Part shown: one piece after another, positions 1 through 64,000 of the stretch
Position numbering within the stretch: position 1 is the first letter of the stretch
Layout of the letters: the number at the start of each line of letters is the position of its first letter
DNA from: Candidatus Poriferihabitaceae bacterium
Lineage (GTDB): Bacteria > Pseudomonadota > Gammaproteobacteria > Arenicellales > Poriferihabitantaceae
Direction: 5' to 3'
Length of the DNA: 64,000 nucleotides
Assembly (NCBI GenBank): GCA_965208975.1
Contig: CBDBQH010000003.1
Location: 1,604,792-1,668,791 of the forward strand
Made by a program: the position numbers and the translations under genes
The notes under the pieces: generated by a model
Told to the model about the DNA's origin: nothing
Database searches by the model: none
The model's input: only the letters and a program-made list of their open reading frames with translations

Positions 1-150
1 AACACGGTGTATGGAGCGGTGGCCTGGTTGAGAGCCGATGATGGAGCGGTGGCCTATGCCGAGAAACATGGTCTGTTCGTCATCCGGGCCACCGGCAGCA
101 GCGCCAGCATCATCAATCAGGATGATTTCAAGCCGCAGGTCTTTTCCTGA
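1..150 (+). CDS. 3' end (49 codons + stop) of a coiled-coil/PD-(D/E)xK-like family protein, paralog A; the 5' part lies outside the window
   Basis: Frame 1 reads NTVYGAVAWLRADDGAVAYAEKHGLFVIRATGSSASIINQDDFKPQVFS*. It is almost nucleotide-identical to 2028..2174, the C-terminus of the 1512..2174 CDS. Confidence 0.75.
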   Translation, partial: NTVYGAVAWLRADDGAVAYAEKHGLFVIRATGSSASIINQDDFKPQVFS

Positions 151-226
151 GTCGACGTGGATGGGCACAGAGAGTCGCCCCTGCATTCCCGCACCCACCC
201 GTAATCAAACGCCCCACCCGCCACCC

Positions 227-405
227 GTCATTCCCGTGAAAACGGGAATCCACGACCTTATGGAATCTGTATTACCGACATCGTAGAAGCCTGCCCGCGA
301 ACGCGCCGTCCTGCACCAATCCGTTCATAACCCACAACAATATCCACGCCCCAACCCCGCAACCCACCCCGGATTCCGTCATTCCCGCGAAGGCGGGAAT
401 CCACA
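227..405. repeat. Two REP-like palindromic elements of the ATTCCC-N8-GGGAAT type, at 227..254 and 378..405
   Basis: gtcattcccgtgaaaacgggaatccacg and gtcattcccgcgaaggcgggaatccaca both form perfect hairpins. The same element recurs at 1255, 1399, 51033, 51188, 54238 and 54486. Confidence 0.85.
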
Positions 406-573
406 ATCGATCATCAACCGCAATCGTAACGGCATCCCCGTGGTTGTTCAGGGCATCCCGCCGCCACAAAAGGACCCGGTAAATTAAATTGTTCGCCCTC
501 CATAAATTTTCCACTGTACTAACAAACCAAATAGTTACAATCCTTTGAGGAATAATTCACTACATTAATGTCA

Positions 574-608
574 AGTTTATGATTTATTAGTTTATGATTT
601 ATTAGTAT
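574..608 (+). promoter_or_regulatory. Tandem 15-bp direct repeats (agtttatgatttatt x2 plus a partial third) in the AT-rich region upstream of the hicB-like gene; possible operator/promoter region
   Basis: The direct repeat is read from the sequence and lies about 50 nt upstream of the GAGGAG RBS and ATG at 659. The regulatory role is inference only. Confidence 0.3.
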
Positions 609-658
609 CATGGATATCAGGTTATTGGTAAAATATTCAAGTATTGGAGGAGATAAAC

Positions 659-979
659 ATGAATCGCCAGAAATTTCGTTGCTACATTCGAGGTAGGGAC
701 TCGGATTGGGAGGCAATTTGCACGGATCTGGATATCGCCGTACAAGGTAACTCGCTGGAAAACGCCAAGTCATTACTCAAAGATGCCGTTAATGGTTTCC
801 TCACAGAATTGGAAGATTGGCCGCTAGATGACCAAAGACGATTACTAAAACGCCGGTCGCCTTTTTGGTTGCGGATGCAGTTTTTTATACTCAAAAAATG
901 GCATGACATGAAATCTCTTTCACCCGGAAATGATTCTCGTCAGAAAACAATCTTCTCTGATTTTGCCTGTGAAATATAA
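659..979 (+). CDS. hicB: HicB-like antitoxin (N-terminal HicB fold only)
   Basis: MNRQKFRCYIRGRDSDWEAICTDLDIAVQGNSLENAKSLLKDAVNGFL fits the HicB N-domain pattern. A GGAGGAG RBS precedes the ATG at 659, while the ORF track starts at an upstream TTG at 644. The CDS overlaps the downstream HicA-like gene. Confidence 0.6.
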   Translation: MNRQKFRCYIRGRDSDWEAICTDLDIAVQGNSLENAKSLLKDAVNGFLTELEDWPLDDQRRLLKRRSPFWLRMQFFILKKWHDMKSLSPGNDSRQKTIFSDFACEI

Positions 980-1181
980 AGATGTTGAGCGGGTACTTAA
1001 ACAAAACGGATTTGTCCTCACAAGGCAAAACACTGGTAGCCACCGTCAATTCACTGCAACCATCAATGGGAAAAAACGACTTGTAACACTTGCCTATAAT
1101 CAAAAAAATGAAGAAGTCAAGAAGGGAACATTAGGATCAATCAAGCGCCAGTCTGCACTGGACAAAAATCTGTTCCGATAA
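969..1181 (+). CDS. hicA: HicA-like mRNA interferase toxin
   Basis: VKYKDVERVLKQNGFVLTRQNTGSHRQFTA... matches the HicA/YcfA signature (GW/F-x-R-x-x-GSH-x-F). An in-frame GTG at 969 overlaps the hicB stop and is the preferred start; the ATG at 930 is an alternative. Confidence 0.7.
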   Translation: MKYKDVERVLKQNGFVLTRQNTGSHRQFTATINGKKRLVTLAYNQKNEEVKKGTLGSIKRQSALDKNLFR

Positions 1182-1254
1182 AGTAAAAATGACGAACAGG
1201 GAAAATATAACTTCTGGAGATCATTGTTCTCCAACCATTTCTGCGCCCTAGGCC

Positions 1255-1426
1255 GTAATTCCCGCCTTCGCGGGAAGCGCAAGCGCCGGCTGATTCGGTG
1301 GGGGGTATTTCACGGATGTGGTGGTCTGATTGCAGGCTGGAGAAAATAACAGCGTAGTAGGCTGATTCGGTGGGGGGTATTTCACGGATGTGGTGGGGGT
1401 ATTCCCGCCTTCGCGGGAATCCACAA
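1255..1426. repeat. REP cluster: ATTCCC-N8-GGGAAT-type hairpins at 1255..1280 and 1399..1426, flanking two 37-bp direct repeats (1288..1324 and 1360..1396)
   Basis: ggctgattcggtggggggtatttcacggatgtggtgg occurs twice with a 72-bp period. The ctgattcggtggggg core recurs at 50526 and, inverted, at 54262. Confidence 0.85.
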
Positions 1427-1464
1427 CTGCCAGCATATTCACCACCCAACCCCGCGTTCTCTGA

Positions 1465-1470
1465 TATAAT
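1465..1470 (+). promoter_or_regulatory. Candidate -10 box (TATAAT) inside the leader block shared by paralogs B and C
   Basis: ctgatataatcacc...aacataaaggagtatccttgatcATG is conserved between 1461..1514 and 11911..11955. There is no convincing -35. Confidence 0.35.
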
Positions 1471-1511
1471 CACCAAACCATCAAACCCAACATAAAGGAG
1501 TATCCTTGATC

Positions 1512-2174
1512 ATGCCAACCAACGCCGTACCCACCTCGGACGAAATCTGGAAAATCCTGATAGAAACAAATGCCAGCCTGGACAGAACCAATGCCAGCCT
1601 GGACAGAACCAATGCCACTCTGGACAAAACTGCTGCCAGCCAGAAAGAAACCGATAAACTACTGAAAGAATCCAGCCGGAAAGCCCGCCAGGAAATAAAA
1701 GAACTTCGTCTCAGCCAGAAAGAAACCGACAAGCAAATCAAAAAGACCGAAGCTCTGTTCAATACCCAATGGGGACGGCTGATGGAGAGTCTGGTAGAAG
1801 GAGATTTATTAAAGATCTTGCAGGAAAAGGGAGTGAATGTGGATCAGACGTACCGGAATGTGGAACACAGAGGCCATGGCGATGATTATGAATATGACAT
1901 TGTCGCAGCCAACGGGCACGAAGTCGTAGTGGTTGAAGTCAAGACCACGTTAAAGGTGCGGGATGTGAAAGACTTTCTGGTCAGCGTCGGCAAGTTCACG
2001 ACCCGCAGACCGCAGTATCGGGACAACACGGTGTATGGAGCGGTGGCTTGGTTGAGAGCCGATGATGGAGCGGTGGCCTATGCCGAGAAACATGGTCTGT
2101 TCGTCATCCGGGCCACCGGCAGCAGCGCCAGCATCATCAATCAGGATGATTTCAAGCCGCAGGTCTTTTCCTGA
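1512..2174 (+). CDS. Coiled-coil + PD-(D/E)xK-like (restriction-endonuclease-fold) protein, paralog B; resembles the DUF3782-type architecture
   Basis: An AAGGAG RBS lies 9 nt upstream of the ATG at 1512. The N-terminal ~90 aa are K/E/R/T/Q-rich with 3x NASLDRT repeats. The C-terminal half carries DDYEYDIVAANGHEVVVVEVKT, a D...E-x-K motif. Family naming is from memory and was not searched. Confidence 0.8.
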   Translation: MPTNAVPTSDEIWKILIETNASLDRTNASLDRTNATLDKTAASQKETDKLLKESSRKARQEIKELRLSQKETDKQIKKTEALFNTQWGRLMESLVEGDLLKILQEKGVNVDQTYRNVEHRGHGDDYEYDIVAANGHEVVVVEVKTTLKVRDVKDFLVSVGKFTTRRPQYRDNTVYGAVAWLRADDGAVAYAEKHGLFVIRATGSSASIINQDDFKPQVFS

Positions 2175-2378
2175 AAACAGGGTTGGGAGGCGCATCGGCT
2201 GACCGATGAGTCGCCAAGCGTCTCGTTCCGGGGCTTGAAGCCCAGATACTCAGTCGCTTTTTTGTTCAAAACAGTTTCGTAATCATTCATACGAAAATAC
2301 TCACACTCATTACTAAAGAATGAGTTTTTATATACGTGGCCAGACGGAAAAATTAATCACTCACAACAAGGATCACAA

Positions 2379-2792
2379 GTGAAAAATCTATACATACTTG
2401 CGGCTACGCTTTTCTTGGTAAGTTGCTCTGACGACGCGAAAATTGCGTCGCGTAATCTGTCCAAATCGGCGGACAATTTCGAGATTGACCGGCGCATCGT
2501 TTTCTATAACGGAATTACAGACAGCTACATGCTGACTATCGAAGGAAAGTGTTCAATCGAGGACCAGAAGAATCAATTAGAAGTAACCTGCAAAATCGGG
2601 CATAACCAGTACAAAAAACATTTTCTCGGTTTGTCCGATAATGTGACCTACTTCGCGGAACAATTGAAAACGACTGATGTAAACGTATATCACCATCGTG
2701 TGACGTTTAAACCACAGCAGATCATCCCCGATATTGACTACCGTGGAAGCTTGGAAGAACTGATAGAAAATGATTCAGAAGACCCTGGTTAA
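2379..2792 (+). CDS. Lipoprotein, unknown function
   Basis: The N-terminus MKNLYILAATLFLVSCSDD has a signal peptide with an LVSC lipobox. GTG start. The local region is AT-richer than its flanks. Confidence 0.6.
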   Translation: MKNLYILAATLFLVSCSDDAKIASRNLSKSADNFEIDRRIVFYNGITDSYMLTIEGKCSIEDQKNQLEVTCKIGHNQYKKHFLGLSDNVTYFAEQLKTTDVNVYHHRVTFKPQQIIPDIDYRGSLEELIENDSEDPG

Positions 2793-2913
2793 GTGACAAA
2801 CTTCGCCGGGCTCAATGGGTTTCGGCATAAGCGGGAATCCATCGGACGCAAAACATTACCTGTGATAAACTCACAATCGTTGCCCGGAAACTCGTCTTGT
2901 AGAGATCAATCAA

Positions 2914-3726
2914 ATGTCTGCTGTATCCATTTCACAACACGAGATCGAGGAATTCCAGCGCGAGGGAGCCATCTGCCTGCGTCAGGCGTTCTCTCACGAC
3001 TGGCTGGAGTCACTGGCCGCAGGGGTTGCGAAAAATTTTGAGAACCCCGGCCCATACAGCACACAATATACCCCTCACGGCCAGCCCGGAGGCTTCTACG
3101 ATGATTACTGTAACTGGCAGACTATTGACGAGTATCGTGATTTTGTGATGAATTCACCGGCGGCGGAGATTGCGGCCCGCCTGACCGGCTCGGACTCCGT
3201 CCGTATCTATCATGAGCATGTGCTGGTCAAGGAACCCGATACCAGAGAGGTGACGCCGTGGCATCATGATTTGCCATATTGGGGGTTAGAGGGGAATCAG
3301 TTGTGTTCGATCTGGCTGCCGCTTGACCCGGTCCCGAAAACAGCCTGTCCGGAATTTATCGCGCAGTCCCACCAGTCCGGGGTGATGTATTATCCGAGAC
3401 TTTTCGCCAATCATGAAAACTATGCGAGCGGGCATGACGGGTTTGAAACGATTCCCGATATTGACAGTAATCGCGACCAGTACAATATTTTGTCCTGGGA
3501 TCTTGAACCCGGCGACTGTATTGTATTCCACATGAGAACGCTCCATGGCGCTCCGGCCACGACCGGCCTGAAAACCCGGCGGCGGGGTTTTTCAACACGC
3601 TGGCTGGGAGATGACGCGGTCTATGCCGTTCGTCCATGGACCACATCTCCGCCTTTTGAAGAAATTACATTGACTGCGGGCGAACCGATGGCGCATCCCG
3701 CTTTCCCGGTTGTCTGGACGGGTTGA
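2914..3726 (+). CDS. Phytanoyl-CoA dioxygenase (PhyH) family Fe(II)/2OG oxygenase
   Basis: It has the EEFQREGAICLRQAF N-terminal motif, an HxD in PWHHDLPYW and a distal His in FHMRTLHGAP. Confidence 0.65.
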   Translation: MSAVSISQHEIEEFQREGAICLRQAFSHDWLESLAAGVAKNFENPGPYSTQYTPHGQPGGFYDDYCNWQTIDEYRDFVMNSPAAEIAARLTGSDSVRIYHEHVLVKEPDTREVTPWHHDLPYWGLEGNQLCSIWLPLDPVPKTACPEFIAQSHQSGVMYYPRLFANHENYASGHDGFETIPDIDSNRDQYNILSWDLEPGDCIVFHMRTLHGAPATTGLKTRRRGFSTRWLGDDAVYAVRPWTTSPPFEEITLTAGEPMAHPAFPVVWTG

Positions 3727-3750
3727 GCCAAGGGGTTGGGATTTACGAAG

Positions 3751-5940
3751 ATGGGCAAATCGGTCAATATTCAGGGACTCACTGTAGACGAAGGACTTTA
3801 CAATCTGGTGGAAGATGAGATTTTGCCGGGAACAGGGGTGGATTCGAGCCGGTTCTGGGGCGGATTGGCGAAAATCGTTGAAGATCTTGGCGGGAAAAAC
3901 AAGACGCTTCTCGACAAGCGTGACGATTTGCAGTGTCAGATTGATGAATATTACAGAAACGGCAAGGCCCTTCTTGATGTCGCCGCACATAAAACTTTTT
4001 TGCAGGACATCGGCTATCTGCTCCCCGAAGGCGAACCCTTTGCGGTCACCACTGAAAATGTGGACGATGAGATCAGTGAAATTGCCGGGCCGCAACTCGT
4101 CGTACCTGTAGACAATGCACGTTATGCATTGAACGCGGCCAATGCGAGGTGGAACAGTCTTTATGACGCTCTGTATGGCTCCGACATTATTCTTGAGGTG
4201 GAAGGCTGCAAAAAAACCGCGAAATACAATCCGGTGCGGGGCGCCCAGGTGATTCGTTATGTGCGTCAGTTTCTCGACGAAGCGATTCCCCTGGCGACAG
4301 GCAGCCACGCATACTCGGTCCAATACAAGGTCAAATCGGGAAAACTTGTCGTTGTCATGGGCGACGGGAGTGAGACCGGCCTGGGTTGGCGGGAATGTTT
4401 TGCCGGCTATCGCGGTGACCCCGAAGCGCCTGACAACATTCTGTTCAGGCACAATAATCTGTATATTGATATTTGTATCGGTGAAGGTTATTTTATCGGT
4501 AGAGGAGACCTTGCGAATATCTATGATGTCAGGATTGAGTCGGCATTGACCACCATCATTGATTGTGAGGACTCGGTCGCCGCAGTGGACGCCGAAGACA
4601 AGGTTCGGGTTTACCGCAACTGGACCGGCCTGATGAAAGGAACCCTGAAAGCTGATATTCGCAAGGAAGGCAAGTGGGTGGAAAGAGTGCTCAATCCCGA
4701 TCTGGTCTACATTGCCGCGGATGGCAGTCCCTTCCGTGTACATGGTCGAAGCGTGATGCTGGTGCGTAATGTAGGAACGCACATGTATACCGACGCGGTC
4801 ACTTGCAAGGGAGAGGAGATACCGGAGACCTTCCTTGATGCAATGGTTACGGCGCTTGCTGCCATGCACGATTTAAGTGGAACGGGTGAGTTGAAAAACA
4901 GCCGCAAGGGGAGTGTCTATATCGTCAAGCCCAAGATGCACGGTCCTGAGGAAGTAGCGGCGGCAGTCGAGTTGTTCGAATACGTGGAGCGGGCGCTGGG
5001 TCTTGCGGCCAATACCCTGAAAATCGGGATCATGGACGAAGAACGCCGGACTACAGTGAATCTCAGGGAGTGTATCCGGGCGGCCAGGGAGCGTGTGATT
5101 TTCATCAATACCGGCTTTCTGGATCGAACCGGGGATGAGATTCATACCTGTATGGAGGCTGGAGCGGTCATACCCAAGAACGATATGAAGTCATCTTCCT
5201 GGCTGCTGGCTTATGAAGACTGGAATGTCGATATCGGACTGGATTGCGGTATGTCCGGTCATGGTCAGGTTGGCAAGGGGATGTGGGCCGCGCCGGACAA
5301 TATGAGGGCCATGATGGAGCAGAAAATTGCTCACCCGAGAGCAGGCGCCAATACGGCCTGGGTGCCTTCGCCGACAGCGGCTACCCTGCACGCGATGCAT
5401 TATCATTGCGTCAACGTCAAGATCCGGCAACAACATTTGAAATCCTGTTTGCGGGCTGACCTGGACGACATTCTGACCATCCCCATCCTGGAGCGCACCG
5501 TCAATCACAGTGAAATGGTCAAGGAGTTGGAAAATAATGCCCAGAGCATATTGGGATATGTCGTGCGCTGGATTGACCAGGGGGTAGGCTGTTCCAAGGT
5601 TCCCGATATCAGTGATGTCGCGTTGATGGAGGATCGGGCGACGTTGAGAATTTCCAGCCAGCATATTGCCAACTGGCTGTATTTCGGTGTAACGACCTCA
5701 AGCCAGGTGCGTAAGGTATTTAAAAAAATGGCGGGAGTGGTGGACCGGCAGAACTCGCATGATCCGGCATATACCGCGATGTCGGATGATCTGGACAATA
5801 GCATCGCGTTTCAGGCGGCGCTGGAGCTGGTGTTCAAAGGCCGGGAAACACCAAACGGATATACTGAGCCGGTACTGCATTGCCGACGCAGGCAACGGAA
5901 ATCTGCCCTGAAACCCGATTTGCTCACGCGACAGGACTGA
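3751..5940 (+). CDS. glcB: Malate synthase G
   Basis: At ~730 aa, the length and N-terminus ([25 protein letters not shown]) are collinear with GlcB. The ATG at 3751 is preferred over the upstream TTG at 3736. Confidence 0.9.
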
Positions 5941-5941
5941 A

Positions 5942-6880
5942 TTGTCCGAGAATACAAAAGGGATTCTGTGCCTGGTAGGGGCGCTTGTTTTTCTGACAAT
6001 CAGTGATTCCATTGTCAAATGGTTGAGTCCTGACTATGCACTGCATCAGATCATGCTGTTTCGCGCGTTTTTCGCGCTTCTTGTAGCGCTGATTTTCATT
6101 TTCTTCGGTGGCGGGGTTCAGTCACTGAAAACCCGTCGTCCGGCATTGCATATTTTGCGCGGCATGTTCCTGGTTTTTGCCAATATGTTTTTTTTCATGA
6201 GCCTTGCAACCATGCCGATGGGGGAGACGGTGGCCCTGTTTTTTGCGGCGCCCCTGTTTATCTGTTTGCTGGCCCAGCCAATTCTGGGAGAAAAGGTCGG
6301 AGTGACCAGCTGGGCAGCAATCGGAATCGGCTTGATCGGAGTGTTGATCATGGTGAGACCGGGTACGGACCTGTTTCGGATTACTTCGCTGTTACCCATC
6401 CTGGCGGCGTTGATGTATGCAGGAATGCAGATGGTCACACGGAAACTGGGGTTGCAGGACCGGGCCAGTACCATGACGTTTTATATTCAGGTCTGTTTCA
6501 TCCTGGTAAGCGTCGTGATTGGACTGGCTGTTGGCGATGGGCGGTTCGATAACAGTGGCAATCCGACGGTCGGATTTTTGCTGCGAGCCTGGAAAATGCC
6601 GGATTTGGCTGCTTTGAAGTTGCTGGCGCTCTGCGGGTTTGTCATAGCCTTCGGCGCTTATCTGATGTCACAGGCCTACCGTATCGGGCAGGCTTCTGTC
6701 ATCGCGCCTTTCGAATACACATCATTGCCTTTTGCCCTGATTACAGGTTATCTGCTCTGGGGGGATTGGCCGGATGCCATATCATTTGTCGGATGCGCTT
6801 TTATCGTAGGTGGTGGATTGGTTGTCGCGCTTTTCGACAAGCGGCTGGTAGCGGAGGTTGGAGTCCGGAAAAGGCCGTAG
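5942..6880 (+). CDS. DMT-superfamily (EamA-like) transporter
   Basis: About 10 hydrophobic segments are arranged as two EamA-like halves. TTG start. Confidence 0.7.
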   Translation: MSENTKGILCLVGALVFLTISDSIVKWLSPDYALHQIMLFRAFFALLVALIFIFFGGGVQSLKTRRPALHILRGMFLVFANMFFFMSLATMPMGETVALFFAAPLFICLLAQPILGEKVGVTSWAAIGIGLIGVLIMVRPGTDLFRITSLLPILAALMYAGMQMVTRKLGLQDRASTMTFYIQVCFILVSVVIGLAVGDGRFDNSGNPTVGFLLRAWKMPDLAALKLLALCGFVIAFGAYLMSQAYRIGQASVIAPFEYTSLPFALITGYLLWGDWPDAISFVGCAFIVGGGLVVALFDKRLVAEVGVRKRP

Positions 6881-9081
6881 GCCTGGCAGATGTGGCGGGT
6901 TTGTGTTGGCAAATGGTGGAGGAGGCCGGCCTGTATGATCGCTCGCAGCCGCGCTTTACCCTGTTTTTTCCCTCGCGGGGGCGCCAGCGAGTTGCACTGC
7001 CGCCAGGGCTTTGACTGAAGGATCCGTTCAATCAGCAAGGCCGCATCCGTCTCTGACAGGTCATTATCTTCTGTGGTAAGCAGATATTGGCAGAACCCGG
7101 ACAGAGCGCTTGAAATGTTGTCCATGTTGCGGTGGGCAAAACCAAACCCGATGAGGTCAATCAGTTCATCCTGTGGAGGTATGTAACGGTTGTTCTGGCG
7201 AGATAACGAGTTGTAAATTTCGATCATCAGTTTCGGTTCCATATCCCGATACCGGGTTTTTAAATGGAGCGGGAGATTTCCCCGGAACTTGTTCTGTGCC
7301 CGGTATGCCAGCTGTTCTCCCCGCCTGGAGAGGGGGCGCATCATCGCGCAGGACAGAGCGCCGGTATTAGCGCCTGGTTTGAATCCGATGCGTACTGGCA
7401 GAAACAAGTTTTTGCCCCAGAACCGGATGAAGGGAGCGCTCGCGCCGAATGACGCGCTCAACGAGTCCAGGGCTTTGTATTGGCTCGCGATTTCACGGAT
7501 CAAGGCGCTACCGATGCCGCTCCGTTGATATTCGGGCTTAACAACAATACGAACGATCCGGGCGGTGGTCTGCTGTGCTCCTTCATGGAGTCCTGCCTGT
7601 GCGGCAAGCAGTTCAGCGAAAAGGTGACCCACCGGACGTGAGTGGTTACCCCAGACTTCCCGGGCCTGGGTTTCCGACAAGCCGCCTTCGACAGATACCA
7701 GCGCAACCCCGGATACCTGACCCTGGAAACCAGCGCAGTAAATGTCCAGATTCGGCGAGTCCAGCAAATACCGGAGGTCGCCCGGACGGGTGCGGTAGTG
7801 CGCCTGAGTCAATAACGCGAACACTTCCCGCAATCGGGATTCGCAGGCCACCAGTTGGTTTTTGTCAATAGCTGTTATATTGATGTTCGAGGCTGAATGT
7901 TTCTCTCCTGGGACGGGAGCGGATTCGGCGTCGAGAAGCAGGATGTCGAACAGGAGTTTCTCCACAGGGTCCTGCTCTGCCCACCGGATTGGATGACGCA
8001 ATTCGCATTTTTTCCATCCTCGTGTGTATTGATCCAGCAATTTGCCGAAATGGGTTGCGAAACCACGGCCTGTTCCTTCGTAGCCATGAACGGTGCTGGC
8101 AAATGCGATTCGCGGGTAGGTTTTCAGGATTTCCGTTAAGACGGGAATCGGCAGGGTTGCCGCTTCATCAATCAGCAGCATTTCGATATCCGCTTTTTCC
8201 CGGATCAGCCGGTCCGCCGGGATGAATTTCAGGGCGGTATCCTTCGCACCGGAGTCGATCCGCGCGTGTTTGAATACGTTTTCAACGGATTTCCGGTTCA
8301 GGCCACAGACTCCGATACGGTGGACCCGGCCGCTGTCCAGTAAAGCCCTTGCCGCCAGCCCTAAGGCGGCGGATTTACCTCTGCCGCGGTCGGCAAGCAA
8401 AACCACAGGATGCCGTCTTTGCCCGGTAACGACTTTTTTTACCGCGTTGACCGCTTGTGTTTGATCTCTATAATCCGGGTGAGTTTGCCCGCACCGGCTC
8501 CGGGGGAGTTCTGGCAACGATGGCAGGCCGCAGCCCTGTTCGATCAGGATGCAGTGTTCCGAAGACTGGATTCTGCGTACCAGGCGTTCAATATAGCGGC
8601 TGTGCCGGGGCGGTGAGAGTCCGTGGGGTATGCGCTTTTCGAACAGATAATCCCGGATTTTCGGCCAGTGAGTGAGCGCGGGAGCGAGCAGAATCAGCAA
8701 CCCTCCCGCTTTCACGGTTGCCGCCACAATGCCGATTGCGTCCGCTTCAAATCCACTGTGGCAGTCATGGATCACCGCATCGTATTCGCGTCCCAGGTGA
8801 TTGCGGCATTGATTGATTCTAACGGATTGATGGATTTCTGTCGGAGACAGCGGTGAATAATCCGGATCGGATACCAGGAGGATGTTCTGTTTATCCGGTT
8901 TGGTGAAAGGTTCGCACAAATCCTGCGCCGAACGCCATCCCCAGTCCATATCGCCACACAGGACGATTGCGTGTCTGTGGCGCTTCAGTTCGCCGATCTC
9001 GTGTAATCGGTAACCCCGTTCAATGAACCGTGTTTTGTGTAACGGGCGGATCATTGTCGGTTTCGTCTGTTCGCAACTCAA
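6748..9081 (-). CDS. tmcA: tRNA(Met) cytidine acetyltransferase
   Basis: It has a helicase-type P-loop (LLADRGRGKSAALG) followed by a GNAT acetyl-CoA motif (VKPEYQRSGIGSALI), which is the TmcA architecture. The 3' end overlaps the convergent transporter gene by 133 nt. Confidence 0.8.
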   Translation of the reverse strand: MSCEQTKPTMIRPLHKTRFIERGYRLHEIGELKRHRHAIVLCGDMDWGWRSAQDLCEPFTKPDKQNILLVSDPDYSPLSPTEIHQSVRINQCRNHLGREYDAVIHDCHSGFEADAIGIVAATVKAGGLLILLAPALTHWPKIRDYLFEKRIPHGLSPPRHSRYIERLVRRIQSSEHCILIEQGCGLPSLPELPRSRCGQTHPDYRDQTQAVNAVKKVVTGQRRHPVVLLADRGRGKSAALGLAARALLDSGRVHRIGVCGLNRKSVENVFKHARIDSGAKDTALKFIPADRLIREKADIEMLLIDEAATLPIPVLTEILKTYPRIAFASTVHGYEGTGRGFATHFGKLLDQYTRGWKKCELRHPIRWAEQDPVEKLLFDILLLDAESAPVPGEKHSASNINITAIDKNQLVACESRLREVFALLTQAHYRTRPGDLRYLLDSPNLDIYCAGFQGQVSGVALVSVEGGLSETQAREVWGNHSRPVGHLFAELLAAQAGLHEGAQQTTARIVRIVVKPEYQRSGIGSALIREIASQYKALDSLSASFGASAPFIRFWGKNLFLPVRIGFKPGANTGALSCAMMRPLSRRGEQLAYRAQNKFRGNLPLHLKTRYRDMEPKLMIEIYNSLSRQNNRYIPPQDELIDLIGFGFAHRNMDNISSALSGFCQYLLTTEDNDLSETDAALLIERILQSKPWRQCNSLAPPRGKKQGKARLRAIIQAGLLHHLPTQTRHICQAYGLFRTPTSATSRLSKSATTNPPPTIKAHPTNDMASGQSPQSR

Positions 9082-9098
9082 GAGAATTCACACGAGAT

Positions 9099-10446
<1,348 letters not shown>

Positions 10447-10588
10447 GAAAACAATCCAGATAACCAATGAAATTCCAGGTGACAATGATACGATACAAAC
10501 TCCGTTTTTACAGTACCAATGACCAGGCATAGCAATGACCAGATGGCAGATTGCCCTGTGCGTTGATACACTTCTCGTTCAGTAAACC

Positions 10589-11533
10589 ATGGCATTGAAT
10601 CAGGGAATATTTTCGCGGCTTGCAAAAACCCGGCAGGCTCTGTCTTCCGGCTTGATGGGATTATTCTCGTCAAGGTCGAAGCTGGACGATCCGTTGTTCG
10701 ACGAGATCGAGGATCAATTGATTATGGCGGATTTGGGGGTGGCTACCAGCCGACTGATCGTTGACAGGTTGCGCGGTGAGGCCAGGTCCGGTCATTATAA
10801 CTCATCGGAGCGGGTGATCAGCGCTCTTGGGCAGATCATTCAGGCCATCCTGAACGAGAATCAGCGCTGTGGCCCTCCGGTTGCGCCCCAAAAACCCCAT
10901 GTCCTGTTGATGGTCGGGGTGAATGGGGTCGGCAAGACCACGACGCTGGCGAAAATGGCGAATCGGTTCAGGCAAAGCGGTCAATCCGTGATGATGGCTG
11001 CGTGCGATACTTTTCGCGCCGCCGCGATTGAACAGCTTCAGACCTGGGGGGAGAGGCTCGATATACCGGTTATTTCCCAGGCGCACGGTTCTGACGCCGC
11101 GGCGGTTGCATTTGATGCGTACAGCGCCGCCAAGGCCAGGGGGGTTGATTATCTGTTGATTGATTCGGCGGGACGACAACATACTCACAGTGACCTGATG
11201 GCGCAACTGGCCAAAATCAAACGAGTATTAGGCAAAACAGAGGAAACCGCGCCGCATGATGTGTATATCACAGTGGATGCGGGCAATGGTCAGAACGCGC
11301 TTTCCCAGGTTGAGAGTTTCAATCGTTCGATTCCGTTGACCGGCTTGTGTGTTACAAAACTCGATGGCACCGCCCGTGGCGGTATCGTGGTCGCGCTGGC
11401 GCACCGATTTGATTTGCCGGTCAGGTATATCGGGGTTGGGGAAGGGGTCGCGGATTTGAAGCCCTTCGACACCGATGAATTTGTTGCGGCCTTGTTGCCG
11501 GACATCGCGGACGTTGATCGTTCCGCGCATTAG
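10589..11533 (+). CDS. ftsY: Signal recognition particle receptor FtsY (short form, NG domain only)
   Basis: [27 protein letters not shown] and [10 protein letters not shown] motifs are present. Confidence 0.93.
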
Positions 11534-11748
11534 CGCACACGAAAGACGATTCGGCCTTTGGTCAGATCATAAGGAGTGAGTTGAACGGTTACCTTGTCTC
11601 CGCGCAGTATCCGGATATAGTGCTTACGCATTTTCCCGGAGATATACGCAGTGATTTCATGCCCGTTTTCAAGTTCCACCCGAAACAACGTGTTGGGCAA
11701 GGCTTCTATGATCGTGCCCTCCATTTCTATGCCTTCTTCTTTTGCCAT
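11530..11748 (-). CDS. infA: Translation initiation factor IF-1
   Basis: [70 protein letters not shown]. Confidence 0.97.
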
Positions 11749-11847
11749 TGGATTACCATGTATTAAACAGGGGCGAAGTGTAAATTAAGCTACGGTTCAG
11801 GGCAAATGAAAACTGGCGCCCAAATTCCGCGATAGAGATTCAGGATT

Positions 11848-11892
11848 GTGTTTTCGGGCGGTGTGTTTTCAGGCGGTGTGTTTTCAGGCGGT
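11848..11892. repeat. 3 x 15-bp tandem repeat (gtgttttcRggcggt) upstream of paralog C
   Basis: Read directly from the sequence. Confidence 0.85.
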
Positions 11893-11952
11893 ATATTGAG
11901 TAGTCTGATTCTGATATAATCACCAACCCAACATAAAGGAGTATCCTTGATC

Positions 11953-12615
11953 ATGCCAACCAACGCCGTACCCACCTCGGACGAAATCTGGAAAATCCTG
12001 GGGGAGACTTCCGCCATCGGTAAAGAAACCGATAAGCGTCTGGATAAAACCAGCCGGGAAATGGCAGAATTTCGTATCAGTCAGGAAGAATCCAGCCGGA
12101 AGGCCAGCCGGGAAATAGAAGAGATTCGCGCCATTCAAAGAGAAACGGCAAAAGAGATAAAAGAAACCACCCGTGGACTGAAAGAAGCCAAAGCCCTGTT
12201 TACCACCCAATGGGGCCAATTGATGGAAAGTCTGGTAGAGGGGGATTTGATAGAGATTCTGAATCAATGGGACATAGCGATTGCCCATACCAGTACCCGT
12301 GTTAAACAAAGGGGTCGAGGTGATGATTATGAATATGACATTATTGCGGTAAACGGACGGGAAGTGGTAGTAGTAGAAGTGAAGACCACGTTGAAAGTAT
12401 CGGATGTCAAGGATTTTCTGGAGAGTTTAGGGAAGCTTACGACCCGTATGCCCTATCATAAAGACAAGATCATTTATGGAGCGGTGGCGTGGTTAAGAGC
12501 GGATGAGGAAGCGGAAGTTTATGCGGCGAAACAGGGATTGTTTGTGATACGGGCGACGGGCAGCAGCGCCCGTATTGTCAATCGGAAAGATTTCAAGCCG
12601 CAGGTCTTTTCCTGA
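11953..12615 (+). CDS. Coiled-coil + PD-(D/E)xK-like protein, paralog C
   Basis: It has the same length as paralog B (220 aa from the ATG). The first 16 aa (MPTNAVPTSDEIWKIL) and the C-terminal core (DDYEYDI..NG.EVVVVEVKTTLKV.DVKDF...GLFVIRATGSSA...DFKPQVFS) match, while the coiled-coil is divergent. Confidence 0.8.
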   Translation: MPTNAVPTSDEIWKILGETSAIGKETDKRLDKTSREMAEFRISQEESSRKASREIEEIRAIQRETAKEIKETTRGLKEAKALFTTQWGQLMESLVEGDLIEILNQWDIAIAHTSTRVKQRGRGDDYEYDIIAVNGREVVVVEVKTTLKVSDVKDFLESLGKLTTRMPYHKDKIIYGAVAWLRADEEAEVYAAKQGLFVIRATGSSARIVNRKDFKPQVFS

Positions 12616-12714
12616 AAACAGTACGGCGGGCACAGAGGGTCGCCCTGAATTTCCCGGATTGATGTGCCAAGGATGAGCCATAAGTGCGGTGATCACCATA
12701 ATGTTACTCTAAAA

Positions 12715-14547
12715 TCATTCCACCGTAACCGACTTGGCGAGGTTTCTGGGTTTGTCCACGTCGGTGCCTTTGATCAGGGCTACGTGGTAGGCGAGAAGCT
12801 GGAGGGGGATGGTGTAGATGATGGGGGCGATGGAGCTGTCGACCGGGGCTACGTTGGTGACCTGGAGGTTTTCCTGATTGGTCATTCTGGCGTTGGAGTC
12901 GGCGAAGACGATCAGTTTGCCGCCGCGGGCGCGCACTTCTTCGATGTTGCCCTTGAGCTTGTTCAGCAGGCGATCATTGGGGGCGACGGATATGACCGGC
13001 ATTTCGTTGTCCACCAGCGCCAATGGGCCATGCTTCAGTTCTCCGGCCGGGTAGGCTTCTGCATGAATATAAGAAATTTCCTTCAGTTTCAACGCTCCTT
13101 CCAGAGCAATCGGATAGTGTACGCCGCGTCCCAGGAACAGGGCATGATGCTTGTCTGCGAACTGCTCCGCAATGATCCGGATTACCGGCTCGAGTTCCAG
13201 CGAATCTTCTACCTTGCCAGGCAATTCCCGCAGTTCCCGCACTAGTCCGGCCTCGTCTTCTGCGGTCAGATTGAATCTGCGGCCAACCACGATGGTCAGC
13301 AGGCGCAGCGCGGTCAGTTGGGTCGTGAATGCCTTGGTCGAGGCGACTCCGATTTCCGCTCCCGCATGGGTCATCAGGACCAGGTCGGTTTCCCGCACCA
13401 GGGCGCTTTCCGCAACATTGCAAATTGCCAGGGAATGTTTATAACCTTCCGCTTTCGCCAGGCCTAAGGCAGTCAGCGTATCAATGGTTTCACCGGACTG
13501 GGACAGGGCGACCACCAGGCAATCGTCCGGCACGGCATGACTGCGGGAATGAAACTCACTGGCGATCTCGACCTGGCAGGGTACGCCGATCTCCTCAAAC
13601 CAGTGAAGGGCTACCATGCCGGCATGGTAACTGGTTCCGCAGGCGATGATCTGAACCGACCGGATGCGATCAAAGACGGCGCCGGCGGCGTTGCCGAAAC
13701 AGGCTTCAAGGACGCGGGTTCCGGTCAGCCGTCCTTCCAGCGTATTGGCAATCGCGACCCCTTGTTCGTGAATTTCCTTGACCATGAAGTGACGATAATC
13801 GCCGAGTTCGGTGGCATCTGCCGATATTGCGCTGACCTTGACTTCCCGGTGGCGGGGTTGACCGGCCAGGTCGGTGATCGTGATATGGCCGCCCTTGATG
13901 TCGACGATGTCGCCATTTTCGAGAATCAGGAACTCCCGCGTAACCGGGATGAGCGCCGACATGTCCGAAGCAATGAATGATTCACCCTGGCCGAGCCCGA
14001 CCACCAGTGGTGAACCTCGTCGCGCCCCGATCAGACGACCCGGTTCATCTGCGCTGATCACGCCAATGGCAAACGCGCCTTCCAGTACCGCGAGTGTTTT
14101 CTTGACCGATTCCAGAAGAGCCAGACCGTCCTGGATATGTCGATATATTTCGTTGACGATGACTTCGGTGTCGGTGTCGGAGTGAAATTCCATGCCGTCT
14201 GTGATTTGCGCCTGCCTGAGGCTCTCGTGGTTCTCGATAATGCCATTGCAGACCAGCGCGATTCGACCGCCGCTGATGTGAGGGTGGGCGTTGATTTCCG
14301 TGGGCGGGCCATGGGTTGCCCAGCGGGTATGGGCGATGCCGGTTGTGCCGTGCATGGCGCCGGAACCGGAAAGCGCCTTTTCCAGTTCGATGATTTTACC
14401 GACGGTGCGGGTACGTGAAATATTCCGCTCCGGGCCGATTAGCGCAATACCGGCAGAATCGTATCCCCGGTATTCCAGACGTTTCAGTCCGTCCAGCAGG
14501 AGCGGAAGAACATCAGACTTTGCGGCTGCGCCGACTATCCCGCACAT
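12715..14547 (-). CDS. glmS: Glutamine--fructose-6-phosphate aminotransferase
   Basis: It starts MCGIVGA, ends ...NLAKSVTVE and is 610 aa long. Confidence 0.97.
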   Translation of the reverse strand: MCGIVGAAAKSDVLPLLLDGLKRLEYRGYDSAGIALIGPERNISRTRTVGKIIELEKALSGSGAMHGTTGIAHTRWATHGPPTEINAHPHISGGRIALVCNGIIENHESLRQAQITDGMEFHSDTDTEVIVNEIYRHIQDGLALLESVKKTLAVLEGAFAIGVISADEPGRLIGARRGSPLVVGLGQGESFIASDMSALIPVTREFLILENGDIVDIKGGHITITDLAGQPRHREVKVSAISADATELGDYRHFMVKEIHEQGVAIANTLEGRLTGTRVLEACFGNAAGAVFDRIRSVQIIACGTSYHAGMVALHWFEEIGVPCQVEIASEFHSRSHAVPDDCLVVALSQSGETIDTLTALGLAKAEGYKHSLAICNVAESALVRETDLVLMTHAGAEIGVASTKAFTTQLTALRLLTIVVGRRFNLTAEDEAGLVRELRELPGKVEDSLELEPVIRIIAEQFADKHHALFLGRGVHYPIALEGALKLKEISYIHAEAYPAGELKHGPLALVDNEMPVISVAPNDRLLNKLKGNIEEVRARGGKLIVFADSNARMTNQENLQVTNVAPVDSSIAPIIYTIPLQLLAYHVALIKGTDVDKPRNLAKSVTVE

Positions 14548-14556
14548 AACTGGCGT

Positions 14557-15936
14557 CTATTTCTTTTCAGGCCGTTGCCAGTGCCTGACCGAACGCTGCC
14601 GCGCGCGGGAGACGGTCAGCGTATCGCCGGCTACATCATGGGTGATGGTCGAGCCTGCGCCAATGGTCGCTCCGTCGCCAATCGTGATCGGCGCTACCAG
14701 TTGGCTGGCTGATCCGACATGTACATCATCGCCAATCACCGTTCTGTGTTTGTTGGCTCCGTCATAATTGCAGGTAATGGCGCCGGCGCCCAGATTGACG
14801 TGTTTGCCGACCTCGCTGTCTCCGACGTAGGAAAGATGGTTGATTTTGCTTTGTTCCTTGATCAGACTGTTCTTTACTTCGACGAAATTGCCGATCCGCA
14901 CCCCGTCCTTGAGCACAGTCCCCGGGCGAATCCGCGCGAACGGCCCGAGTCGGCAATTTCTCCCGACCACGGCATTCTCAATCAGGCTATTGGCCTCGAT
15001 CACGCAGTTTCCACCGATGGTTGAGTCGCGTATGACCGTATTCGGTCCGATCACGACATCATCGCCCAATTTGACCTGTCCTTCCAGTATCACATTGACA
15101 TCAATTACACAATCCCTGCCGAAATCACAGGTTCCGCGCAGGTCAAAGCGGGAATGATCCAGCAGTGTGATACCCTGATTCATCAATTCCCCGGCAAGCT
15201 GCATCTGGTAGATTCTTTCCAGCCGGCCGAGGTCGGCCTTGCTGTTCACGCCCAGGGTTTCGGTAACTGAATCCGGGGAAACACTTTGTATTTGTATTCC
15301 GTCCCTGGCCGCGTTTGCGATTATATCGGTCAGGTAGAACTCATTTTGCGCGTTTGCGGAGGTGACCGAAGCCAGCCATCGGTTCAGCTGACGCCCCCTG
15401 GCGCACAGACAGTTGGTATTGGTTTCCCGGATATTTCTCTGGGTTTCGGTCGCGTCTTTCTCCTCGACAATGCCGGTGATCTCGTTCTTGTCGTTGCGGA
15501 TAATCCGCCCCATTGCGTGAGGGTTATCAAGCGATACGGTGAGCAGATTGAGATTTTCGCCGTGTGTGACGACCCGTTTGAGTGTTTCCAGGGAAATGAG
15601 CGGAACATCTCCGTTAAGGACCAGTACCGATGTGTTTTCCGCAATATCCGGCAACGCCTGCATGACGGCATGGCCGGTTCCGCGTGGTCTGGTCTGTTCA
15701 ACCCATTTCAGCTTGCCATTCGCGAGCAGGGATGAGCCGCATTGTTTGATTGCCGCGATGACCTGTGCCTTGCCATAGCCGACGACAACATGGATTCGTT
15801 TCGGCGCGAGTCCGGCTACCGTTTCGAGCAGATGTTGCAACATGGGCCTGCCGCCTAGCGGATGGAGCGCCTTTGGTAAATCAGAGTGCATTCTTGTGCC
15901 TTGTCCGGCAGCGAGAATAATGACTTCAAGTGGCAT
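14557..15936 (-). CDS. glmU: Bifunctional UDP-GlcNAc pyrophosphorylase / GlcN-1-P acetyltransferase
   Basis: ILAAGQGTRMHSDLPKALHPLGGRPML followed by a left-handed beta-helix hexapeptide C-terminus. It lies directly upstream of glmS. Confidence 0.96.
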   Translation of the reverse strand: MPLEVIILAAGQGTRMHSDLPKALHPLGGRPMLQHLLETVAGLAPKRIHVVVGYGKAQVIAAIKQCGSSLLANGKLKWVEQTRPRGTGHAVMQALPDIAENTSVLVLNGDVPLISLETLKRVVTHGENLNLLTVSLDNPHAMGRIIRNDKNEITGIVEEKDATETQRNIRETNTNCLCARGRQLNRWLASVTSANAQNEFYLTDIIANAARDGIQIQSVSPDSVTETLGVNSKADLGRLERIYQMQLAGELMNQGITLLDHSRFDLRGTCDFGRDCVIDVNVILEGQVKLGDDVVIGPNTVIRDSTIGGNCVIEANSLIENAVVGRNCRLGPFARIRPGTVLKDGVRIGNFVEVKNSLIKEQSKINHLSYVGDSEVGKHVNLGAGAITCNYDGANKHRTVIGDDVHVGSASQLVAPITIGDGATIGAGSTITHDVAGDTLTVSRARQRSVRHWQRPEKK

Positions 15937-16061
15937 GGCGCGGGTATATCAACACGGATTGTTCGATTTGGATGTTCGATTTGGATTGCCTGTACACAGT
16001 GCAGGCGTTACTATCAGGTGGTGTTGATTTTACATCTGTTTGCGTGGAGTTGCCTAAATAA

Positions 16062-16919
16062 ATGTCGCTGGAAGATCTTGAAAAAATAAAGGAAGAAATT
16101 CCTTATGAAAGCCCGGTCAATCCGGTTGAGTTGACGCTGGACAGCGAATTCCAGTTTCACTGCCATAAAGATATTTCCTGCTTTAATGAATGTTGCAAGA
16201 ACATTGATATTACCCTGATGCCTTATGATATCCAGCGTCTGAAGCGCAGGGAGGGCATTTCGTCTTCTGAGTGGGTTGCGAAATATACCCTGCCCTTTCC
16301 GATGGACGCGCATGACATGCCCGGCCTGAAATTGGCTACCCGGCCCGGGTCTACCGCCTGTGTATTCCTGACGCAGGAGGGTTGCAGTGTCTATGAGGAT
16401 CGGCCGACGGCCTGCCGCTATTATGCTCTCGGTTCAATGGGGGTGCGGAAACAGGGCGCGGCGGAAGTCGAGGATGTCTACTTCGCGGTCAGGGAGCCTC
16501 ACTGCAAGGGACACGAAGAACCCCGCATCCAGACTGTGAGGGAGTATCTTGTGGAACAGGGGCTTGTGGAGTATGACGAGAAGAACCGGGAGTGGCGGGA
16601 CATTGTTCTCAAAAAGCGCTCTTCAGGTCCCACTGTGGGGAAGCCAACGCCTCGTTCCATGCAGTTATTCGATATGTGCAGTTACGATGTTGATCATTTT
16701 CGCGCATTTCTGGAAAGCCCCGGATTTTCAGAGGTATTTGAAATGGATGAACGGGAGAAGCGGGAGCTTACGGAGGATGAGGACAGGCTTTTCCAGTTTG
16801 CCTGCCGTTTCTTGAAGCAGGTGTTATACGGGGAAATGAGTATCCCGGTGAATGCGGATGCAAAACAGCGGCGTCTGCAAAGAAGGCAGGAGAGATTGGC
16901 TGAAAATCAGGCCGAGTGA
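16062..16919 (+). CDS. YkgJ-family cysteine-cluster (CxxCxxCC) protein
   Basis: CHKDISCFNECCKN ... ACVFLTQEGCSVYEDRPTACRYYA. Confidence 0.7.
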   Translation: MSLEDLEKIKEEIPYESPVNPVELTLDSEFQFHCHKDISCFNECCKNIDITLMPYDIQRLKRREGISSSEWVAKYTLPFPMDAHDMPGLKLATRPGSTACVFLTQEGCSVYEDRPTACRYYALGSMGVRKQGAAEVEDVYFAVREPHCKGHEEPRIQTVREYLVEQGLVEYDEKNREWRDIVLKKRSSGPTVGKPTPRSMQLFDMCSYDVDHFRAFLESPGFSEVFEMDEREKRELTEDEDRLFQFACRFLKQVLYGEMSIPVNADAKQRRLQRRQERLAENQAE

Positions 16920-16964
16920 AGACGATGTGAAAACAGGATTGCCGGGCATAGAGTTTGGCCGCGG

Positions 16965-16992
16965 TTGAAAATCGTCTGGTTTATCCCCATGT
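16965..16992 (+). promoter_or_regulatory. Sigma-32 (heat-shock) type promoter for clpB
   Basis: TTGAAA, a 14-nt spacer, then CCCCATGT, compared with the E. coli RpoH consensus CTTGAAA-N13-15-CCCCATnT. It lies about 100 nt upstream of the clpB ATG. Confidence 0.6.
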
Positions 16993-17096
16993 AAAAACCA
17001 TAAGAATGTTGCCTGACGACAGTCCGGCGGCAGTGGATACGTGGTTTACAAAGCCGTTGGGTGACCATCCCAACGGATGACAAGTGAGGTCAAGTG

Positions 17097-19682
17097 ATGC
17101 GATTTGACAAGCTGACAACAAAATTCAGGCTGGCTTTGGGCGAAGCCGAAAGTCTGGCGATCGGGCGCAGTCATCAATTTATCGAGCCCCTGCATTTGAT
17201 GCTGGCGCTGTTGGACCAGGATGGTGGCAATGCCAGGCACCTGCTCGCCCGCAGCAACGTCAATGTCAGCCAGTTGCGGTCTTCACTCGGTCATGCGCTG
17301 GATAAACTGGCCCGGGTCGAAGGCAACCGGGGGGAGGTTCATTTATCCGGCAGCCTCTCAAAATTGCTCAATGTCTGTGATGGTCTGGCGCAGAAGCGCA
17401 AGGATCAGTTTATTGCCAGTGAGCTTTTTATTCTCGCGGCGGTGGATGACAAAGGCGCCCTCGGCAAACTGATGCGCGATGCAGGGGCTTCTGCAACCCC
17501 TTTGGAAAAGGCGATTGACACGATGCGCGGAGGTCAGTCTGTTGACAGCGAGAGCTCGGAGGACAATCGTCAGGCGCTGGAGAAATATACGGTTGATGTG
17601 ACCGAGCGCGCTGAGCAGGGCAAGCTGGATCCGGTGATTGGCCGTGATGACGAGATTCGCCGGGCGATCCAGGTTCTCCAGAGAAGAACCAAGAATAATC
17701 CGGTGTTGATCGGCGAGTCGGGTGTCGGCAAGACGGCCATCATCGAAGGACTGGCGCAGAGGATTGTGGATGGAGAGGTTCCGGATGGAGTCAAGAACAA
17801 ACGGGTGCTTGCGCTGGATTTCGGTTCACTTCTCGCTGGCGCCAAATATCGGGGTGAGTTTGAAGAACGCCTGAAAGCGGTGCTCAATGATTTGTCGAAA
17901 CAGGAGGGGCAGATCATTCTGTTCATTGATGAGCTGCATACCATGGTGGGCGCCGGCAAGGCGGAAGGCGCCATGGACGCGGGCAATATGCTGAAGCCGG
18001 CGCTGGCGCGCGGGGAGTTGCACTGTGTCGGAGCAACCACCCTGAATGAATATCGGCAATATATCGAGAAAGACGCGGCGCTGGAACGCCGATTCCAGAA
18101 AGTGCTGGTGAACGAACCGGGTGTCGAAGACACAATCGCCATTTTGCGAGGCTTGAAGGAGCGTTACGAGGTACATCATGGCGTGGACATTACGGACCCG
18201 GCCATTGTGGCGGCGGCAACGCTTTCCCATCGTTATGTCACCGACCGCAATCTGCCGGACAAGGCGATTGATCTGGTTGATGAGGCGGCGAGTCGGATTC
18301 GTATGGAAATTGATTCCAAGCCGGAAGCCATGGACAAGCTGGAGCGCCGGCTGATTCAGCTGAAAATCGAGCGTGAAGCGTTGAAGAAAGAGAGTGATGA
18401 GGCTTCCCGCAAGCGTCTCGATATTCTGGAAGCCGAAATCAGCAGGTTGGAGAGAGAATTTGCCGACCTGGCGGAGATATGGAATGCGGAGAAATCAGCC
18501 GTCCAGGGCAGCCAGCATGTCAAGGAGGAACTCGACCGCGCCCGGATTGAGCTGGAGGCCGCCCGCCGGGCCGGGGACCTGGCTCGAATGTCCGAATTAC
18601 AGTACGGACATATCCCCGAACTGGAAAAACAGATACAGGCCGCGGATTTGACGAACAAGCCGGAAACGACCCTGCTGCGTAGCCATGTCAGTGAGGATGA
18701 GATTGCGGAAGTGGTCGCCAACTGGACCGGTATTCCGGTTGCAAGGATGCTGGAAGGGGAACGTGAGAAGCTGTTGCGGATGGAGAGCAAGCTGCATGAG
18801 CGTGTGGTCGGTCAGGAAGAAGCCATTGCCGCAGTATCCAATACGATCCGCCGTTCCAGGGCAGGGCTGTCCGACCCGGGCAGGCCGTATGGCTCATTTT
18901 TGTTTCTGGGCCCGACCGGAGTGGGCAAGACTGAGCTGACCAAGGCATTGGCTGAATTCATGTTCGACAGTGAAGAGGCCATGGTGCGGATCGACATGTC
19001 GGAGTTCATGGAGAAACACTCCGTGGCGCGGCTGATTGGAGCGCCGCCCGGATATGTGGGATATGAAGAGGGCGGCTATCTGACCGAATCGGTTCGCCGC
19101 CGCCCCTACGCGGTGGTCCTGCTTGATGAGATCGAGAAAGCGCATCGGGATGTATTCAATGTTCTTCTGCAGGTACTGGATGATGGTCGATTGACCGACG
19201 GACAGGGACGCACAGTGGATTTCAAGAATACGGTTATTGTGATGACCTCGAATCTGGGATCCTCAAGATTGCAGGAAATCAGTCATGACAGCCGATCAAA
19301 AGATCATTATGCGCGGATGAAATCGGCGGTAATGGATGTGGTCGCGACACATTTTCGCCCGGAATTTGTCAACCGGGTGGATGATATGGTGGTTTTTCAT
19401 CCTCTGCAACGAGATCAACTCCGGGAAATAGCGCGAATCCAGATTCAGTATCTTGAAAGCCGCCTCGCCGAGCGGGACATGACGCTAGAAATCTCTGACC
19501 AGGCGCTGGACAAACTGGTTGAAGCCGGTTTCGATCCGGTTTATGGGGCACGGCCGTTGAGGCGGGCGATACAAACCCGGATAGAGAATCAACTGGCGCA
19601 GGAGATATTGGTCGGCAAAGTCATGCCTGGCGATCATGTTTCGGTTGCCCTTACGGGTGATGAGATCTGTTTCAACCGCTAA
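17097..19682 (+). CDS. clpB: Chaperone/disaggregase ClpB
   Basis: [21 protein letters not shown], two AAA+ modules ([10 protein letters not shown] and [10 protein letters not shown]) and a middle coiled-coil. Confidence 0.97.
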
Positions 19683-19716
19683 TCCGGCGATATCCGGATA
19701 GAGGGTTCAACAGGTA

Positions 19717-20544
19717 TCAGGTGTTTTTTCCCTGATCGGATTTGCCGCATACCTGGGCGATGACCATGGCGGCCGTCGTAACCAGAATCATGATAGTGGA
19801 TATGGCGGCGATGGTTGGATCAATCTGGTCCCGCAATGCGAGAAACATGCTTCGTGTCATGGTTGACATGTTTCCGCCCGAGATGAACAACGCCACGATG
19901 ACCTCATCGAAAGATACGATAAATGCCAGCAATGCGGCGGTGACTACGGAAAACCGGATTTGCGGCAGGGTCACCAGCAGAAACGCCCTGAATCTGGACG
20001 CGCCCAGGCTGCGCGCCACGCGCTCCTGATTCATGTCGTAACTTTTGAGTCCGGCGCTGACTACGATCAGCGCCATCGGCAGCGCCAACGCCGAATGGGC
20101 AAGTACCAGACCGAACAGGGTGTTATTGAGTTTCAGTTTGGTGTAGGCGAAAAAAACGCCAATCGCAATCAGGATAACCGGCGCCATCATCGGCGTGATC
20201 AGCAGCACAAAAATGAATCTGGCCGCCTTGAGATTGGAAACGTACAGCCCATAAGCCGCCATGGTGGCAATCGGGGTGATTACGGCTACGGTCAGGAATG
20301 CAGCCTGGAAAGACACCCATGTCGCCCTCATCCAGGAACTGGAACCGAAATAATTTTCGTACCACCTGAGTGACCAGTTGCGCGGCGGGAATTCCAGATA
20401 CTGCGAGTCAGAGAACGACATTGGAATGACGATCAGCGTGGGAATGATTAAAAAGGCCATAATCACCCCGGCGACAATATATAACCACAATCGCCGGCCA
20501 TGGGTAATCCAGGTATCGGAGGCTGGACGGCTTAGCCAGTTCAT
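19717..20544 (-). CDS. ABC transporter permease (PotC/PotI-like)
   Basis: Six TM segments. The start at MNWLS (20544) forms an ATGA overlap with the upstream permease stop. The 70-aa N-terminal extension in the ORF track looks spurious. Confidence 0.8.
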   Translation of the reverse strand: MNWLSRPASDTWITHGRRLWLYIVAGVIMAFLIIPTLIVIPMSFSDSQYLEFPPRNWSLRWYENYFGSSSWMRATWVSFQAAFLTVAVITPIATMAAYGLYVSNLKAARFIFVLLITPMMAPVILIAIGVFFAYTKLKLNNTLFGLVLAHSALALPMALIVVSAGLKSYDMNQERVARSLGASRFRAFLLVTLPQIRFSVVTAALLAFIVSFDEVIVALFISGGNMSTMTRSMFLALRDQIDPTIAAISTIMILVTTAAMVIAQVCGKSDQGKNT

Positions 20545-21446
20545 GTGTTGTGTCCTCCACCCAGTACCCGGTCCAGCTGCAGCAGCCTGTGGGCCAGAAA
20601 CAGTACGCCCAGAGTGAGTACAAGCAATACGACGCCGAGAGCGCTGGCGGTGCCGAAGTTGAAGAACAGATCGATCAGTGTTTCGATCTTCATCGAGACC
20701 ATGATGACCTTGCCGCCGCCCAGCGCCGCCGGAGTAATGAAAAATCCCAGACACAGGACGAATACGACAATCATCCCTGCGAACAGGCCGGGCAGGGATA
20801 ACGGGAAAAAGACATGCCAGAACGCCTTGACCGGGCTGGCGCCGAGATTGGAGGCGGCCTTCATGTAGTCATAGTCGATGGTTTTCATCGAACCGAACAA
20901 CGGCAATACCAGAAATGGCAGCATGATATGCGCCATGCCGATCAATGTGCCGTTCAGGTTATGCACCAGCCTGATTGGTTCATCCCACCAGCCCAGTTCC
21001 ATCCCCCACTGATTGACCAGCCCCTTCCGTTGCAGTACAACCAGCCATGCGTAGGTCCGTACCAGCAACGAAGTCCAGAATGGCAGCAACACCGTGATCA
21101 TACCCAGCGCCGCCCAGCGTTTTGGTAACTGCACCAGGAAATAAGCCAGTGGATAACCAATCAGCACGCAGATCAGGGTGGTGAAAAAACTGACTTCGAA
21201 CGTGGTGCGAAAAATTCGCGTATACGATTTGCTGTCGAGCATGCGGGTATAATTGCTCAGGGACAGGACTCCTTCATCATTGAACAGCGACAGCCAGAAC
21301 AGCCAGCCCACCGGAATAACGATAATAATCAAAACCAGCGCCAGGGCCGGTACAGACAGGCCGAACAGCATCAGCTTTTCCCTGATTCTGTCGCGCCGCA
21401 GTCCTTCCGCGTTAATGCCCGCTGTGGTCGGATTCCGATTGTTCAT
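20541..21446 (-). CDS. ABC transporter permease (PotB/PotH-like)
   Basis: A multi-TM protein with an EAA-like loop (MKAASNLGASPVKAFWHVFFP). Confidence 0.8.
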   Translation of the reverse strand: MNNRNPTTAGINAEGLRRDRIREKLMLFGLSVPALALVLIIIVIPVGWLFWLSLFNDEGVLSLSNYTRMLDSKSYTRIFRTTFEVSFFTTLICVLIGYPLAYFLVQLPKRWAALGMITVLLPFWTSLLVRTYAWLVVLQRKGLVNQWGMELGWWDEPIRLVHNLNGTLIGMAHIMLPFLVLPLFGSMKTIDYDYMKAASNLGASPVKAFWHVFFPLSLPGLFAGMIVVFVLCLGFFITPAALGGGKVIMVSMKIETLIDLFFNFGTASALGVVLLVLTLGVLFLAHRLLQLDRVLGGGHNT

Positions 21447-21481
21447 TTGACCGGTTGGTTCCTGGTTTTCCTGACCTTGGG

Positions 21482-22594
21482 TTACGGGTTTTGCGCGTCG
21501 TCCCCGTCGCTGGCGATCAGTACGGTCTCATCCGGGTGTAGCCCCAGCGTAATTTCACAACCCCGAGCGGGCGCTGCCGACAGGGTCTGCTGTTGACTGA
21601 TACTGCGTACCGTTATTTTTGTGCCGTCGTCCAGCGTTACCCAGGTGATGAAGCTTTCACCCTGATAGACTGTTTCGTCCACCCTGCCGTTGAAACAATT
21701 ATAGCGGGCGCTGCCGGAGTTGGTCTTGGGGTTCAATAGGATCAATCGTTCGGGCCGGAGCATTAACAGATCGCCTTTTGCCATTTCAGGATCGGTGATT
21801 GCCAATGGCGTTCCGTTGTAACAGACCTTCCCATCCCTGCGTTCAACCGGAACCAGAGTGGATTCGCCGATAAAATTGGCGACGAATGAGTTGGCCGGTT
21901 GATCATAAATCCTCCGTGGTTCATCGAGTTGAATCAGTTTCCCGTAATTGATCACCGCCACCCGGTCTGACATGGTCAATGCTTCACGTTGGTCATGAGT
22001 CACGTAAACGGTCGTCATGCCGAGCTTTTCATGCAAATGTCTCAATTCGATCTGCATGCGCTCACGCAATTTCTTGTCGAGCGCTGACAGCGGTTCGTCC
22101 ATCAACAAAATCTGCGGTTCGAACACGATCGCCCGGGCCAGCGCCACGCGCTGTTTCTGCCCCCCGGACAGCTGGGTGATTTGGCGGTCTCCGTAACCGT
22201 CCAGTTGCACGGTAGCCAACGCATCCTCCACCCGTTGTGCGATCCGGTTTTTAGCGAACCCGCGCAGCTTTAATGGAAAGCCGATGTTGTCCGCCACGTT
22301 CATGTGGGGAAATAACGCATAGTTCTGAAAAACCATGCCCACTTCACGCAGATGGGGCGGCATTCGGATGATTTCCTGAGCGCCGAACTTCAGGCTGCCG
22401 TAATCCGGACGGGTGAAGCCGGCCAGGACCATCAATAACGTGGTTTTTCCCGACCCTGAAGGGCCCAGCAGGGTCAGGAATTCACCGCTTCGGACATCCA
22501 GATCGACATTGTCCAGGGCAAAAACATGACCGTAGGTTTTGGTTACGGAGCGTATATGGATCGGCAATGCCCTGGCGGACCCGGTATCAGTCAT
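21482..22594 (-). CDS. ABC transporter ATP-binding protein (PotA-like, with a C-terminal TOBE-type domain)
   Basis: GPSGSGKTT, LSGGQKQRVALARA and LLMDEP motifs are present. Confidence 0.9.
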   Translation of the reverse strand: MTDTGSARALPIHIRSVTKTYGHVFALDNVDLDVRSGEFLTLLGPSGSGKTTLLMVLAGFTRPDYGSLKFGAQEIIRMPPHLREVGMVFQNYALFPHMNVADNIGFPLKLRGFAKNRIAQRVEDALATVQLDGYGDRQITQLSGGQKQRVALARAIVFEPQILLMDEPLSALDKKLRERMQIELRHLHEKLGMTTVYVTHDQREALTMSDRVAVINYGKLIQLDEPRRIYDQPANSFVANFIGESTLVPVERRDGKVCYNGTPLAITDPEMAKGDLLMLRPERLILLNPKTNSGSARYNCFNGRVDETVYQGESFITWVTLDDGTKITVRSISQQQTLSAAPARGCEITLGLHPDETVLIASDGDDAQNP

Positions 22595-22606
22595 CCGCCT
22601 TGCCGC

Positions 22607-23665
22607 TTATTCAGTCATCATATCGACATACATCTCGGAGCCGATTTTCTCCCATTTCGCATACCACTCCTGATTGATCGGGAGCAGGTTGGAGGCGTTA
22701 TCCGGGTGGGAAGGCAGCATAAGGGCCAGCGACTCATCTATCTTGCCGGTTTCATACGCTTTGGAGTTGGTGGGTCCGTAAGTGATGTATTGTGGAATGT
22801 TGGCCTGATATTCCGCTTCGCTCATTTTGGCGATCACCTTCATGGCCAGGTCCTGGTTGGGCGCCCCCTTGGGAATACCGAAGCAATCGTAATCCTGCAG
22901 GGCCTGGTTATAGCTGTACGCAGCTTTCGCGCCATCGGCGATGGCCACGTCAAACCGACCATTCCAGCCGGTGGTCATGTCCACTTCACCGTCTTTCATC
23001 AACTGCGCGTGTTGAGCGCCCGACCCCCACCATACTGCGATATGGGGCTTCAATTCACGAATTTTATCCAGCGCCCGCTTGATTCCCTCTTCGCTGTCCA
23101 GAACAGAATAAACCTCATCCATCGGCACCCCGTCCGCCATCAGCGCCGGTTCCAGCATGCCGTGCATTTTGCCGCGCACCGCGCGGGCGCCCGGGAATTT
23201 TTCGACATCCCAGAAATCTGCCCAGCTTTGTGGTCCGTCCATCCCGTAGGTATCGGTATTCCAGGCTGCCACAGTGGCAAACACGATGGTTCCCACACAA
23301 CAGGACAAGGTGGTATCCGCCACGAAATTGGAAACGTCTATCATGTCGTAGTCCAGCGGGACCAGAATGCCTTCCTCACACCCGCGCGCGCCTCCGCCTG
23401 AACCCGTATCAATGATATCCCAGGGGACAGCGCCGGCCGCGACCTTGGTGCGCACCTGGCCGATGCCCTTGTAGGATTCTTCGTTAATGGTAATACCCAT
23501 CGCTTCGGCTACGGGTATGAACAGCGCCTTGCTCTGGGCATCCTGATAGGAGCCTCCCCATGAAGCGACGGTCACTTCATCCGCGCTCGCGGTGATTGTC
23601 ATCGGAACCGACAGGCTCAGTACCATACCCGCTGTCAACGCGGCCTGATTAAACTTGAAATTCAT
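22607..23665 (-). CDS. Periplasmic substrate-binding protein (polyamine/PotD-PotF-like, family 1)
   Basis: The signal peptide MNFKFNQAALTAGMVLSLSVPMTITASA follows a GGAGGA RBS. It is the first gene of the four-gene ABC operon. Confidence 0.75.
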   Translation of the reverse strand: MNFKFNQAALTAGMVLSLSVPMTITASADEVTVASWGGSYQDAQSKALFIPVAEAMGITINEESYKGIGQVRTKVAAGAVPWDIIDTGSGGGARGCEEGILVPLDYDMIDVSNFVADTTLSCCVGTIVFATVAAWNTDTYGMDGPQSWADFWDVEKFPGARAVRGKMHGMLEPALMADGVPMDEVYSVLDSEEGIKRALDKIRELKPHIAVWWGSGAQHAQLMKDGEVDMTTGWNGRFDVAIADGAKAAYSYNQALQDYDCFGIPKGAPNQDLAMKVIAKMSEAEYQANIPQYITYGPTNSKAYETGKIDESLALMLPSHPDNASNLLPINQEWYAKWEKIGSEMYVDMMTE

Positions 23666-23903
23666 GAAATGTTTCCTCCAAAGTTGGTGATTATTGATTA
23701 TCGAACCAGGTGATCCGGTATTCTGGTTCATCTGTTCATCCTATACCAATTGCAGGCATATTGCCAACGGCGACACCGGACACGGCGACACCGGACGCTC
23801 ATTCAACTGTTCGTGGAACTGCCTGGTCGGCAACCCCTGTCTTTAGTCCTGTCCGGTCCGTCCTGTTGCAGGCGCACACATTCCGGTTGTTCCCATCATT
23901 CTT

Positions 23904-24671
23904 TCAATCAAAACCGTATTTGTACTTTACTTCGGAATCCGAATTCACCTGGGCGTGGAATGACACGATAATCCGCTCCTCTTCACCGTTGTAGGGAAAG
24001 GCCGTATGTTTGAGGTATGAGGGAAATATGATCAGGCTGCCGTCCTCAGGGTAGCTGGTCCAGGTGTTGTCCTGAAGATAGTAGTTGCCCCAATCGCCGT
24101 GCCCTGCGGCGCTTTCTTCCAGGTGGGGGCCATAAAACCGGGTTACGCCGTTCAACATTCCATTGGGCAGGCGGTCGTCGTTCGACTGACTGGCTGAGCC
24201 GGCCTGGACATAATATACGCCGGACCACGAGCAATTGCCATGGACATGAGTTTCATGGAAGGTGAATCCGTTGCTGATCTGGAACCACATGCCAGTCACA
24301 TCAACCCTCAGCGTTTTCAGCGCAAATTGTTTCCAGTATTTTTCGTTGAGGTTTCTGGAAATTTGATAAACCCCGTCGGTAATGAATGACTTGAGAACAT
24401 CCAGCGCCTGGTTATCAATATTGTTTGCGAAATGATCCGGGCTGATGAAACCGGACTCCGGGGTAGCCGAGCTTTCTTGCGAATTTTCCTGTCTGTACTG
24501 GTGGAAAAGTCTTTTCAACTCAGCATTGATTGCCTGATGATTTTCCAGTCTGCTCCTGGAAATAGTGGCGGGCCAAAGCTCGATGAACGGGTTTTGATCG
24601 TGACTGGACAATTTTGAGTGACTGGCGTTAATAGTATTTCCGGGAACCGGGTCGTGAGAGAATGATACCAT
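23904..24671 (-). CDS. Putative 2OG-Fe(II) oxygenase-like protein (TIGR02466-type)
   Basis: FHETHVHGNCSWSGVYYVQAG ... IIFPSYLKHTAFPY resembles the TIGR02466/2OG-FeII_Oxy_5 pattern. This is from memory and was not searched. Confidence 0.5.
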   Translation of the reverse strand: MVSFSHDPVPGNTINASHSKLSSHDQNPFIELWPATISRSRLENHQAINAELKRLFHQYRQENSQESSATPESGFISPDHFANNIDNQALDVLKSFITDGVYQISRNLNEKYWKQFALKTLRVDVTGMWFQISNGFTFHETHVHGNCSWSGVYYVQAGSASQSNDDRLPNGMLNGVTRFYGPHLEESAAGHGDWGNYYLQDNTWTSYPEDGSLIIFPSYLKHTAFPYNGEEERIIVSFHAQVNSDSEVKYKYGFD

Positions 24672-24752
24672 ATAGAGCAGAGTCGTGAACCAGACTCCGC
24701 CAGAAATAAACCAGGGCGCGCTAACACAATTTGATTAAAGGTACATTGACAA

Positions 24753-25160
24753 TCAGGACATCGGAAAGGACACCGTGAAATGCTCCACCCTGTACAGGTC
24801 ACGGTTAGGCGTATGCGCGACCTCTTCGGCTGGCATAGAATCTACAATGGCATCCAGTTTTTCATCACAGTCATGATCCTTAACCTCTATATATAACAAC
24901 TCATCGAGAGTAAAACGCTCAGCAAAACTAATCTCGCGGTCACCATCAATTTTAATATTTCGATACGTGAAGCCGGTATCCGTACAGCCTGGAAGGCCAA
25001 AAATCCATTTAAGCTGATTTTCTTCCGAACTCCGTGGGGTCAAAGCCGGTTTTGCGGCGCCGAAATCCTTGTTACTGCGTATGACCTTTCCCATCGTAAA
25101 TGGCCGGGCGGGCATCAGCCCGGAAATGGCGGTTCGGCTATCCATCGCCTTCAATACCTC
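24753..25160 (-). pseudogene. Fragment of an EcoRII-like restriction endonuclease (internal piece of the N-terminal half)
   Basis: PRSSEENQLKWIFGLPGCTDTGFTYRNIKIDGDREISFAERFTLDELLYIE aligns with AKGSTEENQLTWLFGLSVQELGAPFTYQDIENGDDQQVGFATRFILEELGIE of the 26053..27282 enzyme. There is no matching N- or C-terminal domain, and the apparent TTG start lies inside the 101-bp repeat. Confidence 0.6.
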
Positions 25161-25261
25161 AGCAGAAAGCTGGATCAATCAACAAGGCCAATATGACTTA
25201 GGCAGGTAGGTCATCGCCGACTCTCCCGGTGCACCGCCTCCACCAGCGTTTGCACGCGCTC
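25161..25261. repeat. Left direct repeat: a duplicate of the last 17 hemE codons plus 50 bp downstream
   Basis: agcagaaagctggatcaatcaacaaggccaatatgacttaggcaggtaggtcatcgccgactctcccggtgcacc...ccaccagcgtttgcacgcgctc matches 30378..30478. Confidence 0.9.
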
Positions 25262-26053
25262 CGGGTAATTATTGCTGTCCCGTTTTTCAATTGCTTTGAG
25301 CGCATCCTCAGGCAGGGTTGCATAGACCTCTTCGACATGCTTGGGTTCAGACATCGTTTTCTCAGCGATCAGGTTCAGAAGTTTGAACAAAGTCTCGGCA
25401 GTCGCTCTATCATCACGAAGGTCGACCTGGCCGGGGTGGACCGCGTTATTACCGATTACACGGACTGCATCAAGAGCCATCTGAGCACGTTGATCAAGTC
25501 CATCTTTAACCAATTCACCTATATCATCGTTGAGGGTCTTCCCCGATTTACCAAGTTCCTTGCAAAGCTTTTGAATGGCCAACCGGATCAAGGCAGCCGA
25601 ACCTCTCGGCGACAAGTCAAGGATGCTGCTGGCTTCGTCATAGTCTCGACGGATGTCATCAGGCAGGTCAGGATTTGCAGGCGGCGCCTCACCGCGCTGT
25701 GGCCAAATCAGCTTGTCATGGGTCCAGATCGAAATATCTTTGCAGTTGAAACATTCCGAAACAAATGTGTTGTGAAGCAAAAAATTCGCATAATACTCAC
25801 CCTTGCGTTCTCCGAAAAACGGGCGACCATTAGCCATCTTTTCAACCCATTGAAAGAGTTTTTCTCGATCCTCGGCATCCTCAATATGTTCGAAATTGAC
25901 TTCTCCTCGGTTCTCTGGACTAATGACAATAGGAAGCCGTTTTTTTTCTGATGTTGGAAGAGCGCACAAGAGCCACCAACGCTGCATTGCCAACGCGCCA
26001 CAGTGTGGACAGTTGAAAGCAGTTTCTTTAACTGAAGGAGAAACATATTTCAT
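25211..26053 (-). CDS. Zn-ribbon + DUF4145 domain protein; the last 17 aa are encoded by the duplicated hemE end
   Basis: CPHCG...CFNC cysteine pairs, then SPRGSAALIRLAIQKLCKELG...DAVRVIGNNAVHPG, the DUF4145 signature from memory. Its start overlaps the endonuclease stop (TAATG). The C-terminus [17 protein letters not shown] compares with hem[18 protein letters not shown]. Confidence 0.75.
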   Translation of the reverse strand: MKYVSPSVKETAFNCPHCGALAMQRWWLLCALPTSEKKRLPIVISPENRGEVNFEHIEDAEDREKLFQWVEKMANGRPFFGERKGEYYANFLLHNTFVSECFNCKDISIWTHDKLIWPQRGEAPPANPDLPDDIRRDYDEASSILDLSPRGSAALIRLAIQKLCKELGKSGKTLNDDIGELVKDGLDQRAQMALDAVRVIGNNAVHPGQVDLRDDRATAETLFKLLNLIAEKTMSEPKHVEEVYATLPEDALKAIEKRDSNNYPERVQTLVEAVHRESRR

Positions 26054-27282
26054 TATTTATTACTCTTCTGTTGCTTTCGTATCTGTCCAATGAATTCATG
26101 AATGTCCATCAACCACGCTCGCTGGGCAACCGAGCAGGTGCAGTGCAGCTCTCTAGGCAAGACTAACTGCAGCCTGTTGGCCTGCATTTCATTTGTCTGA
26201 TTTTCACTGATACCGGGTTCAAGGGTCAGAAGATGCTTGTCCGGTATCCTTGCCGCTTCCGAGAGAACCTGGCGCCACCTGTCCTTGCAAGTCGACTTGA
26301 CACCCAGCATGGAAAGGCCGGTTGCCGGGAACTTTTTGTCATGGTATTCCCCTGCACCGGGAAACAGAAAGTCAGGTTTGGCTTTGTGTTCGGTGACAGC
26401 CTGCCGGTCATATTTCAGTGCAAAGACACGAAATATTTCTGCAAGGTGATGTTCCAGTGCATGTCCGGCACGGGATTTCCTCCTGTTCTGGACACGGAGT
26501 GAATACTTGACAAATCCATCAACGTCCACGACCTTTCCAACCAGAAATCCTGCCCGCAGACGGCCGGACACGACACGGCGCTCCATGTGGCGAAACAATT
26601 TTTTCTCTTGATCAATCCAGGCAAGCAGAGCCGCATCCGGGTCATCCTGCGGATTGATTTCAGGAAGTGCTTTTCGGGCTTCTTCCGAAAATTTCTCAGT
26701 TTTTGGAAAGGCATCCCCAAAGGGTTCCAGAATTCTATCCAGCCGGTCAGTTTCCGGTTCCTCAGTCTCTATACCCAGTTCCTCAAGAATGAATCGTGTA
26801 GCAAAACCCACCTGCTGATCATCACCATTTTCAATATCCTGGTACGTAAAGGGGGCGCCCAACTCCTGAACAGATAGACCAAAAAGCCATGTAAGCTGAT
26901 TTTCTTCCGTACTTCCCTTGGCTACCACAATAATCATGAACTCACCTGCAGGCCTCCTGGCGATAATGAGCAGGTCTCCTGCACTGGCACACTCCATCAC
27001 AAGATTGCTCCTGAAATACAACCTGTGCTCACTGCGGGTGGGATGTAATTCACGCGCGTCATACCATGTGATATGAGTATCTTCGGAAAAACCCTCATTT
27101 TCTCCACCAAACCACACAAACCGGGTCGGCTGGTTTACCAGCCTTTCCGGACCCAGCAGCCTCTTCATCGGCATGACTCCATTGAACTCGTGCTGGTTTG
27201 AGCTTTCGGGATGGGCTTCCACAGCACTCAGTCGTTTTGCGACCACACCGACAAAATATTCAGACAAAAACCCTTTTTTCAT
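26053..27282 (-). CDS. Type II restriction endonuclease, EcoRII-like
   Basis: The N-terminus YFVGVVAKRLSAVEA...NQHEFNG resembles the EcoRII effector domain. The C-terminal half RRKSRAGHALEHHLAEIF...KPDFLFPG...KSTCKDRWRQVLSEAARI..KHLLTLEPGIS resembles the EcoRII catalytic domain. Its neighbours are vsr and dcm. Confidence 0.7.
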   Translation of the reverse strand: MKKGFLSEYFVGVVAKRLSAVEAHPESSNQHEFNGVMPMKRLLGPERLVNQPTRFVWFGGENEGFSEDTHITWYDARELHPTRSEHRLYFRSNLVMECASAGDLLIIARRPAGEFMIIVVAKGSTEENQLTWLFGLSVQELGAPFTYQDIENGDDQQVGFATRFILEELGIETEEPETDRLDRILEPFGDAFPKTEKFSEEARKALPEINPQDDPDAALLAWIDQEKKLFRHMERRVVSGRLRAGFLVGKVVDVDGFVKYSLRVQNRRKSRAGHALEHHLAEIFRVFALKYDRQAVTEHKAKPDFLFPGAGEYHDKKFPATGLSMLGVKSTCKDRWRQVLSEAARIPDKHLLTLEPGISENQTNEMQANRLQLVLPRELHCTCSVAQRAWLMDIHEFIGQIRKQQKSNK

Positions 27283-27761
27283 TTCTCACTGCCCCTTGCG
27301 TTTTCTTCCCGCACACCTTCAACCGTGTGATCCCCACGTCCTGAACACAACCACTTTTCTGTCGAGCTTATTACCCTGTCCGGGCCGAGCCTGGTTTTCC
27401 CTTTCAAGGCACATTCGTGAATCACGGCAACACGCCAGCCTTCCTCTTTCAGGGCCTTTCGGGTTTCTTCATCCTTCTGCCGGTTGCGGGTGATTTTCCT
27501 GCACCAGAATTCCTGTCTGGTAGACGGCCATTTGAACAAATGACAATCATGACCATGCCAGAAGCAGCCATTGACAAAAATGATAGCCTTGTATTTCGGG
27601 AATGACATATCCGGTTTTCCGGGGAGCTTGCGATCATGCAGCCTATATCGGAACCCTTTAGCATGCAGAGCCTTGCGAATAAAAAGCTCTGGCTTCGTAT
27701 CCTTTGCACGGATACCAGCCATCATGCGCCTGCGGGTTTCCGAAGAGACAATATCAGGCAA
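27279..27761 (-). CDS. vsr: Very short patch repair endonuclease
   Basis: RRRMMAGIRAKDTKPELFIRKALHAKGFRYRLHDRKLPGKPDMSFPKYKAIIFVNGCFWHGHDC. It forms an ATGA overlap with the endonuclease start. Confidence 0.92.
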   Translation of the reverse strand: MPDIVSSETRRRMMAGIRAKDTKPELFIRKALHAKGFRYRLHDRKLPGKPDMSFPKYKAIIFVNGCFWHGHDCHLFKWPSTRQEFWCRKITRNRQKDEETRKALKEEGWRVAVIHECALKGKTRLGPDRVISSTEKWLCSGRGDHTVEGVREENARGSEK

Positions 27762-27767
27762 TGGCCG

Positions 27768-29078
27768 TCAGATTCCTCTTTCCTCTTCAAATACAAATTC
27801 CGGCACAAGTTCAACCTGTTTTTTATCTTTGCCCATTACGGTGTGAATATGGGGAAGCATGAACTGTGCGACCGCATCAACAACCGGAACGACAACTGCA
27901 TTGCCAAACTGCTTGTAGGCTTGTGTGTCGGAAACAGGAATCTCGAAATGTAGTTTTCCGGGACCATCGAAACCCATCAGGCGAGCGCATTCTCTCGGAG
28001 TCAGACGGCGCGGCCTGTTTCCATGCTGCCGAACCAGTATCTCCGATCCGTCCTTGTAGTAGCGGGCGGACAGTGTACGGGAAACATCATCCGGCCCAAC
28101 AAGTCCATAACCGAATCCGTTTCCTCTTGCCTTGTGTTTTGCGGCATAGTTTTCAAGATAGGTCCACAGGTTTTCCGAAAGCGTATATTTGGGGTTGACC
28201 GTGCCGGACGGTCCGTGTGTATAAGGTGGCTCTTCCAGTTCAGTGCCATCCTGTGGATGCAGAATTGTGCGCATCACCGGCCCATTTCCCGGATCAGGCA
28301 CGTCAAGCTGGCTGAAATCAAAACCGGTATCCCCACGAAAACCTGCAATAAAAATCCTCTCGCGGTTTTGCGGGACAACCCCCTTTGCATTGATCACGCG
28401 CCAGTCGATATAGTAACCGAGATCCTCCTCCAGGGTTTTTCGGATAATGCGGAATGTGTTCCCCCCGTCATGACTAACCAGGTTTTTCACGTTTTCCAGC
28501 AGAAAGGCAGGTGGTCGGTGATTGGCAATAATACGTGCTGTATCAAAAAACAGGGTGCCCTGTGCCTCACAGGAAAAACCGTGTTTTTTCCCCAGCGCAT
28601 TTTTCTTTGAAACACCGGCTATGGAAAATGGCTGACAGGGAAATCCTGCAACCAGCACATCATGCACAGGTATTTCCTCCTCTGCTATAGCGGTAATATC
28701 ACCTGCAACAGGGTGATCGCACGGAAAGTTCGCTTGATAAGTCTTCCGGCAGGCAATATTCCATTCACTGGTAAAAACACACTGCCCACCAATGGACTCG
28801 AACCCCATACGAAGGCCACCGATTCCGGCAAACAAGTCAATAAAGGTGAATGCGGGTTTTTCCGCAGGCCGATCCAGAATACACATCCTGGCCTGTCGCG
28901 ATAACCAGTCGGTAACAGCCTTTCTGGGAATTGTTTCCCCGGATTCCCAACGATAAATGGTTCTGACATTGTACCCCGTTCTTGAGGCAATCTCTTTCCT
29001 GGGCAAGCCCGATTTCTCAATAAGTCGGGATATTTCTGTCTGCATGGATACTGGCACTCTCATTTCTTTCTGGGTCAA
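27768..29078 (-). CDS. dcm: DNA (cytosine-5)-methyltransferase with an N-terminal HTH domain
   Basis: Motif I FIDLFAGIGGLRMGF, motif IV GFPCQPFS, motif VI ENV and QFGNAV are present. The N-terminal HTH is EISRLIEKSGLPRKEIASRTGYNVRTIYRWESG. Confidence 0.93.
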   Translation of the reverse strand: MTQKEMRVPVSMQTEISRLIEKSGLPRKEIASRTGYNVRTIYRWESGETIPRKAVTDWLSRQARMCILDRPAEKPAFTFIDLFAGIGGLRMGFESIGGQCVFTSEWNIACRKTYQANFPCDHPVAGDITAIAEEEIPVHDVLVAGFPCQPFSIAGVSKKNALGKKHGFSCEAQGTLFFDTARIIANHRPPAFLLENVKNLVSHDGGNTFRIIRKTLEEDLGYYIDWRVINAKGVVPQNRERIFIAGFRGDTGFDFSQLDVPDPGNGPVMRTILHPQDGTELEEPPYTHGPSGTVNPKYTLSENLWTYLENYAAKHKARGNGFGYGLVGPDDVSRTLSARYYKDGSEILVRQHGNRPRRLTPRECARLMGFDGPGKLHFEIPVSDTQAYKQFGNAVVVPVVDAVAQFMLPHIHTVMGKDKKQVELVPEFVFEEERGI

Positions 29079-29246
29079 TTTTTGACATTATGACATAACA
29101 AGATAGCCTTTTCAATTTTATTCTGGTGCCAGATGCCTACGAAGTGATTTTATTCTTCACGGGGTTGAATCTACGGAATCCGCACTCATATATTAGAAAG
29201 TCAATTTTGAATTGCCATTTACAGTCCAAATACAGGAGAATCTAAA

Positions 29247-29579
29247 ATGACCAGCAAGTTCGAACTATTCAAAGATACAAGGGGTGAATATCGATTTCGA
29301 CTCAAGGCAGGCAACGGCGAAATTATTCTAAAAAGCGAAGGGTATGGAAGCAAAGCGGGTGCGGAAAACGGAATCACCTCGGTTAAAACCAACTCACCCG
29401 ATGGTTCACGCTACGACCGCAAGGTATCGACTAATAACAAGTATTTCTTCAATCTCAAAGCTGCCAACAGTCAAGTGATCGGCACTTCAGAGATGTACGA
29501 AACCGCTGCCGGTCGGGACAATGGCATTGAAAGCGTGAAGACCAACGCTCCAATAGCTGTGATCAACGACCTGACGTAG
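29247..29579 (+). CDS. YegP-family (tandem DUF1508) protein
   Basis: There are two repeats of the F.LK..NGE.I..SE.Y....GAENGI.SVK pattern. A GGAG RBS is present. Confidence 0.8.
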   Translation: MTSKFELFKDTRGEYRFRLKAGNGEIILKSEGYGSKAGAENGITSVKTNSPDGSRYDRKVSTNNKYFFNLKAANSQVIGTSEMYETAAGRDNGIESVKTNAPIAVINDLT

Positions 29580-29645
29580 TTTGGCCACTGGAAACGGGGG
29601 TCTTGTTCACATAAAGATGAAACCGGAAATATAGGAGTTTGCTAC

Positions 29646-30110
29646 ATGCGTACTATCCTTGCAGTGTTCCTCGTGTTCGTTTGTACCCTGGAGTTACTGT
29701 TCGCCCAAACGAACGGTGGGACTGATGCTGTGAGCAACGGTGCCTCAAGCAACTCTGGGCAGCCTTGCTATTGGTCGCAACCGCTTGTATGGGTCGAAAT
29801 AGCTTACATCACTGTAGTGTTGGTAACAGGTTTTTTGTGTACTTTCTTTCGCAGTAATGGGAGTGAGCGTGCCAAGCTGAAGGGTATGAATCTGCCCGAA
29901 GGAACGATTCGCAGTATGTTGGCACTGATCATAGTAGGTTCTTTTGTGATTTTCCTCGTCTTGGGCTCGGAACTGAAAAACTTTGAAAGCGTTGTCACTG
30001 CCTTCGGAACTCTCGCCGGGGCTGTATTGGGGTTTTACTTTGCACATCGTGGTGCACAAACAGAAAAAATTGAACAACAGAGTAATCACTCTGACCCGCC
30101 AGCGAATTGA
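29646..30110 (+). CDS. Membrane protein, unknown function (signal peptide + about 3 TM)
   Basis: MRTILAVFLVFVCTLELLFAQ followed by hydrophobic segments. An AGGAG RBS is present. Confidence 0.55.
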   Translation: MRTILAVFLVFVCTLELLFAQTNGGTDAVSNGASSNSGQPCYWSQPLVWVEIAYITVVLVTGFLCTFFRSNGSERAKLKGMNLPEGTIRSMLALIIVGSFVIFLVLGSELKNFESVVTAFGTLAGAVLGFYFAHRGAQTEKIEQQSNHSDPPAN

Positions 30111-30331
30111 AGACTGTCAGCGCCAAAGCTGGTGATGTTATTGAACTGGAAATCAAACGCGTTGTGCGTCATGTTCGCGCAGATTGGAACAATGTCGCTT
30201 TATGGCAAGGAGCCGATGAAGAACCTATGTTACTGAAAGATGTACCAGACCACCCCTTGATGAACATGAGTGGGAATGCTAATGCACAACCCCCCCCACC
30301 CCGGCGAAATTATAAAAGAGCTTTGTCTTGA
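30107..30331 (+). other. Composite ORF: unknown N-terminal part running into the start of a frameshifted HigA-like gene
   Basis: It has a TTG start overlapping the previous stop. From the ATG at 30260 it reads [12 protein letters not shown] and then leaves the HigA frame at a C8 tract. Confidence 0.35.
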
Positions 30332-30413
30332 CCCTCTTGACCTTACTGTCACATCAGCGGCCGAGGCGTTAGGGGTGAGCAGAAAGCTGGATCAATCAAC
30401 AAGGCCAATATGA
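30260..30413 (+). pseudogene. higA: HigA/VapI-type HTH antitoxin remnant, frameshifted at the C8 tract (30290..30297) and truncated at the right direct repeat
   Basis: With 7 instead of 8 C the reading is [42 protein letters not shown], the classic HPGEIL...LGVSR HigA N-terminus. Homology stops at 30377/30378, where the repeat begins. Confidence 0.6.
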
Positions 30414-30478
30414 CTTAGGCAGGTAGGTCATCGCCGACTCTCCCGGTGCACCACTTCCACCAGCGTTTGCACGCGCTC
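30378..30478. repeat. Right direct repeat (the authentic hemE 3' end plus 50 bp downstream)
   Basis: See the entry for 25161..25261. Confidence 0.9.
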
Positions 30479-31471
30479 GGGGTTAATGCCGGGGTGAATG
30501 CCGTGGCCGAGGTTGAAGATATGTCCTTCGCCCGGGCCGAAGTCTTCGAGTACACGCTTCGCTTCCTGTTCCACCTTGCCATTGGAAGCATAGAGTACGG
30601 TGGGGTCCATATTGCCTTGCAGGGCAACCGCCCCTGCTGTCCTTTTCCTGGCCTCACCCAGTGAGACCGTCCAGTCCAGTCCGATCGCGTCGCATCCGGT
30701 TTGTGCGATTCGCTCCAGCCACCCGCACCCGCCTTTGGTAAACAGGGTCACCGGGGTTGCAGAACAGGCTGGATCCGTTTTCAGCGCGGATACGATTTGC
30801 GCCATGTAATCCAGCGAGAATTTCTGGTAGTCCGGCGTACTCAACACGCCGCCCCATGTGTCGAATACCATGATGGTCTGCGCTCCCGCCATAACCTGCG
30901 CCTTCAGATAGTCAATCGCCGCCGCAGTGATCTTCTGCAACAATCGGTGCATGGTTGCCGGTTGATCATGCATCATACCCTTGACCAGCATAAAATCCCG
31001 GCTCGACCCTCCTTCGACCATATAGGTAGCCAGAGTCCATGGACTGCCGCCAAATCCAATCAGCGGGACTTTACCTTCGAGCTCCCTGCGAGTCATCCGG
31101 ATGGCTTCCATGACGTAGCCCAGTTGTGTTTCTACCTCCACTGCCGGCAATTTTTCGATCTCTGTCGCCGACCGCAACGGGCGTTCAAATCGGGGTCCGA
31201 TTCCTTCATTCAGTGTCAATCCCAGGCCCATGGCGTCCGGGATGGTCAGAATGTCGGAGAAAATAATGGCGGCGTCCAGGTCGAATCTGTGAATTGGTTG
31301 TAGCGTCACTTCACAGGCCAGTGCGGGATTTTTGCACAGTGTCAGGAAATCTCCGGCGCGGGCGCGGCTTTGCCGATACTCCGGCAGGTAGCGTCCGGCC
31401 TGCCGCATGATCCAGATCGGCGTACAGTCAACCGGCTGACGCTTCAACGCTCTTAAAAATCGGTCGTTCAT
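30428..31471 (-). CDS. hemE: Uroporphyrinogen decarboxylase
   Basis: [33 protein letters not shown]... over a 347-aa ORF. Confidence 0.96.
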
Positions 31472-31550
31472 GGGTTATTCACGGGGTGACAAAGACCGGG
31501 CAAGCCGGGACAGGCTCTTGGGCAGGGGGAGCAAGACTACTGGCGCGGAG

Positions 31551-33002
31551 TTAGTCGGGCAGGTCACTGTGTCCCTGCAAAAACCTATCGACCGCGCGGG
31601 CGCATTGTCGTCCTTCCCGAATCGCCCAGACTACCAGCGATTGTCCGCGCCGCATATCACCCGCCGAAAACACTTTTTCGATGTTGGTCTGATACGCGCC
31701 GATGCCGCTTTCCGGCGCATTGACGTTGCCCCGGTTGTCGCGTTCGATTCCCATTTCCTCAAGCAGCCCGGCATAAACAGGATGAAGAAATCCCATCGCC
31801 AGCAGAACCAGCTCCGCTTTCAGCAGAAACTCCGAACCCTCAACCTCTCTCATCCGCCACTGTCCAGCCACCCGCTCCCAGGCCACTTTGATACATTGTA
31901 TGGATGAGACGCGCCCTTGACCGTCTTCATTGAAGCGCTGTGTCTTGACATCCCAGACACGGTTGCATCCTTCTTCCTGGGACGAGGAAGTACGCAGCTT
32001 GTGAGGCCAGTTCGGCCAGGTCAAAGCCTTGTTTTCCTTCACGGGTGGCTGCGATAATATCTCGATCTGGGTGACCGATCCGGCCTTTTGTCTGATTGAT
32101 GTGCCGATACAATCCGACCCGGTGTCTCCTCCGCCAATGACGACGACATGTTTTCCTTCGGCGTTGATAAATTGACTTTCATTCACCGTGTGTCCCTGCA
32201 CTCTTCGTGTGTTCGCCCTCAGAAAATCCATCGCGAAGTGAATGCCCTCGTATTCCCTGCCCGCTACTTCCAGATCCCGTGGATGCTCGGCGCCCCCGCT
32301 TAAAACGATGGCGTCAAAAGTCTCGAACAGAAATGAAACCGGAATATCGACACCCACATGGATACCTGAATGAAATTTCACGCCCTCGGTTTTCATTTGC
32401 GCCATGCGCCGGTCAATCACCAGTTTGTCGAGTTTGAAGTCGGGGATACCGTAGCGTAGCAATCCACCGCTTCGTTCCTGTTTTTCGTATAACGAAACCG
32501 AGTGCCCGGCTCGGGCCAGCTGCTGGGCACAGGCGAGGCCAGCCGGGCCGGAGCCGACCACGGCCACATATTTGCCGGTTCTGTGGGCCGGAATTTGAGG
32601 TTGTATCCAGCCTTCCGCCCAGGCGCGTTCGACGATACTCTGTTCGATGGTTTTGATCGTAACCGGGCGGTCTTCGATATTCAGGGTACAGGAAGCCTCA
32701 CAGGGAGCCGGGCAGATGCGTCCGGTAAATTCCGGGAAGTTATTGGTCGAATGCAGCACGTCGCTGGCCCGCTTCCAGTCTCCGCGATAAACCAGATCAT
32801 TCCAGTCCGGGATGATATTGTTGACCGGGCACCCGACCTGACAATACGGGATTCCGCAATCCATACAGCGGGCGCCCTGTTTCTTCAGCGCGTTTTCACC
32901 GAGTTCAATGACAAACTCGTTGAAATGGGTCGTCCGGCTTTGAATATCCTCGTATTTGCGTTCCTGGCGCTCAATCTCCATGAACCCGGTCGGCTTACCC
33001 AT
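31551..33002 (-). CDS. gltD: Glutamate synthase small subunit
   Basis: The Cys clusters CMDCGIPYC and CPAPCE plus [14 protein letters not shown]. It overlaps the gltB stop. Confidence 0.94.
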
Positions 33003-36000
33003 GTCGAGCCTTCTTGTATTCAGGTTGATTTTCCTGTTCCAGTTTCAGCAGGGCGACTGCATAGTCGCGCGGCAGTATCTTGACAAAGTTCGGGAGACAT
33101 CTTTCCCAGTCATCCAGGACCTGTCCGGCAATCTCGCTGCCGGTATATTGATAATGATTTTCGATGTATTTCTTCAGCCGCGCCTCATCCGCTTCCAGCG
33201 GGTTGTCGATGTTTTCATACCGGCGGTCGGCGTCAACCGGTTCCAGAGATACCAGCTGCTGGTTGCAGCGCACAGAAAAACGCCTGTCCGGGTCCAGCAC
33301 GTAACTGATTCCGCCCGACATCCCCGCCGCAAAATTCCTGCCGGTATCCCCCAGGCAGATGACGACGCCGCCGGTCATGTATTCACAGCCATGATCTCCG
33401 ACCCCTTCAACTACGGCGATGGCGCCTGAGTTGCGTACACAGAATCGTTCCCCCGCCACGCCATTGAAATAGGCCTCGCCGCAAATCGCGCCATACAATA
33501 CGGTGTTGCCGACAATGATATTCTGGCGATGGTCTCCGATTCCAGAATTTGCGGGCGGATAAATGATCAGCTTGCCACCTGACAACCCCTTGCCCACATA
33601 ATCGTTGGCTTCTCCTTCCAGAGTGATGGTAACGCCATTGGCAAGCCAGGCGCCCAGCGACTGCCCTGCCGTGCCTTTTGCATCAATGCGGATGGTATCC
33701 GCCGGCAGGCCATCGTGTCCGTATTTGCGCGCGACTTCCCCCGACAGCATCGTACCGAACGTTCGGTTCACATTGGCGATGCCGATATTGATGCGGACTC
33801 CGGCGCCGTTGTCGAGCGCCGGCGCCGCCTGCCGGATCAATTCCCGGTCAAGCACATGATCCAGGCCATGCTGCTGGGATTCACAGTTGTAAACCGCAAC
33901 ATCGTCGCCCACATCCGGCCTGGCCAGAATGCGGGAATAATCAAGGCCCCGCGCCTTCCAGTGACTCACCGCTTCCGACACTTTAAGCCGGTCAATCCGG
34001 CCGATCATTTCGTTGACGGAGGCAATACCGAGATCAGCCATGATTCTCCGTAGCTCTTCCGCAACAAAAAAGAAATAGTTGATGACATGCTCAGCCTGAC
34101 CGGTGAATTTTTTCCTCAATTCGGGGTCCTGGGTCGCAATGCCAACCGGGCAGGTATTCAGATGACACTTTCTCATCATCAGGCATCCCTGTGCGATCAA
34201 CGGCGCTGTCGCGAAGCCGAATTCATCGGCGCCGAGCAGGGCGGCTACCGCCACATCACGTCCGGTACGCAAGCCGCCGTCCACCTGAACCGCAATTCGT
34301 CCGCGCAGCCGGTTCAACACCAGTGTCTGGTGAGTTTCAGCCAGACCGATTTCCCACGGCGAGCCGGCATGCCTGATCGAGGTCAACGGACTGGCGCCGG
34401 TGCCGCCTTCATAACCCGAAATGGTGACGTGGTCGGCATGTGCTTTCGAAACCCCCGCGGCCACCGTGCCCACACCCACCTCCGAGACCAGTTTCACCGA
34501 AATACGGCTTGCGGGATTGACGTTCTTCAAGTCGAATATCAATTGCGCCAGGTCTTCAATCGAGTAGATGTCATGGTGCGGCGGTGGTGAAATCAATCCT
34601 ACGCCCGGAGTCGAATGACGCACACTGGCGATTTGACGGCTTACCTTGTGGCCGGGCAACTGTCCGCCTTCGCCCGGCTTTGCGCCCTGCGCCATCTTGA
34701 TCTGAATGTCATCGGCATTCACCAGGTAATCCGCCGTAGCCCCGAATCGCCCGGAGGCAACCTGTTTGATTGCGGACCGCTTCGGATTGCCTGACCCGTC
34801 TTTCAGTGGTCGATAACGCTCTTCTTCCTCGCCGCCCTCGCCGGTATTCGATTTCCCGCCAATTTTATTCATTGTGATGGCAAGGGTTGAATGAGCTTCC
34901 CGGGAAATCGACCCGAACGACATGGCGCCTGTGGCAAATCGTTTGACGATTTGCGAGGCCGGTTCCACCTGATCCAGCGGAATGGGGGATGAAGCCCGCT
35001 CAAACTCGAACAGGCCCCGCAGATTGAACAGGGCTCTATCCTGTTTATTGACCAGATCGGAAAACTCCTGCCAGGTTCCGGCATGGTTGGCGCGCACGGC
35101 ATGTTGCAGACGGGATACCGATTCCGGATTCCATACATGATTCTCCCCGCGAACCCGAAACGCATAATCGCCTCCGGCGTCCAGCGCGTCCCGATACAGG
35201 GGCTGTTCCCCGAAAGCGCGCTGGTGCAGGGTAAACATATCTGCGGCAATTTCGTCCAGGCCGATTCCCTGAACCGGCGAACTGGCGCCGGTAAAGTATT
35301 CGTCCACGAACTCTTGCGACAAACCAACCGCGTCAAAAATCTGGGCGCCGCAATAGGACTGGAAAGTCGAGATGCCCATCTTCGACATGACCTTTTTCAA
35401 CCCCTTGCCGATAGCCTTGATATAACGTGACTGCGCCTCTTCGAAGTCAAGCGTCGAAGCAAGATTGCCGAGCAGCGCATTGACCGTATCAAACCCGACA
35501 TAAGGATTGATCGCTTCCGCCCCATATCCGGCCAGTGTCGCGAAGTGATGCACTTCCAGGCAGGCGCCGGTTTCAATCACCAGACCGGATTTGGTTCGTA
35601 ATCCCTTCCTGATCAGATGATGATGCACCGCCGAAGTCGCCAGCAGCGCCGGAATGGCAATGTGGTCGGCGTCCATCCGCCGGTCAGACAGAATCAGGAT
35701 ATTGAATCCTTTTTGCAGGACCGCCTGTTCTGCCTTGCCGCATAAGATCCTGAGCGCTTCAGCCAGCCCGGGCGAACCCTCTGTGACCTGATAACAAATG
35801 GTCAGGGTTTTGGTTCGAAACGCGCCGCCGGTATGATCCTCGATCTGTCGAATACGTTCAAGTTGATTGTTGGTCAGTACCGGCTGCTCAACGGTCAAGC
35901 GCATTTCCTGCCCGCCATCGCTTTGGCCGAACAGGTTCGGGCGGGGGCCAATCAGGGAGAACAGCGCCATTACCAGCTCTTCACGAATCGGGTCAATCGG

Positions 36001-37593
36001 GGGATTGGTGACTTGAGCGAAATTCTGCTTGAAGTAATTGGATAGGTGCCGCGGCTTGTCCGACAGGACCGCCGGCGGCGAATCCATGCCCATGGAACCC
36101 AGCGCTTCCTCGCCGCGCTCGATCATCGGCAACAACAGAAACTTGAGGTCTTCCTGGGTGTAGCCAAAGGCCTGCTGGGTTTTCAACAGGGTCTCCCGGT
36201 CCGGCGACATGGCTCCGACCGCGATACGCAGGGACTTGAGTTCAATCTGGGTGCGGTTCAGCCACTCCTGATAATTATTGGATGAAGCCAGTTGATTCTT
36301 GATTTCCTCGTCTTCGATGATGCGGCCCTGCTCAAGATCGATCAGGAACATTTTCCCCGGCTGAAGCCGCCATTTCTTTTTGATATTTTCTTCGGGTATA
36401 TCCAGAACGCCCATTTCTGAGGCCATTACAACCATATTGTCTTTGGTGATCAGGTATCGCGCCGGGCGCAGCCCGTTGCGATCCAGGGTTGCGCCAATCT
36501 GTTTGCCGTCGGTAAAGGCAACTGCCGCCGGTCCGTCCCACGGCTCCATCAAGGCCGCATGATATTCGTAAAAAGCGCGGCGCCCCGGATCCATCAACGA
36601 ATTGCCTGACCAGGCTTCCGGTATCAGCATCATCATCGCGTGGGAGAGTGAATAGCCACCGGCCACCAGCAGCTCCAGCGCATTGTCGAACGCCGCTGAA
36701 TCCGACTGACCTTCCGGGATTACTGGCCAGACCTTGTCGATATCGTCGCCCAGCACATCCGAGAACAACGCGCTCCTGCGGGCAGCCATCCAGTTAATGT
36801 TGCCGCGCAAGGTATTGATCTCGCCGTTGTGGGCAATCATCCGGAACGGATGCGCCAGCTCCCAGGTGGGGAAGGTATTGGTGGAAAAACGCTGATGCAC
36901 CAGAGCCATGGCGGATTTCATGTCCCGGGCGACCAGGTCCGGATAAAACTCCCCAACCTGGTGGGACAACAGCATTCCCTTATAGTTGATCAACCTCGAT
37001 GACAGCGTGGTGATATAAAAATCATCCTTTCCCCGTATAGCGGACGACTGGATATGACGTTCGATCTGTTTGCGAATGACAAACAGTTTTCGTTCAAAGT
37101 CATCCTGGGTGGCCAGACCCGCTCCGCGCCCCACCACGATCTGCCAGATTGCCGGTTCGGTGGGCAATACGCTCTCACCGAGGTCCGCGTTGTTGACCGG
37201 CGCCTTGCGCCAGGCAATCACGGTTTGTCCTTCGTCCAGCACATAGCGCTCCACCACTCCCTTCGCTTCGGCCTGTCCGGACGGGCAGGCGGGCATGAAT
37301 AACATACCCACTGCATAATGGCCGCTGGCCGGAAGTTCCCGACCAATCCTGCGGCGGAAAAATTCATCCGGTAACTGCAACAGGATACCGGCGCCGTCAC
37401 CCGCTTTCGGATCCGCGCCGACCGCGCCCCGGTGAGTCAGGTTACGTAATATCGTCAGACCGCGGGTTATGATTTCATGGCTTTTTACGCCGTCTATGTT
37501 GACGACAAATCCGACCCCGCATGAATCATGTTCATTCGCCGGGTCGTACAGGCCCTGTTTTCCCGGACGTGATCCGGATCGAAGATGCTGCAT
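32995..37593 (-). CDS. gltB: Glutamate synthase large subunit
   Basis: A 1532-aa ORF with the amidotransferase N-terminus EHDSCGVGF, followed by FMN/Fe-S and GXGXG beta-helix domains. Confidence 0.97.
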
Positions 37594-37685
37594 GAAATTT
37601 GATATGAATTACTCGAATGGCGCTGATTGACAATGAATCAGCCAGCCCGGTCGTCAAACCGGACATTCTAACCATTAATGGAGTA

Positions 37686-38768
37686 TCAATCCAGCGCGAA
37701 GTATGCAAGTGTGTCATCCAGCGCGGTCTCGTCATATTGATCCGTGACACAGGCCTGGCCAATCCCCCTGGGTAGCACAAGCCGCAAATTCCCATCGCGG
37801 ACCTTCTTGTCCAGCCTCATTAACTCTTTCAGCTTTTGCGCTGAAAAACCATGGCATGGCTGTGTCGGCAATCGCGCCCGGCCCAGCAATGATTGCAGAC
37901 GCGCCAACTCCTGATCGGAAAAATCACCTTGTATGTTCGACATGAACCCGGCCATCATCATGCCAAGAGCGATCGCTTCGCCATGCAGCCAGCCAGTGTA
38001 CTGTGTCGCTGTTTCGATAGCGTGGCCGAATGTATGCCCCAGATTCAATAACGCCCGAATGCCTGCTTCCTTTTCGTCCTGCGCGACGATATTCGCCTTG
38101 TTGCGGCAGGATTGTTCAATCATGTATTCCAGCGCCCCTTCATCCAGGGCCATCACCCGGTCGATGTGGTCTTCCAGCCATTCGAAGAACGGCAGATCAT
38201 TGATCATCCCGTATTTGACCACTTCCGCGACACCGGAAGAAAACTGCCTCGGTTCCAGGGTGGACAGAACCCTGGCGTCAATCAACACTCCTTGCGGCTG
38301 GTAGAACGCGCCAATCATGTTCTTTCCCTGCGGATGATTGACCGCGGTTTTGCCACCAACGGATGAGTCGACCTGGGAAAGCAATGTCGTCGGTATCTGG
38401 ATGAACGGGACACCCCGTTGATAGCAGGCGGCGGCGAATCCGGCTATATCGCCTACCACTCCTCCCCCCAATGCGATTACTGTGCCCGAGCGGTCCAGCG
38501 GAACCGCAATCATCCGGTCAAAAATCTCTTCCGCAGTCTGCAACGTCTTGACGCTTTCTCCATCCTTGAGAATCATTTGCCCGACCGACTTGCCAGCCAG
38601 ACTGTTCGTTATTTTATCCAGGTAAAGCGGGGCCACCACTTCATTGGTAATAATAAAAACCTGCTGACCGCCAATCCATGGTCGCAACTGTCCGTGGTCA
38701 TCCAGTATGCCGGGAGCAATCCGGATGTCGTAACTCCGGTCACCCAGATCAACATGAACGGCTTTCAT
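37686..38768 (-). CDS. aroB: 3-dehydroquinate synthase
   Basis: The start at MKAVHVDLGDRSYDIRI (38768) lies 2 nt after the aroK stop. The upstream 68-aa extension of the ORF track is unlikely to be coding. Confidence 0.93.
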   Translation of the reverse strand: MKAVHVDLGDRSYDIRIAPGILDDHGQLRPWIGGQQVFIITNEVVAPLYLDKITNSLAGKSVGQMILKDGESVKTLQTAEEIFDRMIAVPLDRSGTVIALGGGVVGDIAGFAAACYQRGVPFIQIPTTLLSQVDSSVGGKTAVNHPQGKNMIGAFYQPQGVLIDARVLSTLEPRQFSSGVAEVVKYGMINDLPFFEWLEDHIDRVMALDEGALEYMIEQSCRNKANIVAQDEKEAGIRALLNLGHTFGHAIETATQYTGWLHGEAIALGMMMAGFMSNIQGDFSDQELARLQSLLGRARLPTQPCHGFSAQKLKELMRLDKKVRDGNLRLVLPRGIGQACVTDQYDETALDDTLAYFALD

Positions 38769-38770
38769 GA

Positions 38771-39292
38771 TTATTCGCTCGCTGACAGATTGCGAACCCA
38801 CTTCGCAATCTTGCGGGCGGTGCGATTCGCCGCTTCCGAGGCCACCTCGACAATCAAATCCGCTTGCGCGTCGTATAGTGGTTCGCGTTCTTTCATCAAC
38901 TCGGCGATTCTGGCCCGGGGGGCGGAGGTTTGCAGCAGGGGGCGATTCTGGCAATTCTCCAGTCTCGACCACAAAATGTCCACTGAGGCTTTAAGATAAA
39001 CCACTTGTCCATGCTGGCGCATCAGTTTTCGATTCGATTCACTCAGAATAATGCCGCCTCCGGTGGAAATGACGGCCCGGGCGCCATGGCTGATCTCTTC
39101 AAATAATCGGCTTTCCCGCTTGCGGAATCCCGCTTCTCCTTCTATCTCAAAGATATGGCTGATGGAAACTCCTGTTCTCTTTTCGATCATTTGATCTGTA
39201 TCAATGAAGTTCATATCCAGAGACCGGGCCAGACCTCTACCCACGGTGGTCTTTCCCGCGCCAGGCAAGCCAATCAGATAAATATTCTCCAT
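38771..39292 (-). CDS. aroK: Shikimate kinase
   Basis: MENIYLIGLPGAGKTTVGRGLA. The start at 39292 is preferred over the longer ORF. Confidence 0.92.
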   Translation of the reverse strand: MENIYLIGLPGAGKTTVGRGLARSLDMNFIDTDQMIEKRTGVSISHIFEIEGEAGFRKRESRLFEEISHGARAVISTGGGIILSESNRKLMRQHGQVVYLKASVDILWSRLENCQNRPLLQTSAPRARIAELMKEREPLYDAQADLIVEVASEAANRTARKIAKWVRNLSASE

Positions 39293-39420
39293 AACGGCTA
39301 TAATAAACCTTAAAACCGCCCTTTTGAAAGCAGTTTTGTCCATGATATTTCGGGTAAAAGACGCGATTTCAAAGACTTGCATCTAAAGGGATCATCAACC
39401 GTCACTCTTATTCCTGATTA

Positions 39421-41838
39421 TTGTCCGTGCCAATCAGATTTCTGGGAAAAATTGTCCTGAAACTCATCTCGATCGGATTGGTTTTCTCCTTCGCCATGGC
39501 GACCGGGCTGGCTCTTTACGCTGCCTCACTGCTGCCTGGCCTGCCGTCCGTCGATGAGATTCGACAAATCCCCCTGAATATCCCCCTTCGAATTTACAGT
39601 TCCGACCAGAAACTGATCGCCGAATACGGCGAAGAAAGACGTATCCCCGTCACCCTGGATGAAACTCCGCCACTTCTGATAGATGCCCTGCTGGTGACCG
39701 AGGATGACCAGTTCTACCATCATACCGGAGTGGACTTCCCGGGTCTGGCCCGTGCCGCGATCAGCAATTTCGTGACTCGTTCACGCAGCCAGGGCGCCAG
39801 CACAATCACGATGCAGGTGGCGCGAAATTTCTTCCTGGATCCAGAGAAAACCTATACCCGGAAGTTAAAGGAAATGCTGCTGGCATTCAAGCTGGAGCGG
39901 GCTTTGACCAAAGACGAAATTCTGGAGCTCTATCTCAACAAGGTTTTCCTCGGTTACCGCTCTTACGGGTTTGCCGCGGCGGCGCAGATCTATTATGGCG
40001 TTAGTCTTGAGGAACTCAGCCTGCCGGAAATCTGCATGCTGGCCGGCTTGCCCAAAGCCCCTTCCAGAGATAACCCGATAGCCAACCCGGAACGGGCCAG
40101 GGAAAGACGCGCCCATGTTTTGAACCGGCTGTATGAACTCGGCAGAATCGACAAGCTCAGCCTGGAAACTGCCAGCAAGGCGCCCATTACAGCCCGGCTT
40201 CATGTCGCTGATGTTGATTTCCAGGCGCCTTATGTGTCAGAAATGGCGAGACGTCTGCTGTTCGAGCGGATGGGCGAGGACGTTTATCGGAAGGGGTTGA
40301 AGGTCACCGTCACCGTACACAGCGAGTACCAGAAAAAAGCGGATGAGGCGCTGCGGCAGGGGCTCATTGATTATACGATGCGCCATGGATTCAAGGGGCC
40401 GATCGGAAAGGTCGATCCGGCCGCATTGCCCGAAGCCGGTTCCTCCACACAGAATCTGCTCGATAATCTGTCACAATACCCGTCCAGCAGGGAGCTGATA
40501 CCGGCTGTCGTGATGACCGTGGGCGATCAGTCGTTCGAGGCATTCAACAGTCGGGGCAATACCGTTACGGTTGAATGGAAAAACATCCAATGGGCCAGAA
40601 AATATATCCGGGTCAACAGTATCGGCCCTGAATTGAATGCGGTCAGCGACATCCTCGCCACCGGCGATGTCATATATTTGCGGGAAGTTGACGAAAATAA
40701 CTGGATGCTTTCCCAGTTGCCGGAGGTGTCCGGCGCTCTGGTCAGCCTGAATCCGCACAGCGGGGCGATCCTGTCGCTGACCGGCGGATTCGATTATTAT
40801 CTGAGCAAGTTCAATCGCGCCACCCAGGCTGAACGACAGCCAGGATCGAATATCAAACCATTCATTTATTCGGCGGCGCTCGACAATGGTTTTACCCCTT
40901 CCAGCAAAGTGAGCGCTGCGCCAGTCGTCGTAGAAGACGATCTGGAAGGTATATGGAAACCGCAAAACTACAGTAAGAAGTTTTTCGGCCCTACCCGGTT
41001 GAGAAGGGCGCTGAGCCTTTCCCTCAATCTGGTATCCGTCCGCCTGCTCCGCGCAATGGGGCTGGATACGACGATCGAACATCTCGCCCGGTTCGGATTC
41101 GACCCGGAAAAAATGCCCCGCAGCCTCTCTCTTGCCCTCGGCAGTACCAGTGTCACGCCACTCAACCTGGTGTCAAGTTTTGCTGTTTTCGCGAATGGAG
41201 GCTTCCGGGTTACGCCCTGGTTGATCGAAAAGATTGAGGATGCCGAAGGCAACCCGGTTTCCTTGCCCGATGCAGTTTGTGAAGACTGTCCGGATGAGTC
41301 CGGGGAAAACAGTCCGGATGAAACCGAATTGCCCGCCCAACCCCCGGAGCGCGCGCTCTCTGCCCAGAATGTCTTTTTGACGCGGAGCATCATGAAGCAG
41401 GTGATGGTGACCGGCACGGGACGCCGGGCACAGTCACTGAACCGTTCTGATCTGGCCGGCAAGACCGGCACTACCAACAATTTTCGCGATGCCTGGTTTT
41501 CCGGATTCAGTCCGGATGTAGTCACCACGGTTTTTGTTGGTTTCGACGAACCCTCCCATCTGGGCAAGCGGGAGTCCGGGGCGAGCGCGGCCCTGCCGAT
41601 CTGGATAGACTTCATGGGTCGCGCGCTACCGGACTACCCGGAGAAACCCGAAGTCATCCCTGAAAACATAACCACCCGCTTTATCAATCGGGAAACCGCA
41701 AAACCGACCTCGCCGGATGATCCGGACGGGTATCTGGAATACTATCTGGCCGGCACAGAACCCGATGATGTGATCGGTCAGGAGAGTGCGAACCCGGATG
41801 CCGGCGACAGCGAGGAGGCAAACGAATCGCTGTTTTGA
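39421..41838 (+). CDS. mrcA: Penicillin-binding protein 1A (bifunctional transglycosylase/transpeptidase)
   Basis: The glycosyltransferase motifs EDDQFYHHTGVD and GASTITMQVARN and the transpeptidase motifs SNIKP and KTGTT are present. The start (TTG 39421 or GTG 39427) is uncertain. Confidence 0.93.
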   Translation: MSVPIRFLGKIVLKLISIGLVFSFAMATGLALYAASLLPGLPSVDEIRQIPLNIPLRIYSSDQKLIAEYGEERRIPVTLDETPPLLIDALLVTEDDQFYHHTGVDFPGLARAAISNFVTRSRSQGASTITMQVARNFFLDPEKTYTRKLKEMLLAFKLERALTKDEILELYLNKVFLGYRSYGFAAAAQIYYGVSLEELSLPEICMLAGLPKAPSRDNPIANPERARERRAHVLNRLYELGRIDKLSLETASKAPITARLHVADVDFQAPYVSEMARRLLFERMGEDVYRKGLKVTVTVHSEYQKKADEALRQGLIDYTMRHGFKGPIGKVDPAALPEAGSSTQNLLDNLSQYPSSRELIPAVVMTVGDQSFEAFNSRGNTVTVEWKNIQWARKYIRVNSIGPELNAVSDILATGDVIYLREVDENNWMLSQLPEVSGALVSLNPHSGAILSLTGGFDYYLSKFNRATQAERQPGSNIKPFIYSAALDNGFTPSSKVSAAPVVVEDDLEGIWKPQNYSKKFFGPTRLRRALSLSLNLVSVRLLRAMGLDTTIEHLARFGFDPEKMPRSLSLALGSTSVTPLNLVSSFAVFANGGFRVTPWLIEKIEDAEGNPVSLPDAVCEDCPDESGENSPDETELPAQPPERALSAQNVFLTRSIMKQVMVTGTGRRAQSLNRSDLAGKTGTTNNFRDAWFSGFSPDVVTTVFVGFDEPSHLGKRESGASAALPIWIDFMGRALPDYPEKPEVIPENITTRFINRETAKPTSPDDPDGYLEYYLAGTEPDDVIGQESANPDAGDSEEANESLF

Positions 41839-41975
41839 CGGTGCAATTTGACAACCATGCTCCGGGCGGGTTAGACTGGCGCCTTCAAATATGGATAATC
41901 TTTCAAGGGGATGGTTAGTAAGAGGTTGCTTGGGATACACTGACTGCACTGCATACCACTAACACTCGAGCATCT

Positions 41976-42455
41976 ATGGAAACCCCATACGACAGTCGGC
42001 AGATCGCCAATCGCCTGATCCGGATATCGAATCAGTATGGCATGCCCATGTCGATTATGCGTGTACTCAAACTCGCCTATCTGGTACATGGCTGGACCTT
42101 GGCGCTCATTGAGAAACCTTTAGTCAACGATTATGTTCAGGCATGGAAGTACGGCCCTGTTATCCCAAGCATTTACTATGCCTTCCGTCCGTATGGAATA
42201 TACGATCTCAAACCGATTCCGCTTGTTCAGGAGGATGATATGGATGACGAGATGGATAGCTTGATGGTATCCGTCTACGGTCTGTATGACCATCTCTCCG
42301 CAAACCAGTTATCGGCTTTGACACATATCAAGGGCGGCCCCTGGCACACCGTATATGAGCGCGGGAAACGAGGAGTTATTATCCCTAACGAATTGATTGC
42401 AGAGCACTTCAAAGACAAGCTGGAACGATCAGGAAATGGTGACACCACCCACTAG
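41976..42455 (+). CDS. Panacea (DUF4065, GepA/SocA-like) domain protein, putative antitoxin
   Basis: SIMRVLKLAYLVHGWTLALIEKPLVNDYVQAWKYGPVIPSIYYAF fits the DUF4065 core (KL.YL..g..l......pl....f.AW.yGPV). This is from memory and was not searched. Confidence 0.65.
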   Translation: METPYDSRQIANRLIRISNQYGMPMSIMRVLKLAYLVHGWTLALIEKPLVNDYVQAWKYGPVIPSIYYAFRPYGIYDLKPIPLVQEDDMDDEMDSLMVSVYGLYDHLSANQLSALTHIKGGPWHTVYERGKRGVIIPNELIAEHFKDKLERSGNGDTTH

Positions 42456-42789
42456 TGACCCGGATATTGCAGCCCTCGACGTGGATGCAATTCGGGAGCT
42501 GAACCCGCTAGACAAACACCACATGAGGCTACGATGGGCAGCCATCTCCGTTGCAATCCTCACCATTATTGCAGCAGGTATCCTGAAAGTATGTATCCTG
42601 CGTTACTCCAATCTTTGGCAGAGTATGGCGGATGCTTTCGTTTTTTTAGCCATTGCGCCGATTGTATGTATCACTATTATCGTGACCTTCATCCTGATTG
42701 GATCATTCAGGAAATCAGGAGATGCTGAAATGAATCTGACTGGCGCCGCGCGGCTGGCTGGTCAAACATTGAGAGGGACACCGGAATAA
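42436..42789 (+). CDS. Small two-TM membrane protein overlapping the Panacea-domain gene; candidate toxin partner
   Basis: The hydrophobic segments are WAAISVAILTIIAAGILKVCIL and AFVFLAIAPIVCITIIVTFILIG. It overlaps the upstream stop by 20 nt. The start could be 42397, 42436 or 42523. Confidence 0.5.
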   Translation: MVTPPTSDPDIAALDVDAIRELNPLDKHHMRLRWAAISVAILTIIAAGILKVCILRYSNLWQSMADAFVFLAIAPIVCITIIVTFILIGSFRKSGDAEMNLTGAARLAGQTLRGTPE

Positions 42790-42796
42790 CAGAAGT

Positions 42797-43063
42797 TCAC
42801 GCTAATGTTGGTAATAGTATGGTATACGAAAGTTTCCGCTTTAATTTGTCCGGTAAAGTTATTGCCGTCAGCATCTCATCACTTTTTGACGACAATACGG
42901 CCTCTTGGGTCGTGAGTGGTGAAAGCATGATCGCCGGGTTGGGAATACCCTGCAACAAACCATCGTAGCGCGCCAACTCCGCATTCGCATCTCCAATCCC
43001 CGTAATCAGGCTTTTATAATCCAGGTTTCGAACCGGAAGTTCATCCACGATATAAGGCTTCAT
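42797..43063 (-). pseudogene. Fic-family protein fragment (Fic_N region only)
   Basis: LPVRNLDYKSLITGIGDANAELARYDGLLQGIPNPAIMLSPLTTQEAVLSSK matches the Fic N-terminal domain up to the EAxxSSxIEG motif, after which the sequence is unrelated. No HPFx(D/E)GNGR core is present. Confidence 0.6.
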
Positions 43064-43134
43064 CCGGTTTCCCCTGGTTTTATTTTTTGCATATCGCTTC
43101 TCGTAATCCTGTATTTACCATTTTTGTTGAGTCT

Positions 43135-43200
43135 CTGGCTGCAACAAGATCGTTTGTTGCAGCCAGATTCGATTATACGCGCAACAAGATCGTTTGTTGC
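43135..43200. repeat. Two copies of the hairpin gcaacaa-gatcgt-ttgttgc (the first extends to a 13-bp stem at 43135..43166; the second is at 43181..43200); possible terminator of the DUF1244 gene
   Basis: ctggctgcaacaagatcgtttgttgcagccag is a perfect inverted repeat lying 20-80 nt downstream of the minus-strand stop at 43219. No clear U-tract follows. Confidence 0.45.
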
Positions 43201-43218
43201 ACTTGCAGACTCCACAAA

Positions 43219-43539
43219 TCATTCAGTCGCCTTTTTCTGACTTTCCTCGTACTTTCCCATCTGCTCTCGCGTGGCTTTTTGCTGATAAGTGGCCTTGTAT
43301 TCGTTGTACGGCATGCCGTAGATGATTTCCCGCGCCTGATCGTAGTCGAGCTCAATACCCTGTTCCCGGGCGGCGCTCATGTACCATTTGGAGAAACAGT
43401 TGCGGCAAAAATAGGCCAGATTCATCAGGTCGATATTCTGCACCTCCGGATTCTTACGCAAGTGGTTGATCATTTTCCTGAAGACCGCCGCTTCAATGTG
43501 AGTACTCTGGAGATCATTTATTTCCGGTAATTCAGTCAT
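43219..43539 (-). CDS. DUF1244 domain protein
   Basis: VQNIDLMNLAYFCRNCFSKWY...IIYGMPYNEYK. Confidence 0.7.
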   Translation of the reverse strand: MTELPEINDLQSTHIEAAVFRKMINHLRKNPEVQNIDLMNLAYFCRNCFSKWYMSAAREQGIELDYDQAREIIYGMPYNEYKATYQQKATREQMGKYEESQKKATE

Positions 43540-43599
43540 GGTTCATTCTCTGTCAATAATATGATTGGCCTTTTGCTATACTCTACCTGTAGCCAAAAC

Positions 43600-44619
43600 A
43601 TGTCAACCATGCTCGCCATGCCCATCCCGAAACCCGAAATCGACGCAGTCAGTCACGCGCGCTCTGTCATTGAGATTGAGGCCGCCGCCGTGCTGGCCCT
43701 GCCGGAGCGCCTGGACAGCGGATTTGGCAAGGCATGCGACATGATACTCCGGTGTGAGGGACGGGTTATCGTGATCGGCATGGGTAAATCAGGGCATATC
43801 GGCGGCAAGATTGCAGCCACTCTGGCGAGCACCGGAACCCCGGCCTTTTTCCTGCATCCGGGAGAAGCCAGTCATGGCGACCTGGGAATGCTGACCACTC
43901 GCGACCTGGCTATCGTTATCTCCAATTCAGGAGAAACCGTGGAGGTGGTTTCGATCATTCCGATTGTCAAACGACTCGGAGTCAAACTGATTGCGATGAC
44001 CGGCAATCCGGTCTCGACACTGGGGCGTCAATCCGATGCCCATCTGGATGTCGGCGTGGAGCGGGAAGCATGCCCGCACAATCTTGCGCCAACCGCGAGT
44101 ACAACCGCGACTCTGGTTATGGGCGATGCGCTGGCGGTGGCGGTGCAGAAACTGCGCGGATTTTCAGTCCAGGATTTTGCCCGAACCCATCCCGGCGGCA
44201 TGCTGGGCAAGCGTTTGTTGCTGTACGCCCGCGACCTGATGCATACGGGCGATGAGCTTCCCCTGGTCCGGGAGCAGTCAACCATGGACAGGCTATTGCT
44301 CGAAATGTCCTCCAAATCATTAGGCATGGTCGGTGTAGTTGACCAGGACAACCGCTTACTGGGTATGTTCACCGATGGGGATTTGCGGCGAGCGCTGGAA
44401 AAAGAGGTCAATGTGTACCAGAGTAAGGCGGGTGATTTGATGACCAGAGACCCGTTTACCATCAGCCCGGATACACTGGCGGAGGAAATTGTCAAAACCA
44501 TGCGGGATTTTGCGCAACAAGGCCCCCATGCAATCAATGGCCTGTTCGTGGTGGACGAAAACCATCAGGTGGCAGGAGCGCTGAACACCCATGACCTGCT
44601 GCGTAGTGGCGTAATATAA
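43600..44619 (+). CDS. kdsD: Arabinose-5-phosphate isomerase (SIS + 2 CBS)
   Basis: GMGKSGHIGGKIAATLASTGTPAFFLHPGEASHGDLGM. The exact start (43600, 43609 or 43618) is uncertain. Confidence 0.9.
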   Translation: MSTMLAMPIPKPEIDAVSHARSVIEIEAAAVLALPERLDSGFGKACDMILRCEGRVIVIGMGKSGHIGGKIAATLASTGTPAFFLHPGEASHGDLGMLTTRDLAIVISNSGETVEVVSIIPIVKRLGVKLIAMTGNPVSTLGRQSDAHLDVGVEREACPHNLAPTASTTATLVMGDALAVAVQKLRGFSVQDFARTHPGGMLGKRLLLYARDLMHTGDELPLVREQSTMDRLLLEMSSKSLGMVGVVDQDNRLLGMFTDGDLRRALEKEVNVYQSKAGDLMTRDPFTISPDTLAEEIVKTMRDFAQQGPHAINGLFVVDENHQVAGALNTHDLLRSGVI

Positions 44620-44622
44620 TTG

Positions 44623-45066
44623 ATGCGCCCGCTCAGGGAAAATCTGGTGTTGGTCGCAGTACTGGCCGGAGTATTCATCATTTTCTCCCTGTCGTCTGTC
44701 TGGATTCAGTTTGACCTGTTGGGCGAACCGGACAACGCAACAGCCCCCGGAGAGAATGAGCCGGACTATTTTATCGAAAACCTGACTGCAACCACCATCG
44801 GGGAAAACGGAAAGAAATACCGGATCATCGCGGACAGGCTGGTACATTATCCTGTCGCAGGCCGCTCACTGCTGAATAATCCGCAAGTCATACAATATGA
44901 ATCCGACCAACCCCTGAGCCGTACTTATGCGGACCAGGGGTGGATGTATGATGATCAGTCTACTGTTCTCCTGAATGGGAATGTCCGTGTCTCCGATATG
45001 CGGGACGGAGTGGCCCATAGTGTCGCCACATCGGATAAAATGACGATCAACCTGAAAGGCAAATAA
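44623..45066 (+). CDS. lptC: LPS export protein LptC
   Basis: It has an N-terminal TM anchor, the PDYFIENL motif, and sits between kdsD and lptA. Confidence 0.75.
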   Translation: MRPLRENLVLVAVLAGVFIIFSLSSVWIQFDLLGEPDNATAPGENEPDYFIENLTATTIGENGKKYRIIADRLVHYPVAGRSLLNNPQVIQYESDQPLSRTYADQGWMYDDQSTVLLNGNVRVSDMRDGVAHSVATSDKMTINLKGK

Positions 45067-45085
45067 TGAAAAGGGGTGAAAACGA

Positions 45086-45631
45086 ATGCTGAACCGTACC
45101 ATTGCCGGATTCCTGTTGGGCCTGTCGGGTCTGCTGGCTCAGGCAGTCTGGGCGCTGGATGACGACACCAGTCAGCCCGCCTTCCTGGATGCGGATGACA
45201 TGGAAATTGATTTCACCAAAGGGGTGCGGATCTATCGGGGCAATGTAGTATTCACTCAGGGCAGCATGCGCCTGAATTGCGATAAACTGGTGACTTATCT
45301 GGATGACACCCAGACATTGGAAGAGGCCATTTGCACGGGTGAACCGGCGCGCTTCAAACAACGGCTTCAGGACCAGGATACAGATATGAAGTCCACGGCG
45401 CTGAAAATTACGCTGAATCATGGGAACGACCGGTTGCTACTGGAGAGCCAGGCCCGGATTGAACAGGGGGACTCAGTCATTACCGGGGATAAGGTCAACT
45501 ACAACCTGGCGACCAGGAAGGCGAAAATAACCGGAAATCCTCAAGATGCGCAATCCGGCAGCGACAGTGAATCACCAGACGGCTCCAGGGTTCGGGTAAT
45601 TATCCAGCCCGGGAAAAAGGAAACCGAGTGA
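45086..45631 (+). CDS. lptA: LPS transport periplasmic protein LptA
   Basis: A signal peptide followed by the OstA-like segment DADDMEID...YRGNVVFTQGSMRLNCDKL. Confidence 0.85.
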   Translation: MLNRTIAGFLLGLSGLLAQAVWALDDDTSQPAFLDADDMEIDFTKGVRIYRGNVVFTQGSMRLNCDKLVTYLDDTQTLEEAICTGEPARFKQRLQDQDTDMKSTALKITLNHGNDRLLLESQARIEQGDSVITGDKVNYNLATRKAKITGNPQDAQSGSDSESPDGSRVRVIIQPGKKETE

Positions 45632-45683
45632 GCCTGCCACACAAACTGCCTCCCGAAATGATTACGGGACGGTTTGCCATCCC

Positions 45684-46409
45684 ATGAGAACACTGACTGC
45701 CACAGGGCTGAAAAAGAAATACCGGCAGGTTACGGTTGTCAATGGCATTGACCTGACGGTATCTGACTGCGAAGTAGTCGGCTTGCTGGGCGCGAACGGA
45801 GCGGGTAAAACAACCAGCTTCAATATGGTGGTCGGGCTGGTGCAATGTGATGAGGGGGTAATCCGTCTGGATGATGAAGATATTACCCGCCTGCCCATGC
45901 ACGAACGGGCGCGAAGAGGGATTGGCTATCTACCCCAGGAACACTCGGTATTCAGGAAGCTGACCACTGAACAGAATCTGCTCGCGGTACTCGAAATATC
46001 AGGGAAATACAGCAAGGAAGAGCAACACTGGATCAGCGGGAAGCTTCTTGAGGAATTCGGCATTCTGGGCCTCAGGGACAAGCAGACCATTCAATTATCA
46101 GGCGGTGAACAGCGACGAGTGGAAATCGCCCGGGCGCTTGCTCTTGAACCCAAATTCATTCTGCTGGATGAGCCTTTCGCCGGGATTGATCCGATCGCGG
46201 TTCAGGATGTCCGACATATCATCCAATTGCTCAAGGAAAAGGGAATCGGTGTGTTGATCACCGACCATAATGTCCGCGAGACTCTCGGCATCTGTGATCG
46301 GGCATACCTGATGCACCGGGGACAAGCGCTGGTTTCCGGGCTGCCTTCCGTCATCATGGCCGATGAAAGGGCTCGGGCTGTCTATCTTGGCCAGGACTTC
46401 AAGATGTGA
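45684..46409 (+). CDS. lptB: LPS export ABC transporter ATPase LptB
   Basis: GANGAGKTT, LSGGEQRRVEIARAL and LLDEPFAGIDP motifs are present. Confidence 0.94.
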   Translation: MRTLTATGLKKKYRQVTVVNGIDLTVSDCEVVGLLGANGAGKTTSFNMVVGLVQCDEGVIRLDDEDITRLPMHERARRGIGYLPQEHSVFRKLTTEQNLLAVLEISGKYSKEEQHWISGKLLEEFGILGLRDKQTIQLSGGEQRRVEIARALALEPKFILLDEPFAGIDPIAVQDVRHIIQLLKEKGIGVLITDHNVRETLGICDRAYLMHRGQALVSGLPSVIMADERARAVYLGQDFKM

Positions 46410-46608
46410 CCCGCCCGTTTGCACCCATACACTCACCCATACACTCACCTGCATTTCCGGTCTTTTTGTTGTACACTGAAAACATGTACCATAAAGAGCG
46501 GCTAACGATTCGCGTTCCCGATGAACCAGTCCATGTCGGTTGCGGCCTCGCGACCAGGTTGTCGGGAACCCATAACCAAAACCAACCGTAACCCCTGGAG
46601 CAAAATTT

Positions 46609-46932
46609 ATGCAAATATCTGTAAGTGGACAACATCTTGAAATAACCGATTCCCTGTATCATCACGTATCAGAAAAAGTCGAAAAGATCGCGCGGCATTT
46701 TGACTCTGTTACCAAGACCAATGTGGTACTGCATGTTGAGAAAACCCGGCATATTGCAGAAGCCACCGTAAATACGAAAGGCGCCATGATTCACGCTTCA
46801 AGCACGGCAGAAGACATGTATACGGCAATTGACGCGCTGGTACACAAGCTGGACAGGCAGGTCATCAAGCACAAGGAAAAACGGGGTGACCACCACAGGA
46901 ACACCGAATCCATCAAACATATCCCCGGATGA
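46609..46932 (+). CDS. hpf: Ribosome hibernation promoting factor
   Basis: MQISVSGQHLEITDSLYHHVSEKVEKIARHF... Confidence 0.92.
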   Translation: MQISVSGQHLEITDSLYHHVSEKVEKIARHFDSVTKTNVVLHVEKTRHIAEATVNTKGAMIHASSTAEDMYTAIDALVHKLDRQVIKHKEKRGDHHRNTESIKHIPG

Positions 46933-47474
46933 CTGACTCAGTAAACGATACGGCTCATTATCATGATGAGCCGTTCACTGCCCCCGGTATAAACCTGAAA
47001 GAATACCTGAGTCGCGATCTGGTCATTACAGACATGGAGGTAACCAGCAAAAAGCGGCTGCTGGAACAATTTGCCAAACTGATTGCCAACAGCGCCGAAG
47101 AACCGGACGGTCATGATGAAAACAGGCCCGATCTCGATCTGATTTTCGACACTTTATATAATCGCGAGCGTCTCGGCTGCACGGCGCTCGGCAAAGGGAT
47201 CGCGTTACCTCATGGTCGGATTGAGGGATTGACCGAACCAGTCATTTCAATCGCCAGACTCAAACAGCCGGTGGACTATGATGCGTCGGACGGCCTGCCC
47301 GTCTGGCTCGCGGTCTGCCTGCTGGTTCCGGTAAATGCCCATAATGTGCATCTGAACCTGCTTGCCTTGCTTGCGGGGAAGTTCAATGATGAACAATTTA
47401 CAGATGATCTCAGGCAAACCCGGACCGCGGAGGCATTGTATCACTGTTTCGTTGATGACCAGACCCGATACTGA
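46929..47474 (+). CDS. ptsN: PTS IIA-like nitrogen regulatory protein (EIIA-Ntr)
   Basis: The phosphorylatable-His motif GKGIALPHGRIEG and the gene's position after hpf support the call. Confidence 0.88.
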   Translation: MTDSVNDTAHYHDEPFTAPGINLKEYLSRDLVITDMEVTSKKRLLEQFAKLIANSAEEPDGHDENRPDLDLIFDTLYNRERLGCTALGKGIALPHGRIEGLTEPVISIARLKQPVDYDASDGLPVWLAVCLLVPVNAHNVHLNLLALLAGKFNDEQFTDDLRQTRTAEALYHCFVDDQTRY

Positions 47475-48345
47475 CATTATCATCATTAGCGGCCTGTCCG
47501 GCTCTGGCAAAAGTGTCGCATTGCAGTCGCTGGAAGACATTGGCTATTTTTGTATCGACAATCTGCCGGCGCCCCTGTTGCATCAGTTTATTGCTGATTT
47601 TCCTGATCAGAACAGCGCCATCAACACCGATAGCGGCGAATTTTCAGGCGCTGCGGTGAGCATAGATTCTCGCAACAAAAGTTATCTGGCCGACCTGAAT
47701 ACCCATTTATCGACGCTCAGGGAGCATGGCATCCGCTACCGGATCCTGTTTCTCGAAGCGCAAGAGTGGCAGCTGGTTCGCCGATATAGCGGAACCCGCA
47801 GAAAACACCCGCTCACCGATACCCGGACATCGCTGGTTGAGGGTATTCGTCTTGAGTGCGTCCTGACCCGCCCCCTCCACGACCGGGCGGATCATGTCAT
47901 CAATACCACCGATATGACCCCGCATGAACTGCGCGGTCTGATTCGGGATTTTGCCGGCGACGGCCTGTCCTCCACTCCGCTGTTCCTGATCGAATCGTTT
48001 GGTTTCAAGCACGGCGCCCCGCGGGAGGCGGATTTCGTGTTCGATGTCAGATGCCTGCCCAATCCGTATTGGGATGAATCTCTCCGGTCACTGAATGGGC
48101 TGGACCAGGCGGTTCAGGACTTCATGGGGAACAAACAGATTGTGAATGACATGAAAACGGAGATATTCCGGTTTCTGGGGAAATGGCTACCAGGATTTAT
48201 CAGCGAAAACCGGAGCTACATTACTGTGGCGATAGGCTGTACCGGCGGCCGGCACCGCTCCGTCTTTATCAGCGAACAGTTGATGCGGCTTTTTGCGGGA
48301 GAGGGGATTGACGTGCAGATACGCCATCGCGACATTGCAAAATGA
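47455..48345 (+). CDS. rapZ: RNase adapter protein RapZ
   Basis: IIIISGLSGSGKSVALQSLEDIGYFCIDNLP ... CTGGRHRSV. The start at MTRPDTD (47455) is inferred by comparison with E. coli RapZ. Confidence 0.9.
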   Translation: MTRPDTDIIIISGLSGSGKSVALQSLEDIGYFCIDNLPAPLLHQFIADFPDQNSAINTDSGEFSGAAVSIDSRNKSYLADLNTHLSTLREHGIRYRILFLEAQEWQLVRRYSGTRRKHPLTDTRTSLVEGIRLECVLTRPLHDRADHVINTTDMTPHELRGLIRDFAGDGLSSTPLFLIESFGFKHGAPREADFVFDVRCLPNPYWDESLRSLNGLDQAVQDFMGNKQIVNDMKTEIFRFLGKWLPGFISENRSYITVAIGCTGGRHRSVFISEQLMRLFAGEGIDVQIRHRDIAK

Positions 48346-48614
48346 GAGTGCACAAACAGATTCAGGTAATCAATAAACTTGGGTTGCATGCCCGCGCCGC
48401 CGCCAGACTGGTCAGGCTGTGTTGCGACTATGAAAGTGAAATCGCGCTCCACAATGGCGAGAAGTCCGTGGACGCCAAAAGCATCATGGGTGTGATGATG
48501 CTGGCCGCGACCCAGGGTTCATCACTTGAACTGGTGGTTGAGGGCGATGATGCTGAGGTGGCCAGCGAAGAAATAGCCGCATTGTTCGAGAATTATTTCG
48601 ATGAAGGAGAATAG
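48342..48614 (+). CDS. ptsO: HPr-like phosphocarrier NPr
   Basis: INKLGLHARAAARLV carries the active-site His. Confidence 0.9.
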   Translation: MRVHKQIQVINKLGLHARAAARLVRLCCDYESEIALHNGEKSVDAKSIMGVMMLAATQGSSLELVVEGDDAEVASEEIAALFENYFDEGE

Positions 48615-48629
48615 GATGCAAAGGAAACC

Positions 48630-50372
48630 ATGTTAGCGCTATATGGAAACGGCATCGGCTATGGCATTGCCATCGGCGCCGCCCGGGTGATGCGGCAATC
48701 CGCTCGGGATATTCCGGGCTACGACATAGACCCTGAACACATCGAACAGGAAGTCGGACGTCTCAAGCAGGCGATCCGGAACGCCGCCCGGAGACTGGCG
48801 ACTATTGATGCCCAGTTACCCGCTGAAGGGGCCTCTGAAATTCGCGGCATACTGAACGCGCATCTATTGATGCTGGACGATCCGATGCTTAGTCAGGAGC
48901 CTGTTTCCATCATCCGCAAGCAAGGCATCAATGCGGAAGCTGCACTCAAGCTGCACGCCAATCATCTCGACAAGGTATTCAACGAAATTGACGACCCCTA
49001 TCTGAGCAGCAAGTCGGTTGACGTAGTGCAGGTTATCAACCGTATTCAGGATGCGTTGATGGATGAGCGGGATGACCCGGACGCCGCGCCTGAAGGTGAA
49101 AGCGCTGAAGGAGTATTGGACGCGGAAATCATTGTAGCCAATGATCTGACCCCCGCCGACACGATCGAGCTGAACAAACATCATATCCGGGGATTCATCA
49201 CCAATCTCGGCAGCCCGATTTCACACACCGCGATTCTGGCGAAAAGCCTGAAAATCCCGGCTATTGTCGGATTGCACGGCAGTATTCGCTACCTGCGTAC
49301 CGGAGACCAGTTGATTATAGACGGCAAGCGGGGAGTGGTCCTTGTCGACCCCGATGAGGCTACGCTGGAAGCCTATCGAATCAGGAGAGAGAAAATTCTT
49401 CGCCGCTCCCAGGAGCTCGAAGCCCTGGTGGAAGAGCCCGCCACCACTCTGGACGGTATTGAGGTGGCATTGAACTCCAACATTGAATTACCTGAGGAAA
49501 TGCCCGAAAGCGAGTCATTGAACGCCGCGGGAATCGGCCTGTATCGAACTGAATTCCTGTATATGAATCGTGCCGGAATCCCGGATGAAGAGGAACAATA
49601 CCAGAAATACAGCCAGGTACTGAATCAGACGACCCGCCCGGTCACCTTTCGCACCCTGGATATCGGCGGAGATAAGCCAGTGGAAGGAATCAGTGTCAAT
49701 AATTTAATCACCAATCCCGCCCTGGGGCGGCGCGCGATTCGATTATGCCTGCACGACCTGGCTCTGTTCAAACCCCAGTTGCGGGCAATTTACAGGGCGG
49801 CGGCTCACGGACGAGTCAAACTGCTGGCGCCCATGCTGTCCAACATGGATGAACTGGATCAATTGTTTGCCCTGCTCCATGAGGTGCGTGAAGAGCTTCG
49901 CTCCCAGGGTTTTGATTACGACCCCGACGTGCCTGTCGGCGGCATGATCGAAGTGCCGGCGGCGGCGGTTGCAGCCGACCTGTTCGCGGACAAGCTCGAT
50001 TTTCTGGCTATTGGCACCAACGACCTGATTCAATACACGTTAGCGATTGATCGGGTTGATGATGAAGTGAACTATCTTTATGACCCGTTGCATCCCTCCA
50101 TTTTGAGATTGATCCAGACTACAATCAATGCCGGGAAAGCGGCGCGGATTCCGGTTTCCATGTGCGGTGAAATGGCCGGCAATATACGTTACACCCGTTT
50201 GTTGCTTGGCATGGGGCTGCGGGATTTCAGCATGGACCCGTCGGCTATCCTCGAAGTGAAGCGGCAAGTTCGACTCACGGATACCACCAAAGTCCAGCCT
50301 TTGGTAGAACGACTGCTGAAAACGGCCGATCAGAAGCAGGCCAAACGGTTAATCCACGAAATCAATGCCTGA
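48630..50372 (+). CDS. ptsI: Phosphoenolpyruvate--protein phosphotransferase (Enzyme I, no GAF domain)
   Basis: A 580-aa ORF with GSPISHTAILAKSLKIPA (active-site His) and GTNDLIQY. Confidence 0.9.
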   Translation: MLALYGNGIGYGIAIGAARVMRQSARDIPGYDIDPEHIEQEVGRLKQAIRNAARRLATIDAQLPAEGASEIRGILNAHLLMLDDPMLSQEPVSIIRKQGINAEAALKLHANHLDKVFNEIDDPYLSSKSVDVVQVINRIQDALMDERDDPDAAPEGESAEGVLDAEIIVANDLTPADTIELNKHHIRGFITNLGSPISHTAILAKSLKIPAIVGLHGSIRYLRTGDQLIIDGKRGVVLVDPDEATLEAYRIRREKILRRSQELEALVEEPATTLDGIEVALNSNIELPEEMPESESLNAAGIGLYRTEFLYMNRAGIPDEEEQYQKYSQVLNQTTRPVTFRTLDIGGDKPVEGISVNNLITNPALGRRAIRLCLHDLALFKPQLRAIYRAAAHGRVKLLAPMLSNMDELDQLFALLHEVREELRSQGFDYDPDVPVGGMIEVPAAAVAADLFADKLDFLAIGTNDLIQYTLAIDRVDDEVNYLYDPLHPSILRLIQTTINAGKAARIPVSMCGEMAGNIRYTRLLLGMGLRDFSMDPSAILEVKRQVRLTDTTKVQPLVERLLKTADQKQAKRLIHEINA

Positions 50373-50479
50373 TGAGCGCCGACAAACCAGACAGCGAACC
50401 CCCGATCTGTTGACGTAATCTTAGGCAACCGTCAAATTAGTATTTGACACAACTCGAGAAAATCTCCCATAATCCACAC

Positions 50480-50790
50480 AATCACTCCCCCTCTTGAGGG
50501 GGAGTCGAAGAAGCCGGGACACCGGCTGATTCGGTGGGGGCAAAATCATTCCCCCCTTGAGGGGGAATCCAACAGAAGCAACGAGTCACGAAACAGCAGG
50601 AACCAGACATGATGAAAAGAGAATCAGTCACGCCCACCCCGATTCGCAGGGCAAATCACTCCCCCCTTGAGGGGGAGTCAAATCCGTGTAGCGGATTTGG
50701 TGGGGGGTATTCCCACCCCAATCGTAGAGCCTGCCCCCGGCCTGATCGGGGGGGCGGGTCACCGTGCCCGCCCGCTCTAATGTCGGATCA
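50480..50790. repeat. Cluster of REP-like palindromic modules upstream of the autotransporter gene
   Basis: cccc(c/t)ttgaggggga hairpins lie at about 50483, 50547 and 50657. An aaatccg-tgtag-cggattt hairpin lies at 50679. The gggcggg...cccgccc module lies at 50723..50773. Several modules are repeated in inverted orientation at 54262..54444. Confidence 0.85.
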
Positions 50791-50833
50791 TGAACAAAAG
50801 CCAAATTTCCACTTGACAAGTAAGTTCAAAGAT

Positions 50834-50844
50834 GCTGTTACAAT
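50834..50844 (+). promoter_or_regulatory. Candidate extended -10 promoter element (TGtTACAAT) immediately upstream of the tetranucleotide tract
   Basis: The sequence reads tgctgTTACAAT. A TTGACA lies at 50813..50818, but the 20-nt spacer is non-optimal. Confidence 0.3.
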
Positions 50845-50846
50845 GA

Positions 50847-54215
<3,369 letters not shown>

Positions 54216-54218
54216 CAG

Positions 54219-54506
54219 GATTCCCGTGGATTCCCGCTAATTCCCGCCTGTGGCGGGAATACCCCCCACCGAATCAGCCGGCGCCCGGCTTCTTCGACTC
54301 CCCCTCAAGGGGGGAGTGATTGGATTCCCGACCGTTATCGTAGGGGAGGGTCTTGTACCCTCCCGCAACCGCCGGAACGGGCATCAACGATAGCGGGCGG
54401 GCACAAGACCCGCCCCCCCGATCAAGCCGGGGGCAGGCTCTACGCATCGGTAATTACAGATTCCATATCATCGTGGATTCCCGTGGATTCCCGCCTGTGG
54501 CGGGGG
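54219..54506. repeat. Cluster of REP-like modules downstream of the autotransporter gene
   Basis: ggattcccgtggattcccgctaattcccgcctgtggcgggaat, an inverted copy of the 50480..50540 module at 54262..54321, an inverted copy of 50723..50773 at 54395..54444, and ggattcccgcctgtggcgggg at 54486. Confidence 0.85.
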
Positions 54507-54535
54507 GTGTCTGAGCCTGCGGTCTGCGGAGTGAT

Positions 54536-56227
54536 TCAACACACTCCACGATGGCGGAATGAATCCCGGCGAAAGCTGTACAACGCATCCGGGTCAACCG
54601 CAACATTCACCACCGCCGGTTTGCCGCAAGCGAGCGCCGCCTCGACGGCTCCGGCAATTTCTGAAACCCGGTCTGCACGATAACCGGCCGCCCCATATAA
54701 CTCTGCGACCTTGTCGAATGGCGGGCTGCTGACATCAGAGCCGATATATCTTTCCCCGAAAAAATCTCTCTGGTAGGCTTTTTCGGCGCCCCAGCACTGG
54801 TTATTCATGACGATGGTGGTGGTATTGATTCGGTTGTCCACGGCGGTGCTTAATTCCGACAGGGTCATGCCAAAGCCACCATCCCCCATCAGGCTGACCA
54901 CTGGACGTTCGGGGCGCGCAAGTTTTACGCCAAGCCCGCAGGCAAACGAAAAACCGACAAGGCCGAAATCCAGCGGCGTGAACAGGGATTTTGGTGTCCA
55001 GTAATTCAACGCATCCGTCGCCTGCAAACACAGGGTGCCTGCGTCCATGGTCACCGCCGCATCTTTTGACAGTACGTCGCGCAACGCTTTATACAACGCC
55101 GCGGGCTGAATCGGATAACGGTCAATGTCCGCGGCCTGAGCGCGCTTGTCAAGCCAGGTGGCACGGTCACGTTTGAAAGTTTCCGTCCATTGAGTCACTT
55201 CCTCCCGCGCTTTTTGTCTGGGCAGTTCCGTACACAGTTGTCTTGCAACAGAGCGGGCATCCGCCCAGATTCCCAGTTTCACGGGAAAATAACGACCAAT
55301 CGAGGTCGGTTCCAGTTCAACCTGGATGATGCTGGCTTGCTCGTTTATGTGGTCATACGAGTAGAAAGTCGAATTGAATCCCAATCGGGTTCCCAGCGCC
55401 AGGATGACATCCGCTTCGCGCATCAAACCGGATGCGACCGGATTTCCGCGCGGCCCCATTTGTCCCGCATTCAACGGATGACCAAACGGAATGGCGTCAC
55501 CGTGACCGGGGGAAGTTGTGACCGGCGCGTTCAATATCTCTGCCAGGGTAAGAATATCTTCGAATCCATCCGTATTCTTGATACCGCCGCCGATGGCGAT
55601 CACCGGCTTTTTTGCGGTAATCAGTATTTCTGTCGCTTGTTTGATTGCCTGATTCGACCCAATCGGGACGTTGTGTGTCCGATAAGCCGGTGGCGATTGA
55701 AAGGGAGGAAATTCGGCGGTATCGGCCAGCACATCCCGGGGCAGGTTCAGCTGTACCGGACCGCATCGTGGAGTCAACGCCACCCGAAACGCTTCACGGA
55801 ACATTTCCGGAATCCGTTTGGCATGAGTGACCGTCCAGGTTTTTTTCGTGACCGGAGTGAACAGTGATTGTTGATCCACTTCCTGGAACGCATCCCTGTA
55901 AACATGTTCCAAAGAGAGTGAGCCAGCGATGGCAACGACCGGAGAGAAAGCGGCTTTTGCCTGGGCCAGTCCGGTCACCAGATTGGTTGCCCCCGGCCCA
56001 TTCTGGCCGGCCAGGACCACGCCGGGTTGTGCCGAGGCCCGGGCATAGCCATCCGCTATATGTGCTCCTGTCCGCTCGTCATGTACTCCGATGAAATTGA
56101 CATCCCTGGCGTCATAAAGCGCGTCAAACATCTCCATAGTCGCTGAGCCGATCAGACCAAAAACATATTTTGTCTTTTCGGCCCGCAATGATTCCACCGC
56201 GGCTTGACCACCCGATAATTTTTTCAT
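54536..56227 (-). CDS. Thiamine-pyrophosphate-dependent enzyme (acetolactate-synthase-like family)
   Basis: The TPP motif GDGGFGMTLSELSTAVDNRINTTTIVMNN and the three-domain length (563 aa) support the family call. The specific substrate cannot be assigned. Confidence 0.8.
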   Translation of the reverse strand: MKKLSGGQAAVESLRAEKTKYVFGLIGSATMEMFDALYDARDVNFIGVHDERTGAHIADGYARASAQPGVVLAGQNGPGATNLVTGLAQAKAAFSPVVAIAGSLSLEHVYRDAFQEVDQQSLFTPVTKKTWTVTHAKRIPEMFREAFRVALTPRCGPVQLNLPRDVLADTAEFPPFQSPPAYRTHNVPIGSNQAIKQATEILITAKKPVIAIGGGIKNTDGFEDILTLAEILNAPVTTSPGHGDAIPFGHPLNAGQMGPRGNPVASGLMREADVILALGTRLGFNSTFYSYDHINEQASIIQVELEPTSIGRYFPVKLGIWADARSVARQLCTELPRQKAREEVTQWTETFKRDRATWLDKRAQAADIDRYPIQPAALYKALRDVLSKDAAVTMDAGTLCLQATDALNYWTPKSLFTPLDFGLVGFSFACGLGVKLARPERPVVSLMGDGGFGMTLSELSTAVDNRINTTTIVMNNQCWGAEKAYQRDFFGERYIGSDVSSPPFDKVAELYGAAGYRADRVSEIAGAVEAALACGKPAVVNVAVDPDALYSFRRDSFRHRGVC

Positions 56228-56240
56228 TTGCTGATGCGGA

Positions 56241-57278
56241 TCAGCTGAACGCGGGTATCACTTCATTGCAGAACAGTTGCAGTGATTTCTTCTGTTCTGC
56301 CTGACTCTGGCCCATGCTCGCGTAATAGACGAATTCATCCACCCCCACATCTTCCAGCTGTTTCAGTTTTTCGATTACCCGGTCGGGAGAGCCGAACATC
56401 AGGTTCTCCTCCAGTTTGTCTGGATAATACTGCTCGCGTTCGACCAGGTCTTCCAGAGGGATTTGACGGGGGAATCCGTTTACGACATCACCCAGGTTCC
56501 GGTACAGGTTCTCGAACAGCCCCATATTCGTTTGCAGTGACCGGATCGCCGCATCACGTCCCGCATTGTTCTCGTACAACGCAGTATGGCGCATCAGCGC
56601 AAAAACAGGACGTCCGCATTGCGGGTTTTTGGCGATTGATTCTTCCATTTGGGCTTTATAGAGCTGGACTTCATCGAAAGAGCGCGCCATCGGCCAGCAC
56701 AGGATGTTGCAGTCATTTTTCACTGCATAATCAAATGTGATCGGTGAGCGGGCGGCGACCCAGACGGGCGGGTGCGGTTTTTGCAGGGGTTTCGGGACGG
56801 AAGTGGTCGCCGGAAATGACCAGAATTCTCCATCGTGAGTATAATCGCCCTGCCACAGCGCTTTGACTGCGGGAAGCATTTCCTGCATGTAACGCCAGGC
56901 GTCCTGTTGCTTCAGGCCGGGACGCATGCGGTCGAATTCACGCTGATACGCACCGGAACCGATGCCGAATTCAAGACGGCCGCCGCTGATTATGTCCAGG
57001 AAAGCAGCCTCTCCCGCCAGCCGCACCGGATTCCAGTATGCCGCCACTGCGACAGCGGTGCCGAGGCGGACATCATTGGTATGGTTTGCCCACCAGGTCA
57101 GTATCTGGAACGGGTTGGGCGCCATGTTCATCTCAATCCCATGATGTTCCGCAGCCCAGACAATATGAAAACCGCCGCGATCCGCCATTTGTATGATTTC
57201 CAGTGTATGTCTCATCACCTCGCTGACCGACAGTGTGTTGTCGTTACGTTCCAGATTGTATGCGAGCTGAAATTTCAT
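56241..57278 (-). CDS. LLM-class (luciferase-like) flavin-dependent oxidoreductase
   Basis: The N-terminal GFHIVWAAEHHG and the overall length and pattern fit bacterial luciferase-like monooxygenases. Confidence 0.7.
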   Translation of the reverse strand: MKFQLAYNLERNDNTLSVSEVMRHTLEIIQMADRGGFHIVWAAEHHGIEMNMAPNPFQILTWWANHTNDVRLGTAVAVAAYWNPVRLAGEAAFLDIISGGRLEFGIGSGAYQREFDRMRPGLKQQDAWRYMQEMLPAVKALWQGDYTHDGEFWSFPATTSVPKPLQKPHPPVWVAARSPITFDYAVKNDCNILCWPMARSFDEVQLYKAQMEESIAKNPQCGRPVFALMRHTALYENNAGRDAAIRSLQTNMGLFENLYRNLGDVVNGFPRQIPLEDLVEREQYYPDKLEENLMFGSPDRVIEKLKQLEDVGVDEFVYYASMGQSQAEQKKSLQLFCNEVIPAFS

Positions 57279-57484
57279 GGGTTCTGATGGGATTTCAGGA
57301 ATTGTGGCACGGGAACTATAATGGAGCCTTTCCTCCGATGCAAGAAAGACACAGACAGAAAGACACAGACACCATCAATCCTCTTCCCGTGAGGCGGATT
57401 CGGTGGAATGCACAATCGCCCGTGGCGCTGCGGAGTGTGACTGCCCGGTCTGCGAGGGGCGTGGTTTTTTCACCTTGTCCGCGA

Positions 57485-58579
57485 TCAGTTTTCCAGTAGC
57501 CGGAAAATTTTCCTTACCGCAGAGGGCAGGCCGGGTGCGGTGTCCGTTGCCGGGGTGTACCACAGAGTATGCGCTTCATCCAGGATGGCGTCGGTTTTCG
57601 CAATGAGTGTGCAGATGACCGGGGTGATATTCAATTCAAAATGAGTGAACGCATGGATTATCCGAGCCAGTTCCGTTCCGGCATCCACTTCCAGTCCGAG
57701 TTCGCTCTGGCACCATTGCCGGTGATCAATCCCGAAGTCAGTGATTTGTGGAAATGACCATAGCCCGCCCCAGATTCCGGTCGGTGGACGTCTGAGCAAC
57801 AGATAACCGGATTTTCGATCAAGGTCGCCGGCTTTTCGGTCACGAATCAGCAACATCCGGATGTTTCGCACCGGACGTGTCTTTTTCGGCGCGGGTTCGG
57901 GAAGTTTATCCTGGAGATTCCGGTTGAACGCGATACAGCGGCGTTGCAGCGGACAAACCCGGCAATCCGGGCGGGCAGATACGCAAACGGTCGCGCCCAT
58001 ATCCATCATGGCCTGGGTGTAATCCGCAATCCGCGCCGCTGGGGTCAGCCGCTCTGCGATTTCCCATAATCTGTTACGGGTGGAGGCCTTGCCCGGATTC
58101 CCGAAGACACCGAAACAGCGGCTTAAGACTCGCTTTACATTGCCGTCCAGAACCGGGAGGCGTTGATGATCGGCGAGAGACAGAATGGCGCCTGCGGTGG
58201 AACGCCCGATGCCCGGCAAGGCGACCACGTCATCGAACGACAGGGGGAAAAGCCCGTCATACTGATCGCGGACCTGTTGCGCGGCGCGGTGCAGATTACG
58301 CGCTCTGGCGTAATAACCCAGCCCGGCCCAACAGGTCATGACCTCCTCCGAATCGGCGTTTGCCAGTGTGTCGATGTCTGCAAACCGGGCCATGAATTTT
58401 TGATAATACGGGATCACGGTTTCCACCCGGGTTTGCTGTAACATGATTTCTGAAACCCAGATCCGGTATGGCTCCCGGCTGTGTTGCCAGGGCAGTCCGC
58501 TCCGGCCATGCTGGTCAAACCATTCCAGTACAAGGCGGGAAAAATCGTTGTCCGGGTCTGAGCGGGCGGTTTCGTTCAT
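57485..58579 (-). CDS. mutY: A/G-specific adenine DNA glycosylase
   Basis: The HhH-GPD motif LPGIGRSTAGAI, the 4Fe-4S loop C..ARPDCRVCPLQRRC and a NUDIX-like C-terminal domain are present. Confidence 0.93.
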   Translation of the reverse strand: MNETARSDPDNDFSRLVLEWFDQHGRSGLPWQHSREPYRIWVSEIMLQQTRVETVIPYYQKFMARFADIDTLANADSEEVMTCWAGLGYYARARNLHRAAQQVRDQYDGLFPLSFDDVVALPGIGRSTAGAILSLADHQRLPVLDGNVKRVLSRCFGVFGNPGKASTRNRLWEIAERLTPAARIADYTQAMMDMGATVCVSARPDCRVCPLQRRCIAFNRNLQDKLPEPAPKKTRPVRNIRMLLIRDRKAGDLDRKSGYLLLRRPPTGIWGGLWSFPQITDFGIDHRQWCQSELGLEVDAGTELARIIHAFTHFELNITPVICTLIAKTDAILDEAHTLWYTPATDTAPGLPSAVRKIFRLLEN

Positions 58580-58740
58580 GTTGCGAGTCTATCGAAGATG
58601 ACGGCAGAAGCGAAACCTGAGCGAGGATAAAAGACTTTCTTTGAACTGAATATAAAAGACTTTCCCTGAAATAGCGTTTTTGTGACTGCTCAGTTGATGG
58701 CATAATCGAACCCGTTACAAACGAGACTCCGCTATCTGAT

Positions 58741-60624
58741 ATGATGAGAAAAAGTAATCCCGGACCCTGTTCAGGTACGGTCGGCAGGCTGTTCCATCGG
58801 CTGAGCGCAATCTGGCTGGTGACAGTTCCGGCAGCCCTGGCAGTCCTGGCGTTGCCCGGCACAGCGCCGGCTGAGGAAGGTGTCGTCAGGAAAACGGCGA
58901 TTGCGGAATTTGGTGAGCCATTATACGCAGCCGGCATCGAACACCTGCCATACGCCAACCCGGATGCGCCTTCGGGGGGCAAGATTGTGCTCAGTGATTT
59001 CGGCAGTTTCGATACCCTCAACACTTATGTGCAAAAGGGTGAATGGCCGTCCAGTATCGGCCTGGTATACGATGAATTGATGACCGGCTCCGGCGATGAA
59101 ATCGACGGACTGTATGGTCTCATTGCCGAGTCCGTCGAGTATCCGCCCGACAAGGGCTGGGCCATATTCAACCTGCGCGAAGAAGCGGTGTATCAGGATG
59201 GCATGCCGATTGTCGCGGAAGACTTCGTGTTTACGTTCGACACCATAAAGGAACATGGCAGACCGTTTTACCGATCTTTCTTCGAGGAGGTGACCGCTGC
59301 CGAGGCGCTGTCGCCGCAGCGGTTGAAGTTCACTTTTTCCAGCACGGACAGCATGAAGCCGATCATGACCGTCGCCGGGTTGTCGCCGTTGCCAGTGCAC
59401 TACTGGAAAGATCGGGATGTAACCGCTTCCACCCTGGAGCCGCCTTTGACCAGCGGCCCCTATCGGATAAAGGAGCTGGAGCCGGGGCGATCCATTACCT
59501 ACCAGCGGGTTGAGGATTATTGGGCGAAGGATCTACCGATCAATCGGGGACTGCATAACATTGGTGAGATTCGTTATGATTACTACAGAGATCTGACGGT
59601 TGAGTTCGAAGCCTTCAAGGCGGGCAAGATTGATTTTCGCCAGGAAGCGAGCGCCAAGCGCTGGGTGACGGAGTATGAACTGGATGAGGTGGCGAGCGGC
59701 GACATCATCCGATTCGAAATACCGAACAGGAATCCGCGTGGCATCGGCGGCTACTTCTTCAATATGAACCAACAGAAATTCAAGGATGCGCGTGTTCGTG
59801 AAGCCCTGATGGTTCTCTACGACTTCGAGACCATACAGCGTACATTGCTATACGGCAAGTACAAGCGCATCAGCAGCTACTTCCCGAATTCCGATTATGG
59901 ATCGACCGGCGCCCCGACCCCGGCCGTAAAGGCCATTCTGTCCGGGTTTGCCGGGGAGATTCCGGATGAAGCGCTGACCGAAGCCTTTGTTCCACCGAAA
60001 ACGGATGGCAGCGGACGTGATCGTACCAACCGAAGAGTCGCGTTGAGTCTGTTCAGACAAGCTGGCTGGGAGTTGCAGGACGGTCAATTGATTTCCACTG
60101 AATCCGGGCAGCCGTTTCAGCTGGAGCTAATGACCGCCTGGCCGGAGTCCCAACGCCTCGCTCTACCCTACGTAGAGAACCTGAAAAAATCAGGAATTGA
60201 CGCCTCCATCCGTCTGGTTGACACCTCGCAATGGAGAACCCGGATTTACGATTACGACTTTGATCTGTGGGTCGGAGGGCTGAACTTTTTCCCGCCTCCC
60301 GGCACCGAGCTTCGTAGCTTCTTCGGTTCTGCGTCCGCCGATGTTCGGGGTGGCAATTCGGGTGGAATCCGCAATCCTGTAGTTGACGCGCTGATCGAGC
60401 AAGCGATAGCGGCCAGGGATCTTGAAACCCTGCAAAATACTACGCGGGCGCTGGATCGAGTGTTGTTATGGAACCATTATGTGATTCCAACTTTTTACAA
60501 GGATGAAATCTGGGCGGCGCACTGGAATAAATTTGGTTCTCCCGCGCGCAAACCGATCTATGGCATCGGCTTCCCCGGTAGCTGGTGGATAGAGGCGGAC
60601 AGGGAAAGCGCCTTGAACCGCTAA
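58741..60624 (+). CDS. yejA: ABC transporter substrate-binding protein, family 5 (YejA-like)
   Basis: A signal peptide, a ~600-aa SBP_bac_5-like protein, and position upstream of yejB/E/F-like genes. Confidence 0.8.
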
Positions 60625-60646
60625 TCATTCGTCCTTCCCTGCGACC

Positions 60647-61753
60647 ATGCTGGCTTATATCATTCGTCGATTGTTGCTGGTGGTTCCCACGCTGCTCGGC
60701 ATCATGGTCGTCAATTTTGCGATCATCCAGTTTGCGCCTGGCGGCCCGGTCGAGCAAACCATCGCGAAATGGCAGGGGCAGGCGGTGGAGGCCACCAGCC
60801 GGTTTTCCGGCGCCGGCGCGGATTTGCAGGGAGAAAGTAACGCCGCCGCTTCTGGCGGTGGCGGCGCAAGCAAGTATCGGGGGGCGCAAGGGTTAAGACC
60901 GGAAATTATCGCCGAGATTGAGAAGCAATACGGCTTTGACAAGCCGGCCCATCAGCGTTTCTTGAAAATGCTGGGGGACTACATCCGGTTTGACTTTGGC
61001 GAAAGTTACTACAGCAACAAGCGCGTCACCGAATTGCTGATCGAGAAAATGCCGGTCTCGATTTCTCTCGGACTCTGGACCACGCTGATCGTCTATCTGG
61101 TTTCGATTCCACTCGGTATCCGCAAGGCGGTGCGCGATGAATCGGCTTTTGATGTCTGGACCAGTGGAATGATTGTCATTGGTTACGCCATTCCCGGTTT
61201 TCTGTTCGCGATTTTGCTGGTTGTCGTGTTCTCGGGGGGAAAATACCTGGATCTCTTTCCATTGCGCGGATTGACCTCCGAGGGCTTTCATGAATTCCCC
61301 TGGTGGCGGCAGATACTGGATTATTTCTGGCATATTACCCTGCCCGTCCTGTCTATGGTGATCGGGGGATTTGCCACTCTCACCATGTTGACGAAAAATT
61401 CGTTTCTGGATCAGATCAAGCTACAGTATGTATTGACCGCGAGGGCAAAGGGGTTGTCCGAGAACCAGATTCTGTACGGTCATGTGTTCAGGAACGCGAT
61501 GCTCATTGTGATTGCCGGCTTTCCGGCGCTGTTCATTGGTATTTTGTTTACCGGGGCGTTATTGATCGAGGTGATTTTTTCCCTCGATGGCCTGGGGTTG
61601 CTGGGTTATGAGGCAGCCCTGAACCGGGATTATCCGGTGATGTTTGCGATTTTGTATATTTTTACACTGGTTGGATTGCTGATGCAGATTCTGCGTGATG
61701 TGATGTATACCATGATCGACCCCAGAATTGATTTTGAATCGAGGCCGCTGTAG
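60647..61753 (+). CDS. yejB: ABC transporter permease (YejB-like)
   Basis: The [37 protein letters not shown]-terminus is typical of the DppB/YejB class. Confidence 0.85.
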
Positions 61754-61756
61754 AAG

Positions 61757-62776
61757 ATGTCCCCGTTAAGCGCTCGCCGATGGGAAAATTTCAAGGCAAA
61801 CCGGCGGGGGTACTGGTCGCTGTGGATATTTCTGGCATTGTTTATCGCCGCCCTGATGTCGGAGTGGATCGCCAATGACAAGCCCATCCTGATCCGCTAC
61901 GACAACGCCTTCTACACTCCGATTCTCAATCACTATCCGGAAACTGCATTTGGCGGGGAGTTTGAACTGGAAGCGGAGTATCGGGACCCTTATGTACAAT
62001 CGCTGATTCTGGAAAAGGGCTGGATGATCTGGCCGTTGATCCCCTGGTCCTACAGTACCATTGACTATGAACTCGAAGTACCGGCGCCTTCACCGCCGTC
62101 CAGGCGACATTGGCTGGGGACAGATGACCAGGCCAGGGATGTCCTGGCGCGGGTAGTGTACGGATTTCGCGTCTCGGCGCTGTTCGGTTTGTTGTTGACC
62201 CTGCTGAGTTCCGTTATCGGCATCGCGGCCGGGGCTGTGCAGGGATACTTCGGCGGGCTGACCGACCTGGTCATGCAGCGATTTATCGAGGTATGGGAAG
62301 GACTGCCGATCCTGTATCTGCTGATTATCATGGCCGCGGTGATCGAACCCGGGTTTTTCAGTCTGCTGATCCTGATGCTGTTGTTCTCGTGGACCGGGCT
62401 GGTTGCGGTGGTGCGCGCCGAGTTTCTGCGTGTCCGTAATTTTGAATATATCCGCGCCGCCAGGGCTCTGGGTGTCCGTGACAGCCGCATCATGATCCGG
62501 CACATCCTGCCCAACGCAATGGTCGCGACCTTTACTTTCATGCCATTTATTCTAAGTGGTTCGGTTGCCACATTGACCAGCCTGGATTTTCTCGGCTTCG
62601 GATTGCCCGCTGGCTCCCCTTCTCTGGGAGAGTTACTGAATCAGGGCAAGAACAACCTGCAAGCGCCCTGGCTGGGCATGACCGGATTCACAGTGATTGG
62701 CCTGATGCTGTCGTTGCTGGTCTTTATCGGAGAAGCGGTGCGTGACGGCTTTGATCCGAGGAAGGTCTTCTCATGA
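61757..62776 (+). CDS. yejE: ABC transporter permease (YejE-like)
   Basis: The N-terminal MSPLSARRWENFKANRRGYWSLWIF is characteristic of YejE, and a DppC-like core (HWLGTDDQARDV) follows. Confidence 0.85.
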   Translation: MSPLSARRWENFKANRRGYWSLWIFLALFIAALMSEWIANDKPILIRYDNAFYTPILNHYPETAFGGEFELEAEYRDPYVQSLILEKGWMIWPLIPWSYSTIDYELEVPAPSPPSRRHWLGTDDQARDVLARVVYGFRVSALFGLLLTLLSSVIGIAAGAVQGYFGGLTDLVMQRFIEVWEGLPILYLLIIMAAVIEPGFFSLLILMLLFSWTGLVAVVRAEFLRVRNFEYIRAARALGVRDSRIMIRHILPNAMVATFTFMPFILSGSVATLTSLDFLGFGLPAGSPSLGELLNQGKNNLQAPWLGMTGFTVIGLMLSLLVFIGEAVRDGFDPRKVFS

Positions 62777-64000
62777 GCGCCCGGCCGATACTTGAGGTCA
62801 ATGACCTGTCGATCAGTTTTCGCCGCAAGGGCAGGGGGCGGGAAATCGTTTCCCATGTTGTCAAGGGAGTCGGGTTGGACCTGTATGCCGGGGAGACGGT
62901 GGCGCTGGTTGGAGAGTCGGGAGCGGGGAAATCCCTGGTCGCGCTGTCGGTGATGCAGTTGCTGCCTTATCCGCATGCCTTTCATCCGAGTGGTTCGATT
63001 ACCATTCAGGGAGAACAGCTGATCGGGGCTGACCAGTCTGCGTTGCGGCGGATACGCGGCAATCAGGTTTCCATTATTTTTCAGGAACCGATGACGGCTC
63101 TGAACCCGCTCCATACCATCGAAAAACAGATCGGTGAATCGCTGGCATTGCATCAGGGGATTCGCGATGAGCAGGCCAGGAAACGGATCGTGGCGCTGTT
63201 GGAGCGGGCCGGCGTCCACAATCCCGAATCCCGTCTGGCCGACTATCCCCACCAGTTATCCGGAGGCCAGCGCCAGCGGGTGATGATTGCGATGGCGCTG
63301 GCCAATCGCCCCGCTATTCTGCTGGCCGATGAACCGACTACCGCGCTGGACGTGACCGTACAGGCCAGGATTCTCGAATTGCTCAAGGAATTGCAGGATA
63401 CGGAGAATCTGGGCATCCTGTTGATTACCCATGACCTCAATATGGTGCGAAAGACAGCCGATCGTGTTCTGGTGATGAAAGACGGGAGACTGGTGGAAAC
63501 CGGCTCCGCAGTACAGATATTTACGTCTCCTGTCGAGGACTACACCCGGTTGCTGTTGTCGGCGGAGCCACAGCGAAGGCAAAAGCCGGGTGGCAAAGCC
63601 GAGCAGGTTCTGGCTGTGGATCATCTCAAGGTCTGGTTTCCGGTCAAGCGTGGGCTGCTTAAGAGAACCGTGGGTCACGTCAAGGCGGTCAACGACGTGT
63701 CATTGAAGCTGTATCCGGGTCGTACTGTGGGGTTGGTCGGAGAATCCGGTTCCGGCAAGACCACGCTGGCGCTGGCCTTATTGAAGCTGGTACGGTGTGA
63801 AGGTGACATAAGTCTGGACGGGGCGCCGCTCGGTGAACCGGGAGGCCTGCCGTTGGCGCAGGTGCGAAGAGCCATGCAGATTGTTTTTCAGGACCCTTAC
63901 GGTTCCCTGTCACCGCGATTGCCGATTGGCGAGATCGTCAGCGAAGGGCTGATGGCGCATGGACTGGTCACCGACCCCAAAGTCCGTGACCACAAAGTCG
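62773..64000 (+). CDS. yejF: ABC transporter ATP-binding protein with duplicated ATPase domains (YejF-like); the 3' end lies outside the window
   Basis: This ORF is not in the ORF track because it runs off the window. The ATG at 62773 overlaps the yejE stop (ATGA). Domain 1 has GESGAGKS...LSGGQRQRVMIAMAL...LLADEPTTALD and domain 2 starts with GESGSGKTT. Confidence 0.88.
   Translation, partial: MSARPILEVNDLSISFRRKGRGREIVSHVVKGVGLDLYAGETVALVGESGAGKSLVALSVMQLLPYPHAFHPSGSITIQGEQLIGADQSALRRIRGNQVSIIFQEPMTALNPLHTIEKQIGESLALHQGIRDEQARKRIVALLERAGVHNPESRLADYPHQLSGGQRQRVMIAMALANRPAILLADEPTTALDVTVQARILELLKELQDTENLGILLITHDLNMVRKTADRVLVMKDGRLVETGSAVQIFTSPVEDYTRLLLSAEPQRRQKPGGKAEQVLAVDHLKVWFPVKRGLLKRTVGHVKAVNDVSLKLYPGRTVGLVGESGSGKTTLALALLKLVRCEGDISLDGAPLGEPGGLPLAQVRRAMQIVFQDPYGSLSPRLPIGEIVSEGLMAHGLVTDPKVRDHKV

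Follow-up and report, generated by a model that had tools for sequence, protein, structure and literature searches.

An overlapping pair of a Panacea (DUF4065) gene and a two-helix membrane protein gene in an Arenicellales genome: a probable PanAT-type toxin–antitoxin module

In the stretch of 64,000 nucleotides analyzed here (hereafter "the window"), a gene encoding a Panacea (DUF4065) protein, PanA, overlaps a gene encoding a small protein with two predicted transmembrane (TM) helices. We consider that these two genes constitute a PanAT toxin–antitoxin (TA) module with a probable membrane-depolarizing toxin, and assign this reading a probability of roughly 75%; the toxicity, the membrane target, and the direct neutralization are suggested by the architecture of the pair, the linkage of the two genes, and the analogy with known systems. 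The cassette is intact and well supported, and it belongs to the known PanAT kind, with a toxin family that was previously predicted (cluster T24). PanAT systems were defined by Kurata et al. (2022, PNAS; PMC8832971), and three membrane toxins were validated among them, from Escherichia coli (T3), Bartonella apis (T12), and Helicobacter (PMC8832971).

The gene pair and the islet that contains it

The features of the region are summarized in Table 1. An earlier note on this DNA had described the first gene as encoding a 159-aa protein with the DUF4065 core. This description was confirmed: the KLAYLVHGW and AWKYGPV motifs were found, and residues 31–124 of PanA matched the Pfam model SocA_Panacea (PF13274) with an E-value of 2.6e-15 and 57.8 bits, which exceeds the curated threshold of 25.7 bits. 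PanA is the sole PF13274 gene in its own genome (2.93 Mb), which among public genomes is closest to metagenome-assembled genomes of the Arenicellales. The dN/dS of panA against four relatives was 0.12–0.22 when the codons of the overlap were excluded. No match was obtained when the PDB sequences were searched with the PanA profile.

Table 1. Features of the panAT region (window coordinates).
Feature	Position	Strand	Description
mrcA	39421-41838	+	Flanking gene
Promoter-like TTGACA-18 nt-TAGACT	41848-41877	+	~100 nt 5' of panA; predicted, consensus scan 10/12 matches
Transferable panAT module, approximate extent	41850-42793	+	~0.94 kb; DNA alignments
panA	41976-42455	+	159-aa stand-alone Panacea (DUF4065) protein, without an extra N-terminal domain; putative antitoxin
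panT candidate	42436-42789	+	117 aa, two TM helices, 20-nt overlap with panA
Fic_N-only ORF	42797-43063	-	88 aa; PF13784, E 1.5e-10; neighbor outside the pair
DUF1244 gene	43219-43539	-	PF06844, E 3.3e-34; flanking gene

The downstream ORF lies in another frame than panA. It is open from a TTG at 42397, which gives an overlap of 59 nt, and contains an in-frame ATG at 42436, which gives an overlap of 20 nt, before it ends at 42789; the range of 20–59 nt stated in the earlier note corresponds to these two starts. Because the homologues all begin at the position of ATG 42436 (7 of 7 aligned homologues), the product was taken to be the 117-aa form. The TTG start, with a product of 130 aa, was dropped on the same ground, and the residues upstream of the ATG were unconserved.

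The charged N-terminus and two TM helices that had been read from the letters of this ORF were recovered by both hydropathy analysis and structure prediction. The hydrophobic segments lie at approximately residues 35–56 and 68–91, and the N-terminus preceding the helices contains six acidic and four basic residues. AlphaFold2, run on an alignment of 61 sequences, gave a helical hairpin (helices 9–56, 62–92, and 101–112) with a mean pLDDT of 77. Basic residues occur before TM1 (K27, R31, and R33) and after TM2 (R92 and K93), and there are none in the inter-helix loop; based on the positive-inside rule, this placement implies an N-in/C-in topology, with both termini predicted to be cytoplasmic. 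TM2 of the candidate PanT has the conserved motif AI(A/S)PIxSIT...LIGxFR. The dN/dS of the TM gene against four relatives, with the overlap codons excluded, was 0.16–0.23. Against the syntenic orthologue at locus L001, the dN/dS was 0.12 for panA and 0.23 for the TM gene, with dS values of 0.45 and 0.18, respectively. Because of the dN/dS range of 0.16–0.23 and the recurrence of the pair in many genomes, the TM ORF is, as judged from its substitution pattern and distribution, a real gene under purifying selection and not a chance ORF.

The distance from the mrcA stop to the DUF1244 stop is 1.38 kb in the window. In same-genus genomes, the mrcA–DUF1244 interval is 87–113 nt in two, contains bfr–bfd in another two, and is rearranged in the others. 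The gap of only 87–113 nt in two of these relatives indicates that the islet is accessory, and the earlier description of an accessory islet of ~1.4 kb between mrcA and the DUF1244 gene, beside a Fic fragment, thus holds. Of 8 same-genus genomes, 2 have the pair, as do 5 of 31 relatives, and the pair occurs as a single copy in its own genome. In DNA alignments, the similarity to other copies comprised only the leader, panA, and panT, and stopped 3–4 nt past the panT stop codon. When the transposon at locus L002, described below, was compared with the window's own genome by blastn, the sole match was C3:1646763-1647582, i.e., window positions 41972–42791.

The promoter-like sequence coincides with the left edge of the DNA that is common to the other module copies. 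We also considered a leader RNA or operator in the leader (~100 nt), and found no case for one: the TTAGAC box and the leader are kept only in the closest copies (the window, L001, and L005–L007), and there is no such conservation in more distant copies, i.e., not family-wide. No intrinsic terminator was detected at the window copy.

On the other side of the pair, the PF13784 match of the 88-aa ORF is limited to residues 23–60, and the match to the PADLOC SoFic model covers positions 2–60 of 361 profile positions. The 3' part of this ORF is absent exactly at the end of the panAT module, the truncated ORF ending at 42797. It is a truncated Fic/SoFic-like gene, and no full-length copy was found in the same-genus genomes. 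The window copy of panAT sits in a decaying islet, and in its own genome the pair is an ordinary accessory cassette at a variable intergenic site.

Linkage of the two genes and relation to published PanAT systems

The earlier note had suggested testing the conservation of the pair in other genomes, and had stated that the proposal would fail if homologues of the two genes never co-occurred. Starting from the TM protein, a Panacea gene was directly upstream in 10 of 10 cases looked up, down to 25% identity. For the five close TM homologues looked up, this was in every case a 159-aa Panacea gene, with an overlap of 17–20 nt; for the four remote homologues (25–31% identity), a Panacea gene was likewise directly upstream in 4 of 4. 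The order of antitoxin then toxin and the overlap are kept in all close homologues. In the opposite direction, the 80 best PanA loci of species-representative genomes were inspected, and 27 had a TM-family ORF (≥ 25 bits against the family HMM) directly downstream. Within these best 80, nearly all loci with a PanA at least ~45% identical to that of the window carry the TM family, and at ~20 loci with a more distant PanA a different small TM protein takes its place.

The pairwise identities of PanA and the TM protein co-vary across 23 intact pairs (Spearman rho 0.88), a value reached in 0 of 2,000 Mantel permutations, indicating that panA and the TM gene are inherited and diverge as a unit. In these pairs, the mean pairwise identity was 34% for the TM protein versus 50% for PanA, i.e., the TM protein is the faster-evolving partner. 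A word-indexed search of 5.8 billion proteins detected six close homologues of the TM protein (59–91% identity), and when 1.84 billion representatives were searched exhaustively with the profile, 105 clusters at 50% identity were detected (E ≤ 1e-3), with protein lengths of 66–173 aa and one exception of 433 aa.

The two genes also differ in how they decay. At six loci, panA is full length and the TM gene next to it is frameshifted, interrupted, truncated, or absent (L015, L016, L020, L022, L027, and L040). The reverse pattern, a frameshifted panA, occurred once, at L007, in an assembly of 7x coverage, and both genes were broken only at L045. Loss of the TM gene with retention of panA is the asymmetry that would be expected if the TM protein were a toxin, and the count is biased because most loci were found through PanA similarity. 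Locus L022 is the same locus as that in G029.

The earlier note had recognized no named family in the TM protein. This stands as far as curated models are concerned, since there was no significant match in Pfam, NCBIfam, PHROGs, or PADLOC; however, the family profile joins WP_058319232.1, a published predicted toxin. The pair WP_058319231.1/WP_058319232.1 of Thalassobius (Thalassovita) mediterraneus constitutes an entry of the predicted cluster pT26/T24 in Dataset S1 of PMC8832971, in which all eight T24 entries are marked "notest." The TM ORF of locus L051, from the same type strain, has the exact sequence of WP_058319232.1. This protein scored 86 bits against the 61-sequence TM-family profile and 22 bits against a 7-sequence profile of close relatives (E 4.5e-7 in a search of 72 sequences). 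An intermediate sequence, P0113, matched the narrow profile with an E-value of 6e-14, calculated over the whole library, and scored 42 bits with T24. Pairwise BLAST between the window protein and the T24 member aligned the TM2 motif only, with 42% identity over 26 residues. Based on the profile scores and on intermediates such as P0113, the window protein belongs to a superfamily that includes the predicted cluster T24.

The T24 pair resembles the window pair in that the Panacea antitoxin gene comes first and the toxin gene overlaps it, and the T24 PanA is ~43% identical to the window PanA. The T24 toxin likewise has a charged N-terminus and two TM helices, with a TM2 motif of (A/V)P(I/V)VSI(T/S)...G(S/V)FR followed by an acidic tail. 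The two differ in length (117 aa for the window toxin versus 143 aa for the T24 member) and in host: the listed T24 members are all from Alphaproteobacteria (8 of 8), whereas the branch of the window consists of gammaproteobacterial (Arenicellales) and Nitrosomonadaceae metagenome-assembled genomes.

The E. coli PanA–PanT pair of cluster T3 (WP_000287252.1/WP_000019185.1) has a validated membrane-depolarizing, pore-forming toxin. The comparison with T3 was made through Escherichia phage PhiR47_1, in which a gene pair with a PanA/PanT annotation is spaced by 22 nt, like the validated E. coli pair; the window PanA is 40% identical to this phage PanA over 150 residues. The T3 PanT of the phage scored 12.5–13.8 bits against the family HMM, on a level with the background, for which the top scores among the 16,799 ORFs of the window's own genome were 11.4–13.4 bits. 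An alignment of the TM family with a 28-sequence T3 alignment by hhalign gave a probability of 54.7% and an E-value of 1.2e-4 for a possible homology, with both TM helices aligned. In an iterative HMM search, the E. coli T3 toxin joined the family at 40 bits. We discarded this link as an artifact because the toxin had been admitted to the profile with a score at noise level (12.5 bits), and scored 13.8 bits when it was excluded from the profile. The T3 toxin resembles the window toxin in that its N-terminal region is charged and a C-terminal pair of TM helices ends in G-x-F-K/R plus an acidic tail; it differs in its length of 182 aa with a long N-terminal region, and its gene is 22 nt from that of its antitoxin, without overlap.

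For T12, D11S_2262 of Aggregatibacter phage S1249 scored only 9.0 bits against the TM-family HMM, giving no sign of homology. This protein, which is listed under T12, instead matches a second ORF family behind the more distant PanA loci. The Bartonella apis/choladocola PanT(T12/D11):PanA system is similar to the window pair in that it combines a stand-alone Panacea antitoxin with a small membrane toxin. The T12-type toxins partner the next-closest PanA clade, 35–43% identical to the window PanA, and most of them have a single TM segment by a crude hydropathy count, versus two in the window toxin.

Carriage of panAT on IS1595-family transposons

Relatives of the pair were found within active mobile elements. 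The Nitrosomonadaceae genome OZ252054 contains six identical copies of a 3,786-bp IS1595-family transposon with perfect 25-bp inverted repeats, each consisting of a 57-aa ORF, an Eco47II-type restriction enzyme, an N6/N4 methyltransferase, the transposase, panA, and panT. Perfect 8-bp target-site duplications flank two of the six copies, and the flanks are swapped between two pairs of copies, which indicates recombination between the copies of this transposon. The Arenicellales genome OZ253563 has two copies of a 4.2-kb IS1595 element with a transposase, panA, and panT, and these have 25-bp inverted repeats and distinct 8-bp duplications. Across the family, an IS1595 transposase gene occurred within 4 kb of 14 of the 27 loci (~8 genomes), and the same holds for the metagenome loci L005–L007. 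Inverted repeats, an 8-bp duplication, and a DDE_Tnp_IS1595 transposase were found together in L002–L004, L009–L014, and L017/L018. In the IS1595 elements, panAT is positioned just inside one inverted repeat and adjoins the transposase gene. One panAT copy is bracketed by an inner degenerate inverted repeat, which delimits a cassette-like unit of 1.1 kb.

The window copy itself was rejected as an IS1595-family transposon, having neither inverted repeats nor a flanking transposase. No IS1595 inverted repeat was detected when all 64 kb were scanned for the complete 25-bp repeat and positions 38000–46000 for its 11-bp core, and the closest genes for IS1595-like transposases are at other places on the contig, none of them flanking the window copy.

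Tn3-family transposons have been described to carry TA pairs as integral passengers (Lima-Mendez et al., 2020, mBio; PMC7157771). Like these Tn3 passengers, panAT lies in other genomes inside the inverted repeats of active transposons, beside the transposase. Unlike them, the carrier belongs to the IS1595 family, the TA pair is PanAT, and the window copy is outside any recognizable transposon. Because of its position inside the inverted repeat beside the transposase, panAT would act as an addiction or defense module that stabilizes the transposon. We put at slightly below even odds the broader reading that members of the panAT family habitually travel as integral passengers of IS1595 elements in this capacity, and that the window copy is a stranded cassette. 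Our literature search found no paper linking IS1595 with Panacea/DUF4065.

Proposed mode of action and alternative explanations

Under the reading as a PanAT module, panA and panT would be co-transcribed and translationally coupled through their 20-nt overlap. PanT would insert in the inner membrane as a helical hairpin with both termini in the cytoplasm, and free PanT would dissipate the membrane potential or permeabilize the membrane. PanA, through its stand-alone Panacea domain, would bind the cytoplasmic acidic N-terminal segment of PanT and thereby keep PanT inactive. This neutralization would be direct and type II-like, for which Bartonella PanT(D11):PanA may serve as the template: there, the stand-alone Panacea domain of PanA neutralizes the membrane toxin D11 via the segment preceding the TM region, according to an AlphaFold model and mutagenesis (Ernits et al., 2023; PMC10440598). 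Y59 and H117 of the window PanA are candidate counterparts of Y56 and H120 of Bartonella PanA. PanA–PanT complex formation has also been reported, and was taken by the authors as direct neutralization (Kurata et al., 2022; PMC8832971). However, some TM-bearing PanTs were not neutralized by their PanA in E. coli (SI Fig. S4 legend, PMC8832971), so the architecture alone is no guarantee of a working pair. The role of the module is probably the post-segregational stabilization of the mobile DNA in which it resides, abortive-infection defense, or both.

The alternative that fares best differs from this reading in role and not in parts: the pair may be a phage-sensing abortive-infection or exclusion module, in which PanA is a sensor that frees the membrane effector. 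Panacea has been proposed to be primarily a sensor domain (Ernits et al., 2023; PMC10440598), and E. coli, Pseudomonas, and Aggregatibacter prophages contain close PanA relatives beside immunity or Abi genes. Defense-type neighbors also occur, namely the SoFic-like fragment in the window, a HEPN gene at L001, and the restriction-modification system of the L002 transposon. However, no PanAT is known to be triggered by a phage, and no PADLOC model matched either protein. The transposon carriage is explained equally well by stabilization of the element, and the sequence features fit both roles alike. We therefore consider a dedicated phage-sensing role possible, but rather unlikely.

That the TM protein is not toxic, and is either a membrane anchor or partner of PanA or, at the window, part of an inert remnant of a decayed islet, appears improbable. 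The truncation of the adjoining Fic gene, the lack of inverted repeats and transposase at the window copy, the "notest" listing of all T24 members (PMC8832971), and the broken TM genes in several relatives are all compatible with it. Nevertheless, both ORFs are full length, the dN/dS values against L001 are low (0.12 and 0.23), and the preferential loss of the TM gene with panA retained is a prediction for a toxin and not for an anchor. Least probable of all, and in our estimate very unlikely, is that PanA acts as a SocA-like type VI proteolytic adaptor that delivers the TM protein for proteolysis rather than sequesters it: the Pfam family takes its name from SocA, and the NCBIfam model SocA_antitoxin (NF047745) aligned over residues 5–150 of PanA, but the score of 101.4 bits falls far short of the equivalog cut-off of 190, the partner has no likeness to SocB, and both the published PanA–PanT complexes (PMC8832971) and the direct neutralization of D11 (PMC10440598) speak for sequestration.

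As a PanAT module, the window pair would widen the PanAT repertoire by a well-populated family (~105 clusters at 50% identity) of membrane proteins with two helices, which has so far only been predicted as T24. The intact, co-evolving pairs provide material for studying how a stand-alone Panacea domain neutralizes a membrane toxin. The carriage on IS1595 elements, in one case together with a restriction-modification system, suggests that TA-assisted transposon persistence extends beyond Tn3, and if the passenger reading is true, IS1595 would follow Tn3 as the second family of transposons with TA pairs built in.

Transposons carrying the panA-panT pair

In the Nitrosomonadaceae genome OZ252054, the pair of panA, the putative Panacea antitoxin gene, and panT, the candidate toxin gene, is cargo of a 3,786-bp IS1595-family transposon, which is present in six identical copies (loci L002-L004 and L009-L014). 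The transposon also contains a 57-aa ORF and genes for an Eco47II-type restriction enzyme, an N6/N4 methyltransferase, and a transposase, and its 25-bp inverted repeats (GGGAATTATATACAATAGTGCCGAA) were perfect in every copy. Perfect 8-bp duplications, TTTAATAA and ATTTATTT, were found at two of the six copies. Two pairs of copies had reciprocally swapped flanks, which indicates that recombination took place between the copies.

We also found a degenerate inner copy of the 25-bp repeat between the transposase gene and panA (locus L002), so that inverted ends surround panA-panT alone. The pair and these ends form a cassette-like unit of roughly 1.09 kb. Near-identical copies of the repeat adjoin PanA genes in one alphaproteobacterial and one gammaproteobacterial metagenome-assembled genome.

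A second IS1595-family element occurs in two copies in the Arenicellales genome OZ253563. Besides panA and panT, it contains a transposase gene and a second, nested one of the DDE_Tnp_1/DUF4372 type, and its 25-bp inverted repeats are GGGAATTATACGGAATAGTTGACAA. The 8-bp duplications differed between the two copies (TTTCGTTT vs. TAAAAAAT).

Coordinates of the elements, repeats, and loci compared
Feature	Location	Genome or comparison
IS1595-family transposon, 3,786 bp	L009:1127-4912	Nitrosomonadaceae OZ252054
Inverted-repeat pair bracketing panA-panT (inner one degenerate)	L002:3362-3386 with L002:4428-4452	
Near-identical repeat copies beside PanA genes	L029:3581-3605; L055:5040-5066	
Second IS1595-family element, about 4.2 kb	L017:2877-7084; other copy L018	Arenicellales OZ253563
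mrcA-DUF1244 interval	window 41839-43218	relatives L097-L103
Palindromic sequence	window 43100-43200	
Split TM-family gene	L022 (G029:C1:1121122-1122372)	
PanA loci with different TM partner	L036, L038, L043, L056-L066, L069, L072, L077-L084	

The mrcA-DUF1244 interval

This interval was variable among genomes of the same genus. It measured only 87-113 nt in two of them, held a bacterioferritin gene and a Bfd-like gene in two, and in one carried a gene for an rve-type integrase. The genome that also has the panA-panT pair shows a rearranged interval, in which pyrG adjoins DUF1244. In the window, the stretch separating the Fic fragment from DUF1244 contains a repeated palindromic sequence (ttgttgcagccagattcg... 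/ ...cgcaacaagatcgtttgttgca), which was detected as an inverted self-match of 34-36 nt.

Broken and exchanged partners of PanA

At L022, an insertion of ~0.9 kb interrupts the TM-family gene and leaves the upstream panA intact. Six loci, L022 among them, combine a broken candidate toxin gene with an adjacent intact panA. At the loci in the last row of the table, the PanA genes were 35-43% identical to that of the window and a different family of small TM proteins was encoded downstream, with homology to D11S_2262 of Aggregatibacter phage S1249 (cluster T12 of Kurata et al., 2022) and to a protein of Pseudomonas phage vB_Pae_CF183a. The pattern marks a switch of partner between neighboring PanA clades.
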